A stretch of DNA of 64,000 nucleotides from Escherichia phage FP43. The translations under genes were made by a program, and so were the position numbers. Of this stretch, positions 1 through 64,000 are shown piece after piece. Below the pieces are notes generated by a model. That model was not told where the DNA came from. It did not search any database and saw nothing but the letters and a program-made list of their open reading frames with translations. The DNA lies in sequence record MN648445; one strand, given 5' to 3'. Each line of letters starts with the position of its first letter. The stretch's first letter is position 1.

Positions 1-834
1 TGGGTTTGCGATAATTGATATCTGTCTAAAACCCTTGTTACCAGGCAAAGCTGCCTCAGGGAAATAAACAGAATCAAAATATGCTTTAAACCGCATCGTA
101 TTGGCTTTAACACGGTAAATCAAACCGTAGTCATCTTGTTGCCAAGTTAAGTTATTTTCATATCCCCAACGGGTGGGGTCTTCTTTAATTTCTTCCGGCC
201 ATGGAACTACAAGATATTCATTAGTGCAACGGTTAATTGACACATCGGCAGGAATCTCATAAAGATATTCCCAAATGTATCCATCACCGGTTTCGATAAC
301 CCCATTAGCATCGCCTCTACCTTCAGGAGGAGACATAGAACGAACAGACGGGGTCCATTTACCACCCAATTTAAGACATTCATCTTTATTATCTAAAGAT
401 TCTATTGAACAGAGCCCTACGTCAGGGACATCTAAACAACGGTAAATTAACCAACCGGCTCCAACTTCTGTCGCGTTGTACGGAGCAGTATTACATGCGA
501 CTATATCGTTAATTCTAAACGTGTAAGGGTCTGGATATCGCACATCTCCCCAATCACGTCTAGGAATAACAGAATCTAACATTGAAGGTAAAACTTTAAC
601 GGTACCCATCATATGGGTCCACATATCAGTAACACCAAGAACAGAATCTGTAGGATAAGGTGGGGCGAAGCCCACCTCATTTTCATTTGACGCCCAAGGC
701 TCTGAACGTCCAAACGTAATATAAATGGAGTTCTTATCATCTCCATCCCCAACTGAATTATAAAAATTCAGCATTTTCTCTGTTCTAAATTTTGATGTAA
801 CTATTGCACGATAGATAACACTTGAATCATTCAT
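1..834 (-). CDS. 8: Baseplate wedge protein gp8, N-terminal part (3' end lies beyond window start)
   Basis: Minus-strand ATG at 834 overlapping gp7 stop; N-terminus reads MNDSS...; immediately downstream of gp7 as in T4; no stop before window edge. Confidence 0.75.
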   Translation of the reverse strand, partial: MNDSSVIYRAIVTSKFRTEKMLNFYNSVGDGDDKNSIYITFGRSEPWASNENEVGFAPPYPTDSVLGVTDMWTHMMGTVKVLPSMLDSVIPRRDWGDVRYPDPYTFRINDIVACNTAPYNATEVGAGWLIYRCLDVPDVGLCSIESLDNKDECLKLGGKWTPSVRSMSPPEGRGDANGVIETGDGYIWEYLYEIPADVSINRCTNEYLVVPWPEEIKEDPTRWGYENNLTWQQDDYGLIYRVKANTMRFKAYFDSVYFPEAALPGNKGFRQISIIANP

Positions 835-3800
835 CTAATTTAACCTGTGGTGGATTCACGGGGTCTCTTGGATTTCCTACATTATCGATTAACCGTTGTT
901 CAACCAAATCTCTAAATCTAGAGAATGTTGTTCCGGACGCATCAAATAATGGGCTCATCAGTTTACGTCGTTCCGATGGAAGTTGACCTTGAAATATGGA
1001 GTTATTGTTTTCAGCGTTATAATCTTCAGGCAATGGATAATCTTGTCCAGCCATAGGGCCTATTTCATATATCGCTTTACCTGTAATAGGGTCAAACTCA
1101 ACATTTCCTTGTGGGTCTAATTTAGCCACTCGGTCTGCATATTTAGTCGGTAATCCAGAATCCCACTTATAGTTTTTGTATTTATTAATAATGGTTTCAA
1201 CATGTTTAAGTGTTAATCCGGTGTTAATAAACATTGTGAGAAGGGTAATTGCGATAAATCCAAATCCAACCGGATGAACAAAACGTAATACGTCTGATTT
1301 CCAACGAGATGATGGAAGTTTAGATTTAATCTTCATTACGTAGTATGCTCTACCACGATTTATGTAATCGATGTTGTTCTGAGAAAGCTCTTTACCTTTA
1401 ATACCACGAACAATTTCACCTTCAAAACCCGGGAGTCTTTCAGCTTTAACTTCCTGTCCTTGGATTAAACGACCTAAGAGGTTGTGAATTGTTACAGTCC
1501 ATTGTAATTTACCTTTAGAGTAACTTCTCTCGATATACGTCACATTACAACGTCCTGTAGCGGTGTATATGGTTTGTCCGACCAAATCTTCTGTCAACGA
1601 ATCAGATTCAATGATGATATCATATTCGGTCCCGGAACTAGATTCAATTTCAATTTCAACATCTTCGTTATAAAGCACTTTAAACAAGAATTTATATGAC
1701 GCTTCAGTTCCTTTAGTTGAATAGAAGTCATAACTTCTTGATTCAAAGAAACGAGACACTAAATCGCGTTTTTCGGCGTTTAAGTAAATGTTTCGTTTAT
1801 AAATCTCAGACCATAAATATTCCCACGCATGTTCTTCTCGCGGATATTGATTTTTAATAAGATTCAAAAGGTTGTTATAATGGGTCCCATAACCGTCAGA
1901 AAGATACTGAATATAAGCCTCGCAGAATGCTTCGAAGTTTGTATTATCTAAAAGATAAGACTCCGGCATCATTGTAGTGAGCAATGGTCGTAAATCTGGG
2001 TCCGCAATGCCGTTCTCTTCTACAGGAGCCCATGTGGTATCTTTTTCTTGGTTTTGTAACGATGCCGTTAAGAATATATTAGTAGGCTTCCAAATTATAG
2101 AAACATTATCTCTAACACGATAACTAAAATCATAATAAGAAATAATCTCACCTGATGATTTATAGAAAATCATGCCGGATGCATATTTTTTAAATCCGGT
2201 GAAATCCACGTTAGGCATCACTATTGTACAGTCACCGTCCTTCCAATATTCATGAACTTCACGGTCTGAAGAACTAAGTGGATGATTCTCAATAACCTTA
2301 GTGTAAAGTAAATCAGAATAAATTACAACGGCCTTGTCTGAGTTATTAATCCAACAACGAGTACCAGACTTTCTAGAATAACTAAAGAATGGCTCAGCAT
2401 AGTATTCCATCGGTTGAGGAGTGAACGATTCCCATTGAGAGTCTTCAGTTGAAATAAATGCCATCATATGATAATGTTTATCAGCCAACCATTCGCGAGG
2501 ATACTCATATTTAACAGCACCGATTAAACCGTACTTGATTTGTGTTTTTGGGTCATCAACAATATCCGATTCTAGAAATTTAAAATTACTAGATGAAATA
2601 GATAACTCAACACCATCAGTAGACATACTGGTGTACCCAGGTTCAATACGACGGCGTTCTTCTTCAGTATTACCAAACACACGTTTAAATGTGCCAGCAT
2701 CATGGTCTAGAACGTAAACGCCCTTATCAGCAGAATCAACAATAGGAGTGGTCCTCGGGTCGTCATTAAGATTAACAACTTCGCCGATAATCAGTGCAAA
2801 TATTTTACCGCCAACAGAATCCATTTTATAGCAAACTGCCTTAGGGTTACCTGTGATGTTAAATGTTTCTTGTTCAAACAAACGTTCGGAATATGTCGGA
2901 GATAACGGGTCTGAATCAATAGGGGCATTACTAGTTTTAATAAAACGAACTTTATCTCGAGCAGCAACGTATACATAATCGTCGTTGCAAACGATAGCTT
3001 CTGCAATACGTGATACGTTAGCAGGTAATGATGCGTAGTTACCAAATATTTCTACATCAAATCCTAAATTTAACTGGTCACCAATTTTAGCAAATGTTAT
3101 ATCTTGAGAACTAAATCTCACATCATCAGCAGACCAACGAACGTCAGTTGATTTACGGCCGTAAAATAATTTATCATACCCAAGAACATACGTGGTATAA
3201 CCTGTCTGGTAATACACTGTTCTTGATACAGGGTACCCTACACGGTCATTAAACAATTTAACCGATTTCCAGGTTTGTCCCTTATCATTAGAGACTTTAA
3301 CCACAGGCTGATACCGTTCAAACAAATAAAGAATTCCTTCAGATTCCATCAAATAAACACGGTTTATATCATGACACACCTGTTGAATCGAACCTTGAAT
3401 TTCATGATACTCATTTTCGCCAATAATGAAATTTTTAATAGATGAAATATCCGCATAAGCAGGGCTAAATTGGAACGATTCATTCATTAGAGCTGCCATT
3501 ATAGTGTCGTTATTAAAATCGACATAAGCCGTGTTGTTATTTGTAAATTTTTCTCTAATAAAAGTGTTAGCCAATTGCATTTCAATCATATGTTGAAATG
3601 TATACGCGTTAGTCTGAAATGATTCAAATATTTCGGTGTATACCCAATCGGATCTCTCGAAGCCTTCAGCGGCAGTTGATACACGAATAATATAAGAAGT
3701 TAATGGGTCTAAGCTACTTTCGAACCAGTTGCTATTAGGAGTATATCCTAAATTTATCCATCTGTAGCTGGCAGGAGGAATTATTTCCCCGTCTGCCGTT

Positions 3801-3925
3801 TTAGTCTCAGCGATTTCTACGAAATAGTAGAAATTAGCACCAACGTCATCCCAGCGTATTTGAACTTGGTTAGCGGACAACTTGGATATTCTGAGACTTG
3901 TGACTGCTGGCGCTTTTACTGTCAT
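827..3925 (-). CDS. 7: Baseplate wedge initiator gp7
   Basis: 1032-aa ORF, same length and map position as T4 gp7. Confidence 0.9.
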   Translation of the reverse strand: MTVKAPAVTSLRISKLSANQVQIRWDDVGANFYYFVEIAETKTADGEIIPPASYRWINLGYTPNSNWFESSLDPLTSYIIRVSTAAEGFERSDWVYTEIFESFQTNAYTFQHMIEMQLANTFIREKFTNNNTAYVDFNNDTIMAALMNESFQFSPAYADISSIKNFIIGENEYHEIQGSIQQVCHDINRVYLMESEGILYLFERYQPVVKVSNDKGQTWKSVKLFNDRVGYPVSRTVYYQTGYTTYVLGYDKLFYGRKSTDVRWSADDVRFSSQDITFAKIGDQLNLGFDVEIFGNYASLPANVSRIAEAIVCNDDYVYVAARDKVRFIKTSNAPIDSDPLSPTYSERLFEQETFNITGNPKAVCYKMDSVGGKIFALIIGEVVNLNDDPRTTPIVDSADKGVYVLDHDAGTFKRVFGNTEEERRRIEPGYTSMSTDGVELSISSSNFKFLESDIVDDPKTQIKYGLIGAVKYEYPREWLADKHYHMMAFISTEDSQWESFTPQPMEYYAEPFFSYSRKSGTRCWINNSDKAVVIYSDLLYTKVIENHPLSSSDREVHEYWKDGDCTIVMPNVDFTGFKKYASGMIFYKSSGEIISYYDFSYRVRDNVSIIWKPTNIFLTASLQNQEKDTTWAPVEENGIADPDLRPLLTTMMPESYLLDNTNFEAFCEAYIQYLSDGYGTHYNNLLNLIKNQYPREEHAWEYLWSEIYKRNIYLNAEKRDLVSRFFESRSYDFYSTKGTEASYKFLFKVLYNEDVEIEIESSSGTEYDIIIESDSLTEDLVGQTIYTATGRCNVTYIERSYSKGKLQWTVTIHNLLGRLIQGQEVKAERLPGFEGEIVRGIKGKELSQNNIDYINRGRAYYVMKIKSKLPSSRWKSDVLRFVHPVGFGFIAITLLTMFINTGLTLKHVETIINKYKNYKWDSGLPTKYADRVAKLDPQGNVEFDPITGKAIYEIGPMAGQDYPLPEDYNAENNNSIFQGQLPSERRKLMSPLFDASGTTFSRFRDLVEQRLIDNVGNPRDPVNPPQVKLDE

Positions 3926-5895
3926 TGTGAAATAGGCTCCAAATCTATAGTTAAGTACTGAGGACGTAAGTCATTTTCGAATACGATTAACGAACCATCC
4001 TTTGTAAAAATAATATCATCTGCAGGGTCGGAATAAAGTTCAATTGTTTGAACTTCAAAACGGTCTGAAGTGAGGTCAATTTTAGCAATGTTCCAATAAA
4101 TCGAATCGGCAGGATAATTCACTTCACCAATTGAATAGTATTTGTTTCGTCCGTCAGTAACAGTAAGTTTATTAAAATCATTACCTGTATAAGGTTGTAT
4201 ATTTTCGTTTTCAACAACATCACCGTCTGCAAATGGACCAATAATAACTTGACCTATGCCACGGTCATTACGGTCAGAAGATACTATGCGAACACCGTAT
4301 TTAATAGTTTCGTTTGCATTTTCTGGATTAGGTCTGTGCGAATCAAACGAGAATATATTAGATTCCATCGATCTATCTTTAATCTGATTATTGTATTTAA
4401 TACCGGCCTCAGGCGTTTTATAGAAGTTTTGTACTTCGCGAACCATTTGAATAGTAGCTGAAGAACCAATAATAGAAATATCTGCATCATCGACATAAGT
4501 TAGCATTTTAGATTTTGCAAACGATGAGTTAAAAATTTCTACATCTTCAATATAATATCGGTCAATTTTATTAATAATTTGCCCTTCAAGATATTGTTCT
4601 GATTCTTGGAGTTTATTCAACGCGTATGTAACTTTGATATTCATTTTGATAAACAAATAATCAGGCGAAATAACAACAGGTGTAATAGTCCCTAAGTTAT
4701 AATCATTTAAATAGTTTTTGATATCATCACGTTGAACAGAAGTCAAATACAATCCAGATTTAGGCTTAGCAGCAATATATGCGTACCCTGGTTTAGATGA
4801 ATCTGTGAATGTTTGAACCGCTTGAATAATAGAACCAAACCGCTCAGAAACGAATGTGTCATAGTCGGAAGCGGTTACACAACGTTGTTGAGTTTCGCGT
4901 TTAATTGTGCCTAATTCGCGGATACGTTCAATATCTTCAGGGTCACCACCGCCATCGGCCCCGACAAAGTCCGGGTTATTGCTAGGGTTCTCATTAATAC
5001 CGATTACAGTGATATTAGCTAATGTATCAGCATAAGAAAATCCTACAGCACCGTTAGCATCTGCGCCATTAGTAGAAATATACTCAATTACGATTTTAGA
5101 ACCCTGAACAGGTTTAAGACCACCAATATAGTTAGATGTTAATGCACCTTCTGATGTGTTAATAGAGATTTCGCCTTCACCAAAATAAAATTCGGTGTTC
5201 CCATCAACTGTTTCACGCATATAATAGATTGTTGACGTAGAACCAGCGTGAACCATCGACTTACGAGTCCAGTTAATCCATTCTGCTCCGTCAACATACA
5301 ACTTAACCAAATTACGGTCAATATTCTTATCACGAATAATGATAGGTTTTAATCTATCAAATGTTAATTCAGTGCGAACAATACGACCCTGAGCTAATCG
5401 AAGACGTGGGAAATATTGGTTATTTTTGTCTTTAACTACAATGACATCTTCAGTAGAAACAAAGTTATACGGGTTAACAGAAGTATCTTTAGCGTATGCT
5501 AAGAAACGAGTGCCACGTGGAATGGTGATATAGTTTCTATTTAATGCATCTGTACATGTGAGCATAATTTCTGTTTGTGCTGCTGATTTAGATGAAGGCA
5601 GATATCCGTTATCTTGAGCCGCTTGTACAACAGAACTACGCAAGTTTGCAGTACGCATAAAACTTTCATACACTGCACTATTACTGAACTGCTGGATGTA
5701 AAGAGTGTTATATGCTAAAAGGTCGCACAATACGTTTAAGCGTGAACCTTCAAAATCATAATCAAGAAATTCATTCTGTCCATTGAGCCATTCGATAATG
5801 TTTTGTTTTATTTCGGCAAATGTGCCCCCGATAAAAATCTCGGGAATAGCATTCGCTGTTCGTGTTAATTGATAATTTACAGGAGTGTTTGCCAT
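3922..5895 (-). CDS. 6: Baseplate wedge protein gp6
   Basis: ORF trimmed to internal ATG with AGGA RBS; N-terminus MANTPVNYQLTRTANAIPEIF... recognised as T4 gp6; about 658 aa. Confidence 0.88.
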   Translation of the reverse strand: MANTPVNYQLTRTANAIPEIFIGGTFAEIKQNIIEWLNGQNEFLDYDFEGSRLNVLCDLLAYNTLYIQQFSNSAVYESFMRTANLRSSVVQAAQDNGYLPSSKSAAQTEIMLTCTDALNRNYITIPRGTRFLAYAKDTSVNPYNFVSTEDVIVVKDKNNQYFPRLRLAQGRIVRTELTFDRLKPIIIRDKNIDRNLVKLYVDGAEWINWTRKSMVHAGSTSTIYYMRETVDGNTEFYFGEGEISINTSEGALTSNYIGGLKPVQGSKIVIEYISTNGADANGAVGFSYADTLANITVIGINENPSNNPDFVGADGGGDPEDIERIRELGTIKRETQQRCVTASDYDTFVSERFGSIIQAVQTFTDSSKPGYAYIAAKPKSGLYLTSVQRDDIKNYLNDYNLGTITPVVISPDYLFIKMNIKVTYALNKLQESEQYLEGQIINKIDRYYIEDVEIFNSSFAKSKMLTYVDDADISIIGSSATIQMVREVQNFYKTPEAGIKYNNQIKDRSMESNIFSFDSHRPNPENANETIKYGVRIVSSDRNDRGIGQVIIGPFADGDVVENENIQPYTGNDFNKLTVTDGRNKYYSIGEVNYPADSIYWNIAKIDLTSDRFEVQTIELYSDPADDIIFTKDGSLIVFENDLRPQYLTIDLEPISQ

Positions 5896-5903
5896 TTTAA
5901 TTC

Positions 5904-6197
5904 CTATTTTATAAAGACTTTTGACGAGGCCTGAGAAACAGTATCCCCGCATGAAATTGGGTCAGCCATTTGAACGGCCTTTTTACCGGTGACGTATACT
6001 TTAGATGTACGAGGTTCAGTAACACCTCCATGAGTCTCGTATGGTTTTTTAATTTCTGTATGAGGTGTTATTTGGTCTCCTGCCACAAGAACAGGAATAC
6101 CACCGGTGAATACTTTAGATTGAGAAGCGTTAATTACCGTAGGAGGCCATGCTTCATGACCTGTTGTAACGCACTGGTCGTAACTTAAGCCAGACAT
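5904..6197 (-). CDS. 5.4: gp5.4 PAAR-type tail-spike tip protein
   Basis: 97-aa product starting [17 protein letters not shown]...; size and position between gp5 and gp6 as in T4. Confidence 0.8.
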
Positions 6198-6199
6198 TT

Positions 6200-6715
6200 T
6201 TATGGCCTCATATAAACATAGTTTCGTAATTGTTGTGCCCATTTGCTCCAATTTCCTACTATAGTTTTTGTATAAACCTTAGTAAGAGTTTTTTGTACTG
6301 GAGCCGGTGGAGGTTCTGTACCAGAGTCACTTCCTGTGCCGCCTGATGAACTTTCTTCTTGGTAGTTATAAATCATTTCAACCGTATAACTAAACACTTT
6401 ACGAAGATTCTGAGGAGCTCTCCACAAATATAACTGTGTGGACTCATCTTTTGGTAAATCATCCCATGAAGATGCGGTTTCAAAATCATCATTTAATCGG
6501 TATTTCAATGCGTCCGAAGAAAAGCTAAACACACTTTCATATGTTCCATATAAACGATTACCATCTACCGTAATGCCTTGTGTCGGTTCATAATCTGTTA
6601 TATTTATTGACACTAAAGTTTCGGTTGTTTCTAACTGTGGAGTAAAAAGGACGTCAATAGACGCCCCTTCCATGTCTTCTCCTAAGTCGGTATTTAAAGG
6701 AAGTATTTGTGCCAT
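6200..6715 (-). CDS. 5.1: gp5.1-like conserved hypothetical protein
   Basis: 171-aa ORF between gp5 and gp5.4, syntenic with T4 5.1. Confidence 0.55.
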
Positions 6716-6718
6716 ATA

Positions 6719-8452
6719 TTACCCAATATCAATACGAGATCCGTCAACAGTGTATTGCCCTGAAGCTACTGAGCTCATTGTAGACATTGTTTCTGCCCAA
6801 TCCCCGGCAACAGTCATATCAACATTACCATTAACAGTCCATTTAACGTTTCCGTTGACGGTGTAATCATGATTCCCTTCGACCTGAGTTTTAGCATCAC
6901 CTTTAACAAGAATATCTGCATTTCCGTCAACAACTATTTTGATATTACCCTTAACGTAAAGAGTTCCATCGCCTTCAACAGTTTTAGATTGGTTACCACG
7001 AATAAAGATTGTGTCATTGCCGTCTATTTGATGGAGGCGGTCTGCCATGTTATAATATATTTCATTAGCACCAACGTTAACAAGCTTATCGCCAGAAATC
7101 AAAAAGTTCCCATCGCCATTAGTGATGTCAAAAAGGTCTTCTACAGTTTTACGAGTACGACGGCCGGATGGAGAAACTTCCTCATATGACCCTGTTGGAT
7201 GAACTAAGCGATAACGTTCATTACCTGGAGTATCGTCAAATTCTTGGATATGACCACTTTCTGTTTCCATAGCATGAACGTATGGATACTCACCACGATA
7301 ACTTGATTCCGGTTCTTTAAAAAGGATGCGTGAATCTAATGGAACAGGAGGACCAGCCGGGTCTTCTGGATCGGTATTTCTAGTAACTAAATCGGCACCA
7401 ACTCCTGGTGAAGGCGGCGTTTTAACAGGAACACCATATGATTCCATGTTACCGGTTAAAATAATTGTTGTTACACGTGAAGCGCGTCCTTTAGTCTGTT
7501 GGAACCATAATGAATCGCGTCCAGATTTGTATGCAGTTTTCCAATCGCCTGTGGCCATTGCTTTAAGCATAGTATTGAATTTTGCTACACCACCAACACC
7601 CATTTGGAAGCACATGTTTTCTAATGCCATTTGACGAGATCTGTTCATTTTAGCATAAACAGGACCTACTTTAGAATTAGAACGAATATCTTTCTGCATC
7701 TTAGCAAGGTCTTTCTCAAATAACGCTGTTGCTTCTTCTAATGTAATAGTTCCCGGATTTCCTGTTACTTCACGCCCTACTTGATCAGATAACAATTTAT
7801 TAATTCGAGACATATCTCGGGTTTTTTCCATTACGATAAGGTGTCCAATACCTACTGTAGGATACCCGAGATGGTCCCAATACACTTTATCACGAAGTCC
7901 TTCGTCACGACGTAACATTTCTGTTATTGTAAAATTAGGGTCATCATCTTCCGGAATATTTGCTAAATCTGTATCATCTGGGTTTATACCGTAATCCAAG
8001 TTGTTATCTTGAATTACGTTAGAGTTTGAATAATAACCAGCTTCACCGCCTTGGTTTAATACGTTCGTATCATTACCTAAACGCCGTGGATACTGGCCTG
8101 TCGGGTCTGAAAAACCTTCAAGTCTATTAGGCTTTTCACGTACAATCCCACCGTATGTACCAAGTACAATCCCATTTGTTTTCCATTTGTCTAAGAAATG
8201 ACCATATACTCGAGTTCCTTCAACAGGACCTGTAACAGAACCACCAATACCTGACATTGATGCAGACGTAATAGGTTGAATAACAGTCATCCATGGAAGT
8301 TTTTCTGTAGGAATACCTTGTACGTCACCTTGTGCTCTCTGTGCTGGATGAAGACCAACGACTCGAACTCGAACTCGCCCTTGTTTTAATGGGTCCATTC
8401 TGTCCTCGACAACACCCACGAACCAATTAAGGCTACTGCTAATCATTTCCAT
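6719..8452 (-). CDS. 5: Baseplate hub subunit and tail lysozyme gp5
   Basis: 577-aa ORF; internal T4-lysozyme-like segment (TVGIGHLIV..., ALENMCFQMGVGGVAKF) and C-terminal VxGxxxV beta-helix repeats. Confidence 0.9.
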   Translation of the reverse strand: MEMISSSLNWFVGVVEDRMDPLKQGRVRVRVVGLHPAQRAQGDVQGIPTEKLPWMTVIQPITSASMSGIGGSVTGPVEGTRVYGHFLDKWKTNGIVLGTYGGIVREKPNRLEGFSDPTGQYPRRLGNDTNVLNQGGEAGYYSNSNVIQDNNLDYGINPDDTDLANIPEDDDPNFTITEMLRRDEGLRDKVYWDHLGYPTVGIGHLIVMEKTRDMSRINKLLSDQVGREVTGNPGTITLEEATALFEKDLAKMQKDIRSNSKVGPVYAKMNRSRQMALENMCFQMGVGGVAKFNTMLKAMATGDWKTAYKSGRDSLWFQQTKGRASRVTTIILTGNMESYGVPVKTPPSPGVGADLVTRNTDPEDPAGPPVPLDSRILFKEPESSYRGEYPYVHAMETESGHIQEFDDTPGNERYRLVHPTGSYEEVSPSGRRTRKTVEDLFDITNGDGNFLISGDKLVNVGANEIYYNMADRLHQIDGNDTIFIRGNQSKTVEGDGTLYVKGNIKIVVDGNADILVKGDAKTQVEGNHDYTVNGNVKWTVNGNVDMTVAGDWAETMSTMSSVASGQYTVDGSRIDIG

Positions 8453-9027
8453 TATGCAATCTCCATCTCACGAATCAAATCAGTAATAAACGAGTTTATA
8501 TCTTCTTTTGCAACAATTTTTATTTTACGAAGTTTTTCATTATCTAATACTGCTGCTTCATAAGTATCTACTGCAGCTAAAGGACCTTTATATTGCGGAT
8601 ACTTACGAGCTTCATCACCTTTATCATACCACACTAAAGGCTCATCCGGATATGAAACTAAATTGTAAAATTTCTCACGGTTCTCGTTAATATGGTAAAG
8701 AATTTGGTCTCCGCCAGCATTTGCATATTTCTGAATAGAAGCTTGATACGCTGCTTCCTGAGATGTAATCCAACCATAATACGGGTCGTAGTTATCGTTG
8801 CACATCAAAAGAACCCAGTATAATTGCGGGTTGCCATAAATGATATTCGCTAGTTCTTCAGGACGCGGAGAGCCTTTAATGTAATAAGAACGTAATCTAT
8901 AATTGGCAGCAACACGCTTAAAGTACTCTTTATAGTTACGAAATATGTCTGTCATAGGAATAGTAGGTGCATTCTTATCAACTGTTTTAGCACTATATCC
9001 TATTGGGTCGAAGAATGTAAATAACAA
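8452..9027 (-). CDS. 53: Baseplate wedge protein gp53
   Basis: 191-aa ORF directly upstream of gp5 on same strand; size and synteny as T4 gp53. Confidence 0.75.
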   Translation of the reverse strand: MLFTFFDPIGYSAKTVDKNAPTIPMTDIFRNYKEYFKRVAANYRLRSYYIKGSPRPEELANIIYGNPQLYWVLLMCNDNYDPYYGWITSQEAAYQASIQKYANAGGDQILYHINENREKFYNLVSYPDEPLVWYDKGDEARKYPQYKGPLAAVDTYEAAVLDNEKLRKIKIVAKEDINSFITDLIREMEIA

Positions 9028-9054
9028 GATAGTCTCCTTCCAATATGAAATTGG

Positions 9055-9062
9055 TATAAATA
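9055..9062 (+). promoter_or_regulatory. Late promoter (TATAAATA) for gene 4
   Basis: Exact T4 late-promoter octamer 26 nt upstream of the gene 4 ATG. Confidence 0.65.
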
Positions 9063-9069
9063 ATAATAC

Positions 9070-9077
9070 TATTTATA
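9070..9077 (-). promoter_or_regulatory. Late promoter (TATAAATA) for gene 53 operon, divergent from the gene 4 promoter
   Basis: Reverse complement of TATTTATA at 9070..9077 is TATAAATA, about 43 nt upstream of the gp53 start. Confidence 0.6.
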
Positions 9078-9088
9078 AGGAGGACAAC

Positions 9089-9538
9089 ATGGCCTACTCT
9101 GGTAAATGGGTCCCAAAAAATTTAAAAAAATACCGTGGAGACCATACCAAAATAACGTATCGTTCAAACTGGGAAAAATTCTTTTTCGAATGGTTGGATA
9201 AAAATCCAGAAATTATTGCATGGGGTAGTGAAACAGCAGTAATTCCATATTTTTGTAATGCTGAAGGTAAGAAACGTCGATACTATATGGACATATGGAT
9301 GAAAGATGCATCAGGTCAAGAGTTCTTTGTAGAAATAAAACCAAAGAAAGAAACTCAGCCACCTATTAAACCGGTGAATCTTACAACTGCGGCTAAGAAA
9401 CGTTATATGAATGAAATCTACACATGGTCTGTGAACTGTGACAAATGGAAAGCTGCCTCAGCTGTTGCTGAAAAGAGAAATATAAAATTTCGAGTTCTAA
9501 CCGAAGATGGTCTTAGAAAACTCGGATACAAGGGGTAA
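9089..9538 (+). CDS. 4: Head completion protein gp4
   Basis: ATG at 9089 gives 150 aa ([15 protein letters not shown]...), the T4 gp4 size; GGAGG RBS. Confidence 0.85.
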
Positions 9539-9540
9539 TT

Positions 9541-10362
9541 ATGAGTATATTCCAAATTATATCTGAAGGCGTACAAGCCCCTAAGATTGCTCAGTCTATG
9601 AATGAAAGAAAATGGATTGAGATAGGATTAGAATACAAGAAAGCTAAAGAGAAAGGAATCACTGCAAAAGCATTTGCAGAATCAAAAGGAATAAAATACT
9701 CGTCGTTTACATCTGCAATGTCTAGATATGCATCATCTATTAAGACTGCACAGAAAATTGAAACGCTTGAATCTAAACCTAAAAATAAACTTAATAAGCA
9801 AGAACGTCAACTTCTGATGATAAACTCGTTTCGCAGTTCAATACGAGAAAAGATTAGAAATGAAGGCGCAGCAGTAAACAACAAATCATCTAAGTGGTTT
9901 GTTGAAACAATTAAGAAAAGTGTAAAAGGTCATAAAGTAGTCAAGCCTACGCCAGGCAAAATTTATACTTACGTGTATGATGCTAAACATAAAGATACTC
10001 TGCCGTATTGGGACAGATATCCTTTGATTATTTATTTAGGATTAGGTAAACATAATTTGATGTACGGGTTAAACTTGCACTATATCCCTCCTAAAGCACG
10101 TCAACAGTTTCTTGAAGAATTGCTGAAGCAATATGCTAGCACAACTACTATTACTAATAACACAAAGTTGAAGATAGACTGGAGCAAGGTGAAAGGATTT
10201 CAAGGTGCTGACAAAATGATTAAAGCATACCTACCAGGCCACATTAGAGGAACAATAACAGAAATCGCTCCTAAAGACTGGGCTAACATAATCATGTTAC
10301 CTACTCAGCAGTTTATGTCAAAAGGAAAACGTTTCTCTGCGAATACTGTTTGGAAATCTTAA
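9541..10362 (+). CDS. 2: DNA end protector protein gp2
   Basis: 273-aa ORF following gene 4; size and synteny as T4 gp2. Confidence 0.8.
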
Positions 10363-10458
10363 TTCTATTCTCTTCCGTTCTTCTGATATTCTGTTGAACC
10401 GGATTAATGGAAGAGACCTAAAACCATTATACTGCATTTTTATTAAAGCGTTTTTGAG

Positions 10459-11049
10459 GTGCTTATGACTCGTCCAGCGAGACAGATTTTTAACCAAACA
10501 AATATAACAAACTTTGTTGTGGATATCCCGGATAGTACACGAACTTCAGGTTTTGTGCTCAATGCCCAAACGGCTCCACTGCCAGGTGTGAGAATTCCTG
10601 TTGTTGAAACTGTGACAGGCACAATGGGGCTAGGTCGTGCAATGCGTGCAGGCACCACATTTGAATATGACCCTTTTATTGTACGATTTATAGTTGATGA
10701 AGACATGACGTCCTGGATGAACATGTATAAATGGATGCTCAGCACTAATAACTATATAACCGGACATAATACGGCACATGCCGATGGTCCTGAGTTTGTT
10801 ACTTTGCACATTTTAAACAACAATAAGACCGAAGTAGTTTTGACTGCGAATTTCTATAAACCATGGATTTCCGATCTGAGCGAAATTGAATTTAGTTACA
10901 CCGAAGACTCTGACCCTGCCGTTACGTGCGTAGCAACTATTCACTATGCGTATATGACGATAGAAAAGGATGGTGAAGTCATTGTATCTCAACAACCACG
11001 TCAAGCAGTCGAATCTAAATCCATTTCTAGACACCCTTCCTTGCGTTAA
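10459..11049 (+). CDS. 3: Tail completion and sheath stabiliser gp3 (start uncertain)
   Basis: 196-aa ORF in the 2-3-1 position of T4. Confidence 0.65.
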   Translation: MLMTRPARQIFNQTNITNFVVDIPDSTRTSGFVLNAQTAPLPGVRIPVVETVTGTMGLGRAMRAGTTFEYDPFIVRFIVDEDMTSWMNMYKWMLSTNNYITGHNTAHADGPEFVTLHILNNNKTEVVLTANFYKPWISDLSEIEFSYTEDSDPAVTCVATIHYAYMTIEKDGEVIVSQQPRQAVESKSISRHPSLR

Positions 11050-11102
11050 TCGCTTCTAGCTCCGTATGTTATAATCACTCATAAATTATATGAGGAAAAC
11101 CT

Positions 11103-11837
11103 ATGGAGCTAATCTTTTTAAGTGGCATCAAACGTAGTGGTAAAGACACTACTGCTGATTACATCAATTCAAACTTTAAATCCGTAAAATACCAATTAGC
11201 ATATCCAATTAAAGACGCTCTAGCAATAGCCTGGGGACGTAGGCATGCTGAAAATCCTGATGTATTCACAGAGTTGAAATACGAATACTTTGAAGGCATT
11301 GGATACGACCGTGAAACACCATTAAATCTCAATAAGTTGGATGTTATTGAATTATTGGAAGAAGCGCTAATTTATTTGCAAAGTCAATATTTACCGATTA
11401 ATAATGTTAAAGTATTATCATCGTTAGAAGGTGGATATTCATATCTAGATATTAAACCATATGAAGCCCTGCGTGAAGCTATAAATAATATCAACGACAC
11501 ATGGTCAATCCGCCGTCTTATGCAAGCCCTCGGTACGGATGTTGTCGTTAATTTATTTGACCGTATGTATTGGGTTAAGCTTTTTGCATTAAACTATATG
11601 GATTATATTGGAAGTGATTTCGATTACTATGTTGTAACAGATACACGTCAAGTCCATGAAATGGAAACCGCTAGAGCGATGGGTGCTACAGTTATTCATG
11701 TGGTTCGCTCTGGTACGGAATCCACCGATAAACATATTACAGAAGCTGGGTTGCCTATTGAAGAAGGCGATTTAGTTATTACAAACGACGGCTCTTTAGA
11801 AGAGCTTTATTCTAAAATTGAAACAATCTTAAGGTAA
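11103..11837 (+). CDS. 1: Deoxynucleoside monophosphate kinase
   Basis: 244-aa ORF with N-terminal P-loop-like GIKRSGKDT; synteny 3-1-57A. Confidence 0.85.
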   Translation: MELIFLSGIKRSGKDTTADYINSNFKSVKYQLAYPIKDALAIAWGRRHAENPDVFTELKYEYFEGIGYDRETPLNLNKLDVIELLEEALIYLQSQYLPINNVKVLSSLEGGYSYLDIKPYEALREAINNINDTWSIRRLMQALGTDVVVNLFDRMYWVKLFALNYMDYIGSDFDYYVVTDTRQVHEMETARAMGATVIHVVRSGTESTDKHITEAGLPIEEGDLVITNDGSLEELYSKIETILR

Positions 11838-11841
11838 TAAA

Positions 11842-12527
<686 letters not shown>

Positions 12528-12539
12528 TTTCACAAAACA

Positions 12540-12576
12540 GTTTACATAAGGATGATGGTGTGTTACTATCATCCTA
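12540..12576 (+). promoter_or_regulatory. Early-type promoter (GTTTAC -35, TACTAT -10) with flanking inverted repeat
   Basis: GTTTAC 12540..12545, -10 at 12564..12569, arms AGGATGAT/ATCATCCT. Confidence 0.6.
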
Positions 12577-12603
12577 TCAAATAAATGACCTCAAGGAAAT
12601 AAA

Positions 12604-12891
12604 ATGAAAACCTATAAAGAATTTATATCACCTGTTGCTAACGTTTCTACTCTGACTGAAGCAACCCTTACTTCCGAAGTTATTAAAGCAAATAAAGGAC
12701 GTGAGGGTAAACCAATGATTAGTCTGGTTGATGGTGAAGAAGTAAAAGGTACTGTTTACTTAGGGGATGGATGGTCTGCTAAGAAAGATGGCGCTACTGT
12801 TGTTATCTCTCCGGCCGAAGAGACCGCACTGTTTAAAGCTAAGCATATTTCTGTAGCTCAGCTTAAAATTATTGCAAAAACTCTTCTGTAA
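12604..12891 (+). CDS. Internal-protein-like capsid-targeted protein
   Basis: N-terminus MKTYKEFI matches the capsid-targeting leader of T4 internal proteins; ipI position after 57B. Confidence 0.6.
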   Translation: MKTYKEFISPVANVSTLTEATLTSEVIKANKGREGKPMISLVDGEEVKGTVYLGDGWSAKKDGATVVISPAEETALFKAKHISVAQLKIIAKTLL

Positions 12892-12894
12892 GTA

Positions 12895-12933
12895 GTTTAC
12901 ATGCTGATAGGACTATGTTATAGTAGTCCTATC
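12895..12933 (+). promoter_or_regulatory. Early promoter cassette with perfect 10-bp inverted repeat around -10
   Basis: GTTTAC 12895..12900; TATAGT 12919..12924; arms GATAGGACTA (12906..12915) and TAGTCCTATC (12924..12933). Confidence 0.65.
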
Positions 12934-12959
12934 AGATCAACAACCAAACGGAAAAACAA

Positions 12960-13223
12960 ATGAAAACCTATAAAGAATTTATCGCTGAATCTCAATCTTC
13001 TACTCTGTCAGAGAACTACGAATCATTCTCTTACAACAACGACCATGCAATGTTCTACGACCGAAACATCGGTACTTACGTCCATGTATGGGGTGTTAAA
13101 GATGGTAATGTAGTTGTTAAGAAAAACTCTAAAGAAGGCAACGGACGAGGCCAGGTAAAAATTACCAGCAAGAAAGCTATCCAAGCTTACGTCGATTATG
13201 TTAAACGCGAAGCTGGTATTTAA
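12960..13223 (+). CDS. Internal-protein-like capsid-targeted protein (second copy)
   Basis: N-terminus MKTYKEFIAE; tandem with 12604..12891. Confidence 0.6.
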   Translation: MKTYKEFIAESQSSTLSENYESFSYNNDHAMFYDRNIGTYVHVWGVKDGNVVVKKNSKEGNGRGQVKITSKKAIQAYVDYVKREAGI

Positions 13224-13225
13224 TA

Positions 13226-13264
13226 GTTTACATGCCGATAGGACTATGTTATAGTAGTCCTATC
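13226..13264 (+). promoter_or_regulatory. Early promoter cassette, same family as 12895
   Basis: GTTTAC 13226..13231, TATAGT 13250..13255, GATAGGACTA/TAGTCCTATC arms. Confidence 0.65.
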
Positions 13265-13293
13265 AAAACAAAATGATTAAATGGAGAAATAAA

Positions 13294-13479
13294 ATGAAAC
13301 GCGCTGAACTGATTCGTAATGTTGCTGTAGTAATTGCTTCAATGGCTTTTAGTTTTTCGATGTTTGTAGGATTCATTTGTGGACTACTGACAACAACTGA
13401 AAATTCTATCTCATTGGTAGTAGCATTTCTAATCGGTTTAATCGCTATTGTTATGGATAAAATTGCAAAAGGTGAGTAA
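13294..13479 (+). CDS. Small hydrophobic (membrane) protein
   Basis: 61-aa ORF with two hydrophobic stretches; RBS GGAG upstream. Confidence 0.4.
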   Translation: MKRAELIRNVAVVIASMAFSFSMFVGFICGLLTTTENSISLVVAFLIGLIAIVMDKIAKGE

Positions 13480-13480
13480 A

Positions 13481-13843
13481 ATGAAATATCACGTATATGC
13501 GGATTTTGAAGCAAATCCTTCTAAAGACCCGGATTGTCGTTTATTCCGTAATCCGTTTGATTCAGCAGCTCAAGCATGGGCCTGGATTAAAACTTGTACT
13601 CCTTCTTACACTTTCTTTGAAGTGGTAGATGATAACGGTGTTTTGCATCCAGAACCTACAGAAACTATTAATTTCCTTCTGTTTGCTGGTTACGACTGTT
13701 ATCCTCTTGGCGGTATTGATGATCTTGTTGCTACAGGAAAAACTGTTGAAGCTCTTCGCGAAATTTATAAAAACGCGGAAGAAAATTTTGACTGGTATCA
13801 TATTGTTGATGCTCATACCTTTGAAGTGGTGGAACATTCATGA
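13481..13843 (+). CDS. Hypothetical protein
   Basis: 120-aa ORF from ATG 13481 with RBS; no recognised motif. Confidence 0.45.
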   Translation: MKYHVYADFEANPSKDPDCRLFRNPFDSAAQAWAWIKTCTPSYTFFEVVDDNGVLHPEPTETINFLLFAGYDCYPLGGIDDLVATGKTVEALREIYKNAEENFDWYHIVDAHTFEVVEHS

Positions 13844-14130
13844 TTCTTTATGCTAAGGTAAAATCCGTTGAGAATGGATATGAAAGCGATCAACGTGCAG
13901 CTAAAGCACTAGTTGATGACTACGGTATTCTGACCCACTTTGAAGTTGAAAAGGTTTATATTGACCGTTCATCTTCACAGGTTAAATTACTCTGGGAAGA
14001 CCGTAAATTTAATAGCGTGAACTTTGATTTCTTTATTGAAACAGAAAAAGGCCCTCTTGAATATGATATTTTCAAGAATCCTTTGAAATTACGTTGCATT
14101 GAATATAATTACATTAATATGGTACGGTGA
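13840..14130 (+). CDS. Hypothetical protein
   Basis: 96-aa ORF with start overlapping upstream stop. Confidence 0.4.
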   Translation: MILYAKVKSVENGYESDQRAAKALVDDYGILTHFEVEKVYIDRSSSQVKLLWEDRKFNSVNFDFFIETEKGPLEYDIFKNPLKLRCIEYNYINMVR

Positions 14131-14134
14131 GTAA

Positions 14135-14650
14135 ATGAATATTTGTTTAGGCAGTACAATTCCTAAGGGTTACGTAATTGATGTCACTACTTGGGAAAAT
14201 GACGGCGACAACTATAAAACCAAAACATTATTTGGTGTGGAAGAGCATGAGCTCCAACAGTTTAAATATCTCTTGAAGAAATTTAAGAGTCGTCATTCCA
14301 GCACTAAAGCCGAACGTTACTGCGGTAATACGCCATTCGGTCGTTGCTCGCTTTTAATCTATGAATACTTGGTTGAAGGACTGTTCTCAGACCAACTCCA
14401 ACCGGAATTTATTAAAAAGGTCTTTGGCATCGAAGTAGACCTTGGTGATAAATCTGAAGAAGACGAAGCCCGCGTATTCGACCTGTTCTTTGTGAAAGGC
14501 GATGAGATATCTCAAGGACTTATTGATATTCTTGGCTATGCTTCTGAATACTATGATTACGATTTCTTGCGTGTAGTTGAACGTGTCGAATTTGCTTATA
14601 TTGAAGAAGAAATTGTTTTGCCAACTGTTAAAATGATTGATTTGCTTTAA
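14135..14650 (+). CDS. Hypothetical protein
   Basis: 171-aa ORF in same orientation as flanking genes. Confidence 0.45.
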   Translation: MNICLGSTIPKGYVIDVTTWENDGDNYKTKTLFGVEEHELQQFKYLLKKFKSRHSSTKAERYCGNTPFGRCSLLIYEYLVEGLFSDQLQPEFIKKVFGIEVDLGDKSEEDEARVFDLFFVKGDEISQGLIDILGYASEYYDYDFLRVVERVEFAYIEEEIVLPTVKMIDLL

Positions 14651-14729
14651 GAATTATGTGTTATTATTAATTCATACCCTCTATTACCAAAGGTGCTCTA
14701 AAGTGCCTTTCATAATAGAAAGTTATTAA

Positions 14730-14804
14730 GGCCCTGTAGCTCAATGGGAGAGCTGTCAGCTCATAACTGATAGGTAGCTGGATCGAAACCAGCCAGGGTC
14801 ACCA
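14730..14804 (+). tRNA. tRNA with CAU anticodon (elongator Met, or Ile2 if C34 is modified)
   Basis: Hand-folded cloverleaf: acceptor GGCCCTG/CAGGGTC, D-arm GCTC/GAGC, anticodon stem GTCAG/CTGAT with loop CTCATAA, T-arm GCTGG/CCAGC, encoded CCA. Confidence 0.7.
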
Positions 14805-14807
14805 ATT

Positions 14808-14884
<77 letters not shown>

Positions 14885-14902
14885 ACTTCAAGTGAGGAAA
14901 AT

Positions 14903-15247
14903 ATGAAAGGCAATGTTTATCTGGTAGTTCATGATTTAACGTTTTATTTTAACGAACGTGAAACAGTTATTTCCGATAGGTTAATTAATTCGCTGTATCA
15001 GCATGCTGATTATGTTTATTTTCAAAATGAATTCGGACATTGGAAGTTTCTTAAAAACCGTTCTGGGTTAACTAGTTTTGAATACTTTGACCGTAAAGAC
15101 CTTTTAAACGAAATTCCATTACAACATCGGTTCCAGAAACGCGAATCATTATATTATTGCCGTCATATACCAAACGCAGAATGTGCCTATGAAGCGATTA
15201 ATCTATGGCGTCGGCGTCGAGAGCAAATTGATGATATGCCAAAATAA
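14903..15247 (+). CDS. Hypothetical protein
   Basis: 114-aa ORF from ATG 14903 with GAGGAAAA RBS directly after tRNA-Arg. Confidence 0.45.
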   Translation: MKGNVYLVVHDLTFYFNERETVISDRLINSLYQHADYVYFQNEFGHWKFLKNRSGLTSFEYFDRKDLLNEIPLQHRFQKRESLYYCRHIPNAECAYEAINLWRRRREQIDDMPK

Positions 15248-15249
15248 GA

Positions 15250-15549
15250 AGCCGGGTCGCTACCGGCAAGTCGTCGGACTGATGTTCCCTGAGTAGGGAC
15301 TGGTCTTAATAAATCTTTATGATTCGTTAATATCCCCTTACATCACAGCAGAAACGGCGCACAGAATTATCGATTCGAGGAAATATCTTTGCCGTAAGCC
15401 GAGTAGCGTTTTTGACGGGACGTTCGGATATGGTAGAGATATGGCCTTTTAAAAATATTGAGTAGCGTCAACTGCTTAATAACCGGGTTCGAATCCCGGC
15501 GTTTCGTACAAACACTTACCTAGTAGGTGGAAACCCCGACAAGGTATAT
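15250..15549 (+). ncRNA. Candidate small stable RNA(s) downstream of the tRNAs
   Basis: About 300 nt without a convincing ORF; several hairpins and a T-arm-like GGGTTCGAATCCCGG; ends at a strong terminator; T4 has small RNAs C and D in its tRNA region. Confidence 0.3.
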
Positions 15550-15579
15550 AGCCCCTTCCGAAAGGTTGGGGCTTTTTTT
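15550..15579 (+). terminator. Rho-independent terminator
   Basis: AGCCCC-loop-GGGGCT stem followed by T7. Confidence 0.75.
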
Positions 15580-15580
15580 G

Positions 15581-15588
15581 TATAAATA
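15581..15588 (+). promoter_or_regulatory. Late promoter (TATAAATA)
   Basis: Exact octamer about 35 nt upstream of the 15624 ORF. Confidence 0.6.
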
Positions 15589-15623
15589 TAGTAAACAATA
15601 AACCTACTTTCTAAGGACCATCA

Positions 15624-16250
15624 ATGTATACTTTTAATGAATTTTTAGCCGAAACGGAAGTAATCACCGAAGCCGGTGTACGTATGACAAAAGAGAAATG
15701 GCAAGCTGCTTACGATGCTATTTCTGGTACAAAAACTAGTACAGAGTTTTTCAAAAACGTTCAAGCCATGTACGGTATCGACACTTCCAGCCAAAAAGAA
15801 TATTACAGAGCTTCTAAAGCATTCAAAGATATTGTTAGTGGTGGTGTTTCTGCTAAATCTGGTTCGCCTAAAGTAAAACCTGCTCCTACCACTCCTAAAC
15901 CTGCGACCCCTAAAGCAGTAGCAAAACCTGAGCCTAAGCCGGAAGTAAAAGCAACTCCTAAAGCTCCTGCTCTTAAGTTTGATACTTCTAGCCTGGAAAA
16001 AAAATATAAACAACTATCTTCGCTTGTTCGTGATATTGAATCTGATACATCTTCACTCGTTCGTGAATTCAATAGTCTTCGTAATGGCCAACATATCAAC
16101 AACCTTGATACCCCAGACCTTTATCGTCTTTATTTGACTATCGAAGGTTTGAAGTATACTCAACCACTTCATGATGAGATTAAAGAAAAACTTCGACAAG
16201 CAGGTCGTTTGGCTGCTGACGCTGCTCAGTATGCAAAAACTCGTAAGTAA
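15624..16250 (+). CDS. Internal-protein-like protein with Pro/Lys-rich linker
   Basis: N-terminus MYTFNEFLAE resembles the capsid-targeting leader; low-complexity PKVKPAPTTPKPATPKAVAKPEPKPEVKATPKAP; late promoter upstream. Confidence 0.55.
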   Translation: MYTFNEFLAETEVITEAGVRMTKEKWQAAYDAISGTKTSTEFFKNVQAMYGIDTSSQKEYYRASKAFKDIVSGGVSAKSGSPKVKPAPTTPKPATPKAVAKPEPKPEVKATPKAPALKFDTSSLEKKYKQLSSLVRDIESDTSSLVREFNSLRNGQHINNLDTPDLYRLYLTIEGLKYTQPLHDEIKEKLRQAGRLAADAAQYAKTRK

Positions 16251-16253
16251 AGA

Positions 16254-16273
16254 ATGGGGACTTCGGTCCCCAT
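16254..16273 (+). terminator. UUCG-tetraloop hairpin at gene end (terminator or stability element; no U-tract)
   Basis: ATGGGGAC-TTCG-GTCCCCAT perfect 8-bp stem. Confidence 0.4.
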
Positions 16274-16302
16274 TAGGGGGTCTATAACTTACTGAAAAAG
16301 TT

Positions 16303-16340
16303 GTTTACTTCTTCCCTAGATGTGTTACTATAGAACCTAT
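16303..16340 (+). promoter_or_regulatory. Early-type promoter
   Basis: GTTTAC 16303..16308, spacer, TACTAT. Confidence 0.5.
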
Positions 16341-16361
16341 CAACAACATGAGGAAAATGTT

Positions 16362-16865
16362 ATGAGTCTTTACACTGAACTGAATAAAAAATCTGAAGAA
16401 TCTGCTGAAACTATTTTTAAAAACGTGCAAAAGCGTATTTTAGAAAAGATGTATAACGCTGCATCTAAAGGTGAAAAATCTTGCCAGTTTCCGATGAGGT
16501 GTTCTTCTGATTTATGCGCAAATACTATTGAATGGTTGGAAAGTGAAGGTCTTACAGTAGAGAAAAACCCGGCGACTTCTATTGACAGTGAATCATATAT
16601 TAGTATTTCTTGGGATAAATCAAGGGTAGAAGAGAAAGATGGTGATTGGGTTGTAGATGTTAAAACTTCTGATGGTGGACGTTCTGTTGAAGTTTCAGCT
16701 GTAGTTAAAGGTACCCACGAACAAAGGACTTGGGGTTGGGGTGGTGAAGAAAAAGAAATTGTTCTTAGTGTGATTGCCAGGTCAACTAGTAATAAAATTG
16801 CACAAAGCATCATTGACGCTGCAATTGCTGAAGCAGAAAAAATTTGCAAAATTAAAAATAAATGA
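16362..16865 (+). CDS. Hypothetical protein
   Basis: 167-aa ORF from ATG 16362 with GAGGAAAA RBS. Confidence 0.45.
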   Translation: MSLYTELNKKSEESAETIFKNVQKRILEKMYNAASKGEKSCQFPMRCSSDLCANTIEWLESEGLTVEKNPATSIDSESYISISWDKSRVEEKDGDWVVDVKTSDGGRSVEVSAVVKGTHEQRTWGWGGEEKEIVLSVIARSTSNKIAQSIIDAAIAEAEKICKIKNK

Positions 16866-16924
16866 TGTACAAACACCAAGGACGGTGTTACTATAGACTT
16901 ATCAACTACAGAGGAGTAAACAAA

Positions 16925-17089
16925 ATGACTACTTTAATTATTTGGTTCGATGAAAATGAAGAAACATACTGTGTGAATATTGGTGAAAGTCCAATGCCTG
17001 AATTTGAATCCTCGGATAAAAACTCTGTTGTATCTTGGGCTGAAGGTTATAAAGCAGCTAAAGGTGACGTTGAAATAATTTACATCTAA
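16925..17089 (+). CDS. Small hypothetical protein
   Basis: 54-aa ORF with GAGGAG RBS. Confidence 0.35.
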   Translation: MTTLIIWFDENEETYCVNIGESPMPEFESSDKNSVVSWAEGYKAAKGDVEIIYI

Positions 17090-17135
17090 GTAAGTTTATG
17101 TTATAGTAATCACATCAAATAAAGAGGAAAACAAA

Positions 17136-17363
17136 ATGGCTAAAGTTAGTATTGATGTAGTTGATTATGAATACACCGAAGAAGTTATTCGCAACCGACA
17201 CCCTGAAGTTCGTATCGATTCAGTCCAAGATTCCAAGTTCTGGACAACTGAGCTTAATCTGAGTGGTCCTTATGAAGCTGTTAAGAAGTTCATGGTTGAA
17301 GAATACTGTGAAGGCATGCACCCCGAAGACGCAAAGTTTTATGTCAATTTGATTAAAAAATAA
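17136..17363 (+). CDS. Hypothetical protein
   Basis: 75-aa ORF with GAGGAAAA RBS. Confidence 0.4.
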   Translation: MAKVSIDVVDYEYTEEVIRNRHPEVRIDSVQDSKFWTTELNLSGPYEAVKKFMVEEYCEGMHPEDAKFYVNLIKK

Positions 17364-17399
17364 TTTACAAACTCTTGAGAGCAGAGTATAATGCTCTCG
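17363..17399 (+). promoter_or_regulatory. Early promoter cassette (TATAAT flanked by GAGAGCA/TGCTCTC); near-identical copy at 47266
   Basis: ATTTAC -35, TATAAT 17387..17392; the 45-bp cassette recurs at 47266..47312. Confidence 0.6.
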
Positions 17400-17433
17400 T
17401 TGGATAATAAACCACCAATTGAAAGGTAATAAT

Positions 17434-18027
17434 ATGAACACATTGAAGAAACTTGTTGAATTCATCCGCACTAAACTGGGTACTGCTATGGCTAAAAATC
17501 TGACTGTAGAAGAACAGTATAACGCAGCTGCAGATAAGTTGATTACCCAAATCAAAGAACTAAAAACGGCTTCTGTTAAATCTATTAACGAAGAAAAACG
17601 TATTCGCGAACTTGTTAATGAAAAGAACAAGCAAGCCGCTTCTAAGGAACGTGAAATTCGTAAGCTCCTGGCTGAAGGACAAGATGTTACCATGCATGCT
17701 AAGCTTGGACTTCTGTATCGTCGAACTGCCGAACAACTTAATACAAAAGCTGACGGGTATGCCGCTATGCGAATTGAAATTGCTCGTAAGGTGGTTGAAC
17801 TTGACGATGCTCGTCAGAACCTGGCAATCAAACTCGAATACATTCGTGAAACTCGAGCAGCCAATGCCCTTGGTATCTCTACCGCTGACGATGTAATTGA
17901 AATCGCTGCACTGACTAAGGTTGATATCGAAGACACTCTGACTCGTGTTGAAACGTTCAATGGCACTCCAGCTGGTGTCGAAACCACTTCTGCTGATGTA
18001 CAAGAATATATTAACTCTTTGAAATAA
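17434..18027 (+). CDS. Coiled-coil protein, function unknown
   Basis: 197-aa ORF, Ala/Glu/Lys-rich heptad-like sequence. Confidence 0.45.
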
Positions 18028-18036
18028 AATAATACG

Positions 18037-18059
18037 GAGGACTCCGGTCCTCCTTTTGG
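18037..18059 (+). terminator. Rho-independent terminator
   Basis: GGAGGAC-TCCG-GTCCTCC stem followed by TTTTGG. Confidence 0.7.
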
Positions 18060-18076
18060 ATAATAAAGGAGTTAAC

Positions 18077-18679
18077 ATGCGAAACCAAAATAATGATATT
18101 GACTCAATGTTCGAAGAGTTCCGAGATAAGGTAAATCCACCTACGTCTTTAGTTGATTCATTACGATATGTTGCAACCGGACGTAAATGGTACTGGTCGT
18201 CTTCTTATGAGACCACCGAGAAAACGGCTAGCCATAGCAGAAAATCTTTATTAGCCCCAGGTATTATGATTCATGATATCGGAGCTATTGCTAAACTAGT
18301 TGCAGACCATGATATTAGATTCACTGATTTCGTTGCTCCTACGTGGTCTGTTTGTTGTTTAAACACTGAATGGGAATATATCAGCGAACGCTCTGAAGAT
18401 TATTATGGTTTTAGAGATAAGCTTCTGAGGTCTAATATGTTTTATATCGATACAGAAGTTCTAGTCGATAATAAAAAATATTACTTTACGTTAATCATCG
18501 ATTCTGAAACTATGTATGAAGGCAAGCCTTTGCTTAAAAGAGTTGATGCTTTAAGTGCTATTGATGCGCTTTATGAAACTATGGTTGTTAGTCCTAATTT
18601 CACTAACAATTTAATCCTTGAGCAATTTATTATGGAATGTAGAGAATATGTCAAAGCCAACCCTATACATGCCAAGTAA
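18077..18679 (+). CDS. Hypothetical protein with EQFIMECR motif near C-terminus
   Basis: About 200 aa from ATG 18077 with AAAGGAG RBS. Confidence 0.45.
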   Translation: MRNQNNDIDSMFEEFRDKVNPPTSLVDSLRYVATGRKWYWSSSYETTEKTASHSRKSLLAPGIMIHDIGAIAKLVADHDIRFTDFVAPTWSVCCLNTEWEYISERSEDYYGFRDKLLRSNMFYIDTEVLVDNKKYYFTLIIDSETMYEGKPLLKRVDALSAIDALYETMVVSPNFTNNLILEQFIMECREYVKANPIHAK

Positions 18680-19043
18680 GCCCTGGGCGTATGAATACAA
18701 GCGTAAATTAATCCCAAATGAAGTACTATTTGGCCCTATTTTAGCTTTAGCATTTTTAATCTTTATGATTATAGGAGCTGTTTTAGATTCTAGTGAAGTT
18801 ATATCGTCTGATGCAGCATTTTCATTAATGTTCGTCGCACCACTTATTGTACCGTTTTTATTAATGCCTATTAATTGGGTGGGATATTGGCACCAAGGCC
18901 GTCATCACAGAGCCCGATTAAGAGAATGGAAAGTTCAGTGCGCAAAAGCCCAAGCTCAGTATGATGAAGCTGTTAAAAAGTATGAATATGAAGAAGCTAT
19001 GGAATTCGTTAAGGAAATAAGATGCAAAAGCCTCAACTCTTAA
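18648..19043 (+). CDS. Membrane protein (start uncertain)
   Basis: Two hydrophobic helices (ILALAFLIFMIIGAVL, LMFVAPLIVPFLLMPI). Confidence 0.4.
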   Translation: MSKPTLYMPSKPWAYEYKRKLIPNEVLFGPILALAFLIFMIIGAVLDSSEVISSDAAFSLMFVAPLIVPFLLMPINWVGYWHQGRHHRARLREWKVQCAKAQAQYDEAVKKYEYEEAMEFVKEIRCKSLNS

Positions 19044-19381
19044 CCGTATGGCCTTCTCTTGGTGAGAACATTCTAATTTTTATTATGAGTATTGGCATGG
19101 GATTTGCCTTTGGATTAGTTGGATTTCTTATTGACGGCGTTGTGTTAGGATTTATAGGGAACACTGGTGGATTCACAGACCAATGGCAGGACTTACGGTA
19201 TACCCAAGCCTTTGCATCCATCGCATCATTTTGTACTGTAGTCTATTTTTACTACGATTTTATAAACCACAACAAGAAAAATAAAAAGGTTTACGCTTCT
19301 CAAATGATTAGTTATAATGAACTCCTAGCTAGACGTGAAAATGAAACAATCGAAAACTTTATTAAGGAATGTAGAAAATGA
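19022..19381 (+). CDS. Membrane protein, C-terminal NFIKECR motif
   Basis: 119 aa, hydrophobic N-terminal half, C-terminus ...NETIENFIKECRK. Confidence 0.45.
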   Translation: MQKPQLLTVWPSLGENILIFIMSIGMGFAFGLVGFLIDGVVLGFIGNTGGFTDQWQDLRYTQAFASIASFCTVVYFYYDFINHNKKNKKVYASQMISYNELLARRENETIENFIKECRK

Positions 19382-19683
19382 GTAAGATTATTGAAATTAA
19401 AGTACCAGAGTTTAATGATGCCAAATCCGCTTCAGATGCAATTTATAAACTTCTGAATCAAGCTGAACGTATCGAAGAAGAAGCAACAAAGATCGCAGAC
19501 CAATATGCCGTATCATTTTCTGTAGGTGATTATGGTAGCGGTCGTACTTATTATCCTAAGGGTGAAATCGTATCCCAGTGGATGAAAGATGAAATTGAAA
19601 ATAATGGCGGCGATGTTAAGCGTGAAGGTAATGGATACGTTATTACTGAAGGTGCTTGGGTTTCGTCTTCTGCGTTGTGCTAA
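19378..19683 (+). CDS. Small protein, WVSSS-Cys C-terminal family, copy 1
   Basis: 101 aa ending ...GAWVSSSALC. Confidence 0.5.
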   Translation: MSKIIEIKVPEFNDAKSASDAIYKLLNQAERIEEEATKIADQYAVSFSVGDYGSGRTYYPKGEIVSQWMKDEIENNGGDVKREGNGYVITEGAWVSSSALC

Positions 19684-19692
19684 GGAATCATT

Positions 19693-19965
19693 ATGTCTAA
19701 AGAACAAACCGAACTGGCTGAAGCTGTAGCAAAAATCTATGCCGCTATTGAGGCTGCCAAAGAAATTGCTGATAAACAAAACACAACATTCAACTTGTAC
19801 CCAGCTTATGGTATGGGTGGAACCTATCATTCACCCGGACATCTTAAAGCCGATCTTGAACGTTGTACAAAAAACGGTTATGCCGAATGGGCTGACGTTT
19901 ACCAATACGACTACAACCTGAGCCTCGAAACTGGTGGTTGGGTCGCATCTTCTCACACTTGCTAA
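19693..19965 (+). CDS. Small protein, WVSSS-Cys C-terminal family, copy 2
   Basis: 90 aa ending ...GGWVASSHTC. Confidence 0.5.
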   Translation: MSKEQTELAEAVAKIYAAIEAAKEIADKQNTTFNLYPAYGMGGTYHSPGHLKADLERCTKNGYAEWADVYQYDYNLSLETGGWVASSHTC

Positions 19966-19974
19966 GGAAACAAT

Positions 19975-20172
19975 ATGTCTCGTGAATTAGATTGTGCTGT
20001 ACGTACGGCAGTAGCTGCTCTGGAAAACCTGTTCCAAATTGCAACAGAAGAACGCGAAGAAGTTACATTATGGATTGAAGATAACGCAGGTCTGAATCTC
20101 CAGGACGCGATCTCATTATCCCACAATAGTATCACTGTTCAAGGCTGGGTATCATCTAGTTATTCTTGCTAA
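19975..20172 (+). CDS. Small protein, WVSSS-Cys C-terminal family, copy 3
   Basis: 65 aa ending ...QGWVSSSYSC. Confidence 0.5.
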   Translation: MSRELDCAVRTAVAALENLFQIATEEREEVTLWIEDNAGLNLQDAISLSHNSITVQGWVSSSYSC

Positions 20173-20176
20173 AACA

Positions 20177-20214
20177 GTTTACAACAAGATAGGGCTATGT
20201 TATAGTAGTCCTAT
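20177..20214 (+). promoter_or_regulatory. Early promoter cassette (GATAGG.CTA / TAGTCCTATC family)
   Basis: GTTTAC 20177..20182, TATAGT 20201..20206. Confidence 0.6.
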
Positions 20215-20234
20215 CAAAACAAATGGAGTCCACA

Positions 20235-20474
20235 ATGATTTATTACGAAAGTATCGGAACCAAAGTGGTTGGTAAAACCATTACTCGTGAAAAGTTTGCA
20301 AAGATATTCGATATGCGTTATAAAAAATCTGAACACAAAGGCATCCGATTCGAAGATGCGCACTGTACAATTTGCCCTTATAATGAAGACATAAACGGTA
20401 CAATCGTTCCATTGGTAGAGGCTTCACATGATGACCTCTGGGATGAATATAATATCGCATGTCGTGAAATTTAA
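20235..20474 (+). CDS. Hypothetical protein
   Basis: 79-aa ORF from ATG 20235 with GGAG RBS. Confidence 0.4.
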   Translation: MIYYESIGTKVVGKTITREKFAKIFDMRYKKSEHKGIRFEDAHCTICPYNEDINGTIVPLVEASHDDLWDEYNIACREI

Positions 20475-20502
20475 GTTAATGAATTAATCCGAGGAAAATA
20501 TT

Positions 20503-21459
20503 ATGATGTTAGTTATTGGTTCTCGTGCACTTCACTATCACGGTCTTATTGATTCTAGCGCTATTAAAAATAGTGATTGGGACTTTATTGCGGACCAAGG
20601 TTCTTGGAATGCATTCAAAAATCAAATGATGGGTGTATATGTTCACCAAGATAACCCTGATGTCCAAGTTTTCAAATGCTTCCATAATGGACGCGAAACT
20701 CATTTTGAAGCATACATCGTTCCGGCTATCACTAACGTTCGCGAACTAGTCGGTGAACTCACTCCTGAAGATTTCACGTCTTCTTATGACCTTTTAAAAT
20801 ACGCCAAGAAAAATTTGACTAAAGACCGTTTGAACGGGTTTTACTGGGCAACTCCTGAGATATGTCTTGCAATTAAGATGTCTCATCGTTTCAAGAAAAA
20901 TAATCCATTCTTTTTAAAGACTATGAACCATATTCAGTATCTTCGTGGTAAAGGTGTTACACTGAACGATGAACTTACTGAAATTATGCTGAAACGCCAG
21001 AAAGAAACCTTGAATTATGCTCACCCAGTTCTTGACACTTCTAAAAGTGCGTTCTTTAAAGATGACATCTATACATATGACCATGATACTATTCATGAAG
21101 CCATTGCACTAACAGACCGTCCAGCGTATACATTTTATATGAAAGATGGTTCTGAAGTCATGACCTCACGCGAGAAGTTCGAATCATTACCAGAAATGGT
21201 CAAATTGGCCGGCGTATACGAAGAATCATGTGTACTAGCGTTAGAACGTTCTCAGATTCCTAATAACTTTGAAATCCATCCACGTGATAGTTTTATGATG
21301 GCCCTTGAAAAGGTCTGTACATCAATCACATCAGGATGGTTCCGTGAGTTCGCTTGGGAAAATTATAGCAAAGTAGTAAGTATGTACCAAAGCTTAGGAC
21401 ACGACGATTACGTCAAGCGTTTCAAACAAAACTTTCATATGGTAAAACCTTTCAAATAA
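20503..21459 (+). CDS. Hypothetical protein, possible nucleotidyltransferase fold
   Basis: 318 aa; N-terminal VIGSRALHYHGLIDSSAIKNSDWDF resembles the GS...D-x-D minimal NTase motif (weak). Confidence 0.45.
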   Translation: MMLVIGSRALHYHGLIDSSAIKNSDWDFIADQGSWNAFKNQMMGVYVHQDNPDVQVFKCFHNGRETHFEAYIVPAITNVRELVGELTPEDFTSSYDLLKYAKKNLTKDRLNGFYWATPEICLAIKMSHRFKKNNPFFLKTMNHIQYLRGKGVTLNDELTEIMLKRQKETLNYAHPVLDTSKSAFFKDDIYTYDHDTIHEAIALTDRPAYTFYMKDGSEVMTSREKFESLPEMVKLAGVYEESCVLALERSQIPNNFEIHPRDSFMMALEKVCTSITSGWFREFAWENYSKVVSMYQSLGHDDYVKRFKQNFHMVKPFK

Positions 21460-21471
21460 TTTCACAAAACA

Positions 21472-21510
21472 GTTTACAAGGTCTGTAGTTGTTGATACTA
21501 TAGACCTATC
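21472..21510 (+). promoter_or_regulatory. Early-type promoter cassette
   Basis: GTTTAC 21472..21477, TACTATAGACCTATC downstream. Confidence 0.5.
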
Positions 21511-21539
21511 AAAACAAATGAGTGAATGGAGATATAAAA

Positions 21540-21740
21540 ATGACTACTTTGAATAAACGTTTCGGTAAAGCTAAACCTGGTTGTGCAGCAGAACGTCGTT
21601 ATGTTTTCGCTCAGTTAGAAGATGTAGAGTATCAGATTAATCAAGTTCACATTACTGGTATCGAGCCTATGTGTGGCCTTGAAGCTCTTCGTGAAGTTCG
21701 TGATGGGTATCGTCGTGACATCGAAGAAATGTCAAAATAA
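21540..21740 (+). CDS. Small hypothetical protein
   Basis: 66-aa ORF. Confidence 0.35.
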   Translation: MTTLNKRFGKAKPGCAAERRYVFAQLEDVEYQINQVHITGIEPMCGLEALREVRDGYRRDIEEMSK

Positions 21741-21741
21741 G

Positions 21742-21779
21742 TGTACAAACTGATAGGACTATGTTATAGTAGTCCTATT
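21742..21779 (+). promoter_or_regulatory. Early promoter cassette (TGTACA -35 variant, GATAGGACTA/TAGTCCTAT arms)
   Basis: TGTACA 21742..21747, TATAGT 21765..21770. Confidence 0.55.
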
Positions 21780-21798
21780 AAAACATGAGGAGAATATT

Positions 21799-22104
21799 AT
21801 GAAATTAGGCGAAACCAACCGAATTGGTCTTTTAACAATATTTGTATCACTTTTTTACGCAGCTCTTTCTGTTGCAGTATTACAAAAGGCTTACAGTATG
21901 GATGGTGTTCCTGGTTTTGTATTCTTATCGCCGTTTTTGCTATTCGTTGGAGCATTGTTATTATATGCCACGACTAGTTTCGACCATAACGTCTGGGTCA
22001 ATTATAAATGTAAATTGTCTGAAGAAGAACACGCAGAAGCTCGTAAAAAAGCTATTGAATCTACCAATCTAGAAAATTTCATTAAAGAATGTCGAGGAAA
22101 ATAA
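21799..22104 (+). CDS. Membrane protein, C-terminal NFIKECR motif
   Basis: 101 aa, two hydrophobic helices, ends ...STNLENFIKECRGK. Confidence 0.5.
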   Translation: MKLGETNRIGLLTIFVSLFYAALSVAVLQKAYSMDGVPGFVFLSPFLLFVGALLLYATTSFDHNVWVNYKCKLSEEEHAEARKKAIESTNLENFIKECRGK

Positions 22105-22105
22105 T

Positions 22106-22792
22106 ATGAATAGTTCTAAAGTGTTTAATAGTCAAGCTCGTGCAGTAGGTGGTTTTGCTCATGCGATTAAAAATGACCAGATTAAAAACGAGCCTATGTT
22201 CTTTAATTGCGATTTGAATTTTGCTTTTGATAACGGCGGTCCAATTACTCGTAGCTTTATCCAAAATCTCCCTGACGATTGGAAAGACTCAGATGTAGTA
22301 TTTGATTCACGAGTCCATATGCTGATGCCTGGTTGGTACCCTGCTATCCCAGGTTATCACCATGATGATGTACCACGCCCGGATATTCCGGTTGGTCAAC
22401 ATTTTATTACTGCAGGACAACCTGACTATGACAATCCTCGCTATTTGTCTGAACATATTCTTGGTCTTGTTAACGCTGATGTGTGTCCTACTCATTTTGC
22501 AACAGGAACTGCAGAGTTCAGTCAGATTCCTGATGGCGAACTTATCTATCGCCAGTGGCACAAAGAAGTCCTCGAAAAAATTGAAAAAGGTGAACTAGAG
22601 AAATGGGAAGCTCCAGATCGTACTCTTCTTCAGTTTGATTGGCAAACATGGCACACTGGTTCTCGTGCAATTAGTAATGGATGGCGTTGGTTCGGACGTG
22701 TATCTCGTAATACAGACCGAGTTAAAAAGATTACCAATGAAATTCGTGTCAATGCTCAAGTTTATCTGGAATTCCCTATGGAAGGCTGGTAA
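22106..22792 (+). CDS. Hypothetical protein (very tentative 2OG-Fe(II)-oxygenase-like motifs)
   Basis: 228 aa; HHDD ... H ... R-x-S pattern only. Confidence 0.4.
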   Translation: MNSSKVFNSQARAVGGFAHAIKNDQIKNEPMFFNCDLNFAFDNGGPITRSFIQNLPDDWKDSDVVFDSRVHMLMPGWYPAIPGYHHDDVPRPDIPVGQHFITAGQPDYDNPRYLSEHILGLVNADVCPTHFATGTAEFSQIPDGELIYRQWHKEVLEKIEKGELEKWEAPDRTLLQFDWQTWHTGSRAISNGWRWFGRVSRNTDRVKKITNEIRVNAQVYLEFPMEGW

Positions 22793-23283
22793 TGATTAAC
22801 AAAACATATTGGTCTAATATAGACGATGGCAACGAAGGTATTTCGTACTATTCAGTGGATTGGACAGGATGTCCATCCTACTTAGTGAAACGTATTTGCC
22901 AAGAATTTAAAATCGACCAGCCAGCAGGTATTATCGTGAACAGATACATTAATGGATATCAACCTATCGATGAAGTAATACGAACAACTCAAGCTGAGCT
23001 TGAAAAGTTTTTCAATAAGTGCCAATGGATAACAGGATGGATTATATTTGTACCGTCGGTATGGTTTTTCAGTACTAAGGTGAGTTCTTTCGGTTTTGTT
23101 GATATTATTGCTATCTTATTAGCATCTAGTATCGTAAGTGTTGTTGGTGGCATCATTGGCGGCGGTACCGCCGCCATCATTATTAATCTTATTAAAAGTA
23201 GTTTACAAGAACATAAAGACAAGATAAAAGCCAAGAATAATGAAGTTGAACGTTTTATTACCGAATGCAGGAATTTGAGATGA
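22792..23283 (+). CDS. Membrane protein, C-terminal RFITECR motif
   Basis: 163 aa, Gly-rich hydrophobic segment, ends ...NNEVERFITECRNLR. Confidence 0.5.
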   Translation: MINKTYWSNIDDGNEGISYYSVDWTGCPSYLVKRICQEFKIDQPAGIIVNRYINGYQPIDEVIRTTQAELEKFFNKCQWITGWIIFVPSVWFFSTKVSSFGFVDIIAILLASSIVSVVGGIIGGGTAAIIINLIKSSLQEHKDKIKAKNNEVERFITECRNLR

Positions 23284-23516
23284 GTATAGCAATTTACATT
23301 AAATCAGAATCATGTGATAGTTATCTGTACACATATGATAAAGATGTGTCAGAAGAAAAAATCAAAGACGACCTTAATACGGACCTTGATATGTTCTGTC
23401 CTATTGCAGATTACAAACTTGCGGTCTCTAATAGTGAAAGTCCATCTAAAGAAACGCGCATTGAAGAATTTATGTCTGAATTAATGGCCAAATCATGGGA
23501 CCGAGATGATGAGTAA
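23280..23516 (+). CDS. Small acidic hypothetical protein
   Basis: 78-aa ORF with ATGA overlap to upstream stop. Confidence 0.4.
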   Translation: MSIAIYIKSESCDSYLYTYDKDVSEEKIKDDLNTDLDMFCPIADYKLAVSNSESPSKETRIEEFMSELMAKSWDRDDE

Positions 23517-23964
23517 GAAAAATAAAGTGAAAGAGCTATCAGCCGGTATTATTTTCCTTACCGAAGATAAAGAATTATTCATGGGGCGTGTAACTGGTTC
23601 TCGTCCTAAAGGTGCATTAACTCATCGGTGGGATATTCCTAAAGGCCGTGTCGAACCTGGCGAATCTCCTATTGAAGCCGCTATTCGTGAATGCGAAGAA
23701 GAAACTGGGTTTACACAATATGACCCTGCCTTCCTGAAAGACCTAGGTGAACATCATTACTCAGACAATAAGAATATTCATCTGTTCCTATATACCATCC
23801 CTGTAGAGCACGAGCAATTCAGAAACAGTGTTTGTAATTCCTATCATACATTCCAAGACGGACGACATATTCCTGAATTTGATGCATTCGCTTTAATTAA
23901 ACCTTCTCAATGGGAATATGTAATGGGCAAATCGTTATATAAGGTGCTCACTACCCTCCTATAA
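23506..23964 (+). CDS. nudE: Nudix hydrolase NudE
   Basis: 152 aa with Nudix box GRVEPGESPIEAAIRECEEETG; directly upstream of e as in T4. Confidence 0.8.
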   Translation: MMSKKNKVKELSAGIIFLTEDKELFMGRVTGSRPKGALTHRWDIPKGRVEPGESPIEAAIRECEEETGFTQYDPAFLKDLGEHHYSDNKNIHLFLYTIPVEHEQFRNSVCNSYHTFQDGRHIPEFDAFALIKPSQWEYVMGKSLYKVLTTLL

Positions 23965-23970
23965 GTAATA

Positions 23971-23998
23971 AATACCTCCTATAAACGTGGGAGGTATT
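23971..23998 (+). promoter_or_regulatory. Stem-loop sequestering the Shine-Dalgarno of gene e
   Basis: 9-bp stem AATACCTCC / GGAGGTATT with 10-nt loop TATAAACGTG; ATG at 23999 follows immediately. Confidence 0.65.
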
Positions 23999-24487
23999 AT
24001 GAATATATTTGAAATGCTTCGTAATGACGAAGGTCTTAGACTGACTTTATACAAAGACACTGAAGGCTTTTGGACGATTGGCATAGGCCATTTAGTAACA
24101 AAGAACCCGTCTTTAGCCGTAGCTAAAGCTGAACTTGACAGAATGATCGGTCGTAAATGCAACGGTACAATTACCCTTGATGAGGCTGAAAAGCTATTTA
24201 ATGAAGACGTTGATAAAGCTGTCCGCGGAATCTTGGGTAATGCTAAACTTAAACCGGTATATGATTCTTTAGATGCAGTTCGTCGGTGTGCATTGGTCAA
24301 TATGGTCTTCCAAATGGGTGTAGCAGGAGTCGCCGGTTTTACTAATTCTCTTCGTATGCTTAAACAGAAACGTTGGGATGAAGCGGCAGTAAATCTAGCT
24401 CAATCTAAATGGTATCGTCAGACACCTAATCGCGCGAAACGCGTAATCTCAACATTTAAAACAGGAACTTGGAAAGCGTATATATGA
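23999..24487 (+). CDS. e: Endolysin (T4-type lysozyme)
   Basis: [32 protein letters not shown]...; near-identical in pattern to T4 lysozyme as recalled. Confidence 0.92.
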
Positions 24488-24765
24488 AAACATATAGTGA
24501 ATTTTTATCAGAATCTATTCTTAACGAAGCTACTGACACATTTGCAACTAAGCTAGGTGCAGCTTTGGTTGAAGCTGAAAGTCTATTAGCACGTATTTCT
24601 GAACTTGCTAGTAAGATAGATACTCGCAAATTTGAACGTACCAGCGATATCGCTAAGCTTGAAGCCTTGTTGCGTATGTGCGATAAACCAGAAGAAATCG
24701 CTAAGAACGGCTCGCTGATGAAACAACGTCTTGAAAAATATATTTCAGGCGCTTCAGAAAAATAG
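24484..24765 (+). CDS. Internal-protein-like capsid-targeted protein
   Basis: N-terminus [10 protein letters not shown]; ATGA overlap with e stop; ipII/ipIII neighbourhood of T4. Confidence 0.6.
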
Positions 24766-24766
24766 T

Positions 24767-24818
24767 GTTTACTTCCTCCAAGGGTTTTGATACTATACAT
24801 TCATCAACTACTTGGAGG
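24767..24818 (+). promoter_or_regulatory. Early promoter cassette whose 3' arm contains the denV Shine-Dalgarno
   Basis: GTTTAC 24767..24772, TACTAT 24791..24796; perfect 8-bp arms CCTCCAAG (24775..24782) and CTTGGAGG (24811..24818). Confidence 0.6.
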
Positions 24819-24823
24819 AAATT

Positions 24824-25237
24824 ATGACTCGTATCAATTTAACACTTGTTTCTGAACTGTCCGACCAACATCTTATGGCTGAGTATCGTGAATTACCACG
24901 CGTATTTGGTGCAGTCCGTAAACATGTTCAAAACGGTAAACGTGTAAAGGATTTTAAAATCTCTCCAACATTTATCTTAGGCACAGGTCACGTAACATTC
25001 TTTTACGACAAACTCGAATTTTTACGTTTACGTCAAATCGAGCTAATCGTTGAATGTTTGAAACGTGGTTTCAAAATCAAGGACACGACAGTCCAGGATA
25101 TTTCCGACATCCCTGCCGAATTTCGTAATAATTATGTCCCGTCCGAAGCGTCCATTGCGATAAGTCAAGCACGCTTAGATGAAAAAATTGCTCAACGTCC
25201 GACTTGGTACAAATACTATGGTAAATCAATTTACTAA
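24824..25237 (+). CDS. denV: Endonuclease V (pyrimidine-dimer DNA glycosylase)
   Basis: [35 protein letters not shown]...; 137 aa; recognised T4 denV pattern. Confidence 0.9.
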
Positions 25238-25244
25238 GGAAAAA

Positions 25245-25574
25245 ATGAAAACATATCAAGAGTTTATCACTGAAGTTACATTATCTGCGGAACAGAAAGC
25301 TGCTATCGAAGAAAGTAAAAATCCCAAAGTAACATATAAAGTAAATAGTAAAGGCGTTTTTGATGGCTTGGTTCAAGACCCTGAATTGAAAAAAGCTCTT
25401 TCTAAAACTAATGCGTACTTTGCTCCTAAATTTAACACAGCAGGTGTACTTATTGGATTGGATGTATTCAACTCTAAAGGTGTTCTATCTAATGCCTTTG
25501 GCTATGCCGCTAACAAAATTACCAAAGCCGCATGGGAATCCAATACCAAACAAGCTCAAAAGCCTAGAGTATAA
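25245..25574 (+). CDS. Internal-protein-like capsid-targeted protein
   Basis: N-terminus MKTYQEFITE, exact match to the recalled T4 leader MKTYQEFIAE with one substitution. Confidence 0.65.
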   Translation: MKTYQEFITEVTLSAEQKAAIEESKNPKVTYKVNSKGVFDGLVQDPELKKALSKTNAYFAPKFNTAGVLIGLDVFNSKGVLSNAFGYAANKITKAAWESNTKQAQKPRV

Positions 25575-25746
25575 TTCTTGTCTAATAAAGGGAAACGCAA
25601 CCTCTCCTTATGAACGTCGAGTCCTCTGAGTGATGTACCTTTTCCAACCTGTAATAAGGTCGAGCGCAATGCGGTAATGGGTTTACATAGCGAGTCGAAG
25701 GACCTAACATGTGCCACGGAATGGCCCAAACCTTAAGAGAAATAAT

Positions 25747-26286
25747 ATGAGAACATTTTTAACTGGACCTTATCTATCCCTGATGAATGCTTTTACACAC
25801 CATTCTGATGCTAGAGTAGAAGAAATTTGTAAGAACGGTTATATCCCACCATTTGAAGACGTACTCAAGCAGTACTGTACACTTCGTTTAGACGGCGGCA
25901 GACAATCAGGTAAATCAATTGCTGTGACTAACTTTGCTGCTAATTGGCTGTATGATGGTGGAACAGTTATTGTTCTTTCTAATACTTCAGCTTATGCTAA
26001 AATTTCTGCTGGCAACATTGAAAAAGAATTTTCTCGTTATTCTAGCGACAATATTCGATTCCGTTTATTTACTGATTCTGTCCGTAGTTTTATTGGCAAT
26101 GAAGGTTCTAAATTCCGTGGATTAACGCTTTCTCGTATTCTGTATATAATTGACGAGCCTATTAAAGCTCCTGATATGGATAAGATTTACAATGTCCATA
26201 TTAAAACAGTACAGTACTGCTGCAAAAGCAAATATTGCATCGGCGGTAATGCTCGTCCTCAATTTTTTGTGATTGGAATGCAATGA
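25747..26286 (+). CDS. Hypothetical protein
   Basis: 179-aa ORF; weak P-loop-like GGRQSGKS. Confidence 0.45.
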   Translation: MRTFLTGPYLSLMNAFTHHSDARVEEICKNGYIPPFEDVLKQYCTLRLDGGRQSGKSIAVTNFAANWLYDGGTVIVLSNTSAYAKISAGNIEKEFSRYSSDNIRFRLFTDSVRSFIGNEGSKFRGLTLSRILYIIDEPIKAPDMDKIYNVHIKTVQYCCKSKYCIGGNARPQFFVIGMQ

Positions 26287-26591
26287 TGACCACTATTGAA
26301 GTTTTTGAATATTGTTATAACAGCCCAGTATGCAATAAAAGGGCTCTTGTAGAAAATTACGAGATTTACCATTTTAAACCTAAACGATACCGTTTGACTA
26401 AAGGTCCGTTCGCAGGGCAGCAGGTTCTTTGTACTGCTCCTAATGCACGGTTGATGACTAGTATTCCGCATTTCAAAATGGAATTTATTGATGGGCCATT
26501 TAAGGGATTAATCACTCAAAGTTTAATGGCGTTTAATTCTGACCCATTTTTGATTAAAGAAAAAACTTGGATAAATTTATTTTCTAATTGA
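26283..26591 (+). CDS. Hypothetical protein
   Basis: 102-aa ORF with ATGA overlap. Confidence 0.4.
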   Translation: MMTTIEVFEYCYNSPVCNKRALVENYEIYHFKPKRYRLTKGPFAGQQVLCTAPNARLMTSIPHFKMEFIDGPFKGLITQSLMAFNSDPFLIKEKTWINLFSN

Positions 26592-26597
26592 GGTTAT

Positions 26598-26960
26598 ATG
26601 AAAGCATATCAAATTCTTGAAGGTGCACATAAAGGCACTATTTATTTTGAAGACGGTACTCAAGCCCGGATTATCGTCTCTAAGACTTTTAAAGAAGACG
26701 CTATTGTAGACCCGGAAATTTTCTACGGTTTGAATGCCCGTGAAATTGAAATTGAACATCAACCTAAAGTTAAAATTGAAGGTGGTCAACACCTGAACGT
26801 TAATGTTCTGCGTCGTGAAACTCTGGAAGATGCAGTTAAGCATCCAGAAAAATATCCGCAGTTGACCATTCGTGTATCCGGTTATGCAGTTCGCTTTAAC
26901 TCTCTGACTCCAGAACAGCAGCGCGACGTTATCGCTCGTACCTTTACTGAGAGTCTATAA
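26598..26960 (+). CDS. Autonomous glycyl-radical cofactor (GrcA/YfiD-like; T4 Y06I-like)
   Basis: 120 aa; C-terminus [28 protein letters not shown] carries the RVSGY glycyl-radical motif. Confidence 0.75.
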
Positions 26961-27184
26961 TGGCTAAATTGATTATAGAAGGGTCTAAAGATGTGCTAAA
27001 TGCTTTCGCAGAATGGTTTAGTAATTCAGGCGAGCAATCATTCACTGAAGCATTTAGAATGGGTGATATTACTGGAAAATATCCGACAACCGATATCACT
27101 GTACGTGGATATGGTATTAATGAGCCTATCCAATTGGTCGAATATGACCTTGCCACCGATGAGGAAATTCCTTATGTCGATTGA
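26960..27184 (+). CDS. Small hypothetical protein
   Basis: 74-aa ORF with ATGA overlap. Confidence 0.4.
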   Translation: MAKLIIEGSKDVLNAFAEWFSNSGEQSFTEAFRMGDITGKYPTTDITVRGYGINEPIQLVEYDLATDEEIPYVD

Positions 27185-27419
27185 AGACATCAAAGGCTAC
27201 AAGCCGCATACCGATGATAAAATCGGTAAAGTGAACGCTATTAAAGATGCAGAAGTTCGATTAGGGCTTATTTTCGATGCCTTGGCGGAAGAAGCGTTGT
27301 CTGCGAATACTCCTGAAGCTTTGACAGCTTTGTCCCAATTGAACTGTGCTAAAGAACGCCTAAAGGAAGCTAGTATGTGGGCTTGTCGTGCGGTATTTCA
27401 ACCAGAGGAAAAATACTAA
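27174..27419 (+). CDS. Small hypothetical protein
   Basis: 81-aa ORF from internal ATG 27174. Confidence 0.4.
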
Positions 27420-27718
27420 TGGCTCAAATCCTATCAGGCTTTGGAACTCATTATGAAGCATCTCGACGCATAACTGAAAACAATCCTTTTGGCCTTGTTC
27501 CGAAGCACAAGAAAATTCAAAGCCTTGATGACTTTGAGAACCGCCTATGGGCCCTCTTTAATGAGTACAAGGCATATCTGAAAGAAGACGCTGACGATTG
27601 TCTTGAAGAAGATGAGATTGCGTATTACGAACAACGCCTTGAACAGCTCAAGAACTTCCACCAGGTTCGTGACGAAGTATCTAAAGCAGTTAAAAAGTTA
27701 ATTCCTTTCAAAGAGTAG
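27419..27718 (+). CDS. Hypothetical protein
   Basis: 99-aa ORF; denV-regB interval where T4 carries the vs.x genes. Confidence 0.45.
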
Positions 27719-27766
27719 TTTACTTCTCCTCTAGTTGTGTTACTATAGACCTGTCAACTAGAGGAG
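27718..27766 (+). promoter_or_regulatory. Early promoter cassette with perfect 12-bp inverted repeat; 3' arm contains the regB Shine-Dalgarno
   Basis: GTTTAC 27718..27723, TACTAT 27741..27746, arms CTCCTCTAGTTG (27726..27737) and CAACTAGAGGAG (27755..27766). Confidence 0.65.
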
Positions 27767-27774
27767 AAATCAAA

Positions 27775-28233
27775 ATGACTATCAATTCGGAAGTTTTTAT
27801 CCGCCGTAATAAACTCCGTCGAATCTTTGAAACGGAGTTCCGCAAAATAAATGCCGGTATAAAAGATGCTGCAAAGTCTCTTGGACTACCAGGCTTTCAT
27901 ATCAAGTATTCTCAACATCTCTTAGATCGTGCCATCCAGAGAGAAATAGATGAGAATTACGTTTTTGAATTATTTCATAAAGTAAAAAATCATGTTAAAG
28001 AAGTTGCAGAATTTTTATCAATGCCGGCACGTCCAGATGTTGATGAAGATTTTGTCGAAGGTGTCGAATATCGCCCAGGCCGTTTAGAAATAACTGACGG
28101 AAATCTTTGGTTAGGACTTACAGTCTGTCGCGAAAATCCAGCATTCAAAATGAAGACTCTTCAATGCAGAATGGCTATTATTAACAGTAAACGACTACCA
28201 GGAAAAGCTTCTAAAGCAGTGATTAAAATCTAG
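27775..28233 (+). CDS. regB: Endoribonuclease RegB
   Basis: 152 aa, MTINSEVFIRRNKLRR...; recognised T4 RegB pattern. Confidence 0.85.
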   Translation: MTINSEVFIRRNKLRRIFETEFRKINAGIKDAAKSLGLPGFHIKYSQHLLDRAIQREIDENYVFELFHKVKNHVKEVAEFLSMPARPDVDEDFVEGVEYRPGRLEITDGNLWLGLTVCRENPAFKMKTLQCRMAIINSKRLPGKASKAVIKI

Positions 28234-28241
28234 AGGTAAAC

Positions 28242-28784
28242 ATGAGAAAAGCACTACTCGCTGGTCTATTTGCTCTTTCGTTATCAGCACATAGCTCCGA
28301 GCATACTTTTAGTAATGTCCAACTCGATAACTTGAATTATGCTTATCAGTTTGGGGAACAGTTTTCTAAGGACGGAAAATTTAAAACGCATGAAAATATG
28401 CATAAGAAAGGACTTGGATACATAATGGCCGCAATACTATGGCAAGAATCTTCCGCCGGTATTAATCTTAAAGATAAGAAAGGTCACCATGCGTATGGAA
28501 TGTTCCAAAACTATCTACCAACAATGAGGGCAAGAATTAACCAGCTTGGTTATAATATGACTGATGCCCAAATTAAGAAAATGCTATCTAAGCGGTCTAA
28601 TTCAGCAAGATGGGCTTATATCGAATTTTCTTATTGGTTAAATATACATAACGGGGATATAAGAAAAGCTATATCCTCATATAATGCGGGATGGAAGACA
28701 AGTGCTGGAAGTAAATATGCTTCTGAAGTCCTAGAAAAGGCTAATTACCTTAAATCAAATAAACTACTGGAAATAAAAGAATGA
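28242..28784 (+). CDS. Secreted protein (vs.1 position), possible transglycosylase-like
   Basis: 180 aa with signal peptide MRKALLAGLFALSLSAHS; weak E-S motif LWQESSAG. Confidence 0.45.
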   Translation: MRKALLAGLFALSLSAHSSEHTFSNVQLDNLNYAYQFGEQFSKDGKFKTHENMHKKGLGYIMAAILWQESSAGINLKDKKGHHAYGMFQNYLPTMRARINQLGYNMTDAQIKKMLSKRSNSARWAYIEFSYWLNIHNGDIRKAISSYNAGWKTSAGSKYASEVLEKANYLKSNKLLEIKE

Positions 28785-29128
28785 CCAAAATGTTAGCTTT
28801 AATAGTTGGCTTGGTTTCATTTAACGCTCTTGCTAATACTACATATACTGATGTAACGGAGTATACAAACAGAACGGCGTCTGATTATTGTGGTAAAAGT
28901 CAAGAGTGTAAAGTAGATTTTTCACAAAAATTGTTATATGCGTATAAAGACGGAGAAAAAGATGGGGCGTCTAGTAGGTTCAAGGCGTCTACCTTAATTA
29001 AAAGATACTATAAAAAATGGCAAATATTAGAATGCTCGGTGGCGGAACCTAAAGATAAGGCAGCATGCAATTCTATGGTGGACCGTCTAGTTGACTCTTA
29101 TACTAGAGGACTTGTAGCAAGTGATTAA
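28781..29128 (+). CDS. vs: Vs-like secreted protein
   Basis: 115 aa with signal peptide MTKMLALIVGLVSFNALA; size and position as T4 vs. Confidence 0.5.
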   Translation: MTKMLALIVGLVSFNALANTTYTDVTEYTNRTASDYCGKSQECKVDFSQKLLYAYKDGEKDGASSRFKASTLIKRYYKKWQILECSVAEPKDKAACNSMVDRLVDSYTRGLVASD

Positions 29129-29588
29129 AAACTATATCAAGGGCGATATTGTCGCCCTGTTTTCTAAAGGTAATAATATTGCTCATGGGTGCAATTGTTT
29201 TCATACAATGGGTGCCGGTGTAGCAGGTCAATTGGCAAAGGCTTATCCAAAAATTTTAGAAGCCGATAAACTTCAAACCGAATTCGGAGACGAGTCTAAA
29301 CTCGGGACTTATTCGGTTTATGAAAAATATTTTAAGACCCATAAAGCTTATTGCTTTAATCTTTATACACAGTTTGAGCCGGGACCTAATTTTGAGTACT
29401 CTGCTTTAATGAATTGTATAATAGAATTAAATGAATTCGGAAAAAATAAGATAACAAAGCCTGTAATTTATATGCCAAGAATTGGTGCAGGTATTGGTGG
29501 TGGAAACTGGGATGTCATCGAAGAGATTTTAGATACGTATTCCACTAAACTAGAAATTGTGATTGTTGATTGGGAACCATTGTTATGA
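29121..29588 (+). CDS. Hypothetical protein (weak macro-domain-like Gly motif)
   Basis: 155 aa; GCNCFHTMGAGVAGQLA and later GAGIGGGNW. Confidence 0.35.
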   Translation: MIKNYIKGDIVALFSKGNNIAHGCNCFHTMGAGVAGQLAKAYPKILEADKLQTEFGDESKLGTYSVYEKYFKTHKAYCFNLYTQFEPGPNFEYSALMNCIIELNEFGKNKITKPVIYMPRIGAGIGGGNWDVIEEILDTYSTKLEIVIVDWEPLL

Positions 29589-29797
29589 ATGTGCATTATC
29601 CTCACCCGTATGACCCAAAGAATAAAGCAGTTATTATTCGTGAATGGGAAGAAATTCGTCAGACTAAGTGTCCTATTAACACCCCTCACGATGTTGAACG
29701 TCGTTATCATGGACGCTTTATGGAATATACCTTTATTGATAAGAAAGGTCGTAAAAAGCATGTCGAAGAATATTGCATGCAGGTCAAATGGTTATGA
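29585..29797 (+). CDS. Small hypothetical protein
   Basis: 70-aa ORF from ATG 29585. Confidence 0.35.
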   Translation: MNVHYPHPYDPKNKAVIIREWEEIRQTKCPINTPHDVERRYHGRFMEYTFIDKKGRKKHVEEYCMQVKWL

Positions 29798-30000
29798 GTC
29801 AAACAAAAATTATTAAAGGCGCTAAATGCGAAAAGTGTGAATGGCCTGTAGTATTTGCTCTATGCAATGACGAAATGGCCTGTGATTTTGATTATTGGTG
29901 TTACTGTTCAAACAAAGGTTGTAGCAATCATAAAGGTGAAGGGTTTTACTCAGGATTTTACCCTTACCCAGATTTCGTTAAAGAAGGTGAACCTAAATGA
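29794..30000 (+). CDS. Small Cys-rich hypothetical protein
   Basis: 68 aa with CEKCEW...CDFDYWCYCSNKGC. Confidence 0.4.
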   Translation: MSQTKIIKGAKCEKCEWPVVFALCNDEMACDFDYWCYCSNKGCSNHKGEGFYSGFYPYPDFVKEGEPK

Positions 30001-30179
30001 AATTGACTAAAGAAGAGAAAACTAAACTGTTCGAACTTATCCATGACCTATTGGATGAGCAAGCAGCCACCAATGCGTACGATGAATATGCTCCTTTAAC
30101 AGATGAAGAATATCAAGCATTGTTGGAATCATTTGACAGGAAAGAACAAGAACTCATTGACTACGTGAATTCACTATAA
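29997..30179 (+). CDS. Small acidic hypothetical protein
   Basis: 60-aa ORF with ATGA overlap. Confidence 0.35.
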   Translation: MKLTKEEKTKLFELIHDLLDEQAATNAYDEYAPLTDEEYQALLESFDRKEQELIDYVNSL

Positions 30180-30188
30180 GGGACTCTT

Positions 30189-30770
30189 ATGGCTAGTTTA
30201 ATTTTTACCTATGCCGCTATGAACGCTGGTAAGTCTGCTTCATTACTTACTGCCGCACATAACTATAAAGAACGTGGCATGGGTGTATTAGTTCTTAAAC
30301 CGGCTATTGATACTCGTGATTCAAAAGGTGAAATAGTCTCTCGTATTGGTATTCGTCAGGATGCCAATATAATTACAAAAGACATGGATATCTTTGAATT
30401 CTATAAATGGGCTGCAGCACAAAAGGATATTCACTGCGTATTTGTTGACGAAGCTCAGTTCTTAACTACTGAAAAGGTGTATCAACTTAGTCGTATTGTT
30501 GACGTATACAATGTGCCGGTAATGGCATATGGACTACGAACAGATTTTAAAGGTAATCTATTTGAAGGTTCTCAAGCATTAATGGCTATTGCCGATAAGC
30601 TTGTTGAACTTAAAGGTGTCTGTCATTGTGGTAAAAAAGCCACGATGGTAGCTAGAGTCACGGAAGATGGACTTCCAATTACAGATGGCAGTCAAATTGA
30701 AATTGGTGATACCGATAGATATGTGTCATTATGCCGGAAGCATTGGAATGATTTGACAGGGTTGTTATAA
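30189..30770 (+). CDS. tk: Thymidine kinase
   Basis: 193 aa; P-loop AAMNAGKSASLL; C-terminal Cys cluster; T4 Tk size. Confidence 0.88.
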   Translation: MASLIFTYAAMNAGKSASLLTAAHNYKERGMGVLVLKPAIDTRDSKGEIVSRIGIRQDANIITKDMDIFEFYKWAAAQKDIHCVFVDEAQFLTTEKVYQLSRIVDVYNVPVMAYGLRTDFKGNLFEGSQALMAIADKLVELKGVCHCGKKATMVARVTEDGLPITDGSQIEIGDTDRYVSLCRKHWNDLTGLL

Positions 30771-30797
30771 ATACTAATATCTAACCAAGAGGTATAT

Positions 30798-31010
30798 ATG
30801 CAGCAATTAAACGAAAGACAACTTCGTAATCTTACTGTAACCCAATTGGATGAAATCCGAAGAGAATTAGGACATTCTATTTCTCATTTAAACGAGGATA
30901 TCCGTCAAACTGGTTCTAAAGCTGATTATACACGCAAGCGCAAGCTGGAAAAATACCTCACAGATGTTAAGGCCGTCCAAAGGCGAAAAATAAATACTGG
31001 CCAAAATTAA
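30798..31010 (+). CDS. Hypothetical protein (tk-rI interval)
   Basis: 70-aa basic ORF. Confidence 0.45.
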
Positions 31011-31022
31011 CAGGAGGCCTAT

Positions 31023-31325
31023 ATGGCCTTAAGAGCGATAGCTGTCATAGCGATGCTGGGGTTTTTTGCAGCAACAACTCCTATCGTTGGTACTGCACAT
31101 ATTGACCCATATTTTGATAACTTTATGGAATCAGGGATTAAAAACGTATATACTTTGTTTGAAATTCAAAATGTCGAGAATTCTGAAAAATTCTATAAGT
31201 ATATGGCAAAGCATTACAAAAATAGCCCCTGTGATGATGCATTTGAATGTCATGAACAAGGCATAAAAACTGCCAGACAATTTGCTGAGTTCATGAAAAT
31301 AAAATTAGAGCCTACATCTATCTAA
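31023..31325 (+). CDS. rI: Lysis-inhibition regulator RI
   Basis: 100 aa with signal-anchor MALRAIAVIAMLGFFA; pattern matches recalled T4 RI. Confidence 0.8.
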   Translation: MALRAIAVIAMLGFFAATTPIVGTAHIDPYFDNFMESGIKNVYTLFEIQNVENSEKFYKYMAKHYKNSPCDDAFECHEQGIKTARQFAEFMKIKLEPTSI

Positions 31326-31331
31326 TTTACT

Positions 31332-31360
31332 AGCCCCTTCCTTATGGTTGGGGCTTTTTG
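31332..31360 (+). terminator. Rho-independent terminator
   Basis: AGCCCC-loop-GGGGCT followed by TTTTT. Confidence 0.75.
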
Positions 31361-31370
31361 GCGTCTATCA

Positions 31371-31420
31371 GTTTACTTCTCCTCAGGTTGTGTTATAGTA
31401 GTCCTTACTTACTAGAGGAG
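31371..31420 (+). promoter_or_regulatory. Early promoter cassette; CTCCTC near -35 pairs with GAGGAG RBS downstream
   Basis: GTTTAC 31371..31376, TATAGT 31394..31399. Confidence 0.55.
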
Positions 31421-31426
31421 AACGTT

Positions 31427-31606
31427 ATGACACGTAAAGAAAAGATTTCTAAGTTGATGTTTTTGATTGAAGAGTACGCTAATGCGGTATCTGATTGGGA
31501 AAATGCTCATGGTTGCGAAGATGGAGACATCGACATTAACAGAGCTATGAAAAAGATGGCCGACGCCCACACTGAATTGCAAATGTATGTTAACGAGATT
31601 ATGTGA
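31427..31606 (+). CDS. Small hypothetical protein
   Basis: 59-aa ORF from ATG 31427. Confidence 0.4.
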   Translation: MTRKEKISKLMFLIEEYANAVSDWENAHGCEDGDIDINRAMKKMADAHTELQMYVNEIM

Positions 31607-31613
31607 GGATATT

Positions 31614-31820
31614 ATGCTTTACGATTATACTGGAAAATCTGAAGACGGTGTGCTTGAACTTTTACCTGAAAGCGCTGAAGATGATGATATGGTGGCAATG
31701 TTTTGTAAAAATGGTCCTGGGGATAAGGGATGGATTTATCTTCGCCAAGAAAATGACCTAATTGTTTTAGACCCAAAACAAGTTGAAGAACTTTATCAAC
31801 ATTTAAAACACAATCGGTAG
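31614..31820 (+). CDS. Small acidic hypothetical protein
   Basis: 68-aa ORF. Confidence 0.4.
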   Translation: MLYDYTGKSEDGVLELLPESAEDDDMVAMFCKNGPGDKGWIYLRQENDLIVLDPKQVEELYQHLKHNR

Positions 31821-31858
31821 TTTACATCTCGGTAGGATTATGTTATAGTAGTCCTACC
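31820..31858 (+). promoter_or_regulatory. Early promoter cassette (GGTAGGATTA / TAGTCCTACC arms)
   Basis: GTTTAC 31820..31825, TATAGT 31844..31849. Confidence 0.6.
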
Positions 31859-31877
31859 AAAACAAACGGAGAACAAA

Positions 31878-31988
31878 ATGAAACTTTTGCTTATCGCTTA
31901 TGTTGTAGTACAATACAATTATCCGATGTTTACTTATAACATGGTAAACGGCATAGTGAATCTTATTGAAACGAGTATGGTAAAATGA
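31878..31988 (+). CDS. Small hydrophobic peptide
   Basis: 36-aa ORF MKLLLIAYVVVQ... with GGAG RBS; below the ORF-track size cutoff. Confidence 0.3.
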   Translation: MKLLLIAYVVVQYNYPMFTYNMVNGIVNLIETSMVK

Positions 31989-32164
31989 CCCGTGAACAAG
32001 CTAATAAATTGATGGACCTTATCCGTGACTTGCGTGAAGCCGATACTGATTTAAATGATGTAGCTTATCACGCAGTAAATGATAGCGGAGACTTCTATGA
32101 AAAGCAAGTTGATGCTCGTCAGAACGATTTGGTGAATTTTGTTGAAACTTTAATTGGTGAATAA
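31985..32164 (+). CDS. Small hypothetical protein
   Basis: 59-aa ORF with ATGA overlap; below the ORF-track size cutoff. Confidence 0.35.
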   Translation: MTREQANKLMDLIRDLREADTDLNDVAYHAVNDSGDFYEKQVDARQNDLVNFVETLIGE

Positions 32165-32165
32165 T

Positions 32166-32702
32166 ATGAAAACTGTAATTGAAACAACTGAAATGTTCGG
32201 TGACTTGACTATCGAAAAACTCGGTAATACCTATCTTTTCACTCAAGAAGATGATAGTATTACTATTCTTCCTATGGAACTGGAAGAGATTTTATCTTAT
32301 GCTCCTTCAGGATTTAATAGCGTAACTAGTATTGGCAACGAGCTACAAGTTCATTTTTATCGCGGGGAACGTGGTGCTAATATCGAAACTGAAGATATGT
32401 GTCTTTCTATTGATAATTGGAAAACATTCGTTGATAAGGTTAAAGAATTCTTGAATTCTGAAACACCTGAAACACCCGAAAAGGCTAAACTTCAATGGGG
32501 TAAAGGACGTGGTGCTTTTATTATTAATCCGGTAGCTCTAAACTATACCACGACGTTGGATGTACGGAATTCTTATGAAGATGGTGATGTCGTAACTATT
32601 CGTCAAATTGATGATTTACGTTCACATATTACTACGTTTACCAAAGACGAAGCTGTTGCTCTTAAAGCTTATCTTGATTCTGTTATCCCGACTTTGAAAT
32701 AA
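32166..32702 (+). CDS. Hypothetical protein
   Basis: 178-aa ORF from ATG 32166. Confidence 0.45.
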   Translation: MKTVIETTEMFGDLTIEKLGNTYLFTQEDDSITILPMELEEILSYAPSGFNSVTSIGNELQVHFYRGERGANIETEDMCLSIDNWKTFVDKVKEFLNSETPETPEKAKLQWGKGRGAFIINPVALNYTTTLDVRNSYEDGDVVTIRQIDDLRSHITTFTKDEAVALKAYLDSVIPTLK

Positions 32703-32711
32703 GGAATTATT

Positions 32712-33185
32712 ATGATTATCAATGAAAACTCTTGGCACTTTAAAATTTATGCCGCGTTCAATAGTACATGGAATCGTCCGAAAACGTTGTGTGCTTATTT
32801 TTGGAAAACGTTAATCCCGGTATTGGCTGTTTCAATTATTGGATTTGCGATTTTAGCAGCAGTCACAATCATTGGCCAGGAAATTTTAACTAAATTCTTT
32901 GTTTTTAGCAGTCTATGGACATTAGTTCCAACCTCAATTGGTGTAGGCATTTTAATTGTAGCAGTCATGGCTTTTATTGCTACCGGGTTAGTAATTGGTC
33001 CGTCTTGGTTGTTAGACAAATATAACGACAGAAAATATTATAAAGAAATTGAGCTCATTGCGCAAAACCAAGAACGAATTAAAAATGGACTTGAGCCTAT
33101 TGAACGTAAGAAATCATTAATAGGTGAATACCTTAAAGCTCGTAAAGAAAAAGTCTGTCCTACTCTTGAATATAAGGCTAAATGA
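32712..33185 (+). CDS. Membrane protein
   Basis: 157 aa with about three hydrophobic helices. Confidence 0.5.
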   Translation: MIINENSWHFKIYAAFNSTWNRPKTLCAYFWKTLIPVLAVSIIGFAILAAVTIIGQEILTKFFVFSSLWTLVPTSIGVGILIVAVMAFIATGLVIGPSWLLDKYNDRKYYKEIELIAQNQERIKNGLEPIERKKSLIGEYLKARKEKVCPTLEYKAK

Positions 33186-34171
33186 TGAAAACAATTATGA
33201 AAGGCTACTTTGGTAGCCACCTTTATGGAACGTCTACTCCTGAATCTGACGTCGATTTTAAAGAAATTTATGTCCCTCATGCTCGTGATATCTTGACCGG
33301 TAACGTTAAAGAACACATGAGCAAGAACACGAATAACACATCTTCTAAGAACACAAAGGACGACGTGGACCATGAGTTATATAGTCTCAAATATTTCTTT
33401 AAACTAGCTGCAGATGGTGAAACCGTCGCATTAGATATGCTTCACACTCCACAAAGTCTAGTAGTTAAATCTGATTTGCCTGATGTATGGAAGTATATTC
33501 AAGATAACAGGTCTCGTTTCTATACCACTAACATGAAATCTTATTTAGGGTATGTCCGTAAGCAAGCTTCTAAATACGGTGTCAAGGGTTCTCGACTGGC
33601 TGTTCTTCGTCAAGCCCTTAAACGTTCTAATGAATGGGGACAATACTTTGATAATGGTGCAGTAATTCGTTTATCACATATGAAGAATGTTCTGCCTGTG
33701 GGTGAATTTGCTTCATGGGTTGAAACCGAAAACGAGAAAACAGGTAAGCAAACATTCTATAATCTGTTAGACCGTAAATTCCAAGATACGTTAACCAATA
33801 AAGAGTTCAATGCCATCCTGGTTAAACTGGAAGAGAACTACGGTGAACGTGCTCGTAAGGCAGAAGCCAACGAAGGTATTGACTGGAAAGCATTGAGTCA
33901 TGCATGTCGTGGTGGACTTCAATTATTGGAAATTTACAAAACCGGCGACCTGGTTTACCCACTTCAGGATGCTCCATTTATTCTCGATGTTAAGCTTGGT
34001 AAACATACGTTTAAAACTGTACAAGAATTCCTAGAAGATATTGTTGACCAAGTTGAACATGCGTCAGAACAAGCTGCCAAGAATGGTATGCAACAAAAAG
34101 TAGATATGAGTTTCTGGGATGATTTCCTTGAGCAAGTCTATCTCGAAAATCATAATTCTTACTATAAATAA
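33182..34171 (+). CDS. Putative nucleotidyltransferase-fold protein
   Basis: 329 aa; N-terminal GSHLYGTSTPESDVDF fits the GS...D-x-D minimal NTase motif. Confidence 0.5.
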   Translation: MMKTIMKGYFGSHLYGTSTPESDVDFKEIYVPHARDILTGNVKEHMSKNTNNTSSKNTKDDVDHELYSLKYFFKLAADGETVALDMLHTPQSLVVKSDLPDVWKYIQDNRSRFYTTNMKSYLGYVRKQASKYGVKGSRLAVLRQALKRSNEWGQYFDNGAVIRLSHMKNVLPVGEFASWVETENEKTGKQTFYNLLDRKFQDTLTNKEFNAILVKLEENYGERARKAEANEGIDWKALSHACRGGLQLLEIYKTGDLVYPLQDAPFILDVKLGKHTFKTVQEFLEDIVDQVEHASEQAAKNGMQQKVDMSFWDDFLEQVYLENHNSYYK

Positions 34172-34202
34172 GTAGATAAATAACCCTTAACTTGAGGTAA
34201 AT

Positions 34203-34463
34203 ATGAAAAAATTAGCAATTGGTTTATTCGCAGTAATGATGGCATTCTCTGTTGGTGCTACCACAGGAGCTGGTGGTGACCAGTCTTCTGGGCCTTCCAA
34301 TGGTTCGGTAAATGCATCACATTCTCAGGGTATTGAGAACATTAAATCAAGCTATATTAATAGCACAGCCGGACAAGCAACTGAAGCATGGTCAAAGGGT
34401 CGAGTAGTTACACGCTCCGTATTCTGTGATATGCCTAATTATGTTGCTAAGTGCGATAAGTAA
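34203..34463 (+). CDS. Small secreted protein
   Basis: 86 aa with signal peptide MKKLAIGLFAVMMAFSVGA; Gly/Ser-rich; followed by hairpin. Confidence 0.5.
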   Translation: MKKLAIGLFAVMMAFSVGATTGAGGDQSSGPSNGSVNASHSQGIENIKSSYINSTAGQATEAWSKGRVVTRSVFCDMPNYVAKCDK

Positions 34464-34467
34464 ATGT

Positions 34468-34487
34468 GGGGACCTTCGGGTCCCTTT
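34468..34487 (+). terminator. UUCG-tetraloop terminator hairpin
   Basis: GGGACC-TTCG-GGTCCC followed by TTT. Confidence 0.6.
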
Positions 34488-34515
34488 AGGGGGTCAAAAT
34501 ATTTTTAAAAAGTAG

Positions 34516-34552
34516 TGTACATGCTTTTAGGATATGTTATTATAGACCTATC
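34516..34552 (+). promoter_or_regulatory. Early-type promoter cassette
   Basis: TGTACA -35 variant, TATTAT -10, TAGACCTATC downstream. Confidence 0.5.
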
Positions 34553-34571
34553 AAAACAAGAGGAGAATAAA

Positions 34572-35552
34572 ATGTTCAACGTTCAAATCAAAAAAGGTAT
34601 CTATCGTAATAACGAAATCTCTGGTTCTTATGTTGCCACAAAGACCTGGTTCCCGGCAAAGCTTAATCCTGAATGTTCCCACTTAGGTGATGGTAAAATT
34701 TTCGTTATGATTGATGGTTCTGAACGTGGAGTATGGGTCTTCAAATCAGACATCGTAATGGAAGGAGTTGAGACATCACCAGTTGCAGTTGTTGAAAGCA
34801 CTGAAGATATGAAAACTCGTATCAACAAACGCTTTAAAGTAATGAACATGATGACGAATGGCATTATCGATGGCAAAATTCGTTCACTCATTATTTCAGG
34901 TGCAGCTGGTATTGGTAAGACGTATTCTCTGGATAAAGCACTTAATAATGCTAATGATAATGGTTTCATCAAATACAAAAGCATTAATGGTAAAATCTCT
35001 GGTATTGGCCTTTACGAACAACTTTGGCTCAACCGTGATGCAGACAGCGTTCTCTTAATCGACGACGTTGACGTATTCTCAGATATGGACATCCTGAACC
35101 TTCTTAAAGCAGCATTAGATACCGGTGATAAACGCAAAGTTTGTTGGAGCACTGCATCATCTTATCTTGATGATAAGGGTATCGATAAAGAATTTGAGTT
35201 TGAAGGTACTATCGTTTTCATTACAAACGTTGATATCGATAAAGAGTTAGAACGTGGTTCGAAACTTGCTCCTCACCTTCAAGCTTTAGTATCTCGTTCA
35301 GTATATCTCGATCTTGGAGTACACTCTAATGAAGAGATTATGGTTCGAGTTGAAGATGTAATATTATCTACTGACATGATGCAGAAACGTGGCTTGACTG
35401 ATGCTGAAACGTATAAAGCATTGTCCTGGATGAAGGCTAATGTATCTCGTCTTCGCAATGTATCATTACGTACGGCTCTTTATGTAGCAGATTTTATTTC
35501 AACCGATAAAGATGGTTGGGAGGAAATCTCCGAAGTAACTTTACTGAAATAA
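34572..35552 (+). CDS. P-loop ATPase (AAA-like), function unknown
   Basis: 326 aa; Walker A GAAGIGKTYS and Walker-B-like VLLIDDVD. Confidence 0.55.
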   Translation: MFNVQIKKGIYRNNEISGSYVATKTWFPAKLNPECSHLGDGKIFVMIDGSERGVWVFKSDIVMEGVETSPVAVVESTEDMKTRINKRFKVMNMMTNGIIDGKIRSLIISGAAGIGKTYSLDKALNNANDNGFIKYKSINGKISGIGLYEQLWLNRDADSVLLIDDVDVFSDMDILNLLKAALDTGDKRKVCWSTASSYLDDKGIDKEFEFEGTIVFITNVDIDKELERGSKLAPHLQALVSRSVYLDLGVHSNEEIMVRVEDVILSTDMMQKRGLTDAETYKALSWMKANVSRLRNVSLRTALYVADFISTDKDGWEEISEVTLLK

Positions 35553-35690
35553 GCTTATAGGAAGTCCTGAGGTAACAAAAGCCATAAAGATGAATAATCA
35601 TATGGCTTACCTCAAAGAAGGACACCAGGAACTTACTGAGGGCATAGAAATATTTAAAAATAATGATGTACAAATCAAAGAGGATATGTT

Positions 35691-35978
35691 ATGGATTTTA
35701 TGCAAAAAATTAAAGCCGCAGTCGAACTCTATGCTCATCGTATGGTTAGTTCTACAATGCAATATAGCGAGGAGGTTCGCCAGGACTCTTCCTTGAAAGG
35801 AAAAACTAAAGCCTTAATTACCTTAGATCGTTTGCAAAAGAATGCCATAGAGATGCTCCAGTACGACAAGGGTGTATATAAGAAAGAACAGGAAGAGAAA
35901 CTTAAATCTGAAAAATTACAAAAAATCCCGAAGTCTGTTTGGTTCAGTGGAAAAAATACCGAAAAAAGTTTCTTTTAG
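35691..35978 (+). CDS. Hypothetical protein
   Basis: 95-aa ORF with GAGGA RBS; overlaps a short upstream ORF. Confidence 0.4.
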   Translation: MDFMQKIKAAVELYAHRMVSSTMQYSEEVRQDSSLKGKTKALITLDRLQKNAIEMLQYDKGVYKKEQEEKLKSEKLQKIPKSVWFSGKNTEKSFF

Positions 35979-35980
35979 TT

Positions 35981-36020
35981 GTTTACAAGGTCTATGGTTG
36001 TGTTATTATAGACCTATCAA
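35981..36020 (+). promoter_or_regulatory. Early promoter cassette (AGGTCTAT / ATAGACCT arms)
   Basis: GTTTAC 35981..35986, TATTAT 36004..36009. Confidence 0.55.
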
Positions 36021-36036
36021 CTACTGGAGGTAAAAC

Positions 36037-36564
36037 ATGAACGCTAAAGATATTTTCAACCTGGTAAATTATAACGACGGTAAATTTAAATCTGAAGCAC
36101 AAAGCAAGTTCTTTAATGACGTTGCTTATGGTAATGAGATTACCGTGGACGGAGGTCAGATTTTCAAATCTCGCTGGAATTGGATTGTTATCATAGATTC
36201 AGTTGGAATTGTGGAAGTCTACAAAAACACTAACAAAAAACGTACATTATTCTGGTCTCGTGAAACTAACGAACAGTACAAAAAGGATAAAGCATCTCGT
36301 TTATCCAAAGTAACCCAGGAAGATATCGAGTTTATCAAGAAAAATATCGAGATGTACGAAAATTTAATCGCTGAAGACCAGGCAGTACTCGATAAGTTTG
36401 ATGAAATTAAAGCTTCTCGTGAAATCCCTGACTTCATGAAAGAAACAGTAAACGAACGATACGCTCTCACTTCAGAACGTATTGCAAACTATACAAAACA
36501 GAAAGCAGAACGTATTAGTACTCTTCGGAAATTTGAAGAACGTTTAAAGACGGTTCACGCATAA
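36037..36564 (+). CDS. Hypothetical protein
   Basis: 175-aa ORF with GGAGG RBS. Confidence 0.45.
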   Translation: MNAKDIFNLVNYNDGKFKSEAQSKFFNDVAYGNEITVDGGQIFKSRWNWIVIIDSVGIVEVYKNTNKKRTLFWSRETNEQYKKDKASRLSKVTQEDIEFIKKNIEMYENLIAEDQAVLDKFDEIKASREIPDFMKETVNERYALTSERIANYTKQKAERISTLRKFEERLKTVHA

Positions 36565-36566
36565 AC

Positions 36567-36591
36567 GCTTTACCCAAGGACGGGTTATAAT
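36567..36591 (+). promoter_or_regulatory. Middle-type promoter (MotA-box-like GCTTTA about 13 nt upstream of TATAAT)
   Basis: GCTTTA 36567..36572, TATAAT 36586..36591. Confidence 0.45.
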
Positions 36592-36626
36592 GGTTTTGAG
36601 TTCCAATTCAATCTGAGGAAATAGTT

Positions 36627-37622
36627 ATGAGCATTACATCTGATGCGGTAAAACATGAAATTAACGGTTTATGTGCTTCACAGATTAAAGTGTGGTTTAA
36701 AGACCATAACGATCGCAGAGCACTTAATTATGAGCAAATTGCTATCCAAGTTCATCAATTACTGACTAGTAAATTTGATTTTCATATGCCGTCTGAAATC
36801 TATACTAATCTGCCGCGAGCACTTATTAAAGCGTGTAAAGGTTATGGAAAATCAATGGCTGATGGAATCTTCAGCGCGCTGAATAAACTTAACGTTCTGT
36901 CGATGATTAACTCTAACAATATCCTGCGTAATCTAGGACGTACTGATTTGTTCGGTCGTGAACAGTGTAAAATGCCTTTGAAATGGATTGTTGCTCATCT
37001 TAACGAGAACCAAACACGTTTTATGGCCGTAACAGCACGTTTACAAATGGGCCTAGATCGTCAGATGAACTTTAAAACTCATCCACGTTATTCAGGTTCA
37101 ACAGACTTTTATAAATGTGAGCTTCAAAAGGTTGGTGGTAAAACTGTCTTAGTAGTTCGTGTAACGTTTGAAGGACGACGTCAAGGATATTTTGACATAA
37201 TCGGCTCTGGTCTTAAACATTGTGGATTTATCGACGAAGTTGATATCAAGCGAGACGGCATTGGATACCGTATTGGGTATGTTTGTACTCTTAAAGAAGA
37301 GATTTCAGGACCAGCTCCAGGTCTAAAAGACGTTAGATATAAAGACGAGCTCGTTGAAGAAATAAAAGAAGTTGAATATGATATCAACCAAGAAGATGCT
37401 CTTAAAGACCTTATTGATGAACTGAACCAAGATGTTATTCCTGTTCAGAAATTTGAATCAAAACATGCTGAGCAAATCAAATACTTTGAAGCTTTGATTA
37501 ACGAACTTAATGTAACTATTCAACAGACTGACGATGAAATCTCACGATTAGCAGGCTTAAACGGTAAAAATAAAACAGAACGAGCTAATCTTATTCAAGT
37601 AGTAAAACTTCTTAAGGAATGA
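36627..37622 (+). CDS. Hypothetical protein with C-terminal coiled coil (member 1 of three tandem genes of similar size)
   Basis: 331-aa ORF; C-terminal heptad-like helix. Confidence 0.5.
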   Translation: MSITSDAVKHEINGLCASQIKVWFKDHNDRRALNYEQIAIQVHQLLTSKFDFHMPSEIYTNLPRALIKACKGYGKSMADGIFSALNKLNVLSMINSNNILRNLGRTDLFGREQCKMPLKWIVAHLNENQTRFMAVTARLQMGLDRQMNFKTHPRYSGSTDFYKCELQKVGGKTVLVVRVTFEGRRQGYFDIIGSGLKHCGFIDEVDIKRDGIGYRIGYVCTLKEEISGPAPGLKDVRYKDELVEEIKEVEYDINQEDALKDLIDELNQDVIPVQKFESKHAEQIKYFEALINELNVTIQQTDDEISRLAGLNGKNKTERANLIQVVKLLKE

Positions 37623-37651
37623 TGTACAACCAAGGATGGTTGGAGTATAAT
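37623..37651 (+). promoter_or_regulatory. Early promoter cassette CAACCAAGGATGGTTGGAGTATAAT
   Basis: TGTACA -35, hairpin CAACCA-AGGA-TGGTTG in spacer, TATAAT 37646..37651; near-identical copy at 38643. Confidence 0.6.
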
Positions 37652-37677
37652 AAATTTTTCAACATGAGGAATATAAA

Positions 37678-38637
37678 ATGGCTTTTATTACACGTAGAGA
37701 ACTTATCAAAGAATTTACCTCGAACGCATATACTCCAGGACCTAATCCTATCCGTATGCCTGTAAAGACTCCTGAAGAGATTGAGGAAATCTGTTCATAT
37801 TATGGGATTACTTCTCGTATGTTTACCCAATTTGAATGCGTTACTAACACACCCGTTAAAGAGTTCATTAAAAATGGTGAGTTCAGCCGTTTATTGGCCA
37901 AACAGAAACTTCGTAATTTTTGTATTGGCGGTGAAGGTCAATATTTCGCTAAGCAGTTCCGGAATAACCTTAACAATCTGATGGCCATTGCTTCTCGTAT
38001 TCGTCCTCAAGCAATTAACATGAAACATTTGAAATATACTTACGATAAGTTAGAAATCATGGTTATCAGTGAGAACGAGTTCACTCTTACGTATAAACCT
38101 AAGAATGATAACGTTGCTCGTGTATTCCACCAAGCGTTGGAAGTTTTAGGTGATAATATCCACCAGATTAAAGCAATTTATTCTCGTGAGCTTAATATTA
38201 TCGACCCTATCAAGAATAAGGGCCATATCGCTATCCAGGCTCGTGTATCTATTAGTAAAAAGGTTCCTGCACCATGGTGGCACAAAGACTCTGAATATTA
38301 TCAAAATCTTAAAAAGGAAAATGCATTGTTTGAAGGCAATATTACAGCAACACCAGTCGGTAATGCAGAGGTTCTAGGCGCATATTCTCCAGCACAATCT
38401 GGTATGTTTAAAGGTTTGCCAAATGTGTGCAAACTGTCGACAGTAAAACTAAACGTTTCTAATGACCTTCTTCCTGCCGAAGACTACCATTATAATCAAA
38501 TCAAGGCCACTGTAGACCAACTATCCGTTGAACTTGATAAAGCACAAGCTAAGCTTCGTGATGCTCAACAGGTGGTGACCAATCTCCAGTTGCAGTACTC
38601 TAAACTTTTTAACGCAATGAATGCATTAAAATCATAA
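37678..38637 (+). CDS. Hypothetical protein with C-terminal coiled coil (member 2)
   Basis: 319-aa ORF. Confidence 0.5.
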   Translation: MAFITRRELIKEFTSNAYTPGPNPIRMPVKTPEEIEEICSYYGITSRMFTQFECVTNTPVKEFIKNGEFSRLLAKQKLRNFCIGGEGQYFAKQFRNNLNNLMAIASRIRPQAINMKHLKYTYDKLEIMVISENEFTLTYKPKNDNVARVFHQALEVLGDNIHQIKAIYSRELNIIDPIKNKGHIAIQARVSISKKVPAPWWHKDSEYYQNLKKENALFEGNITATPVGNAEVLGAYSPAQSGMFKGLPNVCKLSTVKLNVSNDLLPAEDYHYNQIKATVDQLSVELDKAQAKLRDAQQVVTNLQLQYSKLFNAMNALKS

Positions 38638-38642
38638 ATCAG

Positions 38643-38671
38643 TTTACAACCAAGGATGGTTGGAGTATAAT
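38643..38671 (+). promoter_or_regulatory. Early promoter cassette, duplicate of 37623
   Basis: GTTTAC 38643..38648, identical spacer hairpin, TATAAT 38666..38671. Confidence 0.6.
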
Positions 38672-38699
38672 GAACCTATCTTAACGAGAGGAAAATATT

Positions 38700-39647
38700 A
38701 TGACACGTTCACATTACATTGAATACTTTGCCGGTCTTATCGCTAACGCTCACGCTCAACGTGCTATTGGTGCTTGGACTGATGTTCCACATAAAGGTGT
38801 GGTTTATAGTATTCTTCGTGATTTTCTTACATACACAGGCCAAGAAAATCATATCTGTAAAGATACTCAGAATGCGTATTCTCATTCATTAGGGACCCTG
38901 CTTCAATGGTTCAAACGTTCTCGTTTATTATCTTCTACTGTAGCTCGTGATAACATCAAAAACTTTATGAAGCCGAGCTTTATTAAATCTGTGACATCTA
39001 AAACCGATTTGGTTGAATTCACTATTGTTAATGATGTTAAAAAGACTCATTTGGCTGATTGGTTATCTACCATTCCTGAAACTAAATTTGCTGATAAATT
39101 TGCTTATGAATTCAATAACCAAGTGAATATGCTTTTTAAACATTCTCGTAAATTATTCACGGGCGGTGATGGTCGTACAAATAAAGTTCATGTTAAAGAT
39201 TGGGTTACTGCAGTATTCAAACCAACAGGTAATGGTAACGCATCATTGTCAATTGATATCCAGGTTCCTTATTACTACTCACGTAATCTCGGTACCATGA
39301 AAGCCGAAGAAATTAATAAGCACAACAAAACTATTCGTTCGTTGTCTTATAAACTTATTACATTGTTAGAGACTATGGATGTTGTTGAAACGTTCGACGA
39401 ATCCGAAGATAACGGTTCAATGTTATACAGTTCTCGCACCCGAATTAAGCTGAAGAACCCTAACGAGTATAAACTTAAGACTATTAAAGAACCTAAAGTA
39501 GAAAAAGTTGACAACTTGAGCGAAGAACGTGAATATCTCAAATCTCGTCTGAAAGAAGTCGAAGCCCAGATTAAAGAACAGACTAAATCGTTAAAAGCTC
39601 TGAATGCGAAAGCGGACGGTTTACGAAATGCCATTGAGGTGTTATAA
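38700..39647 (+). CDS. Hypothetical protein with C-terminal coiled coil (member 3)
   Basis: 315-aa ORF. Confidence 0.5.
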   Translation: MTRSHYIEYFAGLIANAHAQRAIGAWTDVPHKGVVYSILRDFLTYTGQENHICKDTQNAYSHSLGTLLQWFKRSRLLSSTVARDNIKNFMKPSFIKSVTSKTDLVEFTIVNDVKKTHLADWLSTIPETKFADKFAYEFNNQVNMLFKHSRKLFTGGDGRTNKVHVKDWVTAVFKPTGNGNASLSIDIQVPYYYSRNLGTMKAEEINKHNKTIRSLSYKLITLLETMDVVETFDESEDNGSMLYSSRTRIKLKNPNEYKLKTIKEPKVEKVDNLSEEREYLKSRLKEVEAQIKEQTKSLKALNAKADGLRNAIEVL

Positions 39648-39952
39648 TGAACCTACGTCTTCTAGAGGATATTGATATGAGCACTAATCATGGCTTAGTT
39701 AAGTTTATTGATGATAGTTCAAAGATTGAATTTGTCCAGCGAGATAAAATTCATGGTGAAGAAGAGTTCGTTCCTCCAGCATGGAACGAAATAATGAAAA
39801 TGGTTGAACGACGTGAAAATGCTGCCAAATCGGCAGCAAAACATCCGTGTCCGGAATGTGGAACTATCCAAGTCCAACTGGTTAACTGGACCAGTGATAA
39901 CTTGAAATTGAAATGCCGTAAATGCTTCCACAAATTTGAGAGAACATTATAA
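39647..39952 (+). CDS. Small zinc-ribbon protein
   Basis: 101 aa with CPECG ... CRKC. Confidence 0.45.
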   Translation: MNLRLLEDIDMSTNHGLVKFIDDSSKIEFVQRDKIHGEEEFVPPAWNEIMKMVERRENAAKSAAKHPCPECGTIQVQLVNWTSDNLKLKCRKCFHKFERTL

Positions 39953-40365
39953 TGAGATATAGCCTTCGTTGTTTTATTGCAGCTTTAGTTTTTGCCATTA
40001 TTCCATTCATTTGGAACAGCCAGAATACTTACATGGAAACTAAAGTAATTCCTGTGGAGGTAGTGGAATTAATCTCAGGCCAATCTACAGGAAAATATTC
40101 TAAATTAGAATTTATTGCAGTCTATAAAGACGAGCAAGGACGAGTTTTTGACAGACGTGTATCACCGTCGTTTTATACGCTTCTGAATAAAGGTGATACG
40201 ATAGCTATAGAAATTCGTGAGATGGATATCAAACAAACTACTAAAGATAACTTGATTTGGTTCTTTGGTACAGTGTTGTTGGTTTCTATCTGTATCACAG
40301 GTTTTATTACATGTATTGTATTTGGCATTGCATATTTAATCGATGAAAGGAAAAATAATGTTTAA
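39952..40365 (+). CDS. Membrane protein
   Basis: 137 aa with N- and C-terminal hydrophobic helices. Confidence 0.45.
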   Translation: MRYSLRCFIAALVFAIIPFIWNSQNTYMETKVIPVEVVELISGQSTGKYSKLEFIAVYKDEQGRVFDRRVSPSFYTLLNKGDTIAIEIREMDIKQTTKDNLIWFFGTVLLVSICITGFITCIVFGIAYLIDERKNNV

Positions 40366-40621
40366 AGTGTACGGGTATGACTCTACTATTCATAAATGCA
40401 TTTATTGTGATAATGCGAAACGATTGCTGACTGTTAAGAAACAGCCGTTCGAATTCATTAATGTTATGCCAGAAAAAGGTGTTTTTGATGATGAGAAAAT
40501 TGCTGAGCTTCTGGTTAAGCTTGGACGTGAATCACAAGTTGGATTGACTATGCCTCAAGTATTTGCTCCTGATGGAAGTCACATTGGTGGATTTGACCAA
40601 CTGCGAGAATATTTTAAATGA
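40358..40621 (+). CDS. nrdC: Glutaredoxin/thioredoxin NrdC
   Basis: 87 aa MFKVYGYDSTIHKCIYCDNAKRLL...; CxxC active site; recognised T4 NrdC pattern. Confidence 0.85.
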   Translation: MFKVYGYDSTIHKCIYCDNAKRLLTVKKQPFEFINVMPEKGVFDDEKIAELLVKLGRESQVGLTMPQVFAPDGSHIGGFDQLREYFK

Positions 40622-40914
40622 GTATTGATTTAACTTTCCCTGGCCCTTATGACCAGGGTGAATTAGAAGCTTTATTATATCAAGAAATGTGCTCTCGTGC
40701 CAAGAACGATATTCAGTATGCTATCGATAATCCATGGGGCGAATTTCGAGTAATGATGGGTAATCGAATCATCGGTGTCCAATGGCGATTCGTTGGCCTT
40801 GAGCCTGAGGACTATGAAGAAAACGAGCACGGTGACTGGATTCCTGTTGGTGAATATCACTGGGAATACGGTGGTCCTGATTTTGAAGTCTCTTGTTCAT
40901 GGGTAGAACAATAA
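40618..40914 (+). CDS. Hypothetical protein
   Basis: 98-aa ORF. Confidence 0.4.
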   Translation: MSIDLTFPGPYDQGELEALLYQEMCSRAKNDIQYAIDNPWGEFRVMMGNRIIGVQWRFVGLEPEDYEENEHGDWIPVGEYHWEYGGPDFEVSCSWVEQ

Positions 40915-40932
40915 CCTGCGAGAAAATTTTAA

Positions 40933-41289
40933 ATGACATATTCATTAAATCTTAAAGATTTCCAGGATGTATACGAAGTTTGTGCCAATGAACTTGGTCC
41001 TGATGCTCCAACTATTATTGAAGTTTTAAATGTGCTCCCTTCATCATTAGCTTACGAAGCCAAATCATGGGGTTGGAACGACACTGTAGTTCGTGATGAC
41101 CTTTACGTCCTGATGAACGATATGATGGTTAAAAAGGCAGAACCGGTTGCACCAATGGTTACCATTACCGTTGAAGAATATAATCGCCTGCAAGCCATTG
41201 AAGAGCTTCTGTGGAACATTGAATGTGACCTGCCGTCAGGGCTAGAATCCTGGATTGATTATGAAGAGCTCAATAAACTCCGGGGTTAA
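40933..41289 (+). CDS. Hypothetical protein
   Basis: 118-aa ORF. Confidence 0.4.
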   Translation: MTYSLNLKDFQDVYEVCANELGPDAPTIIEVLNVLPSSLAYEAKSWGWNDTVVRDDLYVLMNDMMVKKAEPVAPMVTITVEEYNRLQAIEELLWNIECDLPSGLESWIDYEELNKLRG

Positions 41290-41417
41290 ACCGTGGTATT
41301 CTGCTCGATGGGAGACTGTCGAGCCAGACGTCGAAACGGTTTACAACGACGAAGAACCATGTTATGATGAACCTTCAATAAATGAATTAATTGATATGGA
41401 AATGGGAAGAGATTATT

Positions 41418-41588
41418 ATGCAAGTTAAATTATTGTACCGTTTATTAAAAAATGGCAAGCATGATTGGTATTTGCTTATTAAAACCGATCCGAATTTTTT
41501 CTCTGGACAACCGTTTACAGTTCGTCCTACTAAACGTCAGCTTCGCAAAGCTAAACGTTCTCATCGTAACTTTTATAGAGAATATTGA
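41418..41588 (+). CDS. Small basic hypothetical protein
   Basis: 56-aa ORF from ATG 41418. Confidence 0.35.
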   Translation: MQVKLLYRLLKNGKHDWYLLIKTDPNFFSGQPFTVRPTKRQLRKAKRSHRNFYREY

Positions 41589-41589
41589 T

Positions 41590-42003
41590 ATGAATATTTC
41601 TGAAACTCGCGGTAAATGGTTCAAGATTGTTAAAGAAGACGAAGAACTACAAGTCAAGTTTCCTGAATTAAAGAAAGGAACAATCATCAAGGTAATTGGT
41701 ACTACTACCGAAGATGGTTATGGCGACCATGGCATTATCGAAGTGATGTTGAACACAGGTGAGAAACTTTGCATCTATGACCGTGATACTTCTCTTTGGT
41801 GCTTCTGGGAATCCCATTCAATAGATGAACTCGAAGAAATTGACCAAGTAGTTTGTGATGGTGGACTTGGTGAATTCGAAGGTGAACGTATTTCTTATGC
41901 TTTAGCTAAATTAGCTTGTCAAGAAAATAATGACGGTTATGAAGGTAATCTGATGCAAGCCGCAGCGGAATACATTGAATATTTAGAAAGACGTTTAAGT
42001 TAA
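41590..42003 (+). CDS. Hypothetical protein (T4 pin position; not verified)
   Basis: 137-aa ORF from ATG 41590; followed by weak hairpin. Confidence 0.4.
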   Translation: MNISETRGKWFKIVKEDEELQVKFPELKKGTIIKVIGTTTEDGYGDHGIIEVMLNTGEKLCIYDRDTSLWCFWESHSIDELEEIDQVVCDGGLGEFEGERISYALAKLACQENNDGYEGNLMQAAAEYIEYLERRLS

Positions 42004-42038
42004 TAAATACCCTTATCTATTTAAGGTAAGGGTTTATT

Positions 42039-42512
42039 ATGTTATTATCTGGCAAATTATACAAAGAAGAAAAACAAAAATTTTATGATGCACAGAACGG
42101 TAAGTGTCCTATTTGCCACCGTGAATTAGACCCTGATGTTCAAGGTAACCATCTTGACCACGACCATGAATTAAACGGGCCAAAAGCTGGTAAGGTTCGT
42201 GGTTTACTATGTAACCTGTGCAATGCAGCAGAAGGTCAAATGAAGCATAAGTTCAACCGTTCTGGTCTTAAAGGTCAAAACGTTGATTACCTCGAATGGC
42301 TTGAAGCTCTTCTTGCTTATTTGAAACAAGACTATTCTGATAATAATGTCCATCCTAATTTTGTTCCAGACAAAACTAAAGAGTTCTCAAGACTAGGTAA
42401 AGAGGAAATGATGACCGAGATGCTTCAAAGAGGATTTGAATATAATGAATCTGATACTAAAACACAATTAATAGCTTCATTCAAAAAGCAGCTTAGAAAG
42501 AGTTTAAAATGA
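42039..42512 (+). CDS. 49: Endonuclease VII (Holliday-junction resolvase)
   Basis: 157 aa MLLSGKLYKEEKQKFYDAQNGKCPICHREL...HLDHDH...; recognised T4 gp49 pattern. Confidence 0.88.
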   Translation: MLLSGKLYKEEKQKFYDAQNGKCPICHRELDPDVQGNHLDHDHELNGPKAGKVRGLLCNLCNAAEGQMKHKFNRSGLKGQNVDYLEWLEALLAYLKQDYSDNNVHPNFVPDKTKEFSRLGKEEMMTEMLQRGFEYNESDTKTQLIASFKKQLRKSLK

Positions 42513-44326
42513 AAATTGAAAAAGAAATTGAAGGATTAATTTATAAAACTAATAAAGATCTTTTGAACGAGAATGCTAATAAAGATTCTCGTGTTTTTCC
42601 AACTCAACGGGACCTTATGGCTGGTATTGTGTCTAAGCACATTGCCAAAAATATGGTCCCGTCTTTTATTATGAATGCGCATGAAAGCGGAATCATTCAT
42701 ATGCATGATATTGATTATTCTCCTGCTCTTCCATTTACTAATTGTTGTTTAGTCGATTTAAAGGGGATGCTTGAGAACGGATTTAAATTAGGCAATGCTC
42801 AAATTGAAACGCCTAAATCGATTGGTGTTGCTACTGCAATTATGGCACAAATTACTGCACAGGTTGCTTCACATCAATACGGCGGAACGACTTTTGCTAA
42901 TGTAGATAAAGTACTTTCTCCTTATGTTAAACGTACATACGCTAAACATGTTGAAGATGCAGAAAAATGGCAAATCGCTGATGCGTTGAATTATGCTCAA
43001 TCTAAAACAGAAAAAGACGTATACGATGCATTCCAAGCTTATGAATATGAAGTAAATACTCTTTTTAGTTCAAACGGGCAAACGCCTTTTGTAACAATTA
43101 CATTTGGTACGGGAACCGATTGGACCGAACGAATGATTCAGAAGGCAATTCTTAAAAACCGCATTAAAGGTCTTGGTCGTGATGGAATAACTCCTATTTT
43201 TCCTAAACTTGTTATGTTTGTTGAAGAAGGTGTTAATCTTTATAAAGATGATCCAAACTATGATATTAAACAACTTGCGTTAGAATGTGCAAGCAAAAGA
43301 ATGTATCCTGACATTATTTCGGTTAAGAATAATAAAGCTATTACCGGTTCTTCAGTTCCGGTTTCTCCAATGGGTTGCCGTAGTTTCTTGAGCGTATGGA
43401 AAGATTCGACTGGTAATGAAATTCTTGATGGACGTAATAATCTTGGTGTTGTAACACTGAATCTTCCTCGCATCGCGTTAGATTCTTATATTGGAACACA
43501 GTTCAATGAACAGAAATTTGTTGAGCTATTTAATGAACGAATGGATCTGTGCTTTGAAGCCTTGATGTGCAGAATTAGTTCTTTAAAGGGCGTTAAAGCG
43601 ACTGTTGCTCCTATTCTTTACCAAGAAGGTGCATTCGGGGTTCGTCTTAAACCTGACGACGATATAATTGAGATATTTAAAAACGGTAGAAGTTCAGTGT
43701 CTTTAGGATACATTGGTATTCATGAATTGAATATTCTTGTTGGTCGTGATATTGGACAAGAAATTTTAACTAAAATGAATGCTCATCTTAAACAGTGGAC
43801 CGAAAGAACTGGATTTGCTTTTAGCTTATATTCTACTCCTGCTGAAAACCTTTGTTATCGCTTCTGTAAACTTGATACAGAAAAATATGGAAGTGTAAAA
43901 GATGTCACTGATAAAGGCTGGTACACTAACAGTTTCCATGTTTCAGTAGAAGAAAATATTACTCCGTTTGAAAAAATTTCTCGTGAAGCGCCATATCATT
44001 TCATTGCGACAGGTGGTCACATTTCTTATGTTGAACTTCCTGATATGAAAAATAACTTAAAAGGACTTGAGGCTGTCTGGGATTATGCTGCACAACATTT
44101 AGATTATTTTGGTGTTAATATGCCAGTGGATAAATGTTTTACATGCGGAAGTACTCATGAAATGACTCCTACTGAAAACGGATTTGTTTGTTCAGTTTGT
44201 GGAGAAACTGATCCTAAAAAGATGAACACCATAAGAAGAACATGCGGTTATTTGGGAAATCCGAACGAGCGCGGATTTAATCTAGGCAAAAATAAAGAAA
44301 TCATGCATAGGGTTAAACACCAATGA
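42509..44326 (+). CDS. nrdD: Anaerobic ribonucleoside-triphosphate reductase NrdD
   Basis: 605 aa, contiguous with no intron; C-terminal glycyl-radical motif RRTCGY. Confidence 0.88.
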   Translation: MKIEKEIEGLIYKTNKDLLNENANKDSRVFPTQRDLMAGIVSKHIAKNMVPSFIMNAHESGIIHMHDIDYSPALPFTNCCLVDLKGMLENGFKLGNAQIETPKSIGVATAIMAQITAQVASHQYGGTTFANVDKVLSPYVKRTYAKHVEDAEKWQIADALNYAQSKTEKDVYDAFQAYEYEVNTLFSSNGQTPFVTITFGTGTDWTERMIQKAILKNRIKGLGRDGITPIFPKLVMFVEEGVNLYKDDPNYDIKQLALECASKRMYPDIISVKNNKAITGSSVPVSPMGCRSFLSVWKDSTGNEILDGRNNLGVVTLNLPRIALDSYIGTQFNEQKFVELFNERMDLCFEALMCRISSLKGVKATVAPILYQEGAFGVRLKPDDDIIEIFKNGRSSVSLGYIGIHELNILVGRDIGQEILTKMNAHLKQWTERTGFAFSLYSTPAENLCYRFCKLDTEKYGSVKDVTDKGWYTNSFHVSVEENITPFEKISREAPYHFIATGGHISYVELPDMKNNLKGLEAVWDYAAQHLDYFGVNMPVDKCFTCGSTHEMTPTENGFVCSVCGETDPKKMNTIRRTCGYLGNPNERGFNLGKNKEIMHRVKHQ

Positions 44327-44793
44327 ATTATGATAGATTTTATCCTTGCGATTTTGTGAATGGCCCTGGTTGTAGGGTCGTTCTTTTCGTTACAGGGTGT
44401 TTGCATAAATGCGAAGGGTGTTATAATAAATCAACATGGAATGCTAGAAATGGTGTTCCATTCACTGGTGAAACACTAGAACAATTAATTGAATGTTTGA
44501 ATAATGATTATATAGAAGGATTGACTATAACTGGAGGAGACCCTCTCTATCCTGATAACCGAGATGTTATTCATTGCATTGTCCAAACAGTAAAAAATCT
44601 TTATCCCAGTAAAAGCATTTGGTTGTGGACAGGATACAAGTTTGAAGATATTAAACAACTAGAAATGCTTAAATATGTTGATGTTATTATTGATGGGAAG
44701 TATGAGAAAAATCTTCCGACCAAAAAGCTGTGGCGAGGATCAGATAATCAGCGACTTTGGTCAAATACCGATGGGGTGTGGAAACATGATTAA
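44323..44793 (+). CDS. nrdG: Anaerobic RNR activating radical-SAM protein NrdG
   Basis: 156 aa with CLHKCEGC (Cx3Cx2C) motif. Confidence 0.85.
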   Translation: MNYDRFYPCDFVNGPGCRVVLFVTGCLHKCEGCYNKSTWNARNGVPFTGETLEQLIECLNNDYIEGLTITGGDPLYPDNRDVIHCIVQTVKNLYPSKSIWLWTGYKFEDIKQLEMLKYVDVIIDGKYEKNLPTKKLWRGSDNQRLWSNTDGVWKHD

Positions 44794-44903
44794 ATTGAAT
44801 TACATTATGGATACTATAAATGATATGATTTTTCGTTTTGGTCCAGAATTTTATTCACAATATAGTTTAATGATTATCAATGCTTAGTTAATTAAGGGTA
44901 AAT

Positions 44904-45119
44904 ATGTACAAATTTCGTAAAGGTTTAGCTGATTTTCTTACAACTGTAACGTTCTTTTTGTTTATGGCAGTTGGAGCTATTTTTCTTATTCCTTTTACTG
45001 GTGTATTTTTCGTGATTAGTTTAATTTCTCCAGAAAAAGGTTTATCCTCCAGCGAATTCAATGAACGTTTGGACAAAATTACTAATAAACTGAATTCTGT
45101 TCTTGATAAAAAGGCTTAA
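44904..45119 (+). CDS. Small membrane protein
   Basis: 71 aa with two hydrophobic helices. Confidence 0.4.
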   Translation: MYKFRKGLADFLTTVTFFLFMAVGAIFLIPFTGVFFVISLISPEKGLSSSEFNERLDKITNKLNSVLDKKA

Positions 45120-45121
45120 TT

Positions 45122-45439
45122 ATGATTAGTTTTGAGCGGTATGTGGTAGAGAGTTGGAAGGGTTTTGATATGTTCGGTAATGACTATTATTTTTACGAAT
45201 GTAATCTAAATCCTAGTTTTTGGGCTGGACGTGAACGAGATCTAGAAGAAATTAATGCTCGTGCCGAATTGTTAGGTGAATTGCCTACGGTTTATTTTAC
45301 CTTTGATGCATCTGGATTTGTTATCCAGGTTTATTTTCCTGAAGAAAACTCTGGTGAGGATTCTGTTAATCCTCCTTATTGGGCTTACCAAGGAATTATT
45401 TCTCGTGGAACAAAACTCGAACTTAAAGAACAAGATTGA
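45122..45439 (+). CDS. Hypothetical protein
   Basis: 105-aa ORF. Confidence 0.45.
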   Translation: MISFERYVVESWKGFDMFGNDYYFYECNLNPSFWAGRERDLEEINARAELLGELPTVYFTFDASGFVIQVYFPEENSGEDSVNPPYWAYQGIISRGTKLELKEQD

Positions 45440-45728
45440 AATCTATGGCATCCCTGAAGAAGTAGGACGTTGTCCAGGATGTTATGCTGTTACAAAACTT
45501 TTAAAGGATCTCAATGCTCCTTATACATTTTATAAAGTCCTCACTAATAATGGTAAGATTGAATATGACCGTCCTTTAATCGTATCTCTTGCTAAACGTG
45601 CAGGATTCACTTCACTTAATATTCGTTATCCTGTCATATTTTTAAATGATAAGAAACAAAAGAATATTGCAGAGTTTAAAAAGTCCTTGATTTCATTAGG
45701 ATATGACTCTGATATCATAGAAGATTGA
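45405..45728 (+). CDS. nrdH: Glutaredoxin-like protein (nrdH-like); start codon uncertain (GTG at 45405 assumed)
   Basis: CPGC thioredoxin-fold motif in ...KIEIYGIPEEVGRCPGCYAV...; no in-frame ATG near the N-terminus. Confidence 0.55.
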   Translation: MEQNSNLKNKIEIYGIPEEVGRCPGCYAVTKLLKDLNAPYTFYKVLTNNGKIEYDRPLIVSLAKRAGFTSLNIRYPVIFLNDKKQKNIAEFKKSLISLGYDSDIIED

Positions 45729-45837
45729 CCAGGTGCCGCCTGGTCTTCTTTATCTCATTTCTAATATAATCCATTGGAATCTTCACTTCACTATCTCCTT
45801 GTGCCCCTCTCAACTCAAAAATATTTTTCATAAAACA

Positions 45838-45866
45838 GTTTACATCCTCGATAGATATGTTAAGAT
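45838..45866 (+). promoter_or_regulatory. Early-type promoter
   Basis: GTTTAC 45838..45843, TAAGAT at 17-nt spacing. Confidence 0.4.
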
Positions 45867-45894
45867 TAAACCATCTGCTATAGAGGAAAACAAA

Positions 45895-46077
45895 ATGACA
45901 ATTGAAGATAAAGAAATTAAGGTTGACCAGTACTATTCTGTCAACGGTAATGCAGTACAGATAACCAGAGTTTCAAGCCTGGATGTTTGGTACCGTTCAA
46001 TCAAATATTCGGAAATTGGTGAAATGCTTTGTGACCGTGGTATCTTCTGTTCAATTGCAAAGGAAATTAAACCATGA
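45895..46077 (+). CDS. Small hypothetical protein
   Basis: 60-aa ORF with GAGGAAAA RBS. Confidence 0.4.
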   Translation: MTIEDKEIKVDQYYSVNGNAVQITRVSSLDVWYRSIKYSEIGEMLCDRGIFCSIAKEIKP

Positions 46078-46322
46078 TTAGTTTAGACTCAAAGAAAGTT
46101 GTTCTAACCCTTAAAGTTAATGACGAGCGACTGGTATTCATTACCATTTCCGATTTGCATGTTGAAATTGCTAATGGCGTTCGTACTTATCAAACGTCTA
46201 AAACTCATTGGGACTATATCCCAATGTTGACGCTTACTCAGCGTTTAGAATCAATCGGACTTAAAGACCTTTCAGTAAGTGAAGTGAATTTTATCAAACG
46301 CATTGTATCAATCAACCTCTGA
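46074..46322 (+). CDS. Hypothetical protein
   Basis: 82-aa ORF with ATGA overlap. Confidence 0.4.
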   Translation: MISLDSKKVVLTLKVNDERLVFITISDLHVEIANGVRTYQTSKTHWDYIPMLTLTQRLESIGLKDLSVSEVNFIKRIVSINL

Positions 46323-46329
46323 GGTACTT

Positions 46330-46623
46330 ATGGGTAAAACATATCGTCGTAAAGATTTGAAAGTTCGCGATTACGACTATTTTGGTAAGCGTAAAGCTCC
46401 TGACGGTGTTAGCCACAAAGACATGGTTGAAAACATCTTCCGCTCAGATAAATGGAAACGTATGAAAGGTGTTGATTCTGAAGTCAAGAATGAAATGAAT
46501 CGACAACTCCGCAAAGAAGTTCGTAAGTTGAAAAAAGATGTTTACAGTAAAGAAGAGTATGATTATAATACTTCTCATACTGAAGCCAAACGTAAAGCTA
46601 ACGAATGTTATCGTTACAGTTGA
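46330..46623 (+). CDS. Basic hypothetical protein
   Basis: 97-aa Lys/Arg-rich ORF. Confidence 0.4.
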   Translation: MGKTYRRKDLKVRDYDYFGKRKAPDGVSHKDMVENIFRSDKWKRMKGVDSEVKNEMNRQLRKEVRKLKKDVYSKEEYDYNTSHTEAKRKANECYRYS

Positions 46624-46630
46624 GGAAATT

Positions 46631-46765
46631 ATGAATATTAAACGAATGCTTTTTAAGCAAGGATTATATACTTTAAATGTTAATCCAAAGGGTGATACAA
46701 CTAAATGGTCTGTAAATGACTGGATTAAGTTCATCGATGAAAATGGGGCGTGGAACACAAAATGA
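46631..46765 (+). CDS. Small hypothetical protein
   Basis: 44-aa ORF with GAGGAAA RBS. Confidence 0.3.
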   Translation: MNIKRMLFKQGLYTLNVNPKGDTTKWSVNDWIKFIDENGAWNTK

Positions 46766-46962
46766 ATCCTGAATCTATGTTATCGCAAAAGCTTCGTGAA
46801 GAACGTGCAGAATTCTTTGCCAATATGAAACTCAACGGCGTTGAGGATGAAGACTTCTTACGCTGGTTCTGGATTTACAAATACAAAGAATGCCAGCACG
46901 CTGTACTATTGACTTGTGCAGCTATGTACGAAGGCTGGAAAGGCGCTAAAAAGTTCGGTTAA
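46762..46962 (+). CDS. Small hypothetical protein
   Basis: 66-aa ORF with ATGA overlap. Confidence 0.35.
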   Translation: MNPESMLSQKLREERAEFFANMKLNGVEDEDFLRWFWIYKYKECQHAVLLTCAAMYEGWKGAKKFG

Positions 46963-46965
46963 TAA

Positions 46966-47003
46966 TGTACAACGATAGGAAGACATGTTATTATCTTCCT
47001 ATC
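46966..47003 (+). promoter_or_regulatory. Early promoter cassette (GATAGGAAGA / TCTTCCTATC arms)
   Basis: TGTACA 46966..46971, TATTAT 46989..46994. Confidence 0.55.
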
Positions 47004-47025
47004 GTCTTAAAATGAGGAAAATATC

Positions 47026-47265
47026 ATGGCCCAAGAATTAGATTTTATCAAATTCAAAAAACACCTCGACGTTAAAATTGGGAATTCAATTGTTAGGATT
47101 GAGTATGACATTTTAACAGATGCTATTACTGTTAGTTGTGATGGAAATAGTTTCAGCTTCGATACAACCGAAAACAAATACCCAATCTATAAAGGCATCT
47201 TTGATATGGGTGTTGATATTACTCCACGTGATACAAATTACTTACTTTTCATGCTTAAAAAATAA
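47026..47265 (+). CDS. Hypothetical protein
   Basis: 79-aa ORF with GAGGAAAA RBS. Confidence 0.4.
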   Translation: MAQELDFIKFKKHLDVKIGNSIVRIEYDILTDAITVSCDGNSFSFDTTENKYPIYKGIFDMGVDITPRDTNYLLFMLKK

Positions 47266-47301
47266 TATACAAACTCTTGAGAGATGAGTATAATTCTCTC
47301 G
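47266..47301 (+). promoter_or_regulatory. Early promoter cassette, near-identical to 17363..17399
   Basis: ACAAACTCTTGAGAG..GAGTATAAT..CTCTCGTTGGATAATAA shared with 17363 copy; TATAAT 47289..47294. Confidence 0.6.
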
Positions 47302-47331
47302 TTGGATAATAAAATAACCGAGGAAAATAAT

Positions 47332-47664
47332 ATGTCTACTAAAATCAAAAACGTAGTTAATTCTTTCGCTTTCGATAAAGTTGTTGCTCTTCTGGAATCC
47401 GGCAATATTGTTACTCCTCAAGTTCTTGACGCGTGGGAATTCCGTCTTTATGAAATCATGCAAAAACACGACCAGAAAATTGGACGTAATTCTATTCGTG
47501 AAATTCTAGTACAATATATTCTTTCTGAATTTGACGTTGCTGCATTTGGTGTTGAATCTAAAGCTTATCAGAAACATGAAATCTCTGAAAAGACTATCCG
47601 TCGTATGAAAAATCAACGTAAGAAAAAATTCGTTGACCTTAAAATTGTTAAGGCGGTAAAATGA
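47332..47664 (+). CDS. Hypothetical protein
   Basis: 110-aa ORF from ATG 47332. Confidence 0.45.
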   Translation: MSTKIKNVVNSFAFDKVVALLESGNIVTPQVLDAWEFRLYEIMQKHDQKIGRNSIREILVQYILSEFDVAAFGVESKAYQKHEISEKTIRRMKNQRKKKFVDLKIVKAVK

Positions 47665-47888
47665 GCGTATTAACAGAAACTTTGATTAATGACCTGCGTC
47701 TAGCTGGTTACGAAGTTGGTACAAATAGCCTAGGTCTTCCTCAGATTGAAGGTCCTGGATTTATTCTAGAATACGAATTCAAACAATGGTGGTTATATGC
47801 TACGGTTGACGATGCGTTGAATATTGATTTCGTTGACCAATTTGATTCGCTGGATGCTGCCTTATTTGCAGCAAAGGAACTAGAATGA
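47661..47888 (+). CDS. Hypothetical protein
   Basis: 75-aa ORF with ATGA overlap. Confidence 0.4.
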   Translation: MSVLTETLINDLRLAGYEVGTNSLGLPQIEGPGFILEYEFKQWWLYATVDDALNIDFVDQFDSLDAALFAAKELE

Positions 47889-48154
47889 AATTAACTCGAA
47901 TCAGTATAACTGAAGAAAAGCTGGGCGAATTTTACGTCGACAACTTTATGAAAGTTACGTATTTTCCATTTGTTAAAGGTGTCGGTTTTTGGGAACCTCA
48001 TGTATCTCAATTAAACGAAGGCGACTATAACGAAACACATGAGAACTTTTTAGATTTTCTTTATGGAGCTGGATTAACCGAGCTTTATATTGATATACAT
48101 GAGTTCAAACGTTTAATGGAAAAAGTATTCCAGGCGTATTGTTTGCTCCGATAG
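47885..48154 (+). CDS. Hypothetical protein
   Basis: 89-aa ORF with ATGA overlap. Confidence 0.4.
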   Translation: MKLTRISITEEKLGEFYVDNFMKVTYFPFVKGVGFWEPHVSQLNEGDYNETHENFLDFLYGAGLTELYIDIHEFKRLMEKVFQAYCLLR

Positions 48155-48161
48155 TATCTCG

Positions 48162-48206
48162 TGCTTTAAGATAGGTCTCTAAATATTATGATATAATAGA
48201 CCTATG
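48162..48206 (+). promoter_or_regulatory. Promoter region for gene 55 (MotA-box-like TGCTTTA plus TATTAT/TATAAT, with ATAGGTCT / AGACCTAT inverted repeat)
   Basis: TGCTTTA 48162..48168; A/T-rich -10 candidates 48184..48198. Confidence 0.45.
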
Positions 48207-48226
48207 AATTGAGCCAAGAGGTACTT

Positions 48227-48784
48227 ATGACTGAACAAAAACCTAAAAATAACTATGTGAATAATAAAGAGCTTCTCGCCGCTATAATCGAGTGGAAAAA
48301 GGAGCTCTTAAATAATAAAGACCCAAACAAAATTATTCGTCAGAATGATACCATCGGTTTAGCAATTATGCTTATCGCCGAAGGCCTGTCCAAACGTTTC
48401 AACTTTTCAGGATATACCCAGTCTTGGAAGCAGGAGATGATTGCAGATGGGATTGAAGCCTCTATTAAGGGACTTCATAATTTCGACGAAACTAAGTACA
48501 ATAACCCACATGCATACATAACTCGAGCTTGTTTTAATGCTTTTGTCCAACGTATCAAAAAAGAACGTAAGGAAGTTGCAAAGAAATATAGTTACTTCGT
48601 TCATAATGTCTACGACAGTCATGACGATGATATGGTAGCGTTGGTAGATGAAACGTTTATTCAAGACATCTACGATAAAATGACGCATTATGAAGAATCC
48701 GCTTATAAAGCTCCTGGGGCTGAAAAGAAGGAAGTTGTTAGCGATTCGCCTAGTTTGGATTTTTTATATGAGGATGACAATTGA
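48227..48784 (+). CDS. 55: Late-transcription sigma factor gp55
   Basis: 185 aa, [27 protein letters not shown]...; recognised T4 gp55 pattern. Confidence 0.88.
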
Positions 48785-48983
48785 CATCTCTAACTACTTA
48801 GAAGAACCTTTTGACGAAGCAATCCCTTATTTGGTAAAACTGTTGGGTCGTGAATTTAAAATTAATTTTGACATCGACCCTTTGAACCCACATGACGTGT
48901 CATTTTCGATAAATGGGACTCCAGTTGAGTACGAGTTCTGTATTGAAGAGGATGGACGTTTTTATTTTAATTTAATGAGATAA
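48768..48983 (+). CDS. Small hypothetical protein
   Basis: 71-aa ORF overlapping the end of gene 55. Confidence 0.35.
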
Positions 48984-48984
48984 T

Positions 48985-49308
48985 ATGACTACCGAGATTA
49001 TTGAAAATAAAGAAGCAGAAGATGCAGTAGCTAAAATGCTACAAGAAATCCAAAAGAAAAATGAAGCTGAAGCACGTAAAAAATCCGAAAAGATTCTTAA
49101 AAAGAATCGTTTTGAACTAAACCGTCTTTATGCACATGCTCAAGAAGCAGCAATTCAAAACAACTTCGAAGCTTACGAATATGCTATTAAGAAATCTCGG
49201 GATATTCTACGACAACCATATAATGACAAGTTAATTAAAATCCAGTGGATTACTACTCGTCAGGCTATTGAGGACATCATTAATGGCGCTAGTTCAAACA
49301 AAGTTTAA
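48985..49308 (+). CDS. Hypothetical protein
   Basis: 107-aa Lys/Glu-rich ORF. Confidence 0.4.
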   Translation: MTTEIIENKEAEDAVAKMLQEIQKKNEAEARKKSEKILKKNRFELNRLYAHAQEAAIQNNFEAYEYAIKKSRDILRQPYNDKLIKIQWITTRQAIEDIINGASSNKV

Positions 49309-49489
49309 ACGTCTGAAGCTGAACGCAGGGTTCTCCCTTAAATTGGGAGGTCCTCTTTGTGTTAAAATTTCTGAAAAGGAATATCACGACGGTTCTATTA
49401 CAGAAATTTGTCCGCCTATTGTAAAGGCAGACCCAAAACAACTCGTGTGGGTCGATTCATTTCAAGTTAAGAAATGGTGGAAACGATGA
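49283..49489 (+). CDS. Small hypothetical protein
   Basis: 68-aa ORF from ATG 49283. Confidence 0.35.
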   Translation: MALVQTKFKRLKLNAGFSLKLGGPLCVKISEKEYHDGSITEICPPIVKADPKQLVWVDSFQVKKWWKR

Positions 49490-49528
49490 GAGAAATTGAT
49501 TTAGGCATTTTCTGAGAGGTGCTTATGC

Positions 49529-49702
49529 ATGACGAACATCCCGACTTCTGAAAATTTCGATAAAATCCGTAAAGGCAAAGCAGAAAGAATGAGACGTTTT
49601 AAAGAGTCTTATGATAAAGCTAAAGCCGAAGGAACTATTACATACAAGCCCATTCGATTTAAAAGTTCAAATGAGCCTCTGTACGGTGTACTATGTGGAT
49701 AG
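49529..49702 (+). CDS. Small basic hypothetical protein
   Basis: 57-aa ORF (MTNIPTSENFDKIRKGK...) with GAGAGG RBS, ending at a strong terminator; below the ORF-track cutoff. Confidence 0.4.
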   Translation: MTNIPTSENFDKIRKGKAERMRRFKESYDKAKAEGTITYKPIRFKSSNEPLYGVLCG

Positions 49703-49727
49703 GAACTCTTCGGAGTTCCTTTTTTTG
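49702..49727 (+). terminator. Rho-independent terminator
   Basis: GGAACTC-TTCG-GAGTTCC followed by T7. Confidence 0.8.
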
Positions 49728-49772
49728 CTTTATAAACGGATGATAAAATGAATTAACTAATGAGGAAATAAT

Positions 49773-50792
49773 ATGAAAATTTTGCACTTAGGCGACTTCC
49801 ATATCGGAGTCAAACAAGACGACCCATGGGTTCAAGATATTCAACGTGATGGTATTCGACAAGCAATTGAATACTCTAAGAAACACGGGATTAAAACTTG
49901 GATTCAGTACGGTGATTGGTTTGACGTCCGTAAAGCAATAACACATCGTACAATGGAATTCAATCGTGAAATCGTTGATATGATTTCTAAAGCAGGCATT
50001 CACGTTCATGTCACGATAGGAAACCATGACATGGCGTTTAAGAATACAATAACACCTAACACTGTTTCTGAATTGTTAACTCAATTTGAAAACTTTACTA
50101 TTTACGAGCATCCAACTACTGTAGATTTTGACGGATGTCTGATTGATATCGTTCCATGGATGTGTGAAGAAAATACAGGTGAAATCTTAGAGCACATCAA
50201 GACTTCTTCTGCTGCGTATTGTGTTGGTCACTGGGAACTGAACGGTTTTTATTTCTATAAAGGAATGAAGTCCCATGGGCTTGAACCTGATTTCTTAAAG
50301 ACCTATAAACAAGTCTGGTCCGGCCACTTCCACACAATCTCTGAAGCTGCTAACGTCAAATATATTGGGACACCATGGACCCTTACTGCAGGTGACGAGA
50401 ACGACCCACGTGGATTCTGGGTATTCGACACTGATGTTGAACGTATGGAATTTATTCCTAATGAAACAACATGGCATCGACGAATCACTTATCCGTTTAA
50501 AGGCAAAATCAATTATTCTGATTATACTAATCTAGCCGTACGTGTTATAGTATCAGAAATTGATTCAGAGTTGACTAAATTTGAATCTGAACTTGAAAAA
50601 GTAGTTCACTCTCTTCGTATGGTTTCTAAAGTTGATAACAGTGTTGAATCTGATGACGACCAGGAAATCGAGATTAAATCACTTCAAGATATCATTAAAG
50701 AATATATTGACGCGATTCCAGATATCTCAGACGAAGACAGAGAAGCGCTGGTCAAATATTCCAACGAACTTTATATTGAGGCAACACAATGA
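49773..50792 (+). CDS. 47: Recombination endonuclease subunit gp47 (Mre11-like)
   Basis: 339 aa; phosphoesterase motifs GDFH and GNHD; T4 gp47 size. Confidence 0.88.
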   Translation: MKILHLGDFHIGVKQDDPWVQDIQRDGIRQAIEYSKKHGIKTWIQYGDWFDVRKAITHRTMEFNREIVDMISKAGIHVHVTIGNHDMAFKNTITPNTVSELLTQFENFTIYEHPTTVDFDGCLIDIVPWMCEENTGEILEHIKTSSAAYCVGHWELNGFYFYKGMKSHGLEPDFLKTYKQVWSGHFHTISEAANVKYIGTPWTLTAGDENDPRGFWVFDTDVERMEFIPNETTWHRRITYPFKGKINYSDYTNLAVRVIVSEIDSELTKFESELEKVVHSLRMVSKVDNSVESDDDQEIEIKSLQDIIKEYIDAIPDISDEDREALVKYSNELYIEATQ

Positions 50793-51046
50793 CTTTAGAT
50801 GAATTTAACAATGCTGGGCTAGGGCTTGAAGTTGAAATAGACGTTAAAGATGATGATGGATTCGAGAACACTATCAAGTATTGGATTGAGCCATTACGCG
50901 TTGAAGGCAATGAAGTTAAAGCCGTTCATGTCTGTACCGACTGGGCTATTGAATTTAGCTTTAATATAATGGACAACGATACTCCTAGCTCTATTCTTAA
51001 AATGGCTGAAGCGTGTATTGAGGATGCGTATAATGACGAAGACTGA
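50789..51046 (+). CDS. Hypothetical acidic protein
   Basis: 85-aa ORF between 47 and 46. Confidence 0.4.
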   Translation: MTLDEFNNAGLGLEVEIDVKDDDGFENTIKYWIEPLRVEGNEVKAVHVCTDWAIEFSFNIMDNDTPSSILKMAEACIEDAYNDED

Positions 51047-51272
51047 CTATGAAATCCATCGTCACGAATTTAGTATTGGCGACGGTTATATTGGTATCGT
51101 TGAATGGACTGAGAATTACGAGGAATCAACTCCTCGTTTCTTTGGAACAATGTATGTTATCTGTGAGTACGCACCAGGTGTTGTTATGTATGCAGAACTA
51201 GATGAATATTTTGCTGATAGGGATGACATGTTAAAATATGTAGAGGACTTCATTCGAAGAGAATACATATGA
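51033..51272 (+). CDS. Hypothetical protein
   Basis: 79-aa ORF from ATG 51033. Confidence 0.4.
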   Translation: MTKTDYEIHRHEFSIGDGYIGIVEWTENYEESTPRFFGTMYVICEYAPGVVMYAELDEYFADRDDMLKYVEDFIRREYI

Positions 51273-52957
51273 AATCATTTAAATTAAATCGTGTTCGTTA
51301 TCAAAACATCATGTCGGTAGGTGGGAATCCTATTGATATCCAATTAGATAAAGTCCAAAAGACATTAATCACTGGTAAAAATGGTGGTGGTAAATCTACG
51401 ATGTTAGAAGCCATTACTTTCGGACTTTTCGGTAAACCATTTCGTGATGTTAAGAAAGGACAAATCATTAATAGCACGAACAAGAAAGAGCTCTTAGTTG
51501 AGCTTTGGATGGAATTCGATGATAAAAAATACTTCATTAAACGAGGCCAAAAGCCCAATATTTTCGAAATCTCCGTTGACGGTGTTCGTCTTGATGAATC
51601 TGCCAGCAGTCGCGACTTCCAAGAAGAATTTGAACGTAGCATCGGAATGTCATACGCGTCTTTTAAACAGATCGTTGTGCTTGGGACGGCAGGGTATACC
51701 CCTTTCATGGCTCTTAGCACCCCTGCTCGTAGAAAACTTGTCGAAGACCTTTTAGAAGTAGGCACACTCGCTGAAATGGATAAAATCAATAAGTCTCAAG
51801 TTCGAGAACTTAATTCCCAGGGACAAGTTCTCGATGCTAAGAAAGATGGTGTTATCCAACAAATTAAGATTTATAACGAGAATATCGAACGTCAAAAGAA
51901 ATTATCTGGCGATAATGTAGCGCGTCTACAGAATATGTATGACGACCTGGCTAAAGAAGCTCGGTCATTAAAAGCAGAAATCGAAGAAGCTAATGAGCGA
52001 CTACTTAATATCGTTCTTGATGAAGACCCTACTGAGGCATTCAATAAGATAGGACAAGAAGCATTCTTGATTAAATCTAAAATTGACTCATATAACAAAG
52101 TTATTAAGATGTATCATGATGGCGGTACATGTCCTACTTGCGCATCACAGTTGCACCAGGGTGATCCTATTGTCTCTAAGATTACCGATAAGCTTCATGA
52201 ATGTAATCACTCATTCGAGCAACTTACCTGCCACAGAGATAATCTGAGTGTCCTAGTGGACGAATATAGAGCTAATGTTAAGACTAAGCAGGACCTTGCA
52301 TCTGATATTCGTACCAAGAAACAAGCAATGATTGCCACTATTGATAAAGCTAAGAAAGTTAAAGCTGCAATAGAGCAAGCCTCGGCAGAATTTATCGACC
52401 ATGCCGATGAGATAGCTTTGCTTCAAAAAGAACTTGATAAAATCATTAAAACAAAATCAGATATCGTTCTTGAAAAATACCATCGTGGTATTATCACAGA
52501 TATGTTAAAAGATTCTGGTATTAAAGGTGCTATCATTAAAAAATATGTGCCTCTGTTCAACAAGCAGATTAACCATTATCTTAAAATCATGGAAGCCGAT
52601 TACGTGTTTTCTATTGATGAAGAATTCAATGAATCTATAAAATCACGTGGTCGTGAAGAGTTCAGTTATGCTTCATTTAGTCAAGGTGAAAAAGCACGTA
52701 TCGATATTGCACTGTTGTTTACATGGCGAGATATTGCTGAAAAGGTCTCTGGTGTTAAAATCAACACGTTGATTCTTGATGAGGTTTTTGACGGCGCTGT
52801 AGATTCTGAAGCTGTTAAGGCTATAGATACCATTCTTGGAAGTTTACAAAATACTAACGTGTTCATTATCTCTCATCGAGACCATGACCCTCAACGTTAT
52901 GGACAACATCTTCAGATGAGTAAAGTTGGACGATTTACTGTAATGACTGTTTCATAA
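51269..52957 (+). CDS. 46: Recombination endonuclease subunit gp46 (Rad50-like ATPase)
   Basis: 562 aa; Walker A GKNGGGKST; central coiled coil; T4 gp46 size. Confidence 0.88.
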   Translation: MKSFKLNRVRYQNIMSVGGNPIDIQLDKVQKTLITGKNGGGKSTMLEAITFGLFGKPFRDVKKGQIINSTNKKELLVELWMEFDDKKYFIKRGQKPNIFEISVDGVRLDESASSRDFQEEFERSIGMSYASFKQIVVLGTAGYTPFMALSTPARRKLVEDLLEVGTLAEMDKINKSQVRELNSQGQVLDAKKDGVIQQIKIYNENIERQKKLSGDNVARLQNMYDDLAKEARSLKAEIEEANERLLNIVLDEDPTEAFNKIGQEAFLIKSKIDSYNKVIKMYHDGGTCPTCASQLHQGDPIVSKITDKLHECNHSFEQLTCHRDNLSVLVDEYRANVKTKQDLASDIRTKKQAMIATIDKAKKVKAAIEQASAEFIDHADEIALLQKELDKIIKTKSDIVLEKYHRGIITDMLKDSGIKGAIIKKYVPLFNKQINHYLKIMEADYVFSIDEEFNESIKSRGREEFSYASFSQGEKARIDIALLFTWRDIAEKVSGVKINTLILDEVFDGAVDSEAVKAIDTILGSLQNTNVFIISHRDHDPQRYGQHLQMSKVGRFTVMTVS

Positions 52958-52959
52958 AC

Positions 52960-52983
52960 GCTTTAACACGATGTGGTTATAAT
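52960..52983 (+). promoter_or_regulatory. Middle-type promoter (MotA-box-like GCTTTA, 12 nt, TATAAT) with GATGTGGT / ACCACATC repeat
   Basis: GCTTTA 52960..52965, TATAAT 52978..52983. Confidence 0.5.
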
Positions 52984-53011
52984 GACCACATCAAATTAAA
53001 TGGAGAACAAC

Positions 53012-53200
53012 ATGGAGTATTCAACCGGACAACATCTTCTTGTTGTCCCTGAAATTAAAAAATATGTTTTGACCAATACGTTTTCAGGTGAAGAACATAT
53101 TGTTACTGAACAAATGCTCAAATCTGCTTTTAAAGATGAGTATAATAAAATAATGTCTAATCGCAATTCCGCATGGACAGTTACTGACTTCTACGAATAA
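53012..53200 (+). CDS. 45.2: gp45.2-like small protein
   Basis: 62-aa ORF from second ATG, in the T4 45.2 position. Confidence 0.55.
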   Translation: MEYSTGQHLLVVPEIKKYVLTNTFSGEEHIVTEQMLKSAFKDEYNKIMSNRNSAWTVTDFYE

Positions 53201-53212
53201 GAGAGAAATAAT

Positions 53213-53629
53213 ATGTTTACTACTGCTAAAGGTTTCACTGCTGCTGATCTGAAAGTTACTTCTATCCGTACTGACGCTAACCCGCATAACCATAATCGTG
53301 TTCGTAAAGCATGGGTCCTGCATTGTGATGACGCAAGTGCTAAAAAGCTTCAATCTTTGCCACAAGAAACTCGTTTTATGATTTATGGTTTTATTGATAA
53401 CGATGTATCTGATATGTGGATTCATCTGATGCGTAAGCACTATAAAGATTCTATTGAAGCCGGTGGAAAAATCGTTCTTGATAAAGATGGTTCTGAGCGT
53501 CTGGAAGATTTCTACTGTGTTGATGCCGACGAACAATTAATTGCAGCTGGCGAAATTGTTGCTTCTAAAATTCCAGAATATATTGAATCACTGCCTGAAG
53601 CTATTAAAAAGCAGATGGTTGCTGCATAA
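53213..53629 (+). CDS. rpbA: RNA-polymerase-binding protein RpbA
   Basis: 138-aa ORF directly upstream of gene 45 as in T4. Confidence 0.6.
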   Translation: MFTTAKGFTAADLKVTSIRTDANPHNHNRVRKAWVLHCDDASAKKLQSLPQETRFMIYGFIDNDVSDMWIHLMRKHYKDSIEAGGKIVLDKDGSERLEDFYCVDADEQLIAAGEIVASKIPEYIESLPEAIKKQMVAA

Positions 53630-53671
53630 TAAATTTGTTATAAACTTTGAATTGTCTTGAAAGGAAATAAA

Positions 53672-54358
53672 ATGAAACTGTCTAAAGATACTATCGCTAT
53701 TCTGAAAAACTTTGCCTCTATTAACTCCGGTATTCTGCTGAGTCAAGGTAAATTTATTATGACCCGTGCAGTTAATGGCACCACTTATGCGGAAGCAAAT
53801 ATCTCTGATGAAATTGATTTTGACGTAGCACTTTATGATTTGAATAGCTTCTTAAGCATTTTGAGTCTAGTGTCTGACGATGCTGAAATTTCAATGCACA
53901 CTGATGGCAATATTAAAATTGCAGATACACGTTCCACAGTTTATTGGCCTGCTGCCGACAAGAGCACTATTGTTTTTCCTAATAAGCCAATTCAATTCCC
54001 GGTGGCTTCTGTGATTACTGAAATTAAAGCTGAAGACCTTCAACAATTGCTTCGAGTTTCACGTGGTCTCCAGATTGATACAATTGCTATTACAAATAAA
54101 GATGGTAAAATTGTTATCAATGGTTACAATAAAGTTGAAGATTCTGGACTAACTCGTCCTAAGTATTCTTTGACTCTTACCGATTATGACGGTTCTAACA
54201 ACTTTAACTTCGTAATCAATATGGCTAATATGAAAATCCAGCCAGGTAACTATAAAGTAATGTTGTGGGGAGCTGGTGATAAAGTTGCAGCCAAGTTTGA
54301 AAGCTCTCAAGTAAGTTATGTTATTGCGATGGAAGCCGATTCTACTCACGACTTCTAA
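53672..54358 (+). CDS. 45: Sliding clamp gp45
   Basis: 228 aa, MKLSKDTIAILKNFASINSGILLSQGKFIM...; matches RB69/T4 gp45 as recalled. Confidence 0.9.
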   Translation: MKLSKDTIAILKNFASINSGILLSQGKFIMTRAVNGTTYAEANISDEIDFDVALYDLNSFLSILSLVSDDAEISMHTDGNIKIADTRSTVYWPAADKSTIVFPNKPIQFPVASVITEIKAEDLQQLLRVSRGLQIDTIAITNKDGKIVINGYNKVEDSGLTRPKYSLTLTDYDGSNNFNFVINMANMKIQPGNYKVMLWGAGDKVAAKFESSQVSYVIAMEADSTHDF

Positions 54359-54364
54359 GTCAAA

Positions 54365-54388
54365 GCTTTACGTTTAATGTAGTACGAT
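54365..54388 (+). promoter_or_regulatory. Middle-type promoter upstream of gene 44
   Basis: GCTTTA 54365..54370, 12 nt, TACGAT. Confidence 0.45.
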
Positions 54389-54433
54389 TATGGAGGAGAA
54401 ATCCTCCAGTTTAATGATAATGAGGAAAATTAC

Positions 54434-55396
54434 ATGATTACTATCAATTCCAAAGAGCACATTCTAGAACAGAAATATCGTCCTTCTTCCATTGACGAAT
54501 GTATTCTGCCTGCGTATGACCATGAAACATTCAAGTCTTTAGTATCTAAAGGAAAACTTCCTCATATTATTTTACACTCTCCATCTCCTGGTACCGGTAA
54601 AACAACCGTGGCAAAAGCATTATGTAATGATATCAATGCCGAAATGATGTTCGTCAACGGTTCTGATTGTAAGATTGATTTTGTGCGTGGTCCGTTAACT
54701 GCATTCGCTCGTTCAGTCTCAATGGAAGGCAAGCCTAAAGTTATTGTTATTGATGAATTTGACCGTAGTGGCCTCGCCGAATCACAACGTCACCTTCGTA
54801 CATTCATGGAAGAATTCTCTAGTAACTGCTCTATTATTATCACTGCTAACAATATTGATGGAATTATTGAACCATTACGTAGCCGTTGTCGAGTTATCGA
54901 ATTCGGACGTCCGACTGAAGAAGATAAAATCTCGATGATGAAGAAAATGATTCATCGTATGGTTGAAATCTGTAAGAACGAAAATATCGAAATCGCTGAT
55001 ATGAAAGTTGTTGCAGCTCTGGTTAAAAAGAATTTCCCGGACTTTCGTCGTACAATTGGCCAATTAGACCAGTACTCGTCTAAAGGTGTTCTTGATGCAG
55101 GTATTCTGTCTATCGTAACTAATGACCGTGGCACAGTCTCTGATGTTATCGAAGCAATGAAGAACAAAGATATCAAACAACTTCGTGCATTAGCTCCAAA
55201 ATATGCTGCAGATTATTCATGGTTCATCGATAAATTAGTTTCAGAATGTTATGACCAAGTTGCACCTGGTAAAAGTATTATTTCGCTTTACGAAATTGCA
55301 GGCGAAAATAATAAGTTTCATGGACTAGCAAGTAATATTGAATTACATGTTATGTATATGCTTCTTCAACTGACCTGCGAACTGACTTGGAAATAA
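54434..55396 (+). CDS. 44: Clamp-loader ATPase subunit gp44
   Basis: 320 aa; Walker [10 protein letters not shown]; T4 gp44 size. Confidence 0.9.
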
Positions 55397-55397
55397 T

Positions 55398-55961
55398 ATG
55401 AACTTATTCGATGATGACGTCCAGCTTAACGAGCACCAAATTGCATGGAAGTCTAATGACGCTGATGCGATTCAAAAATGTGCTGATATGTTTAAAGAAA
55501 AACCTGAGAATGAATTCTTTAAAATCATTAATGCTATTAATGAAAAGAAATCTATGTCAATTGCTCAGGTCGACTACTCAAAATTTATGGTTGAGAACTC
55601 ATTATCCCAGTTCCCAGAATGTATGCCAGCCGTTTACATGATGAACTTAGTCGGTTCTGAATTAAGTGATGAAGCGCACTTCAACTATATGATGGCGGCA
55701 ATTCCGCGTGGTCGTCGATTCTCTAAATGGGCTAAACTAGTCGAAGACACTTCAGAGTTACTAGTTATCAAACTGTTGATGAAACATTACACAATCAACA
55801 TGAATGATGCTACCGAGTATAAGCGGCTCCTTGAAAAAAATAACAAGTTGCCAATAGTCCTTAAAGAACTGAAGGCCATGGTCACTGATGAATTTCTCAA
55901 AGAAGTTACTAAAAACGTAAAAGAACAAAAACAATTTAAAAAATTAGCATTGGAATGGTAA
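55398..55961 (+). CDS. 62: Clamp-loader subunit gp62
   Basis: 187 aa; size and position as T4 gp62. Confidence 0.85.
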
Positions 55962-55963
55962 AA

Positions 55964-56332
55964 ATGATTGAAATTAAATTGAAGAACCCTGAAGATTTTC
56001 TGAAAGTCAAAGAGACTTTGACCCGTATGGGCATCGCTAATAACAAGGATAAAGTCCTTTACCAGTCTTGTCATATCCTCCAAAAGCAAGGTAAATATTA
56101 CATCGTCCACTTTAAAGAAATGCTGCGTATGGACGGACGTCAGGTTGATATTGATGGTGAAGACTATCAGCGACGTGATTCGATTGCTCAGTTGCTTGAA
56201 GACTGGGGATTAATTGTTATTGAAGACTCTGCTCGTGAAGATCTGTTTGGCCTGACTAATAACTTCCGTGTTATCTCTTTTAAACAGAAAGATGACTGGA
56301 CTTTGAAAGCAAAATATACAATTGGTAATTAA
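55964..56332 (+). CDS. regA: Translational repressor RegA
   Basis: 122 aa from ATG 55964, MIEIKLKNPEDFLKVKETLTRMGIANNKD... Confidence 0.85.
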   Translation: MIEIKLKNPEDFLKVKETLTRMGIANNKDKVLYQSCHILQKQGKYYIVHFKEMLRMDGRQVDIDGEDYQRRDSIAQLLEDWGLIVIEDSAREDLFGLTNNFRVISFKQKDDWTLKAKYTIGN

Positions 56333-56335
56333 AGC

Positions 56336-56355
56336 AATGGGACTTCGGTCCCATT
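56336..56355 (+). promoter_or_regulatory. UUCG-tetraloop hairpin between regA and gene 43
   Basis: AATGGGAC-TTCG-GTCCCATT 8-bp stem, followed by TATAAT at 56361..56366. Confidence 0.5.
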
Positions 56356-56413
56356 TGGAGTATAATAAGTTCATCAACAAACAAAAGACAATAACTCGTC
56401 TAAAGGAAATTAA

Positions 56414-59125
56414 ATGAAAGAATTTTACTTAACGGTTGAACAGATTGGTGATTCAATTTTTGAACGTTACATCGATTCTAATGGCCGTGAACGTACTCGT
56501 GAAGTAGAGTATAAGCCATCGTTGTTTGCACATTGTCCTGAAAGTCAGGCTACGAAATATTACGATATCTATGGTAAACCTTGTACTCGTAAATTATTCG
56601 CTAACATGCGTGATGCCTCCCAATGGATTAAACGCATGGAAGATATCGGACTTGAAGCACTTGGCATGGACGATTTCAAATTGGCGTATTTGTCTGACAC
56701 TTATAACTATGAAATCAAATACGACCATACAAAAATTCGTGTGGCTAACTTCGACATCGAAGTAACATCTCCGGACGGGTTCCCTGAGCCGTCACAAGCA
56801 AAACATCCGATTGATGCTATCACCCATTATGACTCAATTGATGACAGGTTTTATGTATTTGACCTTTTGAATTCTCCATACGGTAATGTAGAAGAATGGT
56901 CTATCGAAATTGCGGCTAAGCTTCAAGAACAAGGTGGTGATGAAGTTCCATCCGAAATTATCGATAAAATCATTTATATGCCGTTCGATAACGAAAAAGA
57001 ATTGTTAATGGAATATCTCAACTTCTGGCAACAGAAAACTCCTGTCATTTTGACTGGATGGAACGTTGAGTCATTTGATATTCCATATGTGTATAACAGA
57101 ATCAAGAATATTTTTGGTGAATCTACTGCGAAACGTTTATCACCACATCGTAAAACTCGTGTTAAAGTTATCGAAAACATGTATGGTTCTCGTGAAATCA
57201 TTACATTGTTCGGTATCTCTGTTCTTGATTACATTGACCTTTACAAAAAATTCTCTTTTACCAATCAACCGTCGTATTCTCTGGATTACATTTCAGAATT
57301 TGAATTGAACGTTGGTAAACTGAAATATGACGGCCCTATTTCTAAGCTTCGTGAAAGCAATCACCAACGATATATTTCTTATAACATCATCGACGTGTAT
57401 CGTGTATTGCAAATTGATGCTAAGCGCCAGTTCATCAACTTGAGTTTGGACATGGGTTATTATGCTAAGATACAGATTCAATCTGTGTTCAGCCCAATTA
57501 AAACATGGGATGCTATTATTTTTAATAGCCTTAAAGAGCAGAACAAGGTGATTCCACAAGGTCGTTCTCACCCGGTTCAACCTTATCCCGGTGCTTTTGT
57601 TAAGGAACCTATTCCAAATCGATACAAATATGTAATGAGTTTCGACCTTACATCTCTGTATCCAAGTATTATTCGCCAAGTGAATATTAGCCCAGAAACA
57701 ATAGCAGGAACGTTTAAAGTAGCTCCACTGCATGATTATATTAACGCAATCGCTGAACGTCCTTCAGATGTGTACAGTTGTTCTCCTAACGGCATGATGT
57801 ATTATAAAGACCGTGATGGTGTAGTTCCAACTGAAATCACTAAGGTCTTTAATCAACGTAAAGAACATAAAGGTTACATGCTTGCGGCTCAACGTAATGG
57901 TGAAATAATTAAAGAGGCGTTGCATAATCCTAATCTTTCTGTTGACGAACCATTAGATGTTGATTATCGTTTCGACTTCAGCGATGAGATTAAAGAAAAG
58001 ATTAAAAAGTTGTCTGCTAAATCTCTTAATGAAATGTTGTTTAGAGCTCAACGTACTGAAGTTGCAGGTATGACTGCACAAATTAACCGTAAATTGCTCA
58101 TCAACTCGCTTTATGGTGCACTTGGAAACGTTTGGTTCCGTTATTACGATTTGCGTAATGCTACTGCAATCACAACATTTGGTCAAATGGCTTTACAGTG
58201 GATTGAACGTAAAGTTAATGAATACCTGAATGAAGTTTGTGGTACAGAAGGCGAAGCTTTCGTTCTTTATGGTGATACAGACTCTATTTACGTATCTGCT
58301 GATAAAATTATCGATAAGGTTGGTGAATCTAAATTCCGTGATACCAACCATTGGGTAGACTTCTTAGATAAGTTTGCTCGTGAACGTATGGAACCGGCTA
58401 TTGATAGAGGTTTCCGTGAAATGTGTGAATACATGAATAATAAGCAACATTTGATGTTCATGGACCGAGAAGCTATTGCTGGTCCTCCGCTCGGTTCTAA
58501 AGGTATTGGTGGATTCTGGACTGGTAAGAAACGTTATGCATTAAACGTGTGGGATATGGAAGGAACTAGATACGCTGAGCCTAAACTCAAAATCATGGGT
58601 CTAGAGACTCAGAAATCTTCGACCCCTAAAGCAGTACAGAAAGCTCTTAAAGAATGTATTCGTCGTATGCTTCAAGAAGGTGAAGAATCATTACAAGAAT
58701 ATTTTAAAGAGTTTGAAAAAGAATTCCGTCAATTGAATTATATTAGCATCGCGTCAGTATCTTCTGCGAATAACATTGCTAAATACGACGTTGGTGGATT
58801 CCCTGGTCCTAAATGCCCGTTCCATATTCGTGGAATTCTGACATATAACAGAGCTATCAAAGGTAATATTGATGCTCCACAAGTTGTAGAAGGCGAAAAG
58901 GTATACGTTCTGCCTTTACGTGATGGAAACCCGTTCGGTGATAAATGTATCGCATGGCCTTCTGGTACTGAAATCACAGATTTAATTAAAGACGACGTAC
59001 TTCATTGGATGGACTACACTGTTCTCCTTGAGAAGACATTTATTAAACCACTTGAAGGATTCACATCAGCAGCGAAACTCGATTACGAGAAGAAAGCATC
59101 TCTGTTCGATATGTTCGATTTTTGA
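56414..59125 (+). CDS. 43: DNA polymerase gp43 (family B)
   Basis: 903 aa; exo motif FDIEV, polymerase motif YGDTDS; N-terminus MKEFYLTVEQIGDSIFERYIDSNGRERT... matches RB69 gp43 as recalled. Confidence 0.93.
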   Translation: MKEFYLTVEQIGDSIFERYIDSNGRERTREVEYKPSLFAHCPESQATKYYDIYGKPCTRKLFANMRDASQWIKRMEDIGLEALGMDDFKLAYLSDTYNYEIKYDHTKIRVANFDIEVTSPDGFPEPSQAKHPIDAITHYDSIDDRFYVFDLLNSPYGNVEEWSIEIAAKLQEQGGDEVPSEIIDKIIYMPFDNEKELLMEYLNFWQQKTPVILTGWNVESFDIPYVYNRIKNIFGESTAKRLSPHRKTRVKVIENMYGSREIITLFGISVLDYIDLYKKFSFTNQPSYSLDYISEFELNVGKLKYDGPISKLRESNHQRYISYNIIDVYRVLQIDAKRQFINLSLDMGYYAKIQIQSVFSPIKTWDAIIFNSLKEQNKVIPQGRSHPVQPYPGAFVKEPIPNRYKYVMSFDLTSLYPSIIRQVNISPETIAGTFKVAPLHDYINAIAERPSDVYSCSPNGMMYYKDRDGVVPTEITKVFNQRKEHKGYMLAAQRNGEIIKEALHNPNLSVDEPLDVDYRFDFSDEIKEKIKKLSAKSLNEMLFRAQRTEVAGMTAQINRKLLINSLYGALGNVWFRYYDLRNATAITTFGQMALQWIERKVNEYLNEVCGTEGEAFVLYGDTDSIYVSADKIIDKVGESKFRDTNHWVDFLDKFARERMEPAIDRGFREMCEYMNNKQHLMFMDREAIAGPPLGSKGIGGFWTGKKRYALNVWDMEGTRYAEPKLKIMGLETQKSSTPKAVQKALKECIRRMLQEGEESLQEYFKEFEKEFRQLNYISIASVSSANNIAKYDVGGFPGPKCPFHIRGILTYNRAIKGNIDAPQVVEGEKVYVLPLRDGNPFGDKCIAWPSGTEITDLIKDDVLHWMDYTVLLEKTFIKPLEGFTSAAKLDYEKKASLFDMFDF

Positions 59126-59165
59126 TATAATGCCATGGACGGTAAACTAATTAAATGAGAGAAAT

Positions 59166-59801
59166 ATGAAAACTACACCAATCACTATCGCTATTGACGC
59201 AATCGTAAAACAAGCTTCATCTCTTGCCACTATGGCTAAAGTAATTAGTCAAAACTCTGCCCGATATAATGCTATTCTTGAAACTCTTCGTCGCCCTGGA
59301 CTGAGTAATTATGAAAGCCGAGTAATTATTACAGGTGTTGGTAAGAACGCTAATATCGCAACTAAAGCTTCCGAGACTTTTGCTTCACTAGGTATTCCTA
59401 GCATGTATTTGAACACCGGGCATTATTCTCATGGCGACGCAGGATTTATTGCACCTAATGATGTATTAGTTCACATCAGTCGTTCTGGTAAGACTGAAGA
59501 AATGATAGGTGTTGCTAAACATCTTCGTATGATTCGTCCTCAGGTTAAACAGATTCTGTTACATTGTAACCCTGACATTCCGCAAGAATACGAAGCTCTT
59601 TTTGATTATACGTTCTGTACAGGCATCGCGGTAGAGGTTGATGAGAATTCTCTGGCTCCGACCATGTCCACTACATTGTTGTTAGCGCTTATCGATACGT
59701 TTGCTATCAACCTTTCGTCTGAACGTGGATTTACCTCTAATGACTTCCTTAAGTTCCACCCTGGTGGTGCACTAGGTGCCATGTTACGAGGCGAACAATG
59801 A
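59166..59801 (+). CDS. SIS-domain sugar-phosphate isomerase (GmhA/KdsD-like)
   Basis: 211 aa; GVGKNANIATKASETF and C-terminal HPGGALG typical of SIS isomerases. Confidence 0.65.
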   Translation: MKTTPITIAIDAIVKQASSLATMAKVISQNSARYNAILETLRRPGLSNYESRVIITGVGKNANIATKASETFASLGIPSMYLNTGHYSHGDAGFIAPNDVLVHISRSGKTEEMIGVAKHLRMIRPQVKQILLHCNPDIPQEYEALFDYTFCTGIAVEVDENSLAPTMSTTLLLALIDTFAINLSSERGFTSNDFLKFHPGGALGAMLRGEQ

Positions 59802-59941
59802 AAGCAATAACAATAGGACTTTTACTATTGATGCTTGTCATGACTATCTACTGGAGCTTAACGGCTCCAGTAATGATTCCGACTCTTATAATCGGATGGA
59901 TTATGATTGGACTACAAGCAAAGTATGAATGCTTTAACTAG
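59798..59941 (+). CDS. 47-aa two-helix membrane peptide
   Basis: MKAITIGLLLLMLVMTIYWSLTAPVMIPTLIIGWIMIGL...; ATGA overlap with isomerase stop; below ORF-track cutoff. Confidence 0.35.
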   Translation: MKAITIGLLLLMLVMTIYWSLTAPVMIPTLIIGWIMIGLQAKYECFN

Positions 59942-59982
59942 AATAGTGTACGATACACCTACTTACCAATGAGGACCACAAC

Positions 59983-61668
59983 ATGAAAAAAGCTGTTATT
60001 CTTGGTGCTGGACTGGCAACTCGTTTGTATCCAATAACGCACCATATTCCTAAGGTGCTTGTTAACTATAAACAAGACACTATTCTGAGCAATTTGTATA
60101 CAATTTATTCTGACCTTGGCGCAGATGAAATTATTGTAGTAGTTCATTCAAAATTTGCTGAAACTGTTCGAGCTTATTGCGAGCAAGAAGGGTTCAATGT
60201 GACTATTCGTACAGTTGATGAAGCGTATGGTTCTGCTTATGCTCTTGCTAAATTATACAAAGATTTAGATGGCCATAACGTAATTGTTAACTGGTGTGAT
60301 ATTATTCCTGACTTTGGTTCATGGTCTTGGAATGTTAACGCAATCTATGTTAAGGGTGATGAATGTCGATATAATTTCGATGGTGAAAATATCACTAACG
60401 TAGGTTCAACAGGTGGTAATGTTGTAGGAATTTATCAGTTCAAAGACTGGGAATTCTACATGGGTTCTACTGATGAGGAAATTCACGAATACTGCAAAGG
60501 TCGTGATTTCGTAGAATTCCTTTACGGCAGTGCATTCAATAAATCAGAGCTTATGAATCTAATTGATTTAGGTGATATGCCTAAACTTGAAAAGGCTCAT
60601 GAAGTTCGTGAACTGAATCGTAGTTTTAATGCAGTTGAAATTGGCGAAGAAACTGTAACTAAATTCGCGTTAACCGAACAAGGTCGAGCTCTTCAAAAAG
60701 ATGAGATTTCATGGTATTTGAAAGTGAAATCAGATTCAGTTCCTCAGTTAGTTTCGGTAAATGAAAATAATTTTGAAATGGAACGTATTAAAGGTAAGCC
60801 GGCATTTGAATATATTAAATCCAAATCAAGTCTTGCTCGTCCACAAATTGTTGATGCAATTTTAGATGCACTGAAATTCAGCACGGACACTTATTTTGTA
60901 AGTCCTGAAACTGTTCGCCGTGATTTCACTAAAGAGTTCTATACGAAAGTTATTGATCGTTGTGAAAGCATTCAGCCATTGATTGATTCATTTGGTAAAA
61001 TCACACATGTGAACTACACTAAGATTGGACGTCTGAAGCCAATGTTGAAACAAGCTTTAGAACATCTTATTCGTTATCATAACCGTTCTCAGGGACAGTA
61101 CTCTGTTATTCATGGTGACCCGAACTTCAGTAATACTATGATTACCGATAACGGCGAAGTCAAGTTTATCGACCCTCGTGGATATTTTGGTGAAACCAAG
61201 ATTTACGGGCCAAAATTGTATGATGAAGCTAAAGTGCTTTATGCTGTTTCAGGTTATGATGAATTCAATGCTAATCCGACCTGGGGTCAGTTTACTATTG
61301 ATGAAACAACTTGTAATGTGACTATTAACATCAATCCATTAGTTTACAAATATGGAAAGATGAGTTCGTTTAACGAGTATCATCATTTGGCAGTAGCAAT
61401 TATCTGGATTGCATTAGGTGGTTATTTCAAGAATAATCCACTTAAAGCGGTTGCCGCATATTATAAAGGTATGGAACTTCTGACTAAGCAATTACGTAAC
61501 ATGGGCCGTGTACTTCAAGACGGCTCTATTAGTTATGACGTAGCAGAACCTGTAACGGCTACTCTGATTACAAAAAATCCTGGTAAATGGGTACTAACTG
61601 ATAAAGAAACTGGTGTTTCCTATCGTCCAATCGGCGGCGATATCACTCATCAATGGGAACGAATCTAA
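59983..61668 (+). CDS. Bifunctional sugar-1-phosphate nucleotidyltransferase / sugar kinase
   Basis: 561 aa; N-terminal MKKAVILGAGLATRLYP (RmlA/GlmU-like); C-terminal HGDPNFSN ... IDPRG (APH/choline-kinase-like). Confidence 0.65.
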   Translation: MKKAVILGAGLATRLYPITHHIPKVLVNYKQDTILSNLYTIYSDLGADEIIVVVHSKFAETVRAYCEQEGFNVTIRTVDEAYGSAYALAKLYKDLDGHNVIVNWCDIIPDFGSWSWNVNAIYVKGDECRYNFDGENITNVGSTGGNVVGIYQFKDWEFYMGSTDEEIHEYCKGRDFVEFLYGSAFNKSELMNLIDLGDMPKLEKAHEVRELNRSFNAVEIGEETVTKFALTEQGRALQKDEISWYLKVKSDSVPQLVSVNENNFEMERIKGKPAFEYIKSKSSLARPQIVDAILDALKFSTDTYFVSPETVRRDFTKEFYTKVIDRCESIQPLIDSFGKITHVNYTKIGRLKPMLKQALEHLIRYHNRSQGQYSVIHGDPNFSNTMITDNGEVKFIDPRGYFGETKIYGPKLYDEAKVLYAVSGYDEFNANPTWGQFTIDETTCNVTININPLVYKYGKMSSFNEYHHLAVAIIWIALGGYFKNNPLKAVAAYYKGMELLTKQLRNMGRVLQDGSISYDVAEPVTATLITKNPGKWVLTDKETGVSYRPIGGDITHQWERI

Positions 61669-62054
61669 TGCACCGTGTAGAAAACATGCTTAATCTTTGT
61701 TTTGATGTCGATGATTGTATAACAGAGTGGAATAACAATCGTGATTACGTGAACTTCAAACCAGACGTCGAAATGGTGTCTGCCATTAATGCCCTGTATG
61801 ATGCAGGGCATACCATAACGCTTTACACTGCCCGTGGTATGAAGTCGGTAGGTCCTGGTCGTATAGCAATTGACATTCTCCCAAGTCTGATTCAGAACTT
61901 GGAAAACATTGGTTTGAAGTACCATAATTTGCTAACACATAAACCAGTATATGATTGGATTATCGACGACAAAGCTATGCGTCCTGACGAATTCAAAGCT
62001 CTTATGAATAAAGGCGAATTCGAAACATTTAAATCATATAAACCAAATCTATAA
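61668..62054 (+). CDS. HAD-superfamily phosphatase (small, KdsC/GmhB-like)
   Basis: 128 aa; motif I FDVDDCIT, motif II ITLYTAR, Lys in HKP, motif IV IIDD. Confidence 0.6.
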   Translation: MHRVENMLNLCFDVDDCITEWNNNRDYVNFKPDVEMVSAINALYDAGHTITLYTARGMKSVGPGRIAIDILPSLIQNLENIGLKYHNLLTHKPVYDWIIDDKAMRPDEFKALMNKGEFETFKSYKPNL

Positions 62055-62100
62055 TAATTTAAGTAAGACCTGCAAAAACCATCGCATCAATTAACGCGAG

Positions 62101-63273
62101 ATGCAAAAAAAAATGAATACTTTTAAAATCGGAACGAATTTTGATTTAGCTCTTCTTGATAAAATCGTAGAGCTCAATAAAACCTATCCTAATAGCTTGA
62201 TAAACGAAGTATATGGCTCTACAAGAGAAATGGCTTTTGTAGCAGCCAGACCTGATTTTAGGCTTCCTGACGTTGACAAAAAGATGTTAGAAGATTACGT
62301 TAAACGTTGTAACGAATTAGGTATTTGCTTTAACTATACACTCAACACGATAAATCCTGGTTCAAAAAGAGAACTAGTTGAGTGGAAGAAGAAAGCTATT
62401 CAGGATTATGTTCAGTATCTTTGGTCAATAGGCGTATGGCGTATTACTATCGCTAACCCTGTTGTTATGGAAATTGTTCGTGAAGTCAATAAAGATATTG
62501 AGATTGAAGTTTCAACAATTCTACATGTTGATGCTGTAACTCAAATCAAATACTTGCATGACCAATATAACATCAAAAAGGTCTGTTGCGGAATTCATAA
62601 GAACCGTTCAGTTTCTTTCCTGAAGCGTGCAGCAGAGTTTTGCAATAAGAACAATATAATATTTGAAGTTCTTGTAAATGAGTTCTGTTCTAATGCTGGT
62701 AAAGGGTATACAACACATTGTAGCTATCGTGACTCTTGCTATATTTTCCATAGTACTGATGTTACCGCTGATGATGCTAAATCCTTAAATGGATATCCTA
62801 TGCAGCACTGTATTAAAGCTCGTGATACAGACCCATTTAACTGGTTGAGAACTCGTTTTGTTCGTCCTCAAGATTTGAAACTTTATAATGATATTGGTAT
62901 CACTCAATTTAAAGTTTCAGGACGTACAGGTAGCACAGACTACATTTTGAAAGTTCTTGAAGCATACGCTTCTGAAAAGTTTGAAGGTAATTTGTTAGAA
63001 CTGTGGAAGCCTTTAGAGACTATTTTCACTCTTGAAAATGAGACTGAGTTTTCACATACAGTAAATATTGAAACCTCTTTGTTAGATGGCTTTTTAGAAA
63101 AAAGGTGGTTCAGACATCCAGATTTTGATTGTGCTAATGAAATCTGTGGGTCAACGTGTACATATTGTGAAAGGTATTATAAACGTCAATTATCTAAAAA
63201 CGGGTTAGCAGAAAACTCCATATCTATTATTGATATAACTAACTCTGATGACGCTTTGAGGTACCCGGAATGA
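62101..63273 (+). CDS. U32-family protein (peptidase U32 / prephenate-dependent hydroxylase fold)
   Basis: 390 aa; blocks align by eye to U32 proteins: IANPVVMEIVRE, IIFEVLVNEFC, KVSGRTGSTDY (cf. KIEGRTKSFYY), plus C-terminal Cys cluster. Confidence 0.6.
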   Translation: MQKKMNTFKIGTNFDLALLDKIVELNKTYPNSLINEVYGSTREMAFVAARPDFRLPDVDKKMLEDYVKRCNELGICFNYTLNTINPGSKRELVEWKKKAIQDYVQYLWSIGVWRITIANPVVMEIVREVNKDIEIEVSTILHVDAVTQIKYLHDQYNIKKVCCGIHKNRSVSFLKRAAEFCNKNNIIFEVLVNEFCSNAGKGYTTHCSYRDSCYIFHSTDVTADDAKSLNGYPMQHCIKARDTDPFNWLRTRFVRPQDLKLYNDIGITQFKVSGRTGSTDYILKVLEAYASEKFEGNLLELWKPLETIFTLENETEFSHTVNIETSLLDGFLEKRWFRHPDFDCANEICGSTCTYCERYYKRQLSKNGLAENSISIIDITNSDDALRYPE

Positions 63274-63509
63274 TTTCTAGAAAAAGTTTTAATTATAAAC
63301 TTAACGAAGAGATTTTGACTATGAAACTGAACACTAACGAACAAATTCTTAAAAAGGCCCTTATGGGCCTGTTTGAAACCAAAGCGGCTAAAGTGATTAA
63401 AGAACCTGTTCAATTGGAATACTACACTGATGCATTCCTTCATAGTGTTCTTGGAAGTATAGATTCTGAAGCTTTACGTTATATCAACATTGTCAAGAAA
63501 TTCAAATAA
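63270..63509 (+). CDS. Hypothetical protein
   Basis: 79-aa ORF with ATGA overlap. Confidence 0.4.
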   Translation: MISRKSFNYKLNEEILTMKLNTNEQILKKALMGLFETKAAKVIKEPVQLEYYTDAFLHSVLGSIDSEALRYINIVKKFK

Positions 63510-63532
63510 GCTTTACGAATTGAGTATATAAT
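63510..63532 (+). promoter_or_regulatory. Middle-type promoter upstream of the TS-family gene
   Basis: GCTTTA 63510..63515, 11 nt, TATAAT 63527..63532. Confidence 0.45.
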
Positions 63533-63568
63533 AAATTGTATTGAGGTAAACATGGAAAATATAACACA

Positions 63569-64000
63569 ATGAAATATATCAAAGCCGCAGATTTTCAAGC
63601 CGCATTTAAAGCAGTCAATCGTGAAATTTTAGAAAACCCCGAATTCGTAACTGATTCTCGTATTGGACGTTGTAATGAAATCGGGTCCATGACAGTAGTT
63701 GTTGACAATCCATCATCATTCAAAATGACCGACCCACGTATTAACCGCATCTCTTATGAATATGCCGAAGACTTCTGGAAGTTTATGATTTCTGGTGGTA
63801 CTGATGCAGAAGAAGCGTTTAAGGCATATCCTAATGTCGCTAAATTCATTTCTAAACCAAAATCAGATGCTTTGCCTGCGAACTTCAACACTTTCTACGG
63901 TCCTCGCATTGTGGCCCAATTACCAGCTCTTCTAAAAGAACTTAAAGAGAAACCTAACTCTCGAAGAGTTGTGTTCCAAATTCTAGAAAGTTCTGATCAG
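63569..64000 (+). CDS. 42: Thymidylate-synthase-family pyrimidine hydroxymethylase (gene 42 position), N-terminal part; 3' end beyond window
   Basis: TS-like blocks AEDFWKFMISGG and KPNSRRVV (cf. PDSRR); position next to gene 43 as for T4 gene 42; N-terminus diverges from T4 gp42 as recalled. Confidence 0.55.
   Translation, partial: MKYIKAADFQAAFKAVNREILENPEFVTDSRIGRCNEIGSMTVVVDNPSSFKMTDPRINRISYEYAEDFWKFMISGGTDAEEAFKAYPNVAKFISKPKSDALPANFNTFYGPRIVAQLPALLKELKEKPNSRRVVFQILESSDQ

Follow-up and report, generated by a model that had tools for sequence, protein, structure and literature searches.

Two genes with capsid-targeting leaders flank denV in an RB69-like phage and very probably encode internal proteins of a variable second ip locus

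The stretch of DNA analyzed here, referred to below as the window, is 64,000 nucleotides of Escherichia phage FP43 (MN648445). The whole window belongs to a Mosigvirus (RB69-like) genome and is 99.7% identical to phage ATK47 over the e-denV-vs.8 locus. Two ORFs starting at 24484 and 25245, described in the initial annotation as bracketing denV, are both present on the + strand at these positions (Table 1), as are all of their neighboring genes. The order of genes in the window is nudE, e, ip(24484), denV, ip(25245), vs.8, and by the synteny nudE-e-...-denV-vs.8 both genes lie within the T4-type variable ip locus, e-denV-vs.8. In T4 (NC_000866) the order in the direction of transcription is nudE, e, ipIII, ipII, denV, vs.8, both ip genes being located upstream of denV and none downstream, whereas the window carries one on each side. 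The arrangement thus differs from that of T4, as originally proposed. The ATG of gene 24484 overlaps the TGA stop codon of e (ATGA), and 24484 is translationally coupled to e. The start codon of gene 25245 is located 7 nt past the denV stop codon; a longer ORF could start from an upstream ATG at 25179, but the start at 25245 is preferred because it is supported by the annotated start in RB69 and by an AAGGA Shine-Dalgarno sequence.

Table 1. Positions of genes, leaders and regulatory elements in the window
Feature	Position	Strand	Description
ipI orthologue	12604..12891	+	Other ip locus, downstream of 57B; Pfam IPI_T4 E 3e-50; 87% identity to T4 IPI
Second leader gene of the ipI locus	12960..13223	+	87 aa; leader MKTYKEFIAE, predicted cut before S; matches phrog_13302
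Late promoter and 208-aa ORF	15581..16250	+	Perfect TATAAATA at 15581-88; ORF 15624-16250; divergent leader MYTFNEFLAE, predicted cut before T
Lysozyme gene e	23999..24487	+	Upstream anchor; similar to T4 e, syntenic locus order
Internal-protein gene 24484 (very probable)	24484..24765	+	93 aa, Ip5-like; corresponds to RB69ORF127c
Capsid-targeting leader of 24484	24484..24513	+	7/10 residues match T4 CTS
PeSL-like element	24767..24820	+	T4-type early promoter nested in a hairpin; dG -19.8, z -3.3
denV (UV-repair gene, endonuclease V)	24824..25237	+	Conserved gene between two cassette slots; 90.5% aa identity to T4 DenV
Internal-protein gene 25245 (very probable)	25245..25574	+	109 aa; corresponds to RB69ORF123c
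Capsid-targeting leader of 25245	25245..25274	+	MKTYQEFITE; 9/10 residues match T4 CTS
Non-coding spacer before vs.8	25575..25746	+	
vs.8	25747..26286	+	Downstream anchor; similar to T4 vs.8 and to RB69 and ATK47 annotations

Both 24484 and 25245 are real genes under purifying selection, the pN/pS values against orthologues being 0.02-0.16 for 24484 and 0.17-0.21 for 25245. Proteins with at least 95% identity are encoded in 232 phage records for 24484 and in 76 for 25245. Protein 24484 matched phrog_3499, "internal head protein", with an E value of 2e-46, and protein 25245 matched phrog_3966 (E 3e-32), a family annotated only as "hypothetical protein" in the records examined. The orthologues in RB69, RB69ORF127c (named "internal head protein" in RefSeq) and RB69ORF123c, are located at the same positions with 91% and 97% amino acid identity, respectively, and orthologues are found also in ATK47 and APCEc01. 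In Dhakavirus WG01-type phages, the slot of 25245 is occupied by a protein of about 35% identity that also carries the CTS.

Capsid-targeting leaders were searched in all six frames of the window against MKTYQEFIAE, a match being counted when six or more of the 10 residues agreed. A total of five matches were identified, at 25245 and 12960 (9/10 each), 24484 and 12604 (7/10 each) and 15624 (6/10), and each of them begins with the ATG of an ORF on the + strand, the lengths of these ORFs being 87-208 aa. In the control of 20 shuffled windows, 0-1 matches at the same threshold were obtained per window, two in total. The count of at least five leader-bearing genes in the window, as originally claimed, therefore holds as four canonical genes plus a divergent one (15624). 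The N-terminus of protein 25245 is MKTYQEFITEVTLS, in which cleavage by the gp21 protease is predicted after ITE (residues 8-10), between MKTYQEFITE and V; in 24484 the cut is predicted after LSE (residues 8-10), with a second candidate after LNE (13-15). ATK47 encodes the gp21 protease, gp22, gp67, gp68 and gp23, the genes for gp21, gp22, gp67 and gp68 being located outside the window.

Among the 76 leaders found at e-denV-vs.8 in the Tevenvirinae genomes compared, 72 carry the motif [LIMV]xE. There are 62 distinct 36-nt sequences among them, Thr3 is encoded by all four codons, and because the variation sits mostly at third codon positions, the leader is kept as a peptide and not as DNA. In RB69, the leader of ORF127c includes a -1/+1 frameshift pair and that of ORF123c reads IAA where the window has ITE, so that either the canonical leader is not kept in every strain or the RB69 reference has sequencing errors. 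As to the remaining leader-bearing genes of the window, the product of 12960 resembles T2 Ip7 in the leader only. Orthologues of 15624 carry the leaders MKTYNEFLNE, MLNFKEFITE or MLKFKEFISE together with an identical late-promoter box, and the Dhakavirus MN04 orthologue begins with the canonical MKTYNEFLNE; the 15624 product is probably a fifth internal protein.

Protein 24484, for which helical content is predicted, is a homologue of the Ip5 proteins of T2, PP01, AR1 and RB9. Identity to T2 Ip5 is 48% over 84 aa (E 6e-23), and the homology to the Ip5 family extends over the full length of 24484; protein 25245 is without such similarity. The two Ip5-type genes differ in location, the ip5 gene being in the other ip locus (57B-ip5-ip7-trna.4) and 24484 in the e-denV-vs.8 locus, and also in leader, which is the long IpI type in Ip5 (MKTFKEFATKTTITE followed by S) and the 10-residue type in 24484. 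The T4 Ips are basic, whereas the mature form of 24484 has a near-neutral pI of 6.3-8.1. The AlphaFold2 model of 24484, made from a shallow alignment, is all-helical but of low confidence (pLDDT 72.6, pTM 0.36). The mature form of 25245 is Lys-rich and basic, with pI 9.7 and 15 K+R versus 8 D+E. When the body of 25245 was searched exhaustively by HMMER against 1.84 billion representatives, only two clusters were obtained, its own and the WG01-type; other matches were repetitive long proteins and were regarded as compositional. The AlphaFold2 model of 25245, also from a shallow alignment, is poor (pLDDT 54.7), and in BFVD no more than two significant matches were identified by Foldseek, 98% and 33% identical, which are probably orthologues.

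The 24484 model matched no PDB structure by Foldseek. Sequence searches of both proteins against Pfam and PDB gave nothing beyond one chance match (E 0.15), neither protein reached the gathering score of the IPI_T4 profile (PF11634), and a word-indexed protein search gave near-identical orthologues only. Altogether, the structure and fold searches pointed to no target for 24484 or 25245. In BLASTP against T4 IpII and IpIII, the alignments end at residues 11-25 and cover the leader only, and the T4 and window proteins fall in separate body clusters. T4 IpII/IpIII and 24484/25245 are thus alike in the N-terminal leader ending in IxE or LxE, the e-to-vs.8 location, small size and non-core nature, but their bodies are unrelated past residues 1-17. 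The same packaging logic is seen with T4 IPI* (PF11634), the GmrSD inhibitor, of which the orthologue is located at 12604 in the window. In the literature on RB69-like phages, the searches gave no virion proteomics or N-terminal sequencing data that include 24484, 25245 or their orthologues.

Upstream of gene e, late-promoter-like boxes are present, including TATAAGTAATAAATA at 23960-23974, each with one mismatch, and a hairpin of the T4 RBS type at 23971-23998 (dG -16.3, z -4.25) covers the ribosome-binding site of e. By exact search, no perfect TATAAATA was found directly upstream of 24484 or 25245, the nearest late-promoter-like site for 25245 being TACAAATA at 25208, and a scan of the locus for sigma-70 promoters and terminators gave no excess of sites over shuffles. 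Within the PeSL-like element upstream of denV, the early promoter is composed of a -35 sequence GTTTAC (24767-72), a 17-nt spacer and a -10 sequence TACTAT (24791-96), fitting the PeSL consensus TTTACW-N17-TAYWAT (Comeau 2014), and in the hairpin 24773-82 pairs with 24811-20, sequestering the denV Shine-Dalgarno sequence GGAGG. Most Tevenvirinae loci have the same promoter/hairpin architecture upstream of denV, with different and co-varying stems. As in the PeSL and IP-associated elements described previously (Repoila 1994; Arbiol 2010; Comeau 2014), an early promoter is embedded in a stem-loop at a cassette boundary; in contrast, the traceable joints at the window locus sit not at the stem-loop but in the leader (versus RB69) or inside e and denV (locus L022 of a T4-like genome).

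The e-denV-vs.8 locus was compared among 33 Tevenvirinae genomes. A total of 76 leader-bearing genes were identified; their bodies belong to 13 or more unrelated families, and 29 different arrangements were seen. Leader genes are located on both sides of denV in about 20 of the 33 genomes; ip-denV-ip is the commoner layout, and T4, with two genes upstream and none downstream, is one variant. The exchange of internal-protein cargo at this locus, suggested in the initial annotation, is supported by this number of arrangements, by the lack of similarity of 24484 and 25245 to T4 IpII and IpIII past the first 10-17 residues, and by four further observations. The IpIII family is located upstream of denV in six genomes and downstream in seven. 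T2 Ip5, the relative of 24484, sits between 57B and trna.4 in the other ip locus. Locus L022 has T4-like flanks and a patch of about 480 bp matching 24400-24880 of the window with about 95-100% nucleotide identity (about 98%), versus 65-87% outside. Finally, RB69 carries three cassettes downstream of denV versus one in the window, which is without the two extra leader genes (ORF125c and ORF124c) located in RB69 between denV and ORF123c, and the joint between the two lies inside the 30-nt leader of 25245, where the upstream context of RB69 denV/ORF125c passes into the ORF123c body. The leader of 25245 was considered as a visible chimera of the ORF125c and ORF123c leaders, but these are too alike (28/30 nt in L006), and the crossover can be placed only within the leader.

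The comparison shows that the genes behave as cassettes: cargo bodies are acquired, lost and relocated among slots, from one ip locus to the other and across genera. The leader, the short upstream promoter/stem-loop elements and the conserved e, denV and vs.8 genes would supply homology for recombination. By analogy, integron cassette arrays and anti-CRISPR hotspots also consist of small adaptive genes that are unrelated to each other, flanked by conserved anchors, with a short sequence in common at each cassette boundary. Integrons, however, depend on an integrase and attC, whereas the ip locus is without either, exchange presumably taking place by the general homologous recombination of the phage, and the shared boundary sequence of the ip locus, unlike that of integron arrays, doubles as a protein-sorting signal. 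Such exchange at the ip loci is already published: two highly variable IP loci with more than 30 IP variants are mentioned in Arbiol 2010 (PMC2839356), which cites Repoila 1994 for them, and "two Ip loci" are described as an anti-defence hotspot in Silas 2025 (PMC12373910). The observation, though confirmed, is thus not out of the ordinary: descriptions of variable ip loci, of the common leader and of promoter/stem-loop elements go back to 1994, and current understanding is unchanged, though the comparative table of cassette arrangements could aid annotation.

Taken together, 24484 and 25245 are very probably ip genes of the second ip locus (e-denV-vs.8) of an RB69-like T-even phage, of which the products would be packaged, injected and likely used as anti-defence cargo. 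The lack of an exact late-promoter sequence in front of both genes, the near-neutral pI of mature 24484 and the altered leaders of the RB69 orthologues speak against this reading. Following T4 biology, the leader would dock each protein late in infection on the scaffolding core built in the prohead from gp22, gp67 and gp68, and the gp21 protease would then cut after Glu. The mature proteins thus freed inside the head, predicted as about 83 aa (or 78 aa) for 24484 and about 99 aa for 25245, would be ejected with DNA into the next host; judging from the sequences, the two are probably injected together with DNA. Internal proteins arrive in the host cytoplasm before any other phage protein, and the three of T4, Ip1, Ip2 and Ip3, were recently shown each to block a distinct GmrSD enzyme; it was proposed that inhibitors of this kind have their hotspot in both Ip loci (PMC12373910). 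IPIII is required for infecting ECOR17 (PMC9391042), and Ips have been described as diverse defence proteins with only the CTS in common (PMC3012670). Because every one of the three T4 Ips inhibits a single GmrSD variant, 24484 and 25245 are most likely first-response anti-defence proteins. IpII and IpIII of T4 have reported GmrSD targets, and an anti-GmrSD role of 24484 and 25245 is proposed by analogy. The DNA of Mosigvirus carries arabinosyl groups, and GmrSD cuts RB69 (PMC6024577; PMC13326640); nucleases attacking the arabinosylated cytosine DNA are a plausible target class.

Other readings of these genes were considered. An antisense ORF of 114 aa (24456-24800) overlaps 24484 and remains open in close relatives, and the ATK47 GenBank record annotates neither 24484 nor 25245, but it is extremely improbable that the two are chance or decaying frames or that the true gene is the antisense ORF: the pN/pS of the + frame is 0.02-0.21, both proteins match PHROG families, their ORFs are intact in 76-232 genomes, and the antisense ORF, which runs against the direction of all neighboring genes, shrinks to 91 aa in L017/L018. 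The antisense ORF was rejected as the true gene on the + frame pN/pS and its absent family match. It is also very unlikely that the 5' sequence common to these genes owes its conservation to a role at the nucleic acid level alone, as a translation initiation or recombination site in front of early cytoplasmic proteins that stay unpackaged. The coincidence of the leader DNA with the deletion joint and the lack of an exact late-promoter match immediately in front of 24484 or 25245 would fit such a site; conservation is, however, at the amino acid level with synonymous third positions free, the (L/I)xE motif is retained in 72 of the 76 leaders, and the CTS suffices for packaging and processing, the 10 residues of T4 packaging foreign proteins according to the account of Mullaney & Black (1996) given in PMC9026906.

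For packaged proteins, the classical T4 view offers a role mainly as generic DNA counterions or packing proteins in the head rather than as specific defence inhibitors, and the basic, Lys-rich mature 25245 as well as the contacts of internal-protein lysines with DNA phosphates in T4 (PMC3012670) agree with it. We regard this role as improbable, since it does not account for the at least 13 unrelated bodies, for the 29 arrangements found among 33 genomes or for lateral transfer having taken place repeatedly. Moreover, mature 24484 is not basic, and a specific GmrSD target is now known for each of the three T4 Ips (PMC12373910). That 24484 and 25245 are injected anti-defence or host-takeover factors with a target other than GmrSD, such as another nuclease, an abortive infection system or a competing phage, is a real possibility, though not the one favored here. 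Their bodies are unrelated to Ip1-3, the searches suggested no target, and Mosigvirus DNA is modified with arabinosyl and not glucosyl groups, so that a different set of host enzymes may be of relevance; on the other hand, all of the Ips with known targets (three of three) inhibit GmrSD variants, GmrSD inhibition is proposed by Silas et al. for both Ip loci (PMC12373910), and GmrSD cleaves RB69 (PMC6024577).

As injected internal proteins, 24484 and 25245 represent conserved cargo in a genus of therapeutic relevance of which the DNA is differently modified, and they may reasonably be considered as candidate anti-defence proteins of a new kind and as candidate determinants of host range. In a more speculative and rather unlikely version, the 30-nt leader would serve both as a sorting signal and as a portable recombination site of an integrase-free cassette array, with 24484 and 25245 inhibiting restriction enzymes specific for arabinosyl-cytosine; if true, the Ip-GmrSD arms race would be extended to a new DNA modification.

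The RNA elements of the window and the 172-nt spacer in front of vs.8 were also examined. Rfam search over the whole window gave only two tRNAs and chance lncRNA matches, and a permissive rerun over 25400-25900 gave likewise chance matches. Because the spacer has no Rfam match and folds worse than shuffles (z +2.1), no RNA element is claimed there. By eye, short stretches of the spacer resemble the N-terminal extension in the longer annotation of T4 vs.8.

Two leader-bearing open reading frames (ORFs), named here by start coordinate, bracket denV in the window, as described in the initial annotation, and the resulting gene order (e, 24484, denV, 25245, vs.8) differs, as also claimed there, from that of T4 (e, ipIII, ipII, denV, vs.8 in NC_000866). 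The window's plus strand is equivalent to the strand that is transcribed in the T4 early region. The 3-kb stretch around both ORFs is 99.7% identical to that of Enterobacteria phage ATK47 and 98% identical to that of RB69, both members of the genus Mosigvirus, subfamily Tevenvirinae. Copies at least 95% identical were found in 232 phage records for 24484 and in 76 for 25245. The pN/pS ratios against orthologues were 0.02-0.16 for 24484 and 0.17-0.21 for 25245, and both genes are under purifying selection. A 114-aa antisense ORF overlapping 24484 was rejected as a shadow ORF, being without family match and with substitutions that fit the plus frame. The GenBank record of ATK47 (KT184309), the phage most closely related to the window, annotates neither ip gene, and both ORFs are intact there at 2585-2866 and 3346-3675.

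Features of the e-denV-vs.8 locus and other leader-bearing genes in the window
Feature	Position	Strand	Remarks
12604	within 12604-13223	+	IPI orthologue in the other ip locus, downstream of 57B; 87% identical to T4; Pfam IPI_T4
12960	within 12604-13223	+	second leader-bearing gene, 87 aa; phrog_13302
ORF 15624	15624, within 15581-16250	+	208 aa; divergent leader MYTFNEFLAE followed by T; Pro/Lys-rich middle
nudE	23506-23964
Hairpin	within 23955-24005		12 bp, over e Shine-Dalgarno; dG -16.3, z -4.25
e (lysozyme)	23999-24487
ORF 24484	24484-24765	+	93 aa; ATG overlaps TGA of e
Early promoter nested in hairpin	24767-24820		T4-type promoter; GTTTAC, 17 nt, TACTAT
denV	24824-25237
ORF 25245	25245-25574	+	109 aa; N-terminus MKTYQEFITEVTLS; 7 nt past denV stop
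Spacer	25575-25746		172 nt, 25245 to vs.8
vs.8	25747-26286

In a six-frame scan of the window, five sites matched the T4 leader MKTYQEFIAE at 6 or more of its 10 residues (12604, 12960, 15624, 24484 and 25245). All coincide with the ATG of plus-strand ORFs; 20 shuffled copies of the window yielded two such sites altogether. The fifth, at 15624, is divergent; the leaders of its orthologues are MKTYNEFLNE (Dhakavirus, JS98-like), MLNFKEFITE (Karamvirus) and MLKFKEFISE (Winklervirus). A perfect T4 late promoter, TATAAATA, is located 36 nt upstream of ORF 15624, and a T4 late-promoter box was found about 35 nt upstream in all four family members examined. Based on the JS98-like leader and the late-promoter boxes, the prediction of at least five leader-bearing genes holds. 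Among the matches listed, this family is annotated as "hypothetical" throughout and includes no T4 record; ORF 15624 probably encodes an internal protein that has escaped recognition, at a site other than the two classical ip loci.

Among the 76 leader-bearing genes gathered at the e-denV-vs.8 locus, residues M1, K2, T3, Y4, E6, F7, I/L8 and E10 are near-invariant, and [LIMV]xE occupies positions 8-10 in 72. At the DNA level, third codon positions of the leader are free to vary (Thr3 is ACT, ACA, ACC or ACG), giving 62 distinct 36-nt sequences, which argues that selection acts on the peptide and that the leader is a peptide signal. According to the accounts cited, the first 10 residues of IPIII are enough to send foreign proteins into the T4 prohead core, and processing follows there (Mullaney & Black 1996 via PMC9026906; PMC3012670). 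By analogy with these T4 experiments, the leader would function likewise in the proteins of the window. The leader-recognising machinery (gp21 protease, gp22, gp67 and gp68) is annotated in the near-identical ATK47 genome; its genes lie outside the window.

With DenV as query, 80 loci were obtained from IMG/VR, about 33 of them from Tevenvirinae with denV flanked by e and vs.8. After addition of RB69, T4 and the window, a total of 33 genomes carried leader genes, in 32 of which denV has recognisable e and vs.8 neighbours; a further locus (L016) was without any leader gene. The 76 genes of these genomes fall into at least 13 body families without detectable mutual similarity, each slot (between e and denV, or denV and vs.8) holding zero to three genes; 29 distinct arrangements were found in the 33 genomes, although the dereplication of IMG/VR makes the per-genome diversity look greater than it is; the counts of families and slots are unaffected. 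Leader genes are located on both sides of denV in about 20 of the 33 genomes, and thus the two-sided layout of the window is the commoner pattern, whereas that of T4 (two genes upstream of denV, none downstream) is one variant.

The proposed exchange of internal-protein cargo at this locus is backed by the comparison of these 33 Tevenvirinae genomes and by traceable events, the leader-bearing genes behaving as cassettes with their own cargo bodies. Members of the IpIII family precede denV in six genomes and follow it in seven, and the Ip5-like family occurs in both ip loci. In one compared locus, L022, the flanks are T4-like (amino acid identity to T4 of 94% for e and 89% for vs.8), and in a patch corresponding to window 24400-24880 the nucleotide identity to the window reaches about 95-100% per 40-nt bin, against 65-87% elsewhere; this places the crossovers inside e, at its 3' end, and inside denV, at its 5' end. 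Recombination of RB69-type phages with other T-evens is reported to be partially excluded (PMC6024577), but the Mosigvirus-type cassette in this Tequatrovirus-like genome indicates that such exchange happens in nature. The cassette in L022 (IMGVR_UViG_2974787500_000001, 2570-3060) is Ip5-like and is accompanied by its downstream promoter/stem-loop.

In RB69 and many other Mosigvirus, ORF125c, ORF124c and ORF123c, all with the leader, are located between denV and vs.8. The window retains the denV-ORF125c intergenic sequence (TAAGGAAAAA-ATG) and carries the ORF123c body after the leader. In L006, the closest four-cassette relative, the two leaders are alike at 28 of 30 nt; one homologous crossover inside the leader would yield the arrangement of the window. 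Each of the exchange events may have been either a loss or a gain. By junction probe, the window-type junction was detected in 14 records (11 phages), and other records contain about 81, 323, 518 or 665 extra bases, which correspond to intermediate cassette numbers.

Neither protein resembles T4 IpII, IpIII or IpI beyond the first 10-17 residues. ORF 24484 matches PHROG 3499 "internal head protein" and is 48% identical over its length (E 6e-23) to T2 Ip5, encoded in the other ip locus (57B, ip5, ip7, trna.4). The sole PHROG match of 25245 is PHROG 3966 (unknown function), and the records among the matches listed are annotated throughout as "hypothetical protein". An exhaustive search of 1.84 billion representatives with 25245 yielded its own cluster and one 119-aa cluster only, the latter probably corresponding to Dhakavirus WG01 ORF115 (119 aa, 35% identical to 25245), which lies directly downstream of denV and has the leader MKTYQQFITE. 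For neither protein did Pfam, PDB sequence search, AlphaFold2 or Foldseek provide a clue to function, the AlphaFold2 models being weak (24484, all-helical, pLDDT 72.6; 25245, pLDDT 54.7). Predicted mature 24484 is 83 aa with pI 6.3 (cut after LSE) or 78 aa with pI 8.1 (cut after LNE), and mature 25245 is 99 aa with pI 9.7, compared with about 9.6 for T4 IpII and IpIII.

Late-promoter-like boxes (TATAAGTA/AATAAATA) are located just 5' of the e hairpin, an arrangement resembling that described for T4 e, in which translation is confined to the late phase, and 24484 would be co-translated from late transcripts of e. The early promoter is nested in a hairpin (dG -19.8, z -3.3) whose 3' arm is the denV Shine-Dalgarno; this architecture precedes denV in most Tevenvirinae loci, T4 included, with stems that differ and co-vary. 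Transcripts from the nested promoter would be without the 5' arm, and on read-through transcripts the hairpin would block access to the denV ribosome-binding site, suggesting that denV is translated off its own early transcript and masked on read-through ones. The element fits the description of PeSL-like IP-associated elements as available from Repoila (1994), Arbiol (2010) and Comeau (2014). RB69 conserves the spacer upstream of vs.8, for which Rfam gave no match and which folds less well than shuffled sequence. Visual inspection of the spacer points to AVMG and MCHGMAQT, both out of frame, as remnants of the extension that the T4 vs.8 annotation has at its N-terminus; either the T4 vs.8 start is over-extended or the 5' part of the Mosigvirus gene was lost.

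Following T4, both proteins would be synthesised late and docked to the scaffold core by the leader, gp21 would cut after Glu10, and the mature proteins would stay in the DNA-filled head until ejected with the DNA; by analogy, they may then play an anti-defence role. In T4, each of Ip1, Ip2 and Ip3 is an inhibitor of one GmrSD variant, and GmrSD-family variants were proposed by Silas et al. as the targets of all genes in both Ip loci (PMC12373910); infection of ECOR17 needs IPIII (PMC9391042). Arabinosylated cytosine derivatives occur in RB69-type DNA, which GmrSD cleaves (PMC6024577; PMC13326640), making type IV enzymes that act on this modification plausible targets of 24484 and 25245. The practical value is a pointer to uncharacterised candidate anti-defence proteins.

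The finding is confirmed and rightly interpreted, and every element of it had been described before: the capsid-targeting sequence (PMC3012670), the IP differences between close relatives with a host-range hypothesis (PMC4122927), and the view of Ip loci as an anti-restriction hotspot (PMC12373910). Both genes entered GenBank with the RB69 genome deposit, as ORF127c and ORF123c. The additions here are descriptive: the arrangement table, the point that the layout of T4 is not the prevailing one, two exchange events that can be traced, and the recognition of the 25245 family and ORF 15624 as leader-bearing despite "hypothetical" annotation.

The other ip locus contains the IPI orthologue and 12960 in the window, whereas T4 has ipI alone and T2 has ip5 and ip7; the likeness of 12960 to T2 Ip7 is confined to the leader. 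In RB69 (AY303349, 2585-2640, corresponding to window 24484-24540), a 1-nt deletion and a 1-nt insertion, 22 nt apart, lie inside the ORF127c leader, which therefore reads MKTYMNFYQNLSLNEA. The change is either a sequencing error, further errors being reported in this record (PMC13326640), or a true loss of the targeting signal. RB69 ORF123c has IAA in place of the ITE of its relatives.

Follow-up and report, generated by a model that had tools for sequence, protein, structure and literature searches.

Do the hairpins that enclose the early promoters of denV and regB decide from which transcripts these two genes are translated? The question arises from a 64,000-nucleotide stretch (the window) of Escherichia phage FP43 (MN648445), a Mosigvirus and RB69-like relative of T4, which serves as the reference system for studies of gene-expression timing. 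The first-pass annotation proposed a two-mode control: read-through transcripts would fold and hide the Shine-Dalgarno sequence (SD), whereas transcripts initiated inside the cassette would lack the 5' arm of the stem and leave the SD free. Our analysis confirmed the underlying observation. At both genes, an early promoter lies inside an RNA hairpin whose 3' arm contains the SD. The two-mode control is supported by the sequence, as all of its predictions at that level hold, and we consider an early-promoter anti-SD hairpin that gates the translation of denV and regB to be the best explanation and a probable one.

Anatomy of the denV and regB cassettes

The elements of the denV cassette are as follows.
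24763–24765, + strand: TAG stop codon of the upstream internal-head-protein-like ORF (24469–24765), 7 nt before the denV 5' arm
24767–24772, + strand: GTTTAC, the −35 element of an early promoter of the T4 type (consensus according to PMC1524935 and PMC4122927)
24773–24782, + strand: 5' arm TTCCTCCAAG, the anti-SD, within the −35/−10 spacer
24791–24796, + strand: −10 element TACTAT, in the hairpin loop; start predicted at about 24803
24811–24820, + strand: 3' arm CTTGGAGGAA, holding the SD GGAGG (24814–24818)
24824–25237, + strand: coding sequence of denV (endonuclease V), with the start codon ATG at 24824–24826

The regB cassette has the same order of elements.
27716–27718, + strand: TAG stop codon of the upstream ORF (27377–27718), sharing its last base with the first base of the regB −35 element
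27718–27723, + strand: −35 element GTTTAC
27724–27737, + strand: 5' arm TTCTCCTCTAGTTG, anti-SD plus a variable part, within the −35/−10 spacer
27741–27746, + strand: −10 element TACTAT, in the loop; start predicted at about 27753
27755–27768, + strand: 3' arm CAACTAGAGGAGAA, with the SD GAGGAG (27761–27766), which includes the GGAG site
27775–28233, + strand: regB (sequence-specific endoribonuclease) coding sequence, ATG at 27775–27777

Both promoters are of the early type (GTTTAC-N17/18-TACTAT), and a typical early promoter has been reported for T4 regB (PMC3014915). The upstream region is AT-rich and the position is intergenic, with the stop codons at 24763–24765 and 27716–27718 adjoining GTTTAC. 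The arm pairs named in the first-pass annotation were found exactly in place, CCTCCAAG (24775–24782) with CTTGGAGG (24811–24818) at denV and CTCCTCTAGTTG (27726–27737) with CAACTAGAGGAG (27755–27766) at regB. As claimed, they bracket the −10 element at both genes, and the 3' arm carries the SD. The stem lengths of 8 bp (denV) and 12 bp (regB) need revision: those pairs are present, but the true stems are longer, 10 bp for TTCCTCCAAG/CTTGGAGGAA and 14 bp for TTCTCCTCTAGTTG/CAACTAGAGGAGAA. At both genes, the whole 5' arm is upstream of the −10 element, so a transcript from the embedded promoter cannot hold it, whatever its exact start site; this agrees with the proposed absence of the arm from promoter-initiated RNA, whose start sites are predicted ones. 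Because the −10 element is in the loop, promoter and stem can be mutated independently, which makes the model directly testable.

Folding of long and short transcripts

The long denV RNA was calculated to fold at −19.1 kcal/mol (z = −4.06) and the long regB RNA at −21.6 kcal/mol (z = −4.74), and none of 200 dinucleotide shuffles was as stable in either case. The short, promoter-initiated leaders are predicted to be unstructured (−0.5 kcal/mol for denV and −2.5 kcal/mol for regB). Masking was expressed as an opening cost, the energy required to free the SD-to-AUG segment (positions −14 to +3), in the long versus the short RNA. The computed cost was 11.3 versus 2.8 kcal/mol for denV and 17.3 versus 2.9 kcal/mol for regB, as expected if read-through RNA hides the ribosome-binding site (RBS). 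The long-RNA values depend on the upstream context that is folded, and range from 8.0 to 13.6 kcal/mol for denV and from 13.0 to 17.3 kcal/mol for regB. When the upstream part was shuffled, the native cost was reached in 7 of 200 cases for denV and in 0 of 200 for regB. By itself, the denV stem is statistically modest: the upstream-shuffle z was 2.2, and its 8-mer inverted repeat alone is not significant, with at least two matches in 19 of 100 shuffles. The 12-mer inverted repeat of regB was found in 0 of 100 shuffles. Rfam covariance models gave no match at E ≤ 1 on either strand of 23800–28100.

Conservation and covariation in orthologous cassettes

Among phages with a GTTTAC promoter, all nine distinct regB cassettes and approximately 30 distinct denV cassettes are masked in the long form only, by 5–21 kcal/mol. 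The variable part of the stem differs by clade yet remains complementary (TAGTTG/CAACTA, TTGACTG/CAGTTAA, TTTATG/CATAAA, and TGTAAG/CTTACA), and the regB pairing is kept through compensatory changes in five genera (Mosigvirus, Tequatrovirus, Gelderlandvirus, Moonvirus, and Jiaodavirus). At denV, there is also a second architecture: its 5' arm takes in the −10 element and the discriminator, and its 3' arm extends from the SD to the AUG. In neither denV architecture does the 5' arm extend beyond the predicted start, except in L038, where it reaches about 3 nt past it. Since the arm sequences and the position of the 5' arm vary while the 3' arm invariably includes the SD, the conserved feature is the pairing of the SD.

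When arms were swapped between cassettes, the mean duplex energy changed from −14.6 kcal/mol (native) to −9.5 kcal/mol (swapped), and none of 20,000 permutations reached the native mean. G·U pairs exceed A·C mismatches by 30 to 5, which favors the sense-strand RNA as the molecule that folds. These results bear on the idea that the inverted repeat works at the DNA level, as a cruciform or as a promoter palindrome bound by a protein, or that it is there by chance. The repeat does bracket the −10 element, where a DNA structure would affect promoter use, and the denV 8-mer alone is within chance. Nevertheless, such an origin is extremely improbable: covariation and the swap test exclude chance, the 30-to-5 ratio is strand-asymmetric, and the arms differ wholly between cassettes and clades, which leaves no common binding site. 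Spacers of 17–28 nt are also unfavorable for cruciform extrusion.

Comparison with terminators and PeSL cassettes

Cassettes consisting of an early promoter, a stem-loop, and an SD are known from T4-type phages as PeSL, short for promoter-early stem-loop (PMC2839356, Arbiol 2010; PMC4122927, Comeau 2014). Their stem-loops have been taken to terminate or attenuate transcription and to act as linkers in recombination, and the SD has been treated as an element of its own on the 3' side (PMC2839356, PMC4122927). A PeSL stem-loop of RB49/phi1 lowered the expression of a downstream lacZ as strongly as rrnB T1, like a terminator (PMC2839356). Each of the five published stem-loop positions ends before the start site and excludes the SD, and the word translation has 0 occurrences in the 2010 PeSL paper (PMC2839356).

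By sequence criteria, the denV and regB hairpins do not qualify as intrinsic (Rho-independent) terminators, as they do not combine a GC-rich stem with a short loop and a U-tract. Neither stem has a T-run after it, the loop lengths are 17–28 nt, and the tails are A-rich (ATTATGACTC and ATCAAAATGA). A terminator scan of the + strand called none at either hairpin or between e, the internal-protein gene, and denV; weak terminator-like matches are located between denV and regB, at 26242 and 26622.

The masking cassettes overlap the published PeSL cassettes. Both are intergenic composites in which a strong early promoter with an AT-rich upstream region is combined with a stem-loop, an SD, and a start codon, and both occur in many copies in plastic early regions, with the stem-loop often between the −35 and −10 elements or over the −10 element. 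Signs of cassette exchange are also common to them: in L032, denV stands behind an ipIII-type cassette, and T4 alc and alt.-3 have a near-identical cassette in common. However, the published stem-loops are compact and often of the form Gn-loop-Cn, whereas the stem here spans the whole −10 and start region. Here the SD itself serves as the 3' arm, which places this arm downstream of the predicted start and outside the five described positions, and the sequence features argue against a terminator or attenuator role.

True terminators occur at the same genes in other lineages. The L016 regB locus has no SD mask; GGGCTCC-TA-GGAGCCC followed by TTTTTGTTTT forms an intrinsic terminator before the regB promoter. 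The denV loci of jumbo phages are likewise unmasked and have the terminator GGGTTGAC-TTCG-GTCAGCCC, then TTTTT across the −35 element. As in the window, the hairpin overlaps or adjoins an early promoter, but these hairpins combine a GC-rich stem, a short loop, and a T-run and leave the SD untouched, whereas those of the window have none of these features and cover the SD. This suggests that a terminator at the promoter may be an alternative solution in distant relatives that lack the mask.

The denV and regB hairpins could still be ordinary PeSL stem-loops that attenuate or terminate upstream transcription and serve as shuffling linkers, with an incidental overlap of the SD. The RB49/phi1 precedent and the signs of exchange would fit this reading, as would the approximately 19 early-promoter cassettes on the + strand of the window, most of whose hairpins do not involve the SD. 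We regard it as unlikely, since the scan, the loop lengths, and the missing T-runs speak against termination, the SD stays in the 3' arm while the arms and the 5' arm position change, other lineages have a true terminator without the mask, and the published positions all exclude the SD.

Comparison with the gene e hairpin and with IS10

The window contains its own example of the late-gene hairpin.
23971–23998, + strand: hairpin AAUACCUCCUAU/GUGGGAGGUAUU of gene e (lysozyme), which masks the SD of e and serves as the comparator within the window

The late-promoter-like AATAAATA (23967–23974) overlaps the start of the e 5' arm, with TATAAGTA at 23960 and TATAAACG in the loop. The hairpin has the same stop-to-stem geometry as those of denV and regB and a similar stability and opening energy, which bears out the likeness to T4 gene e noted in the first-pass annotation. 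In T4, e, soc, 49, and I-TevI have an RBS-sequestering hairpin with a promoter inside (PMC3014915, PMC2988022), and the e hairpin cuts lysozyme synthesis 100-fold in long RNA (PMC3014915). The T4 reviews consulted list such hairpins for late genes only (PMC3014915, PMC2988022), and Edgell et al. stated of the RBS-hairpin genes that every one of them is a late gene.

In the e, soc, 49, and I-TevI systems, as in denV and regB, the SD or AUG lies in the 3' arm and the RNA of the internal promoter lacks the 5' arm; an untranslatable long RNA and a translated short RNA would be a further likeness. Their promoter is a gp55 late promoter and their translation is delayed, whereas denV and regB are early genes with a sigma-70 early promoter and the anti-SD in the −35/−10 spacer, and their hairpin would end translation. 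The late promoter TATAAATA is absent from 24000–27800. As the internal promoter is early and not late, denV and regB would represent a variant of the e-type mechanism rather than plain members, and their sequences point to a new one. The effect on translation has been measured for e and I-TevI, whereas for denV and regB it is predicted from the sequence.

Another reading is translational coupling. A ribosome that ends the upstream ORF might melt the stem base and free the SD, so that denV and regB would be made in proportion to the upstream ORF and not silenced. A distance of 7–8 nt separates the upstream stops from the 5' arm, the stem base closest to the terminating ribosome is where the SD is paired, and an assumed melting reach of +13 nt would lower the residual masking to 5.1 kcal/mol (denV) and 1.9 kcal/mol (regB). 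A helicase reach of the usual +7 to +10 nt beyond the stop codon, however, leaves 10–16 kcal/mol in the window and 11–17 kcal/mol in T4. The e hairpin of the window has the same geometry, and T4 e, whose own geometry is presumed, is silenced ~100-fold in long RNA. The adjacency of the stop codon to the −35 element can be attributed to the compact genome, and coupling as the explanation is quite unlikely.

A comparable arrangement is found outside phages. According to Davis, Simons, and Kleckner (1985; cited in PMC13181058), IS10/Tn10 (and IS50) are reportedly guarded from external promoters because the read-through transposase mRNA folds back. In IS10, the pairing 5' segment lies upstream of the pIN start. 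As with denV and regB, a gene with its own promoter is insulated by an upstream pairing segment present only in read-through RNA, but the system (a transposase) is unrelated and has no temporal program. A passage in one source describes the translation signals of IS10 as sequestered (PMC13181058).

Proposed mechanism

We propose that, in each cassette, a hairpin encloses a sigma-70-type early promoter, with the anti-SD 5' arm in the spacer and the SD of the next gene as the 3' arm. A polymerase arriving from upstream would copy both arms; it could have started at earlier early promoters or, in the case of denV, at the late promoters that serve e and the internal-protein gene. The nascent read-through RNA would fold into a local hairpin of 10–14 bp and bury the SD, so that denV and regB would be poorly translated from it. 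RNA from the embedded promoter would start between the arms without the anti-SD, carry an open leader of ~21 nt, and be freely translated. The synthesis of both proteins would be tied to their own immediate-early promoter and would end at early-promoter shut-off, though the region is still transcribed. The analysis establishes the anatomy, the folding energies, the covariation, the lack of terminator features, and the presence of such cassettes in T4; from these, we infer the start sites, the read-through RNA, and the difference in translation.

At a melting reach of +13 nt, a ribosome that terminates 7–8 nt upstream could open the stem base that pairs the SD and permit some coupled initiation, which counts against the model.

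The GGAG in the regB SD is cut by RegB itself in T4-type phages (PMC3014915). At regB, promoter shut-off and this self-cleavage are known already, and the hairpin would be a third layer of control. RegB needs single-stranded RNA (PMC1702504), and the buried GGAG should resist it in long transcripts. Another possible main role is RNA protection, in which the pairing hides GGAG from RegB, or other nuclease sites, so that long polycistronic RNA survives and downstream genes are expressed, the loss of translation being a side effect. In intergenic RNA, RegB cleaves GGAG where it is single-stranded, and structure readily inhibits the enzyme; 16 RegB-resistant GGAG sites of T4 sit in stable structures (PMC1702504); moreover, the regB SD is an efficient RegB site (PMC3014915), followed in the sequence by an A-rich tract. 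This role is nonetheless improbable as the primary one: the GGAG of T4 denV is masked though resistant to RegB anyway, without an A-rich 3' context (PMC1702504), some masked T4 leaders have no GGAG (e.g., GAGGAC in alc and GAGGAU in motB.2), and the helix always lies over the SD, whatever the SD sequence.

If the early-promoter hairpin gates translation as proposed, the shut-off of RegB, and of further immediate-early proteins that may be harmful, would gain a third layer. The hairpin would also explain the mismatches between mRNA and protein timing noted in T4 omics studies, and give a reason why promoter–gene cassettes shuffle between phages without mis-expression in a new context.

Masked cassettes elsewhere in the window and in T4

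The window has about 4–5 SD-masking cassettes, a class that the first-pass annotation did not recognize. In addition to those of denV and regB, they are as follows.
31371–31429, + strand: third masking cassette, TTCTCCTC ... GAGGAGAA, in front of a small ORF that lies downstream of rI; opening cost 15.1 (long) versus 2.6 (short) kcal/mol
45838–45897, + strand: fourth masking cassette, TCCTCGATAG/CTATAGAGGA with one mismatch, before a small ORF; 8.3 versus 1.0 kcal/mol
35981–36039, + strand: borderline masking cassette before the nrdC.8 homologue; 6.3–8.5 versus 1.5 kcal/mol

The nrdC.8 cassette of T4 is clearly masked (15.3). In T4, 10–11 of 36 early-promoter cassettes are masked, including those of alc, modB, regB (17.4 long and 1.9 short kcal/mol), and denV (13.2 and 1.8 kcal/mol). 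Random pairing of promoters and leaders would give 1.5–1.7 masked cassettes, and 10 was reached in 0 of 20,000 permutations. As an internal control, 13 promoter-less T4 genes from the same 7 kb have open start regions (2.8–8.8 kcal/mol).

It is possible, though somewhat short of probable, that T4-type phages have a widespread and previously unrecognized class of early-promoter-gated translation. The class would comprise ~30% of the T4 early-promoter cassettes, with the anti-SD in the spacer or in the −10/discriminator region, and each gene would be translated only from its own immediate-early transcript. If so, it would include the host-toxic immediate-early genes alc, modB, and regB and constitute a hard-wired translational off-switch that mirrors, in time, the on-switch of gene e. 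Each mobile promoter–gene module would be shielded from its transcriptional surroundings, which would help to account for the abrupt stop of many early proteins despite ongoing transcription there. In 14 of the 19 window cassettes, an inverted repeat surrounds the −10 element and does not touch the SD, which indicates that another selective force also makes hairpins at early promoters.

Structure of the denV and regB cassettes

The 3.6-kb region around denV and regB shares 97–98.6% identity with Mosigvirus genomes (Escherichia phage LH01, the O157 typing phages 3, 6, and 13, and ATK47). The genes annotated there, all on the + strand, are those of an internal head protein, endonuclease V (denV), several small ORFs, a GrcA-like protein, and the RegB endoribonuclease. 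In both cassettes, the stop codon of the preceding ORF abuts the −35 element, the 5′ arm of an RNA hairpin occupies the beginning of the −35/−10 spacer, and the −10 element lies in the loop.

Elements of the two cassettes
24767–24772, + strand: −35 element GTTTAC of denV
24773–24782, + strand: 5′ arm of the denV stem, TTCCTCCAAG
24791–24796, + strand: −10 element TACTAT of denV
24811–24820, + strand: 3′ arm of the denV stem, CTTGGAGGAA
24824, + strand: ATG start codon of denV
27718–27723, + strand: −35 element GTTTAC of regB
27724–27737, + strand: 5′ arm of the regB stem, TTCTCCTCTAGTTG
27741–27746, + strand: −10 element TACTAT of regB
27755–27768, + strand: 3′ arm of the regB stem, CAACTAGAGGAGAA
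27775, + strand: ATG start codon of regB

The arm pairs are located exactly where the first-pass annotation had placed them, and they bracket the −10 element with the Shine–Dalgarno (SD) sequence in the 3′ arm (5–8 nt before the ATG), as it had described for both genes. Its pairings of 8 bp (denV) and 12 bp (regB) are present, but both stems extend further. The regB 12-mer repeat was absent from all shuffles; the denV 8-mer by itself could arise by chance. An Rfam search of the cassette region gave no match. A stretch of ~170 nt (25575–25747), flanked by one ORF that ends at 25574 and another that starts at 25748, is visibly GC-richer than its flanks and has neither an annotated + strand gene nor an Rfam match; a small minus-strand ORF is annotated at the equivalent position in LH01. 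Four small ORFs (12604, 12960, 24486, and 25246) begin with MKTY(K/Q/S)EF, which resembles the leader of the T4 internal head proteins, and the latter two lie one on each side of denV.

Folding and opening energies of long and short RNAs

The long-form cassettes, which include the promoter region, fold with −19.1 (denV, z −4.06) and −21.6 kcal/mol (regB, z −4.74), and none of 200 dinucleotide shuffles was as stable in either case. Initiation at the predicted start sites (near 24803 and 27753) would give short, unstructured RNAs of 28–29 nt (−0.5 and −2.5 kcal/mol, respectively). The accessibility of the start region was evaluated as the opening energy, the free-energy cost of unfolding the gene from position −14 to +3. 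This metric replaced the SD pairing probability, which saturates, as GGAG pairs somewhere in about half of the shuffles. With the promoter region included, the opening energies were 11.3 (denV) and 17.3 kcal/mol (regB), compared with 2.8 and 2.9 kcal/mol for RNA from the predicted start. The long-form values vary with the upstream context folded (8.0–13.6 and 13.0–17.3 kcal/mol), and after upstream shuffling the native value was matched in 7/200 (denV) and 0/200 (regB) cases. By comparison, opening the gene e hairpin of the window takes 16.4–16.5 kcal/mol. The computed folding thus agrees with the earlier proposal that the SD is hidden in read-through RNA and open in promoter-initiated RNA, and within the limits of sequence analysis this two-mode interpretation is supported. 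Early-promoter-gated translation of denV and regB, taken as a whole mechanism, is reasonably probable.

Read-through, termination, and translational coupling

Two genes lie upstream of denV:
23999: ATG of the e (lysozyme) homologue
24469–24765, + strand: internal-protein gene

We infer that read-through transcription crosses both cassettes. It would enter denV from late-promoter-like sites in the upstream e/internal-protein region, without a terminator between, and regB from the denV promoter, 3 kb upstream, and other early-type promoters. A consensus terminator scan of the + strand from gene e through the internal-protein gene to denV gave no call. By sequence, the hairpins themselves are unlikely terminators: the scan gave no call at either, their loops are 17–28 nt, and the sequence after the stems is A-rich.

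A ribosome terminating on the upstream ORF might melt the stem and free the SD, and the upstream stop codons lie 7–8 nt before the 5′ arms. Masking collapses when melting is assumed to reach +13 nt past the stop, but such a reach is implausibly long; with +7/+10 nt, opening still costs 14.2/10.0 (denV) and 15.7/8.3 kcal/mol (regB), and the gene e hairpin behaves in the same way under assumed ribosome melting. Translational coupling would be at most a leak in the masking of read-through RNA.

Conservation of the hairpins

The loci of RegB and DenV relatives were taken from IMG/VR, and the T4 record was added. Masking of 7–21 kcal/mol, in the long form only, was found in 9/9 distinct regB cassettes. 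In the regB stem, the portion next to the SD is set by the SD itself, and the inner part differs by clade while being complementary in each.

regB stems by clade
TAGTTG/CAACTA: inner stem, this window (Mosigvirus)
TTGACTG/CAGTTAA, with two G·U pairs: inner stem, T4 (Tequatrovirus)
TTTATG/CATAAA: inner stem, STML-198 (Gelderlandvirus)
TGTAAG/CTTACA: inner stem, CF1 (Moonvirus)
GGGCCAT/ATGGCCC nested in TTTCCTT/AAGGAGA: stem, KPV15 (Jiaodavirus)

About 30 distinct denV cassettes of GTTTAC-promoter phages are masked by 5–21 kcal/mol, with two architectures. The anti-SD lies in the spacer in the window and T4 (TCTCCTGTAG/CTACAGGAGA); in the other type, the 5′ arm covers the −10 element plus the discriminator, and the 3′ arm takes in the stretch from SD to AUG (e.g., ATGTCCTCCTA/TAGGAGGACAT in the relative L038). 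In both, essentially all of the 5′ arm precedes the predicted start; in L038 it passes the estimated start by ~3 nt, and the short RNA is nonetheless open (1.3 kcal/mol). Therefore, the cassettes differ in arm sequence and in where the 5′ arm lies, but they all include the SD in the 3′ arm and leave the 5′ arm outside the promoter's transcript. In the T4-like contig L032 (1425–1503), denV follows a cassette (GTTTACTTTCTC..GAATTGTGATAGTATATTCACAATTACTTG) near-identical to the T4 ipIII promoter cassette (minus strand of the T4 locus, ~6917–7000), and its SD is masked all the same (13.2 versus 2.8 kcal/mol). This arrangement is consistent with a cassette-mediated rearrangement.

A column-based covariation count was abandoned since the SD shifts 1–3 nt between clades and the MAFFT alignment therefore misregistered the arms of the regB cassettes; an alignment-free swap test was used. 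The duplex energy between the segment upstream of the start and the leader was compared for native and permuted partners. Native pairs averaged −14.6 and non-native pairs, which retain the generic anti-SD/SD complement, −9.5 kcal/mol; the native mean was reached in none of 20,000 permutations. The masking helices contain 30 G·U pairs versus 5 A·C mismatches, a count that MFE folding biases toward G·U, and this favors a structure acting on the sense RNA rather than on DNA or the antisense strand.

Relatives lacking the SD mask (the RegB locus L016 and the denV loci L039, L041, L044, and L045) have a canonical terminator instead. In L016, the most distant RegB locus, GGGCTCC-TA-GGAGCCC followed by TTTTTGTTTT (1417–1445) stands just before the GTTTAC regB promoter. 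The four denV loci, from jumbo phages of 345–378 kb, have GGGTTGAC-TTCG-GTCAGCCC at ~1425–1475, with TTTTT across the −35 element and the −35 TTGAC within the terminator stem. Replacement of the mask by a terminator in distant relatives is as insulation predicts, and the two devices are apparently two routes to shielding a gene from upstream transcription.

Masked and unmasked genes in T4

The T4 genome has 36 GTTTAC-type cassettes with an SD and ATG downstream, and in 11 of them the long–short difference is at least 8.9 kcal/mol.

Long–short difference of the masked T4 cassettes (kcal/mol)
alc 17.7; regB 16.6; nrdC.8 15.3; modB 14.5; ndd.4 13.1; motB.2 12.6
e.8 12.1; denV 11.2; alt.-3 11.1; 30.8 10.6; mrh.2 8.9

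The opening energies of T4 regB are 17.4 (long) and 1.9 (short) kcal/mol, and those of T4 denV 13.2 and 1.8 kcal/mol. Random promoter–leader pairing gave 1.5–1.7 masked cassettes expected and a maximum of 7 in 20,000 permutations, with 10 observed in that count. motA, asiA, ipI–III, dmd, sp, pin, srd, and others are unmasked; the promoter hairpins of ipII and ipIII are clear of the SD. In the 7-kb ipIII–tk region, 13 genes without their own promoter have open start regions (2.8–8.8 kcal/mol), and their translation must come from read-through RNA. Among the masked genes, Alc, ModB, and RegB act on host transcription, translation, or RNA, which, we infer, fits a need for a brief burst of synthesis.

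Valerie et al. (1986), who sequenced this T4 region, reportedly note in their abstract that stable stem-loops can form in the sequences ahead of T4 ipIII, ipII, denV, and orf61.9; if so, the T4 hairpins as such, though not a masking function for them, may have been described decades ago. In the T4 record AF158101, alc (136278) and alt.-3 (123032) have a near-identical promoter-hairpin cassette in common. The annotated start of ndd.4 (166764) is within the leader; an ATG 15 nt further downstream (166749), which has an SD before it, looks the more plausible start.

Other early-promoter cassettes in the window

On the + strand of the window, ~19 cassettes have the order GTTTAC, spacer, TAnnnT, SD, and ATG, nearly all with an inverted repeat around the −10 element. 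In the long form, the SD is hidden in only five of them (denV, regB, 31371, 45838, and, more weakly than the other four, 35981 before the nrdC.8 homologue). The remaining 14 differ by <3 kcal/mol between long and short RNA, and their 7–12 bp repeat hugs the −10 element and stops before the SD. Masking is therefore a gene-specific trait. As a general property of early-promoter cassettes it was ruled out in LH01, where masking was no stronger in early-promoter genes than in promoter-less genes, each taken as a group (Mann–Whitney p 0.8; Fisher p 0.07). Strong 8–12 bp repeats hugging the −10 element (e.g., CTGATAGGACTA/TAGTCCTATCAG) occur at 12904–12935, 13235–13266, 20186–20217, 31829–31860, and elsewhere; in most early-promoter cassettes, such repeats showed neither start-site hiding nor a T-run.

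Relation to known systems

The analogy to T4 gene e drawn in the first-pass annotation is supported, as the promoter-in-hairpin logic is common to both and the e hairpin itself is in the window. Masking of denV and regB would represent an early-promoter, early-gene form of the mechanism of e, soc, 49, and I-TevI, from which it differs in those two respects. Outside phages, its nearest analogue is IS10, in which a fold-back is reported to protect the transposase from external promoters. The T4 e hairpin cuts lysozyme synthesis from long transcripts 100-fold (PMC3014915). The same review of post-transcriptional control lists inhibitory start-region structures for e, soc, 49, and I-TevI only, and its only points on regB are the early promoter and RegB self-cleavage (PMC3014915). 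A time-resolved omics paper on T4 is without isoform-level information. Promoter-early stem-loop (PeSL) cassettes are known from RB49/phi1, T4/PST, and KVP40/nt-1 (PMC2839356, PMC4122927). The published stem-loops have five positions, all ending before the start site, and were read as terminators or attenuators and recombination linkers; translation is absent from the 2010 paper (PMC2839356). The denV and regB cassettes overlap structurally with PeSLs but differ from their published description and proposed function. RegB requires single-stranded RNA and is inhibited by structure (PMC1702504), and therefore the buried GGAG in long RNA should escape RegB as well.

Other hidden start regions in the window

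The gene e hairpin (AAUACCUCCUAU/GUGGGAGGUAUU, 23971–23998; −16.3 kcal/mol, z −5.8) conceals the SD of e, with late-promoter-like TATAAGTA at 23960 and AATAAATA at 23967. At the gene 49 (endonuclease VII) homologue (~41975–42041, start ~42039), late-promoter-like AATAAATA is followed by a hairpin, CCCTTATC...TAAGGG, hiding the start region (14.3 kcal/mol), in agreement with the known T4 gene 49 mechanism. The start region of the dNMP kinase (gene 1) homologue (start 11103) is among the most deeply hidden in the window (16.5 kcal/mol). A CTCATA-AATTA-TATGAG hairpin lies directly downstream of TATAAT (~11040–11105), with MotA-box-like CGCTTCTA upstream, and may be a middle-promoter version of the masking device. 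A search for middle (MotA-box) promoters at 21–32 kb of the window gave no hit to the pattern used. The head-completion gene 4 homologue (~9029–9091, start 9089) has GTCTCCTTCC, then TATAAATA (9055), then GGAGGAC (9.2 kcal/mol). The rI start region (~30960–31025, start 31023) is hidden (11.6 kcal/mol) by GGCC-rich pairing near AATAAATA.

Follow-up and report, generated by a model that had tools for sequence, protein, structure and literature searches.

Phage vs.6 is a GrcA-type glycyl-radical gene whose radical domain has probably been overwritten repeatedly by host grcA

Introduction

A small open reading frame (ORF) in the T4-type early gene block of Escherichia phage FP43 encodes a protein that resembles GrcA (YfiD), the autonomous glycyl-radical cofactor of Escherichia coli. 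The locus raises the question of what such a protein would do for a lytic phage, and of how the phage gene is related to that of the bacterium it infects. We addressed both points in a 64,000-nucleotide stretch of the phage DNA (record MN648445), hereafter denoted the window. An initial annotation of the letters alone had read the ORF as a GrcA/YfiD-like gene with a T4 homologue, Y06I, and had taken its presence alongside nrdD and nrdG to point to phage support of anaerobic metabolism.

According to two papers (PMC8683613, JBC 2021; PMC13450708, Biochemistry 2026), biochemical validation as a spare-part protein exists for E. coli YfiD and T4 Y06I only. As these papers relate the work of Wagner et al. 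(2001), the pyruvate formate-lyase (PFL) activase, PFL-AE, installs a glycyl radical on YfiD or Y06I, and the activated protein forms a complex with oxygen-cleaved PFL, the activity of which is restored. The C-terminal part of YfiD duplicates the PFL radical domain; its residues 1–60, which lack order, are important for installing the radical and for forming the complex, but not for catalysis (PMC8683613).

The analysis presented here indicates that the gene, the orthologue of T4 vs.6, very probably encodes such a PFL spare part and is at the same time a chimera, the core of which has probably been overwritten recently, and repeatedly in different phage genera, by the grcA gene of the current host.

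Results and Discussion

Identity of the vs.6 gene

The ORF list and the raw sequence agree on a single ATG-initiated ORF of 120 codons (Table 1), with the boundaries and the C-terminus given for it in the initial annotation. The Shine–Dalgarno motif overlaps the TGA stop codon of vs.7, and the TAA stop codon of vs.6 overlaps the ATG of vs.5 (TAATG, 26958–26962), which places vs.6 in a tightly packed same-strand block; translation of vs.6 is presumably coupled to that of vs.7. Rfam and tRNA scans returned nothing at or near the locus, and a promoter and terminator scan of positions 25200–28300 gave 9 promoter-like sites against 8.9 expected, and hence no evidence of a transcription signal in that interval.

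Table 1. Features of the vs.6 locus, and the nrdD and nrdG genes, in window coordinates.
Feature	Position	Strand	Basis or remark
vs.8 homologue	25711..26286	+	blastp to T4 vs.8, 89.6% identity, E=9e-126; PHROG 1488
vs.7 homologue, directly 5′ of vs.6	26283..26591	+	T4 vs.7, 63%, E=8e-48; PHROG 2049
Shine–Dalgarno motif GAGG	26590..26593	+	Read from the sequence; 4 nt 5′ of ATG
vs.6 orthologue, GrcA/YfiD-type autonomous glycyl-radical protein	26598..26960	+	ORF, Pfam, PDB and PHROG matches
vs.6 codons 1–60, phage-lineage N-terminal half	26598..26777	+	Counterpart of disordered YfiD 1–60
vs.6 codons 61–117, glycyl-radical core of putative host origin	26778..26948	+	171 nt; putative gene-conversion tract from E. 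coli grcA
RVSGY motif	26871..26885	+	Gly95 codon 26880–26882, predicted radical site
vs.6 last three codons and stop	26949..26960	+	GAG AGT CTA, E. coli GAA AGC CTG; phage-specific, synonymous
vs.5-family ORF, directly 3′ of vs.6	26960..27184	+	PHROG 1986, E=1e-39
nrdD, anaerobic class III ribonucleotide reductase	42509..44326	+	Pfam NRDD E=2.6e-171, Gly_radical E=1.4e-25
nrdG, radical-SAM activase of NrdD	44323..44793	+	Pfam Fer4_12 E=3e-48, Radical_SAM E=2e-7

The only Pfam domain in the protein is Gly_radical (PF01228; 67.3 bits against a cut-off of 22.2, E=2e-18), which covers residues 60–101 and corresponds to the last 42 positions of the model. A phmmer search of the PDB returned E. coli GrcA as the top match (6owr; E=2e-42), followed by PflB (1h16; E=3e-26). 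Residues 61–120 are identical to residues 68–127 of E. coli GrcA, and residues 57–120 align to PflB 696–759 with 84% amino acid identity over 64 residues and the same RVSGY loop; this C-terminal PflB domain is the part that Vs.6 would replace. In the HMMER alignments Gly95 lies opposite Gly734 of PflB and Gly102 of GrcA, so the conserved glycine on which the initial annotation had staked its assignment is in place, in its RVSGY context.

The whole profile of PHROG 1209 is matched (E=9e-63) and, by a wide margin, the best NCBIfam match is TIGR04365 (spare_glycyl; E=5.8e-47, residues 18–120). The score for the latter (159.1 bits) is below the curated equivalog cut-off of 170 of a model that is tuned to bacterial GrcA, a shortfall due to the divergence of the N-terminal half, which is why the gene is filed under the phage Vs.6 group, with a mechanism predicted from its residues to be of the GrcA type. 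Together, the Gly_radical, 6owr and TIGR04365 matches bear out its initial description as a stand-alone glycyl-radical module. An identical 120-residue protein is already public (UniRef, 'Autonomous glycyl radical cofactor, n=9, Tax=Mosigvirus'); as a gene call, vs.6 is thus known and already annotated, and nothing is changed in that respect.

Identity as a pyruvate formate-lyase, an enzyme of ~760 residues, was considered and rejected: the catalytic barrel and Cys418/Cys419 are missing, and only the last 66 of the 744 positions of TIGR01255 are matched, with 89.6 bits against a cut-off of 994. Some GenBank records mislabel vs.6 as 'pyruvate formate-lyase' or as 'acetyltransferase-related', and the gene also serves as a reminder of such mislabels.

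Genomic setting and conservation

The phage records nearest to the window, at 98–99% nucleotide identity, are those of Escherichia phages 55, LH01, SF and ST0; phage SF is classed as a Mosigvirus, a group of RB69-like T4 relatives, and the window likewise belongs to a Mosigvirus, an RB69-like relative of T4. Altogether, 786 phage records carry the gene. The T4 homologue named in the initial annotation exists: it is vs.6 (Y06I_BPT4; NC_000866, 63557–63919), with the RefSeq name 'autonomous glycyl radical cofactor GrcA', and is likewise 120 residues long, with 93% amino acid identity over 120/120 residues and 89–97% nucleotide identity along the gene. Seven of the eight amino acid differences lie in the N-terminal half, the one in the core being R73 in the window and H73 in T4. 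The T4 gene also occupies the same site, between vs.7 and vs.5 and upstream of regB.

As judged by blastp and tblastn of T4 proteins, the window has, on one strand, the order denV, an internal-protein-like gene, vs.8, vs.7, vs.6, vs.5, vs.4, vs.3, regB, vs.1, vs and tk.4, which is the order of T4 except that T4 lacks the internal-protein-like gene between denV and vs.8. T4 vs.5 matches the vs.5-family ORF in frame over amino acids 1–17 only. In this neighbourhood vs.6 is the best-conserved gene, its 93% identity to T4 comparing with 63% for vs.7, 70% for vs.4 and 59% for vs.3.

This conservation bears on the proposal that the ORF is a decaying host fragment, passively carried and functionless for the phage. 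It is true that vs.6 is among the T4 ORFs not identified as essential (PMC1524935), and that the record of phage KPV15 has a frameshift in the gene. However, metagenomic relatives of KPV15 are without the frameshift, the window and hundreds of phages have an intact copy, and the gene was kept in all T4-like genomes compared in PMC1524935; with a core dN of about zero and an identity that exceeds that of its neighbours, passive carriage is barely credible.

A mosaic gene with a core close to E. coli grcA

At the DNA level vs.6 is a mosaic, a property that the initial annotation had missed: the C-terminal half matches E. coli grcA and the N-terminal half is phage-specific. In all other respects the locus is routine.

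In a codon-by-codon comparison with E. coli grcA the last third of the alignment is near-identical, synonymous sites included, whereas the first half is not. The maximum chi-square breakpoint falls at codon 60/61, with 89 differences in 178 positions upstream and 8 in 182 downstream; none of 2000 permutations reached this value. T4 has the same mosaic (94/178 upstream, 3/182 downstream; again 0 of 2000 permutations), and a control comparison of the Salmonella and E. coli grcA genes gave no breakpoint (692 of 2000 permutations).

Upstream of the breakpoint, codons 1–60 have a nucleotide identity of only about 45–50% to E. coli grcA; the window is 88.9% identical to T4 over these codons, 74.4% to a Klebsiella phage and 57.8% to RB16, compared with 40–46% to host genes. 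Like the window protein, E. coli GrcA is a stand-alone glycyl-radical domain protein; the phage protein is 7 residues shorter, and its N-terminal 60 residues are about 35% identical to those of GrcA. The N-terminal half corresponds in length to YfiD 1–60 and retains the GrcA motif A-R-x-I-V-x-K-x-F-x-E-D, the residues shared with YfiD being Q5, I6, D19, A23, R24, I26, V27, K29, F31, E33 and D34, together with others. The window gene also differs from E. coli grcA in being phage-encoded, within the early gene block, and not under host regulation.

Downstream of the breakpoint, the core (codons 61–117) matches E. coli grcA at 166 of 171 nucleotides (97.1%) and encodes the same amino acid at 57 of 57 positions; the T4 core is 99.4% identical to E. 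coli grcA, and the cores of two IMG/VR phages (L005 and L007) are 100% identical. For comparison, over the same 171 nucleotides E. coli grcA is 98.8% identical to that of another Escherichia species (2 differences), and over the last 186 nucleotides it is 92.5% identical to the Citrobacter gene and 84% identical to that of Salmonella, the corresponding core values being 92% and 83%; the dS between the E. coli and Salmonella cores is 1.13. DNA identity of the phage core to pflB is only 78%, which identifies grcA, not pflB, as the donor of the core. When positions 14000–38999 of the window were compared by megablast with 5426 complete E. coli genomes, the core tract was the only matching segment, and every one of the 5426 genomes had exactly one match to it, always grcA. 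The last three codons of vs.6 are phage-specific (Table 1), and the tract is thus internal to the gene, as a conversion patch would be. Composition alone does not flag the tract in a GC profile, the core having a GC content of 0.46 against 0.33–0.44 nearby; the GC3 of the E. coli grcA core is itself only 0.42.

Codon convergence, or nucleotide-level selection on an ancient gene acquired once, might in principle lead to a similar core, as its amino acid sequence is under very strong purifying selection and GrcA is highly expressed with biased codons, which raises the chance identity to 34.4 of 57 codons under pflB usage. The observed count is, however, 52 of 57 for the window (P=4e-10 under this E. 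coli high-expression usage; P=2e-18 against the 24.0 expected from phage codon usage) and 56 of 56 for T4 (P=1e-17 under the E. coli high-expression usage). Sharing extends to all 17 of the core codons that are non-preferred in E. coli, and RB16, also a phage of E. coli, has the same amino acid core with a nucleotide identity of only 83.6%. Given also that the switch at codon 60/61 is abrupt and that Klebsiella phages carry Klebsiella-specific synonymous variants, we regard convergence as highly improbable, and return to conversion from host grcA as the preferred origin of the core.

Host specificity and probable repeated conversion of the radical domain

In the Klebsiella phage KPV15 and around 128 related Klebsiella and Raoultella phage records, the 5′ half of vs.6 is orthologous to that of the window (74% nucleotide identity). 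When gut metagenomes were searched with a 32-nt probe taken from the core of KPV15, bacterial contigs of 56–58% GC were retrieved; the probe biased which bacterial contigs came up, the other 139 nt of the core being independent evidence. The grcA gene on these contigs has 97.7% identity to the core of L173, a related phage found in the same scan, with codons 61–112 100% identical, and the protein that it encodes is exactly GRCA_KLEP7 of Klebsiella pneumoniae; the cores of the KPV15-group phages are 97–98% identical to grcA of this species. The identity of 85.4% between the cores of the window and the Klebsiella phage mirrors that of 87.7% between E. coli and Klebsiella grcA.

Neighbour-joining analysis of the core placed the phages of E. 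coli in one cluster with Escherichia (92% bootstrap) and those of Klebsiella in another with the Klebsiella gene (99%); phage monophyly was found in 0 of 500 replicates. For the 5′ half, the phages all group together and are 38–46% identical to host genes. The two halves of the gene also differ in depth within the E. coli phages: between Mosigvirus-type and Tequatrovirus-type sequences dS is 0.35–0.52 in the 5′ half and 0–0.2 in the core, and L005 and L007, which differ at a dS of 0.47 over the 5′ half, have identical cores (dS of 0), both being the E. coli allele. Substitutions relative to the E. coli allele are nearly all private to single phages. The window core has five changes, all synonymous and all from GC to AT, as expected for drift toward the AT-rich composition of the phage; the T4 core is without them. 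Between the window and its closest relative, phage SF, the first 180 nucleotides do not differ, and all five of their differences (5/5) are inside the core, for which the chance is about 0.02 if differences fall at random along the gene, (171/363)^5.

These sequence patterns suggest that the radical domain has undergone gene conversion from the host repeatedly. We consider it likely that the radical half of vs.6 is a standing target of such conversion, involving a tract of about 155–175 nt that starts exactly at the boundary between the disordered and ordered domains, in at least two strictly lytic T4-type lineages, the donors being E. coli for the Tequatrovirus and Mosigvirus phages and K. 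pneumoniae for the KPV15-group phages. Among phages of E. coli, repeated re-conversion of the tract seems to have taken place, and phage-to-phage spread of converted alleles may be part of the pattern. Assembly contamination is unlikely to lie behind the K. pneumoniae and E. coli matches, given the number of independent phage records (786 and about 128).

Among cultured phages, queries with the Salmonella, Klebsiella-MAG and Yersinia grcA genes found no Salmonella- or Yersinia-type core, the best matches being 81–87%, and host tracking is accordingly not generalised beyond Escherichia and Klebsiella. One IMG/VR locus (L032) that resembled a Yersinia-tracking phage copy (91%) was rejected, because the gene proved to be a complete bacterial grcA from a short contig; loci L073–L082 were discarded as bacterial pflB 3′ ends filed as viral.

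GrcA-like genes are present in other phages, including T5 (T5.056) and other members of Tequintavirus, jumbo phages of 345–357 kb, Aeromonas phages, and human-associated phages of about 150 kb. These encode proteins of 120–137 residues with the same C-terminal core motif, which are 52–67% identical to the window protein but have unrelated N-terminal halves. Their cores have a DNA identity of only 72–86% to any host gene in the panel, so no recent conversion is visible there.

As to how conversion might proceed, the conserved radical domain of an old phage gene would keep enough homology for recombination, in the infected cell, with pieces of the host grcA gene via the very active T4 recombination system; each conversion would restore perfect homology and make the next one easier. 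The 5′ border of the tract coincides with the start of the ordered domain (about residue 60–68 of YfiD), and could be set by the end of homology, by selection on the phage-specific N-terminal half, or by both.

Predicted function as a PFL spare part

The identity of residues 61–120 to GrcA 68–127 makes the mechanism described for Y06I and YfiD the best-supported reading of Vs.6 by a wide margin and, by analogy with these two proteins, we strongly infer that the window protein would restore oxygen-cleaved PflB. After infection the phage would make the 14-kDa Vs.6 protein, on Gly95 of which the host radical-SAM activase PflA would place the radical; the activated protein would then dock on a PflB molecule whose C-terminal radical domain had been cut by oxygen at Gly734, and would replace the lost domain, such that conversion of pyruvate to acetyl-CoA and formate is restored. 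Fermentative supply of ATP and acetyl-CoA might thereby be kept up in hosts under microaerobic or fluctuating-oxygen conditions, as might the supply of formate as reductant for a class III ribonucleotide reductase (RNR), for example phage NrdD. T4-type phages shut off host gene expression, after which host grcA is no longer inducible; a phage copy of the gene makes sense for that reason. Activation kinetics could differ from those of YfiD, because it is the diverged N-terminal half that reportedly matters when the radical is installed.

The same divergence might suggest a decoy, that is, a protein which soaks up PflA or binds PflB unproductively and so redirects or shuts down host fermentation. 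The half that governs YfiD activation and complex formation is strongly diverged from that of the host, and this could alter the regulation that keeps YfiD inactive while PFL is intact. Yet the radical domain is identical to that of the host, with dN of about zero, as expected for a working replacement part, and T4 Y06I is said, in the accounts of earlier work in PMC8683613 and PMC13450708, to restore PFL activity as YfiD does. A role as a decoy is, in our judgement, scarcely probable, and the spare-part reading is to be preferred.

The nrdD and nrdG genes that the initial annotation had placed alongside vs.6 are both in the window, as identified by Pfam, but lie 15.5 kb downstream with many genes between; the window is shared, an operon is not. 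Characterised class III RNRs use formate as their reductant, and formate has been proposed as a cofactor of T4 NrdD (PMC4493059). A link of vs.6 to anaerobic metabolism would thus run from PFL-derived formate to NrdD, a connection that is plausible from the biochemistry and is not shown by the gene arrangement.

A more direct connection would exist if Vs.6 were a spare part for phage NrdD, or for another host glycyl-radical enzyme such as TdcE, instead of PflB. NrdD, too, is a glycyl-radical enzyme that is cleaved by oxygen, and its gene is in the window; the shared Pfam domain led to the suggestion that vs.6 acts in nucleotide metabolism (PMC1524935), and PMC8683613 speculates on spare parts for other glycyl-radical enzymes. 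Against this, BLASTP of Vs.6 with the window NrdD gave no similarity (best E=6.2), and the Vs.6 core has 100% identity to GrcA and 84% to the C-terminus of PflB; moreover, its repeated replacement by host grcA argues that it is interchangeable with a PFL-specific part. We therefore consider a target in place of PflB very unlikely, TdcE as an additional target being possible, and retain PflB as the probable partner of Vs.6.

Implications for phage evolution

The vs.6 mosaic is a clean, statistically strong case of what appears to be the repeated copying of part of a host gene by a lytic phage of the T4 type and, with its domain-precise borders and host-genus specificity, the tract is of modest but real value for phage evolution. 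The searchable literature contains no report of host–phage DNA identity at vs.6/grcA, although an earlier mention is still possible. If the conversion is real and unreported, the vs.6/grcA pair would provide a natural and measurable readout of how a lytic phage recombines with the chromosome that it is degrading. The mosaic also raises the question of whether the phage N-terminal half, the controller of radical installation, is kept different on purpose.

Genes flanking vs.6

Coordinates of the features are collected in the table. Upstream of vs.6, the gene for the GrcA-type glycyl-radical protein, the sole match between the 131-aa ORF product and T4 IPII is a 15-residue stretch of the MKTYQEFI...-type, corresponding to the internal-protein leader; the RefSeq records of relatives have an 'internal virion protein' annotated close to the equivalent position. 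The vs.8 homologue has a weak match (E=9e-5, residues 57–149) to the terminase large subunit family phrog_2, which hints at a P-loop NTPase fold for its product.

Downstream, comparison of the T4 vs.5 protein with the window gave matches split over two overlapping frames, the first of which, the 74-aa ORF, matches PHROG 1986 along its entire length. One of the two lineages, either T4 or Mosigvirus, carries a frameshift at vs.5. Across the whole window, tRNA and Rfam scans revealed two tRNA genes only, for tRNA-Met(CAT) and tRNA-Arg(TCT), and no other Rfam matches.

Features of the window and of other phage genomes
Feature	Record	Coordinates	Strand	Description
tRNA-Met(CAT) and tRNA-Arg(TCT)	window	14730-14884	+	side by side; tRNA and Rfam scans
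131-aa ORF	window	25179-25574	+	between denV and vs.8; no T4 gene at that place
vs.8 homologue	window	25711-26286	+	PHROG 1488
74-aa ORF	window	26960-27184	+	T4 vs.5 residues 1-17 match
ORF in overlapping frame	window	27000-27419	+	T4 vs.5 residues 18-56 match (41% identity); runs on into vs.4 homologue
vs.6 of Klebsiella phage KPV15 (L030)	NC_055715	69717-70078		frameshift around codon 45-48
T5.056 (L196)	phage T5, NC_005859	27656-28024		GrcA-like gene within T5 tRNA cluster

Bacterial genes and probably mislabelled records

In several IMG/VR viral contigs (L073-L075, L078-L082 and L032) the genes are of bacterial origin and not phage copies, namely 3′ ends of E. coli pflB, with core identity of up to 100%, and a full-length Yersinia-like grcA; these contigs probably represent bacterial DNA that either flanks a prophage or was misclassified. 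A further record, 'Vagococcus sp. WN89Y' (L113, NZ_JBQPOM010000029.1), contains an enterobacterial grcA, the protein product of which is 91% identical to that of E. coli and groups with K. pneumoniae GrcA when proteins are clustered at 90%. Vagococcus is a Firmicute, and this entry probably has a wrong label or contains contaminating sequence.

GrcA-like genes in other phages

The vs.6 reading frame disrupted in KPV15 is intact in its metagenomic relatives L170 and L173, and the KPV15 frameshift reflects either an error in sequencing or recent pseudogene formation. In IMG/VR contigs of ~85–154 kb, several with human-associated sample origin (L022-L027, L033, L042 and L044), the nearest DNA relative of the GrcA-like core is Pasteurellaceae grcA. 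The match of the L025 core to a Haemophilus parainfluenzae MAG (86% identity) is confined to the core, the 5′ half not matching. Judged from these sequences, the Pasteurellaceae-like cores may represent a third, older instance of the mosaic in which a host-like core is joined to a phage 5′ half.

T5.056, annotated as a 'putative acetyltransferase-related protein', has counterparts in about 30 T5-like IMG/VR genomes, with 52–54% identity to the window protein. GrcA-like genes are also present in jumbo phages (345–357 kb), Aeromonas phages, and ~150-kb human-associated phages. Together with the T5-like examples, this distribution indicates that stand-alone glycyl-radical genes are carried widely by virulent phages of Gammaproteobacteria.
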